Below the pieces are notes generated by a model that saw only the letters and a list, made by a program, of their open reading frames with translations, did no database searches and was not told where the DNA came from. The position numbers and the translations under genes were made by a program. This document shows, piece after piece, positions 1 to 15,966 of a stretch of 15,966 nucleotides of DNA. Positions within the stretch are counted from its first letter, which is position 1. Every line of letters starts with the position of its first letter. Source of the stretch: Candidatus Rifleibacteriota bacterium (GTDB lineage: Bacteria; Muiribacteriota; Ozemobacteria; Ozemobacterales; Ozemobacteraceae); NCBI GenBank assembly GCA_051747585.1, contig JBNJGH010000080.1:1-15966 (forward strand), written 5' to 3'.

Positions 1-3000
1 TCGATAACTTCAACCTTCTCCTGCCTGGCAGGGATATCAATTATGGTAATAATTTTTTTCTCGCTGTCTTTGTGTTCCAGCAACAGTTTATCCAGATCAT
101 TCAAGTTGGCTTTAAGAAAGTCGATTTTCCAGGCTGCAATGATTTCGCATACCGTATCTTTAATTGCTTCATTGTCGCCGGCAAAAAGGATAAAAGCTTC
201 CTGCTCAAGATTCTGTTCACCTTCCGGAAGCTTGCCTATCAACTGTAGATCGACGGTGAACCAGATTCTGGTTCCTATTCCGCGAGCGCTCTCCACACTG
301 ATATTTCCATCCATCATCGAAACAAGTTCTTTACAAATTGTCAGCCCAAGACCTGTACCACCGAACCTGCGAGTAATAGAAGTATCTGCCTGGCTGAATT
401 TTTCGAAGACTTGTTGCTGTTGTTCTTCGGTCATACCTATTCCCGTATCTTTGACTATAAAGGTAAAAGAAGCGTTATCGGCATTACCTTCCTTTAAGTT
501 GGCCTGAACTTCAATACTGACAAACCCCTCCTCAGTAAATTTCACCGCATTATTTATCAGATTGGTTAAAATCTGTCGTATTCTTCCTCCATCAGCAACA
601 ACGTTTTCAGGTATATCCGGCGGATATCTGAGTATAAGCTCAACATGCTTCTTCTCTGCGAGCGGCTCCATCAAGCTTACAACTTCTTCAACAGTTTTCT
701 TCAAATTAATGTTAATTGGCTCGAGGGTAAACTTACCCGCTTCAATCTTTGATAGATCAAGCACCGCATTCAATATTCCGAGCAGAGAATGGGAAGATCG
801 GTAAATCAAGCTGGCAAATTCTTTTTGGCGATCATTTAAATCCGTGGCCAACAAAAGCTCAATCATACCTAGAATGCCATTCATCGGAGTTCTTATTTCG
901 TGAGACATATTTGCCAGAAAAGATGTTTTGGCCTGGCTTGCCATCTTAGCTTTGCGCGCCATTTCTTCGGCATTGTTGCGGGCCTGCAGCAGGTTTTCCT
1001 GCAGTTGCCTTGTCTCTGATATATCAAGAACAATACCGTAATAACGAACATTATCGAGTTCGGGATCTTTAACCTGAGTACCAATGTTAGCAAACCAGAC
1101 ATAATTACCATCAAACTTACGCAACCGGCATTCAAACCTGAGCTCTCTACCAGTCGCAATAAATTTACGAACCGCCATTCTTGCTATAGGCAGGTCTTCA
1201 GGATGAATTACCTGAAAAACTGACTCGATATTCGGAGAAAAAATTTCGGGATTATAGCCCAGCAGCTTTTTAACATGGCTCGACCAGTAGAACCTGTCTT
1301 CTTCGGGAACATATTCCCAGCTTGCGGCTCTGGCAGCAGTCAAGGCATGAACGTTACGGCTTTCTTCCATTCTAAGAGCCATTTCGCGCTCATGCTCGAG
1401 GCTCGTATTCCGGAAAAATCCAATCAGCTTAAGATGCCTGTGTCCCGAATCAAAATAATTGCGACCGATAAACGAATGCCAGACATACTTATCTTCGCTG
1501 CTACGCAGTCTGACTTCAAACTGGCAGGTTTCATTTCTTGCAATATCTTTAACCAGATAGCGATCTTCTTCGTGAATCAGATCGAAGCCCTTGCTGCGAG
1601 CAACCTCTATATCTTCAGAATCGATATAGCCGAGATTCTGGTAAAGATCGTCGGGGGTATTGTTAACCGAATCAAGAAAATTATACTCCCAGAGGAACAA
1701 GCCTGCTGAATCCAGGGCAAGTCTAAGACGGTCACGATAGTCAATCAGGCGTTTAAAGTTTTCGCTTCGCTCGATCATTGAGCCAAACATTTCAGCAGCC
1801 ATTTTAAGCGCAGCCAGTTCATAATCGTGCCAGTCGCGCTCTTCTGCTATAATTTGAACTTCCATGCAACCCCAAAAATCGCCAGAGACAAAAACAGGTA
1901 CAATCAATAAAGAGCCTATATTAAACCGGCCAAGCTGTTTCCTGAGCTCATCGGAATAGTCCATAATTGAATGACCAACTATCTGGTCGGCGAGAAGCCT
2001 CGAAAAATTTTTCTGAATAATTTCAGCAATAGCCTCTTTTGCATCCACACTACAGGGTTTATCGGAAAAACAACCAAAGCAGGCTATTTCACAACCAGCC
2101 TGATCATCCTTGCATCTGGAACGAACTATTCCAATTTTGTCAGCTTCAATAGCTTTACCCAGTGAGCCCAATGCCGATCCGAGGGTCTGTTCGATTGATT
2201 TGTCTGCGCCAATAACTCGATGGGCAGCTTCAGCAATTCCGGTAATAAGTTTTTCACGCTGTTTTTGAACCTGTCGGGCTTTATAATTGGCCGAAACATC
2301 TCTTATTATACCCAGAATTCTTCTTTCACCGGTTTCAACAAGCTGACAAGACACTTTGATAATTTCGCCGAAAATAGATTTTTGATCCGAAATAGGAAGT
2401 CTTTTAGTAAACTTTACCGTTTGTCCGCTGGCTTTGATCCTTTCATCACCCTCTGAAAAAGGCGAACCATCAGGAAAAATATCGCTTTCAGTCTTATTTG
2501 CTATCTCTTTTTCTTTGACATTGAAGGTTTCGGCAAAAGCCCGGTTACAAAGAATAAATTTTCCATCCTGGCTTTTAACAAATATAAGGTCAGGAATTGA
2601 ATCAATAAGATGGTTTAAAAAACTTTGTTGCTCCGTAAGTTCGTCTGTTACTCTTTTAAGCTTGAAGTTAAGCCTCATAAGCAAAAACAGTGCAGTGCCA
2701 AGCATAATAATTGCAATAAAAAACAATGCAAGCCATTTTCTGAGATTCTTTAAGGCAGTTCTAAAAAAAGAAACGTCTGAATCGAAAGGCTCTAATTGAA
2801 GAGTCTTCATTAACTGGTGAACTGGCGCATAATTAGCAGGAATACCCCATATTGTGTGCATTGTCCCGATGTCTTCGGTCATTTTGAACAACGCCATGGT
2901 TACTTTTTCCGCCAGCAGCTTTGATACCCCCGCACGTCGAGCAAGCGACCATTCCGGATACAGCCGGGTTGAGCAAAGAAACGGCAGCTCATGGGAAACG

Positions 3001-3668
3001 AATTCTTTACTTATGGTCAAATCATTCAGGTTAATTTTCCCTTTTTTGCTCATTTTCTCAAGTATTGAAGTTCTGCATATTCCAAATTCAGCTTTTTTGG
3101 CAAGAACCTCTTCGACCACTTTTTCACTATGATTGTAGTGGGAAAGTGCTGAACAATAGTTTTTTAAATCTATTCCTCTCTCGGCGAATTCGCGTGCTGC
3201 CGCAAGCCAGCCACCGATAGACAAAACCGATCCGGCAGCCACTTTTCGCCCCTTTATATCCCAGAGGTTTTTTATCGAATGATTATCGGATCGCCAGAAG
3301 ATAACAGAGCCATACAACTCTTCAAAGCCACGCAGGTCCTCACTCTGCCGTTTAAGAGTAGCAAGAACTGTCAATTGCCCTTCAAAAACAGCTTCCGCGC
3401 AAAAAATCGGGCTCGAAATAACAAAATCGACCTGCTCTTCTTTTATTGCTTTGTTAAGATCCAGCCAGGATAACTCGACCATCTCAAAATTGTAGAGAGG
3501 CAAGGCCTGTTTCAGCTTATCAAATGTTTTATGCCAGTCATAGTCCCAACCGCTCAAGCTTTCTTTGTGCAGAACCCCAATTTTTACGGTTCTGGCAGCA
3601 GAAAAAGTGGTTAAAGCAGAGAAAAATATCAGAACAAGAAGAAAAATTGTTTTATTTCTAAGCTTCAT
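1..3668 (-). CDS. Multi-sensor (probably hybrid) histidine kinase: PhnD/phosphonate-binding-like periplasmic domain, TM, PAS, GAF, PAS_3 x2, HisKA, HATPase_c; 3' end lies outside the window
   Basis: Manual translation from ATG at 3668 (MKLRNKTIFLLVLIFFSALTTFSAARTVKIGVL...) stays in one frame to the window edge, about 1222 codons. The ORF track misses it because no stop lies inside the window. Motifs: H-box FLANMSHEIRTPMNGILGM (His codon 900-902), N-box RIRQILTNLINNAVKFT, G1 VKDTGIGM, F/G2 FEKFSQADTSITRRFGGTGLGLTI; PAS starts LIDSIPDLIFVK, IHEEDR and IHPEDL; GAF SLLIVPVFVSGDFWG; TM WLALFFIAIIMLGTALFLLM near 2675-2735. Confidence 0.95.
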   Translation of the reverse strand, partial: MKLRNKTIFLLVLIFFSALTTFSAARTVKIGVLHKESLSGWDYDWHKTFDKLKQALPLYNFEMVELSWLDLNKAIKEEQVDFVISSPIFCAEAVFEGQLTVLATLKRQSEDLRGFEELYGSVIFWRSDNHSIKNLWDIKGRKVAAGSVLSIGGWLAAAREFAERGIDLKNYCSALSHYNHSEKVVEEVLAKKAEFGICRTSILEKMSKKGKINLNDLTISKEFVSHELPFLCSTRLYPEWSLARRAGVSKLLAEKVTMALFKMTEDIGTMHTIWGIPANYAPVHQLMKTLQLEPFDSDVSFFRTALKNLRKWLALFFIAIIMLGTALFLLMRLNFKLKRVTDELTEQQSFLNHLIDSIPDLIFVKSQDGKFILCNRAFAETFNVKEKEIANKTESDIFPDGSPFSEGDERIKASGQTVKFTKRLPISDQKSIFGEIIKVSCQLVETGERRILGIIRDVSANYKARQVQKQREKLITGIAEAAHRVIGADKSIEQTLGSALGSLGKAIEADKIGIVRSRCKDDQAGCEIACFGCFSDKPCSVDAKEAIAEIIQKNFSRLLADQIVGHSIMDYSDELRKQLGRFNIGSLLIVPVFVSGDFWGCMEVQIIAEERDWHDYELAALKMAAEMFGSMIERSENFKRLIDYRDRLRLALDSAGLFLWEYNFLDSVNNTPDDLYQNLGYIDSEDIEVARSKGFDLIHEEDRYLVKDIARNETCQFEVRLRSSEDKYVWHSFIGRNYFDSGHRHLKLIGFFRNTSLEHEREMALRMEESRNVHALTAARAASWEYVPEEDRFYWSSHVKKLLGYNPEIFSPNIESVFQVIHPEDLPIARMAVRKFIATGRELRFECRLRKFDGNYVWFANIGTQVKDPELDNVRYYGIVLDISETRQLQENLLQARNNAEEMARKAKMASQAKTSFLANMSHEIRTPMNGILGMIELLLATDLNDRQKEFASLIYRSSHSLLGILNAVLDLSKIEAGKFTLEPININLKKTVEEVVSLMEPLAEKKHVELILRYPPDIPENVVADGGRIRQILTNLINNAVKFTEEGFVSIEVQANLKEGNADNASFTFIVKDTGIGMTEEQQQQVFEKFSQADTSITRRFGGTGLGLTICKELVSMMDGNISVESARGIGTRIWFTVDLQLIGKLPEGEQNLEQEAFILFAGDNEAIKDTVCEIIAAWKIDFLKANLNDLDKLLLEHKDSEKKIITIIDIPARQEKVEVI

Positions 3669-3813
3669 CTATCAACCCTTCGGTATTAGCTTACTAAATT
3701 TCACAGCTTAAAACAAACTCACGAGCAAACCCTGTAACCATCAATCTGTTTGTAGAAAACGTTTCAAGACATTATTGTATTTTTTGTTATGTACTAAATT
3801 TGAGCATATCAAA

Positions 3814-3896
3814 GATTGCTTCGTCGTTCTGCTTCGCATAAAGCTTCGCAGAACTCCTCGCAATGACACCCTAAGCGGTCCCTGAGCGGTGTCAAA
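3814..3896. repeat. REP/palindromic-element-like sequence (GATTGCTTCGTCG...CTCCTCGCAATGAC) followed by a degenerate second motif (GGTCCCTGAGCGGTGTCAAAG)
   Basis: GC-rich island in an AT-rich intergenic region. Internal stem gttctgc (3826-3832)/gcagaac (3848-3854). The reverse strand reads GTCATTGCGAGGAG...CGACGAAGCAATC, which I recognise as a widespread small palindromic repeat type. Confidence 0.6.
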
Positions 3897-3986
3897 GTAA
3901 AGCAGTCTAAATGTCTTGAAACTCGCTAATATTACTAAATGGAATGGCACTAAGTTAAGAAGATATTTAAAGCACTGATAATTTAT

Positions 3987-4086
3987 TCGTGCTCAGCAAA
4001 GCGGTACTGGTAATCAGCGAGATCGTAAACGAATAATCAACATTTAAATCGATTACGATTAGGATTACGAGCACGAGCACGATTCG
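3987..4086. repeat. Imperfect inverted repeat built from hexamer units (gattac/gagcac)
   Basis: Hexamer run gattac-gattag-gattac-gagcac-gagcac-gattcg at 4051-4086. Complementary pieces lie upstream: tcgtgctc (3987-3994), gtaatc (4010-4015) and gatcgtaaacg (4021-4031). Confidence 0.6.
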
Positions 4087-4232
4087 CAAAATATTACTTT
4101 TTATCTTAGTGGCATTCATTACTAAAATGATAATTACTGCTCAACCACCTGAAGATTTGTCCAAATTTTTTTACAAAATTTCTGTTTGAAAATGCTTGAT
4201 AAAATGATGTAAGCGGGTATAGGATATAGTCT

Positions 4233-5597
4233 ATGAGTAAAGATAAAAAAAGTGTTAATTTGCCGGTATGTGAAGACATGGGATGCGAAGTCGAAAGCAA
4301 AGGAAAAAAATCAAAAGAAGATTTCAATCTCAGACCAGAAAAATCTAATTTTGAAAAATTAGTTTTAAAAATTATCTGGATAACGTTCTTCGTCTGTTTT
4401 GGGGTTTTTCTTTTTTTAACCTCAGAGAACGGCAGCCCAACTTGGCGAAAAGACAGCCTTGAAGTCGCCTCCAACACTTTAAACTGGCTTATTTTATCTT
4501 CTCATTCCGGAGCAACTACTCTACTTGACTTTTTATCCAAGCATCTTGTTTCGGCAATGATCCCTGCATTTTTCCTTGCAGCTGCAATATCTACCTTTTT
4601 CTCTAAAGAAACAATTATTTTAACAATAGGGAAAAAAGCCAGCCCATTTGTAAGTTACCCGATAGCGGCTTTTGCCGGCGCAATTCTAACCGTTTGCTCA
4701 TGCGGAGTTCTACCGATTTTCATGAGTCTGCTTCAAAGCGGAGCCGGTCTCGGGCCTGCAATTACTTTTCTTTATGCATCGCCGGCAATAAATTTGATCT
4801 CTTTAATTTACACATGGAAAATTCTGCCTTCTATGCTGGTAGCTCGCATAGTATCAGTTGCATTCTGCGGTATTATTATCGGCATTATCATGCAGAAGCT
4901 TTTTACTCATACCTCTGAAGAATTTGAACACGAAGAACCCGAAATCAAGCCTTCAAATCGCAAAGCCTGGCAAGAAGGTCTTTTCTTTATAATTCTGGTT
5001 TTTATTATGCTTACCTCAACTGATTTATTTCAGTCTTTCACCAGTCAGCTGGTTTCACCGGAACACTTTGCAGATCGTGGTGCTGAGATGGCTGCCAAAA
5101 CTGCAGAATTTGCAGGAAAAATGCTTGCGATTGGCATAGAGGTATTACTGGTTCTAGTTATACTTTGGCGTTGGTTTACCTGGAACGAAACGAGGAAATG
5201 GCTGAAACGCACTTATCGTCAGGCACGCAGGATCATACCCATGGTTGTGCTGGGTATTTTCTTTTCAGGGTTCCTTGGCGGGACCAGCTCTATCGTCAGT
5301 AATCTTGAACTCGTAGGCGACAACTCAATCTTCAGCAACCTTCTTTCTTCTCTAATCGGTTCATTTCTCTATTTCGGCTCAATTGTCGGTGTTAACGTTG
5401 TTGATCTATTCATGCGATGGGGCATGCACCCGGGCCCAGCCCTGGCGCTGCTACTCGCAGGCCCTTCGATCAGCCTGCCGAGCATTTTGGCGCTGACCCC
5501 GATTATGGGTAAAAAGCGAACCTTTGCATTTCTGGTTCTCGTATCACTTTTCAGTGCCGCAATGGGATTGATTTTCGGTTCATTTGCAACCGTTTGA
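4233..5597 (+). CDS. DUF318 / ArsP-family permease
   Basis: 454 aa with many TM segments and a two-half architecture. Family motifs: LTVCSCGVLP...GAGLGPAITFLYASPAIN and GMHPGPALALLLAGPSISLP. AGGA lies 8 nt upstream of the ATG. Confidence 0.88.
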   Translation: MSKDKKSVNLPVCEDMGCEVESKGKKSKEDFNLRPEKSNFEKLVLKIIWITFFVCFGVFLFLTSENGSPTWRKDSLEVASNTLNWLILSSHSGATTLLDFLSKHLVSAMIPAFFLAAAISTFFSKETIILTIGKKASPFVSYPIAAFAGAILTVCSCGVLPIFMSLLQSGAGLGPAITFLYASPAINLISLIYTWKILPSMLVARIVSVAFCGIIIGIIMQKLFTHTSEEFEHEEPEIKPSNRKAWQEGLFFIILVFIMLTSTDLFQSFTSQLVSPEHFADRGAEMAAKTAEFAGKMLAIGIEVLLVLVILWRWFTWNETRKWLKRTYRQARRIIPMVVLGIFFSGFLGGTSSIVSNLELVGDNSIFSNLLSSLIGSFLYFGSIVGVNVVDLFMRWGMHPGPALALLLAGPSISLPSILALTPIMGKKRTFAFLVLVSLFSAAMGLIFGSFATV

Positions 5598-5600
5598 TCC

Positions 5601-6227
5601 ATGAAAGATATCAAACTATATAAATTAATGAGTGGGCATGTTTTCCGCCCAATTTATCCGTATTTATGTGAATCGGCTTTTCAACGCAGCCGAATTCAAC
5701 CACAAGACGCTGAAGTTGTTGATTTAGGAGGCGGCTCGGGCCTATGGCTCGAAGCCATGTTTCAAAAAGGCATTAAAAAGGGCACTCTTGTAGATGTTTC
5801 CGCAGAGATGGTAGAAACTGCACAATCACTGCTTGGAGATAATTATTCTGAAGACAGGTTCGAGGCTTTGGTTGGCGGCGCAGACAACATACCTCTGCAA
5901 GATTCAAGCTGCAACCTGATTATTAGTCGCAGTTCGATGCATATGTGGTCCAATCTGGATAAATGCTGGCAGGAAATTTACCGCATATTGAAGAAAGGCG
6001 GATCAGCCTTTCTTGGCAGAGGCTACGGCCCTGATTTACCCGAAGAAATAAGGCGACAGGTAAAAGCCGACCGAAAAAAAATAAGAGCAAAAAAGGCTGA
6101 AATAGCAAAAGAAGAACCCCCATCTCCCGATCCTTTCGAGCTTGGAGCAAAGGTTTACCGCCTTGGGTTCAAAGAAGTCTCTATTATCAGAGATGCCAGA
6201 GCCTGGTGGATTCTGGCAATAAAATAA
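5601..6227 (+). CDS. Class I SAM-dependent methyltransferase (Methyltransf_11-like)
   Basis: Motif I VVDLGGGSG, acidic LVDVSAEMV, IPLQDSSCNLIISR and EIYRILKKGG. Starts 3 nt after the permease stop. Confidence 0.9.
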   Translation: MKDIKLYKLMSGHVFRPIYPYLCESAFQRSRIQPQDAEVVDLGGGSGLWLEAMFQKGIKKGTLVDVSAEMVETAQSLLGDNYSEDRFEALVGGADNIPLQDSSCNLIISRSSMHMWSNLDKCWQEIYRILKKGGSAFLGRGYGPDLPEEIRRQVKADRKKIRAKKAEIAKEEPPSPDPFELGAKVYRLGFKEVSIIRDARAWWILAIK

Positions 6228-6254
6228 GCCTGAGATTCAGTAAAGGGCTTTTTT
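6226..6254. terminator. Possible weak terminator between convergent genes
   Basis: aagcc...ggctt followed by a T run in the 25-nt gap between convergent stops. The stem is short and the loop large. Confidence 0.25.
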
Positions 6255-6858
6255 AATCTTTCTGATAATATTCGATTTCGCCCTGACAAACCAGGCACTT
6301 TTTCTGCCCCTCTTTTACAGCCAGAAAAGACTCTTTGCATCCTTCACAAAGGGCCGCAGGGTACATGGGGGGCTTGCCATGATCCAGAACTTTCACCTTT
6401 TCCCAGGCAAAAATACTGTAATCGAGGCTATTGAATTCATTCATGATTTTCTGGCCTGAAGCCCTTCGCTTGGGTCCGCCATTTTTTATTTCAGGGCTTC
6501 TTTTTCTTAAAAAGAATTTTGCCATTTCCGGAGTCTTTTCTGAATCGATTTTGTCGTAATCCAGGTAAACCCTGATTCCTCGGCCATCATGGCGATCATA
6601 AAGGGTAAAGGCAAAACGACCCAGATTATCAAATATTCTCAGGTATTTATTGCCATAGGTGCATCCCGCCATAATCTGCAAAACATCAACAAGACAGGAT
6701 CTTCCTTCGCAAACAGCGTTAATTTTGTCTTTTACGGATCCGAGTTTTTCAAGAGCAAGCGAAACCATTTCTACACCTATCGGAATAGCGGGAGCTCTTT
6801 TTGTGTGAAAAGCAAAAATCTTTTCGACAAGTTCCTCTTTTTGTTTTGAATCTAACAT
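6253..6858 (-). CDS. FmdE (formylmethanofuran dehydrogenase subunit E)-family protein with C-terminal C4 zinc finger
   Basis: FHTKRAPAIPIG, VCEGRSCLVDVLQIMAGCTYGNKYL, GRFAFTLYDR...GIRV and C-terminal CEGCKE...CLVCQG. Start placed at 6858 (MLDSKQ) because AAGGAG precedes it. The track's 6876 ATG (ATGA overlap with the upstream gene) is the alternative. Confidence 0.85.
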   Translation of the reverse strand: MLDSKQKEELVEKIFAFHTKRAPAIPIGVEMVSLALEKLGSVKDKINAVCEGRSCLVDVLQIMAGCTYGNKYLRIFDNLGRFAFTLYDRHDGRGIRVYLDYDKIDSEKTPEMAKFFLRKRSPEIKNGGPKRRASGQKIMNEFNSLDYSIFAWEKVKVLDHGKPPMYPAALCEGCKESFLAVKEGQKKCLVCQGEIEYYQKD

Positions 6859-6872
6859 ATTGTTCTCCTTTT

Positions 6873-7637
6873 TCATTCCGTGCTGTCATTATTTTCATTC
6901 TGACTTTTCTGTTCATTACCGAGCTTTTCATTCAACTTTTTATAAGAATCCTCAACAAGCATCAAAGCCATCTTTACTTTAAAATTCATTTTATCTTCGA
7001 GATTATTACAATTTTCTTTGAGTTTAGCAATATAATCATTCATGGAATAAGTGAGAGCTTTCTTATCCTCATCCAACAACTCTTTTAATTCCATAAGATT
7101 CTTTTCTATATGTTCTATTTCGTTTTTAAAAGCTGACAAATCCTGATTTTTGTAATGCATATTCAGCTTTTGCAAGCCGGTTGAAATCTGGTAATGTCTT
7201 TCTCCTTCCGGCGACTTGGGCATATATTCAAATAGAACAGTAATATTTTTTGAGAATTCAAGAACCTGGTTATGAGACCTGCTCAGATCGTTTTCATTCA
7301 TAGATCGGTTAATTTCACCGATTTTATCGGCAAGCTTTTTGAACTTATTTTTCCAGTTTTTATCTTTTTTAGCCCAATCCGGCGGATACTGACTGAAATT
7401 ATTGTCAAAACTTATCCATTTGTTCATCAATTCTTTTAAAACCGGACGAGCAGATTCTATTGAGGAAATGTTTTTACCAATTTTAACCGAAAGCTCAACC
7501 AGTTTCGAAGTATTTTCAACAAAAGAGTCAGTAACTGTTTTGTTTGACATCAAAGAAATAAGATTTGTATCACAGGCATATAGCTTGAATGGACACAATA
7601 AAGCGAAGGCCAGCAAAACTGAAAATAAAGTTTTCAT
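6873..7637 (-). CDS. Exported hypothetical protein, predicted all-helical
   Basis: 254 aa with signal peptide MKTLFSVLLAFALLCPFKLYA|CD, amphipathic helical pattern and GGAG upstream of the ATG. Abuts the FmdE-family gene. Confidence 0.8.
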   Translation of the reverse strand: MKTLFSVLLAFALLCPFKLYACDTNLISLMSNKTVTDSFVENTSKLVELSVKIGKNISSIESARPVLKELMNKWISFDNNFSQYPPDWAKKDKNWKNKFKKLADKIGEINRSMNENDLSRSHNQVLEFSKNITVLFEYMPKSPEGERHYQISTGLQKLNMHYKNQDLSAFKNEIEHIEKNLMELKELLDEDKKALTYSMNDYIAKLKENCNNLEDKMNFKVKMALMLVEDSYKKLNEKLGNEQKSQNENNDSTE

Positions 7638-7779
7638 ATTTTTCTCCGGTCATTTTTATTTAATTCTATCATAATTAACAGCGTTTTTAATTTTGCGAAA
7701 CCAGGGATTCTCGGTCAATTATTATTAGCTGGTTACAAAAAGTTCTGGTTTTATTTCTTTCTGTCAAATGTAGAATTTA

Positions 7780-7988
7780 AACCACTGAGGCCACCGAGGG
7801 CACAGAGTTGATTTTTTAATCTTTTTCAGCCAGGATTTGTCCTGTGGACAAATAGCCGGCGGTTTCATCGCCCGGCTTTTCCTTCTTCAGCAAGCCTTCA
7901 GAAAAACACGAGTGCTTTTCTGAAGGCTTGCTGAAGAAGGAAACAATGGCTGAAAAAATTCTCTGTGTTCTCTTTGCGCTCTGTGGTT
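7780..7988. repeat. Nested composite palindromic element (outer imperfect IR, 11-bp inner stem, three internal hairpins)
   Basis: Outer arms 7780-7807/7961-7988 (21 of 28 complementary); 7822-7832/7947-7957 perfect 11 bp; hairpins at 7835-7853 (8 bp) and 7854-7877; perfect 28-bp stem at 7878-7905/7916-7943. Confidence 0.9.
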
Positions 7989-8091
7989 ATTTTCTTTGTG
8001 GCTTTGAGACTTGGTGTGAGGAATATTCTTTTCGAAAACCAACTGATAGACGCTTACCGAGAATTGCTGTTGCGAAATTCTCTAAATAGCG

Positions 8092-8119
8092 TTGGAATTT
8101 TTTCTGCTATTATTATAAT
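8092..8119 (+). promoter_or_regulatory. Candidate sigma70 promoter for the pilin-like operon
   Basis: TTGGAA (8092-8097), 16-nt spacer, TATAAT (8114-8119), ending 12 nt before ATG 8132. No clear Shine-Dalgarno. Confidence 0.4.
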
Positions 8120-8131
8120 GATATAGTACGT

Positions 8132-10252
8132 ATGAAAAATTTTTTATTAAAGTCGCGGCCTGATTTACAAAGCAAACAGGGTTTTGCCATTATGATTGCG
8201 CTTGTTATAGGCACTATAATGCTTATTCTGGCGGTTTCCCTGTTTTCTTTTGTCGGACACCAGCATACGGGAATTCAAAATATAGTTAATGGCGAAGTCG
8301 CTCATTTTCTTGCCGAAGCCGGAATTAATTCATGTATTGGCACAGTAAGAGAAGCAATTAATCGAGACTTTTCTGCTGCCGACAACAAGTCAAAAATAAG
8401 AAAAATACTTTTAAAACCCGGAAAAATTGAAGATATATGCATTAACGATGTGTTAGGCGCAGACTGGAACAGGGAGTTAGAAAAATTTGCCGCTGAAGTC
8501 GATTCTGAAGAAGCTTCAATAAATGTAGACGTATGGCTCAGGGATTTTGAACTGACAGAAACCAGCCCTGCTCAATGGTCAGACCCGGTCAGCAAAGAAG
8601 GATATCTGGTCGTCGAATCTACCGCCGAATATAAAAATTCACAACGCGTTTTATCGGTTCGAAGACAGCTTAAAGTTTCAAGCACTTTGCCAGGCCCTTT
8701 AAGCAAATTTACCCTTTATGTAAAAAATGCATCACGAAATGGAGAAAACAGTTACAACCTTATCCGAAACGACTATCGAGGCACGATAACCGACGGCCCC
8801 AAGCCTCTTATCTGTTATAATCACCAAACACCGGAATCTCCTTTTTCGGACGCAAGTCTGGGTGAAATTTTCAAAGAGGAAAAAAATAATCAGGTCTGGC
8901 AAAAGCGTGGCTGGATATATATGGGCCCCGATAAAATTCGCTTAAACCTTTGTTCAGGTGCAGGAGAGCTCGGAGAAATATTTCATTTTTATGATGTGAG
9001 TAATAGCTTTGATTTCGAGCCGGTAAAATTTGTTACCCCCGAAAATGCCCTGCCGCCGAAACTGCAGACTAAAGTTCAAATTCCCTGGGATTTGAGTAAT
9101 CAATCGGTTCGTACAGTACAATATGAATTTGAACACAGCTTTGTTCTCGATGGCTTTCATGATCGCAGCAACCGAAAAGAAACCGACGCCATGTATGAAG
9201 GCAACATTTTATCCGATGGCGAGGAAAATCATTACACTTCCCGTTCGTCAATACTGCATCTATACGGCGATGCAAGAAAAGGTTATCAGTCCCGCACCAG
9301 AATTTTCGGCCCTGTAACTGCTGCGTTTCCCCGTTTTGCCAGTCTTAAAGTAAGCTCACCGGAACCGGACGTGCAAAACATGCTTGATACGGTTAACCCA
9401 CCGCCGCTTTATCTGGTGCCCTCACGCGGCAACGATGATTACCACAATTCAATCCCAATAAAAGATGCGCTGAACCGAAATTTTGGCGGGCCTTTACTCA
9501 AATCCGGGATGATTTGTGAAAACTATTCTCAATACAGTTCAATTATGAGCCGCATAACAGAGCAACCCTACGTATTTTCTTACAACAGCATGCAGGATGT
9601 GTATTCAGATGCTGCCAATAGAATCTTTCCCTCTCAAAATCAAATTCTTACGCACGACAATGCAAACAACATTCTTATAACCGGGCCAGGCGACCACAAA
9701 TTCTTTGAAGGGAAAATAAGACCGGGACAAATATGCCGCCAACTCAAAAGCAGAACACAACAGGAAATAGATGAAACAAGTGACTTCTGGGAAGAATTTA
9801 TCAATGAAAGTGGAGAACTTGAGCTCAATCAAATCGTGCATATAAAAAACAGTAAAAATCTGGATTTTATTGTGCCACCATCCGGGAGCTCTCTTCCTTT
9901 GCAAATCAAAAAAGGCGGCATGGTTATTCTCGAACAGGGCAACCTTGTGATACGCGGCCTGAAAAGCAAAACCGCTGATGAATCTCTAACTATAGTAGCG
10001 CCAAATGCGACTTCAGTCTCTTTTCCGGGCGCACAACCGGCTCATGTAAACCTAATCGCACCTTCTGCAGAGCTGAGTTACAGCTCCAGGCTCGAGATAT
10101 TCGGTAATCTTTGTGTCGGTTCGATCTTTGCTGACCATAGATTCCAGGGCGGAACCTTGAAATTTCGCAGCGACCAGGATCCAACCGATTCAGGATACCA
10201 GAATTATTACAAAACATTTCTTGATAAAGTAGACTCTTACTGGCATGAATAA
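8132..10252 (+). CDS. Large PilX/GspK-like minor pilin (pseudopilin) with an uncharacterised C-terminal region
   Basis: KQG|FAIMIALVIGTIMLILAVSLF is a class III signal peptide lacking Glu+5, followed by AHFLAEAGI, typical of PilX N-terminal domains. 706 aa. Confidence 0.8.
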   Translation: MKNFLLKSRPDLQSKQGFAIMIALVIGTIMLILAVSLFSFVGHQHTGIQNIVNGEVAHFLAEAGINSCIGTVREAINRDFSAADNKSKIRKILLKPGKIEDICINDVLGADWNRELEKFAAEVDSEEASINVDVWLRDFELTETSPAQWSDPVSKEGYLVVESTAEYKNSQRVLSVRRQLKVSSTLPGPLSKFTLYVKNASRNGENSYNLIRNDYRGTITDGPKPLICYNHQTPESPFSDASLGEIFKEEKNNQVWQKRGWIYMGPDKIRLNLCSGAGELGEIFHFYDVSNSFDFEPVKFVTPENALPPKLQTKVQIPWDLSNQSVRTVQYEFEHSFVLDGFHDRSNRKETDAMYEGNILSDGEENHYTSRSSILHLYGDARKGYQSRTRIFGPVTAAFPRFASLKVSSPEPDVQNMLDTVNPPPLYLVPSRGNDDYHNSIPIKDALNRNFGGPLLKSGMICENYSQYSSIMSRITEQPYVFSYNSMQDVYSDAANRIFPSQNQILTHDNANNILITGPGDHKFFEGKIRPGQICRQLKSRTQQEIDETSDFWEEFINESGELELNQIVHIKNSKNLDFIVPPSGSSLPLQIKKGGMVILEQGNLVIRGLKSKTADESLTIVAPNATSVSFPGAQPAHVNLIAPSAELSYSSRLEIFGNLCVGSIFADHRFQGGTLKFRSDQDPTDSGYQNYYKTFLDKVDSYWHE

Positions 10253-10694
10253 CAAAACGAACAGAAAAGGCCTCTCGCTCATTGAATTAACAATTTCACT
10301 GGGCATTTTTGCAGTAATTTTACTACCGGTATTTTTTACTTTTTCGAGTGGAAGCCAGAATTTGATGGTTACTGACACAGAATTCAGAGCGCACGCCAAT
10401 GCTCTTGAACTTATGGAACAGCTGATTTCCCTGCCCTTTGAATTGATACCGGTCGGAAAGTTTAATTCAGACCAGATAAAGGGCATCGACGAGCAGCAAA
10501 AACCTAAAATTCCGTTTAAAATAACAGAAAACAAAGACTTCAAACCCAATGTCGAAATCAACGAAATCAAAAAAAACAATAAAGTAGTATTTAAAAAAAT
10601 CAGTGTCAGTATCAATTTTCCAGCCTCAAAAGTTAATGAGCGTAATAGAAAGATCGAAATAAAAACCCTGGTGGCTAATGAAAGCAACAAATAA
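10245..10694 (+). CDS. Prepilin-type N-terminal cleavage/methylation protein (PilV/GspI-like)
   Basis: RKG|LSLIELTISLGIFAVIL, C-terminal KKISVSINF strand, 149 aa. Overlaps the upstream gene by 8 nt. Confidence 0.88.
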   Translation: MNNKTNRKGLSLIELTISLGIFAVILLPVFFTFSSGSQNLMVTDTEFRAHANALELMEQLISLPFELIPVGKFNSDQIKGIDEQQKPKIPFKITENKDFKPNVEINEIKKNNKVVFKKISVSINFPASKVNERNRKIEIKTLVANESNK

Positions 10695-11253
10695 CAAAGG
10701 CTTTACCCTTGTCGAAATTTTGATTGTCTGCGGGGTAACCGCAGTATTTCTGACTACAGCCATATCTGTTTTCAGTAATTTCAGGCGCGGTTATTCAAGA
10801 AGCGAAAGCAGTGCCATTCATCTTCAAGATACTGCACTTTTCGTTGCCAAGTTACGAAATGACCTTAACAATGCGGTTATCGATCCTTCCCCTTCTTCGC
10901 AAAACCAGTCAAATCACTTTGAAACCACCGACGAAACTTTAAGTTTTATGGTTTACGATAACACAATTGGTCAGGTAACCCCTGTTTCTTACAGCTTGTC
11001 CGGCAAGCAAGACCAAAAGACTCTTAAACGACGCCTGGGTAACAATTCAAATAAAATTCTAATTAAAAACAACGTTGCTTCACTTAGTTGGAACCCCGAA
11101 ATTGAAAGTTTTTCAGGCAAAGCCTCGGGCACATTTCGACTTTGTCTGAATCTCAAAATTTTGCTAAAAGACAAAAAAAGCAAAGAAAAACCTTTCGCCT
11201 TCAATACCAGAATATTTCCGGCTCGCCTGAACAAACAACTCAACAATAGATAA
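10678..11253 (+). CDS. Prepilin-type N-terminal cleavage/methylation protein (PilW/GspJ-like)
   Basis: NKG|FTLVEILIVCGVTAVFL, then LRNDLNNA and VSYSL...LKRR typical of J/W-type pilins. 191 aa, 17-nt overlap with the upstream gene. Confidence 0.88.
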   Translation: MKATNNKGFTLVEILIVCGVTAVFLTTAISVFSNFRRGYSRSESSAIHLQDTALFVAKLRNDLNNAVIDPSPSSQNQSNHFETTDETLSFMVYDNTIGQVTPVSYSLSGKQDQKTLKRRLGNNSNKILIKNNVASLSWNPEIESFSGKASGTFRLCLNLKILLKDKKSKEKPFAFNTRIFPARLNKQLNNR

Positions 11254-11323
11254 TTTTTTGAAACATAATCAGGTATTTTTTCGTATAATTTAAGTAAGCA
11301 AACATGTACGGTGGAGGGTTAAC

Positions 11324-12484
11324 ATGAAAAGGCAGACGTTTCTAATATTTTTTCTTATATTAGGCTTTATAACCGCAGGTTTAAGCGGTTATGCTCAGAG
11401 TCAGAGCTACCTTGATACTATTTATCAAGCCGACCAGCAAAAAAAGGGTGAGGCAACTTCAATAGAAGAAGATGAAGCACAATATGCTCAAGACAGCGCC
11501 AATGCCACCCCCGACATAATTGACATACCTGACCAAGAAGGGCGGCCCGAGCAACAAAAAGCCCAGGAAAAATTACAAAACGTTATAAACAATATTCTCC
11601 GCATACTCACAGGAAAAGCTTGTGGCAGCAAAATTGTAATTGTGGTTATCCCCTGTGAAAAAATCATGCCTCCACCAGAGGCAGAGCCTGAGCCCGCACC
11701 TGACCCTGACCCCGATCCCGACCCTGCACCTGACCCTCAACCGGACCCTGATCCGGCTCCAGATCCAGAACCCGACCCAGACCCTGCACCTGAACCTCAG
11801 CCTCAGCCAGACCCAGACCCAGAACCCGAACCGGATCCAGTTGTAGACCCCGGACAAAAACCCGATGATGTCAGTGGCATGCGTGCTTACATTAAAGAGA
11901 AATACGGCATCAACTGTAGCGATGGAGATAGAGCCACCTGGAGTATAAACCAGATTAAAGCTGCAGACGAAGCCTTTGAATCTTTACCACCATTTTTCCG
12001 GGATGCAACTCAGGTAGTTTATCGTGATGGCCCGGCTCCATCTTTCGCGCCCCCCACGGTATTGGGTTACGTTATCGTACCTCAGCGCAAAGTTCATATG
12101 ATGGATTTAAGCACGAAAATGACCACCGGGCTTTACAACTCTCTTGTTCGTGCTTATGGTCGCGAACCCACTGAAGAAGAACAGATGGCCGCCCTGAAAC
12201 GAAACTTTCAGGGAACCCTGGTACATGAAATGACTCACACCTTCCAGAACACTTACCCCCAGATAGCACAGCAGTGGTATAACACTTTTGATCATAGAAC
12301 CAGCCCTACCGGTTATGGGAAAACCCAGCCTGCCGAAGATATGGCAGAATCTGTTCGCGTCTACTGGCAGGGTGGAAGCATTCAGAACGGCAGATTTGTT
12401 TCCAGTGGTGGCACTGTAATGGATCTCGAAAGATACGAATTTATCAAAAATAACATTATGGATGGCAAAGAATACCTCAATTGA
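11324..12484 (+). CDS. Exported zinc metallopeptidase (gluzincin, anthrax lethal factor/PPEP-like motifs) with Pro-Asp/Glu linker
   Basis: GGAGG RBS; signal peptide ending ...GYA|Q; HEMTH (residues 301-305, nt 12224-12238) followed by TGYGKTQPAEDMAES (Y331, E338). Confidence 0.8.
   Translation: MKRQTFLIFFLILGFITAGLSGYAQSQSYLDTIYQADQQKKGEATSIEEDEAQYAQDSANATPDIIDIPDQEGRPEQQKAQEKLQNVINNILRILTGKACGSKIVIVVIPCEKIMPPPEAEPEPAPDPDPDPDPAPDPQPDPDPAPDPEPDPDPAPEPQPQPDPDPEPEPDPVVDPGQKPDDVSGMRAYIKEKYGINCSDGDRATWSINQIKAADEAFESLPPFFRDATQVVYRDGPAPSFAPPTVLGYVIVPQRKVHMMDLSTKMTTGLYNSLVRAYGREPTEEEQMAALKRNFQGTLVHEMTHTFQNTYPQIAQQWYNTFDHRTSPTGYGKTQPAEDMAESVRVYWQGGSIQNGRFVSSGGTVMDLERYEFIKNNIMDGKEYLN
11669..11839 (+). 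repeat. Coding low-complexity repeat (Pro-X)n, X = D/E/A/Q
   Basis: Residues 116-172 PPPEAEPEPAPDPDPDPDPAPDPQPDPDP...EPDP, with codons diversified at third positions. Confidence 0.95.
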
Positions 12485-12497
12485 TCGGGAGAATAAG

Positions 12498-13874
12498 ATG
12501 AAAAAAGTTGTATTGTTTTTGATTCTTTTGCTGGTAATTTCTCCTGCTAACCCTCTTAAAGCTCAGAATGCCAGTTATCTCGATTCTCTCTATCAAACAA
12601 CCGAAGGTTCAGAAGACGAAACTCAAGAACCTGATGCCATCGAAATTTTAAAACAAGATATTTACAACAGTCACCAAATAGTCATACGTAATGAACCCGA
12701 ACTGGATCAATGGAGCGAAACCTGGCTTCAAGCTGTAAAAGAAGTGCTCGACATTATGCCGGCAAGCTTTACCTGGCCGACTCGTATAATATCTATTGAT
12801 CCGAGCTACAGCCAATATGAAATCAAATATAACGGTTTCAGCAAAAGTCAGGGCGAAATTATTCTAGGATACGGCTCGATGGCTCCCTCCAGTCTTTACC
12901 TTAAAGCTTTTCGCAATTCTTACGACAGAGTACCAACCACCGACGAAAAAATAGCACGCTTTAAGTTTATTCTTGTCAGAGGAATGGCATACTCTTTCAT
13001 GCAAAGCTACCCTGATGTAACCGCCAGATGGAAACAACTGTTCAATCCCGGTCCGGTCCCCACCAAAGTGTTCGGTCCGGGCCAGGACCAGAACATGATA
13101 GTCATGCCCGGCATGAACCCTGAACTTGTCGATATGGCTTTCTCGGTAGCTCTTTATTGTTCTTCGCCCTCCTTGCTCAGCGAGAAATCAGAGGACCGAA
13201 AGAAATTCATAAAAGACCATGTCATGTTTGGCCAGACACTCAGCGGCTGGGATTCAACCCCAGTATTAGAAGATGACGACGACAATCAGAACACCGGAGG
13301 CAATACCGGCGGTGACGGCACCGTAGAAGAACCCGGTTCCAGGCCGCCACCAGACATTCCGGACGGTGATTACATGCCCATAGTAACCGAAGCCGATGTA
13401 GGTACTGCTGCGGCACAAATTCCCCAGGAACATCAAAGCGCACCAGACCTTCTCAAAAATGCGATAGTCGAAGTGTTTGAGTCTTTACCAAAGTATTTCT
13501 CGACCTGTACTGAAGCTATAGTTTATGTTCCAACCACAGATACCGAAGCGGCATTTTCTTCTGAAGGCTATATTTTTATAACTCAGAATTCATGGTTTGC
13601 ACCATCTTTCGTTGAACTAACCGATGAATCAAGAGCCGACAGGTTCAAAAAGATGCTGATCAGAGAGATGACCAAGAGATTTCTTTACTTCCATCCCGAA
13701 ACCTCGCAACTCTGGCAGGAAACCTTTATACCAAACCAAAATATGTACGATGTTTATGTCGATCTTTGTGAGGCCACTGTGCTTTATTATCAAAATCCAC
13801 AATGGTTGCAAGATCTGAATCCTGAACGTTATAGCTTTATAAAAACTGAGCTGATGCAGGGGCAGGAGTTCTAG
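12498..13874 (+). CDS. Exported protein with two tandem, apparently inactive copies of the neighbouring peptidase domain
   Basis: Start moved from the track's 12462 to ATG 12498 (GGGAGA RBS, signal peptide MKKVVLFLILLLVISPANPLKA|Q), giving 458 aa. Both halves align by eye with 11324..12484, with HEMTH replaced by RGMAY (nt 12978-12992) and REMTK (nt 13662-13676). Confidence 0.8.
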   Translation: MKKVVLFLILLLVISPANPLKAQNASYLDSLYQTTEGSEDETQEPDAIEILKQDIYNSHQIVIRNEPELDQWSETWLQAVKEVLDIMPASFTWPTRIISIDPSYSQYEIKYNGFSKSQGEIILGYGSMAPSSLYLKAFRNSYDRVPTTDEKIARFKFILVRGMAYSFMQSYPDVTARWKQLFNPGPVPTKVFGPGQDQNMIVMPGMNPELVDMAFSVALYCSSPSLLSEKSEDRKKFIKDHVMFGQTLSGWDSTPVLEDDDDNQNTGGNTGGDGTVEEPGSRPPPDIPDGDYMPIVTEADVGTAAAQIPQEHQSAPDLLKNAIVEVFESLPKYFSTCTEAIVYVPTTDTEAAFSSEGYIFITQNSWFAPSFVELTDESRADRFKKMLIREMTKRFLYFHPETSQLWQETFIPNQNMYDVYVDLCEATVLYYQNPQWLQDLNPERYSFIKTELMQGQEF

Positions 13875-13880
13875 ACCAAC

Positions 13881-15966
13881 TTAACGCCAGTTATAAACCT
13901 GTAATAAATTTGCGTAGTCATCTGTCCAGAGAGAATATTCAGACTGCGATTCAAGTGTTTTCCAGTTGCCAAAGCGCCCGATTAATTTTAATCGGGTGCT
14001 CTTTTTTGAACCAGCTACCCAATAAGACTTTGAAATTCGCGCTTCATCATACCAGTCGTATTTGATTGAATAATCTTTTGGATCGTCTCTTCGCTCTATG
14101 CCTTCTATATTGAGTTCTTCAAAGATTCGCGCAACCACATAGCCAAGCTTGAAAAAACGATTAGACAGGTGCAAAACCAACACTCCATCAGGCTTTAATT
14201 TTTTTAAATAAAGTTTGAATGCTTCAACTGTCAAAAGATGTACCGGCACGGCATCAGAAGAATAGGCATCTAACACCAGAATGTCATAGGAATTGTCTCT
14301 TACCTGCTCAAGCTTTATTCTGGCATCACCCGTAACCACATTAACCTCGGCTTTACTGTTCTTAATGTAGGTAAAATAATCGGGGTTGGTAGCTATATCA
14401 ACGACCAGCGGATCAATCTCAAAAAAGTCATATAACTGCCATTTGCGGCCATACCAGGCCATTGTGCCACAACCAAGACCAACGACTCCTATTTTTTTTG
14501 CCCAGCGCTTGATCAGGGCAGCAGAGAAAATATCTCCCACAGGCCCCTCGCGAGAATAATAAGACAACGGAAAAATCGGCCTGATTTTGATTTTTCGCTC
14601 TACCCCATGCAAAGTAGTGCCATGGCTCAAACAGTAAAACAGATCTTTTTTCCCGATGGTATTGAGGTCCTGGTAATCTACATTTTCTTCAGTTCTCAAA
14701 CTCTGAACTTTTATTATTCCAAAAAAACTGCGATCGACAAAAACGGTATTATCGCTAAATACCTTATGGTTCAAAGAAAAGAGACTGGCAATAAGAAAAG
14801 CAGTAGCGGCAAATCTTTTAAACCTGTAAAAGAAATGAATCATGAAAACCACAGAAAATATGGCCAGAAGCCCAATTGCATTGAAAAATTTATCAGCGGT
14901 CATTTTTGAAAACCAGGCAAAAACCATTAAGGCAAACAGTATTAAAACGATAGCTGAAACTTCTTGAAGGGCGCTTGCATCTTTATCACGATATTTTTGG
15001 GCAAAACAAGCCGCAATTACCGCTAAAAGTAAAGTTAAAATGTATTCAATCTGGGAATTGAATGCGACAGGAGCGACAATGCCGTTAAAGATACCACCCA
15101 AAATACCTCCGATCGACATATAAACGTAAAAAGAATTGAGATGATGGACCGCAGGCCGATCAAGAGCCAGTCTCCCATGAAAACTCATACATACAAAAAA
15201 TAGAAACAATAGATGCAGACTTATACTGAACCAGGCCCGTTCATTCAAGCCGAAGTAATACATCAGCGAAACAAGAACCGCCATGGGCAGCATGAATCTA
15301 TCCCAGGGAATGGTGCGATAAAAATCGGTTAAAGCAAACACAAGAATAAAAGAAAATAAATAAATCGACAACGGAACAACCCAGAGAAGTGGTACAGAAG
15401 CAATATCGGTAGCTATGTGCGTGGTTACTGCAAGCATGGCACTACATGGAATAAAACCCCACAAAACCCAGGCCCCGGAACTTCTCCAGGAAACTCGGGA
15501 CTGTCGATAAAAATCTGCTTTAAGTTTACTGTTGGCTTCTGAGGTCTTTCCCCAGAAACTGGCTGCGCAAACAGCTACCAGAACGGCCTGCAAAATAAAC
15601 AGCCCCGACCAGATAAGTTTTTGATCTGTCAGAGTAAAGTTTGGTTCAATTAAAAATGGGTAAGAAAGCAATGCAAGCAGACTCCCGGCATTGCTGGCCG
15701 AATAAAGAAAATAGGGATCTTCAGAGTTTTTTGCACCGGTATTTGCGTACCAACGCTGAATTATGGGAGCGTTGGCGGCAATTATAAAGAACAAAAATCC
15801 GATGGAAGCCAGCAAACGGGCAATCAGCCATGAAATCGGACTGGCAAATGCATTGTTCAAACCGGTAAAATCGACACTCAAAGGCAGAAAAACAAAGGCG
15901 GTAATCATCAGCAATGCATGCAGCACCGATTGTTTTTCACAGCCAAGATACCTAATGGTTTTTTCT
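13881..15966 (-). CDS. Fused membrane (MFS-like)/spermidine synthase-like SAM-dependent protein; 5' end outside the window
   Basis: The frame is open past the track's GTG 15926 to the window edge (EKTIRYLGCEKQSVLH...). Motifs DPYFLYSASNAGSLLALLSYPFLIEP, LSHGTTLHG, IGVVGLGCGTMA, FEIDPLVV, GDARIKL, LVLDAYSSDAVPVHLLT and WTDDYANL. Confidence 0.92.
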   Translation of the reverse strand, partial: EKTIRYLGCEKQSVLHALLMITAFVFLPLSVDFTGLNNAFASPISWLIARLLASIGFLFFIIAANAPIIQRWYANTGAKNSEDPYFLYSASNAGSLLALLSYPFLIEPNFTLTDQKLIWSGLFILQAVLVAVCAASFWGKTSEANSKLKADFYRQSRVSWRSSGAWVLWGFIPCSAMLAVTTHIATDIASVPLLWVVPLSIYLFSFILVFALTDFYRTIPWDRFMLPMAVLVSLMYYFGLNERAWFSISLHLLFLFFVCMSFHGRLALDRPAVHHLNSFYVYMSIGGILGGIFNGIVAPVAFNSQIEYILTLLLAVIAACFAQKYRDKDASALQEVSAIVLILFALMVFAWFSKMTADKFFNAIGLLAIFSVVFMIHFFYRFKRFAATAFLIASLFSLNHKVFSDNTVFVDRSFFGIIKVQSLRTEENVDYQDLNTIGKKDLFYCLSHGTTLHGVERKIKIRPIFPLSYYSREGPVGDIFSAALIKRWAKKIGVVGLGCGTMAWYGRKWQLYDFFEIDPLVVDIATNPDYFTYIKNSKAEVNVVTGDARIKLEQVRDNSYDILVLDAYSSDAVPVHLLTVEAFKLYLKKLKPDGVLVLHLSNRFFKLGYVVARIFEELNIEGIERRDDPKDYSIKYDWYDEARISKSYWVAGSKKSTRLKLIGRFGNWKTLESQSEYSLWTDDYANLLQVYNWR

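Follow-up and report, generated by a model that had tools for sequence, protein, structure and literature searches.

This locus raises the question of why a gene for a putative exported zinc peptidase should be followed by a paralogous gene in which the zinc site is missing from both domains. The window comprises 15,966 nucleotides and is the whole of contig C80 of a 4.1 Mb genome, and a database search returned named homologues of both genes from Candidatus Riflebacteria; all coordinates given here refer to the forward (+) strand. Gene A (11324..12484) encodes a protein of 386 aa with a signal peptide, an N-terminal module, a Pro-rich linker and a C-terminal HExxH peptidase domain. Gene B (12498..13874) encodes a protein of 458 aa, which consists of a signal peptide, an S-Y-L-D motif (12573-12596) and two pseudopeptidase domains, B1 (12636..13241) and B2 (13443..13871). 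The start of B is most likely 12498 rather than 12462 because a ribosome-binding site precedes the former position and because B begins 10-25 bases past the stop codon of A in 17/17 pair loci. A sequence-only reading had proposed that the two adjacent proteins contain three copies of one domain, and the motifs that it quoted for these domains are all present in the sequence.

The catalytic domain of A (11870..12475) carries the motif HEMTH (12224-12238), Tyr331 (12314) and the third-ligand residue Glu338 (12335). H301, E302, H305, Y331 and E338 are each found in 64/64 rows, that is, in the query and its 63 matches, in agreement with the description of A as an intact HExxH peptidase gene. When aligned to solved chains, the Tyr is followed seven residues further on by the third-ligand Glu, and E338 is taken to be this ligand by LF numbering. 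Judged from these residues, A is of the gluzincin type and not a metzincin, and it likely encodes an exported zinc endopeptidase. Secreted ATLF-like peptidases are already known according to the part of the literature consulted (PMC3841139), and CD1597, in the sections cited here, illustrates that an intact HExxH is not proof of activity (PMC11460543).

Pfam and NCBIfam hold no name for the domain of A or for B, A gave no match over the curated Pfam cut-offs for ATLF, M90 or Mx1, and a PDB search with the single A sequence returned no match. A profile of 37 A domains recovered two Mx1-type zinc lipoproteins (E 3-5e-4) and, more weakly, lethal factor (LF) and Pro-Pro endopeptidases, which were aligned through the HExxH and the Tyr...Glu segment. 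Moreover, Peptidase_Mx1 was matched weakly by 14/37 A-family members, the best E-values of the relatives being 1.7e-5 to 6.2e-5. The wider A family comprises 1825 representatives at E<=0.001, and the motifs are kept in nearly all of its 125 new top matches. From these profile matches and the fold matches of the B model given below, it can be stated that the A domain and the B domains belong to the ATLF/PPEP/M90/Mx1 clan, A by sequence profile and B by model.

The common ancestry of the three domains could be demonstrated in two ways. Pairwise alignment scores range from 110 to 120, compared with shuffle means of about 30, and 0/2000 shuffles scored as high for each pair; profile-profile comparison gave probabilities of 99.86 for A versus B1 (E 2.9e-31), 99.70 for A versus B2 and 99.16 for B1 versus B2. 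The loss of the zinc ligands that had been noted for both B copies holds across the family as well. The zinc His residues are absent at both positions of both domains in 42/42 rows, and the position of the third-ligand Glu is occupied by V, I, T or A in B1 (42/42) and by a residue other than Glu in B2 in 41/42 rows. In B1, RGMAY (12978-12992) stands at the HExxH position, R161 and Y165 are invariant at the two His positions and the catalytic-base Glu is lost. In B2, REMTK (13662-13676) occupies this position, and the catalytic-base Glu, E390, is kept in 42/42 rows. Other residues conserved in B are several acidic ones, two Cys and a His, which is the sole conserved His in the 39 full-length rows; it stands ten residues beyond the motif, where A has no ligand. 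A Pro-Pro-Pro segment of B was considered as a bait for A and rejected, as it is present in 33/42 and absent in 8/42 homologues, A-linked ones included.

B was modelled with AlphaFold (mean pLDDT 83, pTM 0.54), and the predicted structure resembles the catalytic domain of LF most closely among the structures compared (Z 11.0, 170 aligned residues, rmsd 4.3), followed by PPEP-3 and PPEP-2 (Z 9.4), 4l7a (9.3), the N-terminal domains of Certhrax (8.5) and LF (8.4), EF (8.2) and MtfA (7.8). A Foldseek search with the whole B model gave nothing at E<=0.001, and the ESM Atlas, used as a lead, agrees with the clan placement. By the model, the comparison with lethal factor that had been drawn as an analogy goes beyond analogy and is a real homology of fold. 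A conserved segment ahead of B2 (13326..13406; conservation 0.79, pLDDT about 88) probably completes the N-terminal part of this domain in the predicted structure.

As to whether B is a decaying copy, close genome pairs revealed dN/dS values of 0.016-0.071 across five pairs for B1, 0.006-0.057 across four pairs for B2 and 0.020-0.111 for A; only 8 and 32 of the 153 pairs are unsaturated, with medians of 0.06 and 0.08. Furthermore, the helix equivalent to the cleft is conserved at 0.77 in B1 against a domain mean of 0.63, and in B2 this helix (0.83) and the edge strand (0.84) exceed the domain mean of 0.74. By these substitution patterns, B is functional and under strong purifying selection rather than decaying, in keeping with the intact reading frame emphasised previously. 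A tree of 95 domains, which lacks six B proteins passed over when the domains were extracted and which has long branches and bootstrap values that have not settled, places B1 (98/97), B2 (100/98) and B1 plus B2 (99/97) on a single branch each, which fits one origin followed by an internal duplication. B1 shares a helical insertion with the A subfamily that co-occurs with B; the same tree, with its long branches and unsettled bootstrap, leaves B unjoined to the insertion-bearing A clade.

Among the 51 genomes of the family, A-family genes are present in 47, and B was found in 29, belonging to 6/15 genera and nearly always in single copy. A lies immediately upstream of B in 21/29 genomes, which belong to three of the B-bearing genera (g1, 6/6; g15, 14/14; g6, 1/1). 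The two genes are apart in 7/29 genomes, from the other three genera (g7, g12 and g14), a contig end intervenes in one further genome, and nine genera have A without B; closely related genomes are not independent observations. Since the genes are linked in 21/29 genomes and apart in seven, they form a unit that one clade has conserved without its being obligate. The expectation that the pair would be kept in related genomes therefore held for the two-gene unit in three genera and failed in three of the six genera with B. Two genomes, G038 and the 97% complete G040, seemed to have B without A because no A match was obtained; this interpretation was rejected since the expected locus of A falls at contig ends in both.

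Upstream of the pair lies a triad of a 706-aa GspK/PilX-like protein (8132..10252; weak GspK match, E 0.007) and two minor pilins or pseudopilins with an N-methylation motif (10245..10694 and 10678..11253; both PF07963). The GspK/PilX-like gene has an orthologue in 48/51 family genomes, and A or B comes next after the triad in 30/41 loci examined and not in 11/41, the loci having been chosen partly by the presence of A or B. From the gene order alone, the pair may be connected with a pilus or with type II secretion. A conserved promoter-like element, TTG(A/C)AAC ... CGTATAAT (11258..11289), separates the triad from A; CGTATAAT precedes A in 15/17 pair loci, one of the other two having a variant and one lying past the printed stretch, and the element containing it is not listed by a consensus promoter scan. 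Because 11/41 triads have neither A nor B after them and A has its own promoter-like element, the link to the pilus may be mere synteny. RNA-library contigs cover A and B in 4/4 salt-lake metatranscriptome runs of one study; the contigs listed for the four runs span 11307-13970, leave the triad almost uncovered and do not bridge the A-B junction. As these contigs come from a single study and carry no starts, ends or levels, they are no proof of co-transcription of A and B or of independence from the triad. A terminator-like hairpin with a T-run lies 3' of B (13973..14000), within the 3' end of a convergent gene; sites of this kind are about as frequent in the sequence as in its shuffles (8 vs 7.3).

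Clustering of neighbouring genes led to the identification of a third component, I, a 158-aa protein with a signal peptide whose gene repeatedly stands next to A-family genes. The copy of the present genome lies on a different contig from A and B (C30:14240-14713), to which it has been relocated together with a flagellin-like neighbour. The mature protein starts with Met1, which is invariant in 34/34 rows; these rows were picked by a pattern containing Met, and seven others show Met1 too. The cleavage site of I, like the signal peptides of A and B, was judged by eye. The model of I (pLDDT 81) has the N-TIMP/NTR OB-fold, for which an ESM Atlas match served as a lead. Foldseek gave 16 matches at E<=0.001 with a TM of about 0.6, the best being agrin NtA (E 1.8e-5), followed by TIMP-2 (3.8e-5), with TIMP-1, TIMP-3 and other NTR domains also found; the sequence of I gave no match in the PDB. 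The I family has no conserved Cys and no Cys-X-Cys start, and I is therefore TIMP-like and not a TIMP. Longer or fused forms of I are absent from the matches listed in a weak search. The NTR fold also serves non-inhibitory binders such as agrin and C345C.

I and A are coupled in the genomes. The family has 103 I genes (120 rows less 17 weaker ones, found with a profile seeded from A-linked genes), of which 37, in 30 genomes, immediately follow an A-family gene, 12 adjoin one in another arrangement, 19 are separated from it by the pilin triad, five are far away and 30 are on contigs without A. No A gene is nearby for 35/103 I genes, and I lies within 6 kb for only 74/133 A genes, a count that starts from 150 listed rows less 15 B matches and two split halves. 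The copy numbers of A and I correlate (rho 0.80, related genomes not being independent). The order is triad, A, I in most other genera; in the B clade, I lies divergently on the far side of the triad, which is followed by A and B, and in G020 the triad is followed by B. Distant homologues of I from other families of the phylum were found immediately upstream of matrixin (M10) genes in 5/8 loci examined (of 12 matches). A TIMP-fold gene that tracks two unrelated classes of zinc peptidase is best read as an inhibitor. TIMPs chelate zinc through their N-terminus. From the predicted fold and the gene coupling, I probably inhibits A. Against this speaks the Cys-X-Cys start that I lacks, which is usually required for MMP inhibition according to the part of the source consulted (PMC4860685).

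Taken together, our preferred reading, to which we give slightly less than an even chance, is that A is an exported zinc endopeptidase, that B is its zinc-less, peptide-binding two-domain paralogue and that the N-TIMP-fold protein I inhibits A. From their signal peptides, all three would cross the inner membrane by Sec. A would bind zinc through HExxH and Glu338, with Tyr331 assisting, and it may cut an extracytoplasmic protein while tethered by its long linker to an N-terminal docking module. The free N-terminal Met of I could plug the active site of A in a TIMP-like manner, thereby sparing the cell's own envelope. B would go back to a single event within one clade, in which an A-type gene gave rise to it; it would then have undergone an internal doubling and lost its zinc ligands, two conserved clefts being kept, and it may capture, present or shield the class of peptide that A cuts. 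For B itself, a role as a non-cutting, bivalent receptor or adaptor with two clefts is about as probable as its opposite. Of the roles suggested earlier for B, adaptor or substrate receptor would still be the best reading, and that of inhibitor better suits I.

Several other roles for B have to be weighed. B could be a stable subunit of A in an enzyme-pseudoenzyme heteromer like the alpha/beta mitochondrial processing peptidase and tune or activate A, possibly via the shared helical insertion. The tight two-gene unit in 21 genomes fits this idea, as do the insertion-bearing A subfamily in five of six B genera, together with the same insertion in B1, and a precedent in the table of pseudoenzymes cited here (PMC11266112 Table 2). 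However, A and B are unlinked in 7 genomes, nine genera with A lack B and common descent explains the shared insertion equally; we regard a heteromer as unlikely, although worth keeping in mind. If B instead had a function of its own that does not involve A, as an adhesin or receptor at the surface or the pilus tip, the adjacency of the genes would be a trace of tandem duplication. Indeed, B directly follows the pilin triad in G020, where A is elsewhere with I, and unlinked B is still kept, nearly always in single copy. This explanation is improbable given that B is unlinked from the triad as well in g12 and g14, that A and B stand under one promoter-like element apart from the triad and that the seeming loss of A in G038 and G040 coincides with contig ends.

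It is also conceivable that B inhibits A directly or is a decoy that soaks up TIMP-like inhibitors, its own I or those of competitors, and thereby frees A. In the B clade, B fills the slot after A that is held by I in other genera, and by its model B has retained the surface fold by which I would recognise its target. However, I is retained in 29/29 B-bearing genomes, which means that B did not replace I, and B is devoid of the zinc that TIMP-type binding needs; this role has a low probability, and I is the likelier inhibitor. That B is catalytically active via other ligands or another chemistry is very improbable. The invariant catalytic-base Glu of B2 and the conserved Cys, His and acidic residues speak in its favour, but neither zinc position has a His and the lone conserved His corresponds to a non-ligand position in A.

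How does the preferred set of enzyme, zinc-less receptor and inhibitor compare with known systems? In LF, domain I is a dead peptidase as well, and B lies in the fold clan of LF, EF and Certhrax; in both cases a dead copy for binding would stand next to a live one. In contrast to these toxins, the two dead copies of B are arranged in tandem in an exported protein of their own, share 7-14% identity with them and were seen in no toxin context, and no gene for a protective-antigen-like translocator is evident among the neighbouring genes. Domain I of LF and Certhrax binds protective antigen, as stated in the section cited (PMC3000352). PPEP-1/Zmp1, PPEP-2, PPEP-3, MtfA (M90) and the Bacteroides Peptidase_Mx1 lipoproteins have HExxH with downstream Tyr and Glu as in A, share the fold of the B model and are described as secreted in the part consulted (PMC3841139). 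A differs from them in falling below the Pfam cut-off and in its N-terminal module and long linker, and its resemblance to the PPEPs would be a likeness of fold only. For these peptidases, a pseudo-paralogue or a TIMP-like partner is not described in the sections of the literature examined.

Pseudopeptidases that work by binding are established: alpha-MPP, CPD domain III, FtsHi and inactive ADAMs have lost zinc ligands and kept the fold for a binding or scaffold role (PMC11266112, in the sections cited). The metallopeptidase pseudoenzymes listed there are eukaryotic or organellar and belong to families other than that of B, and the text of that review mentions neither "lethal factor" nor "gluzincin" (PMC11266112). 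Likewise, Mtz-Tim of Listeria and the animal TIMP-MMP pairs combine a secreted zinc peptidase with a TIMP-fold partner, and the gene order of Mtz-Tim is that of A and I (PMC8235301, as far as consulted). Mtz and the MMPs are metzincins, whereas A is gluzincin-type. Mtz-Tim is the one described bacterial pair. According to the same sections, its Tim is a lipoprotein with a fold assigned at about 60% Phyre2 confidence, the pair works by cleavage of Tim by Mtz and not by inhibition, and the authors came across no previous report of TIMP-like proteins in bacteria (PMC8235301). I, by comparison, is non-lipidated, has an invariant N-terminal Met and lacks Cys-X-Cys.

Thus, the combinations of enzyme with pseudoenzyme and of protease with TIMP-fold protein are kinds already known, and new here is the occurrence of I beside a gluzincin; it is because A is a gluzincin and not a metzincin that the set stands out, and a search of the open-access literature found no paper on it. 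Tentatively, the locus may belong to a three-part exported protease system of an LF-fold gluzincin, a Cys-free bacterial N-TIMP that inhibits through its N-terminal Met and, specific to one lineage, a pseudopeptidase receptor with two clefts. If so, TIMP-type inhibition would reach past the metzincins, and, inside one phylum, a single family of bacterial TIMPs would have changed partners between matrixins and gluzincins. If I inhibits A, it would be a bacterial TIMP-fold inhibitor of a non-metzincin, which would bear on the origin of TIMP inhibition, and a small, disulfide-free inhibitor scaffold. The TIMP-fold partner is the more surprising and more testable part, the dead twin alone being moderately interesting. 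The clan's best-known dead domain belongs to a toxin, and this locus offers a natural set of live enzyme, dead twin and candidate inhibitor. A, B and I are small, soluble proteins that can be expressed, which opens the question to direct testing. The set also offers a first way into the surface biology of this uncultured lineage, which is rich in pilins.

The putative docking part of A has counterparts outside the pair. A and B have in common a motif after the signal peptide, S-Y-L-D-[ST]-[IL]-Y (in A, immediately after the signal peptide at 11405..11431), and A has in addition a conserved amphipathic helix and hydrophobic strand (residues 80-111; 11561..11656), which are missing from B, followed by the Pro/Asp/Glu-rich low-complexity linker (11660..11863), whose sequence is poorly conserved. 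Exported thioredoxin-fold proteins of this genome (C303) and of G050 also carry the S-Y-L-D motif and the helix-strand module of A, so that these elements may form a docking module whose C-terminal domain can be exchanged.

Gene I, which encodes an exported protein with a predicted N-TIMP fold, lies on contig C30 of the source genome (G000:C30:14240-14713, corresponding to L071 8241-8717, plus strand) and is the candidate inhibitor. In 19 relatives, gene I occupies the divergent position upstream of the pilin triad. In the window this place is taken by a gene unrelated to I (6873-7637, minus strand); its product, an exported, helical protein of 254 aa, belongs to no family and has a Cys as the first residue of the predicted mature form. 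A short flagellin-like gene of 263 aa is next to I in the B-bearing clade (L031 5115-5906; L071 8776-9567). At five loci from other families of the same phylum (L138, L139, L141, L144 and L145), a large matrixin (M10) gene, whose product contains PKD/Ig/dockerin repeats, is located directly downstream of a distant I homologue. These gene pairs are candidate bacterial MMP-TIMP operons.

The A family has 19, 13 and 9 matches in the genomes G010, G022 and G023, respectively, part of them arranged in tandem, and B is absent from these A-expanded genomes. At L060-L063, an A paralogue that is accompanied by a divergent I precedes a gene for an ECF sigma factor, which is joined there by a small ORF and by a pilin triad other than the usual one. 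B variants in L064 (G041) and P0039, a protein of 727 aa and a 390-aa fragment with a pilin-like segment, carry an insertion within the linker or the second domain; G041 holds a second B copy.

Two exported thioredoxin-fold proteins (G000:C303:1-912, minus strand; L117 922-1896, plus strand) have the motif found at the N-terminus of A, together with its helix-strand module and a long linker, and in addition contain a Cys-rich repeat.

Across the whole G000 genome, 75 ORFs match a pilin-type N-terminal pattern, and many are grouped as pairs or triads; this pattern match alone would point to a large minor-pilin expansion. The ArsP-type permease, methyltransferase and FmdE-family genes (window 4233-6876) are ordinary and do not recur at the A-B pair loci of relatives.
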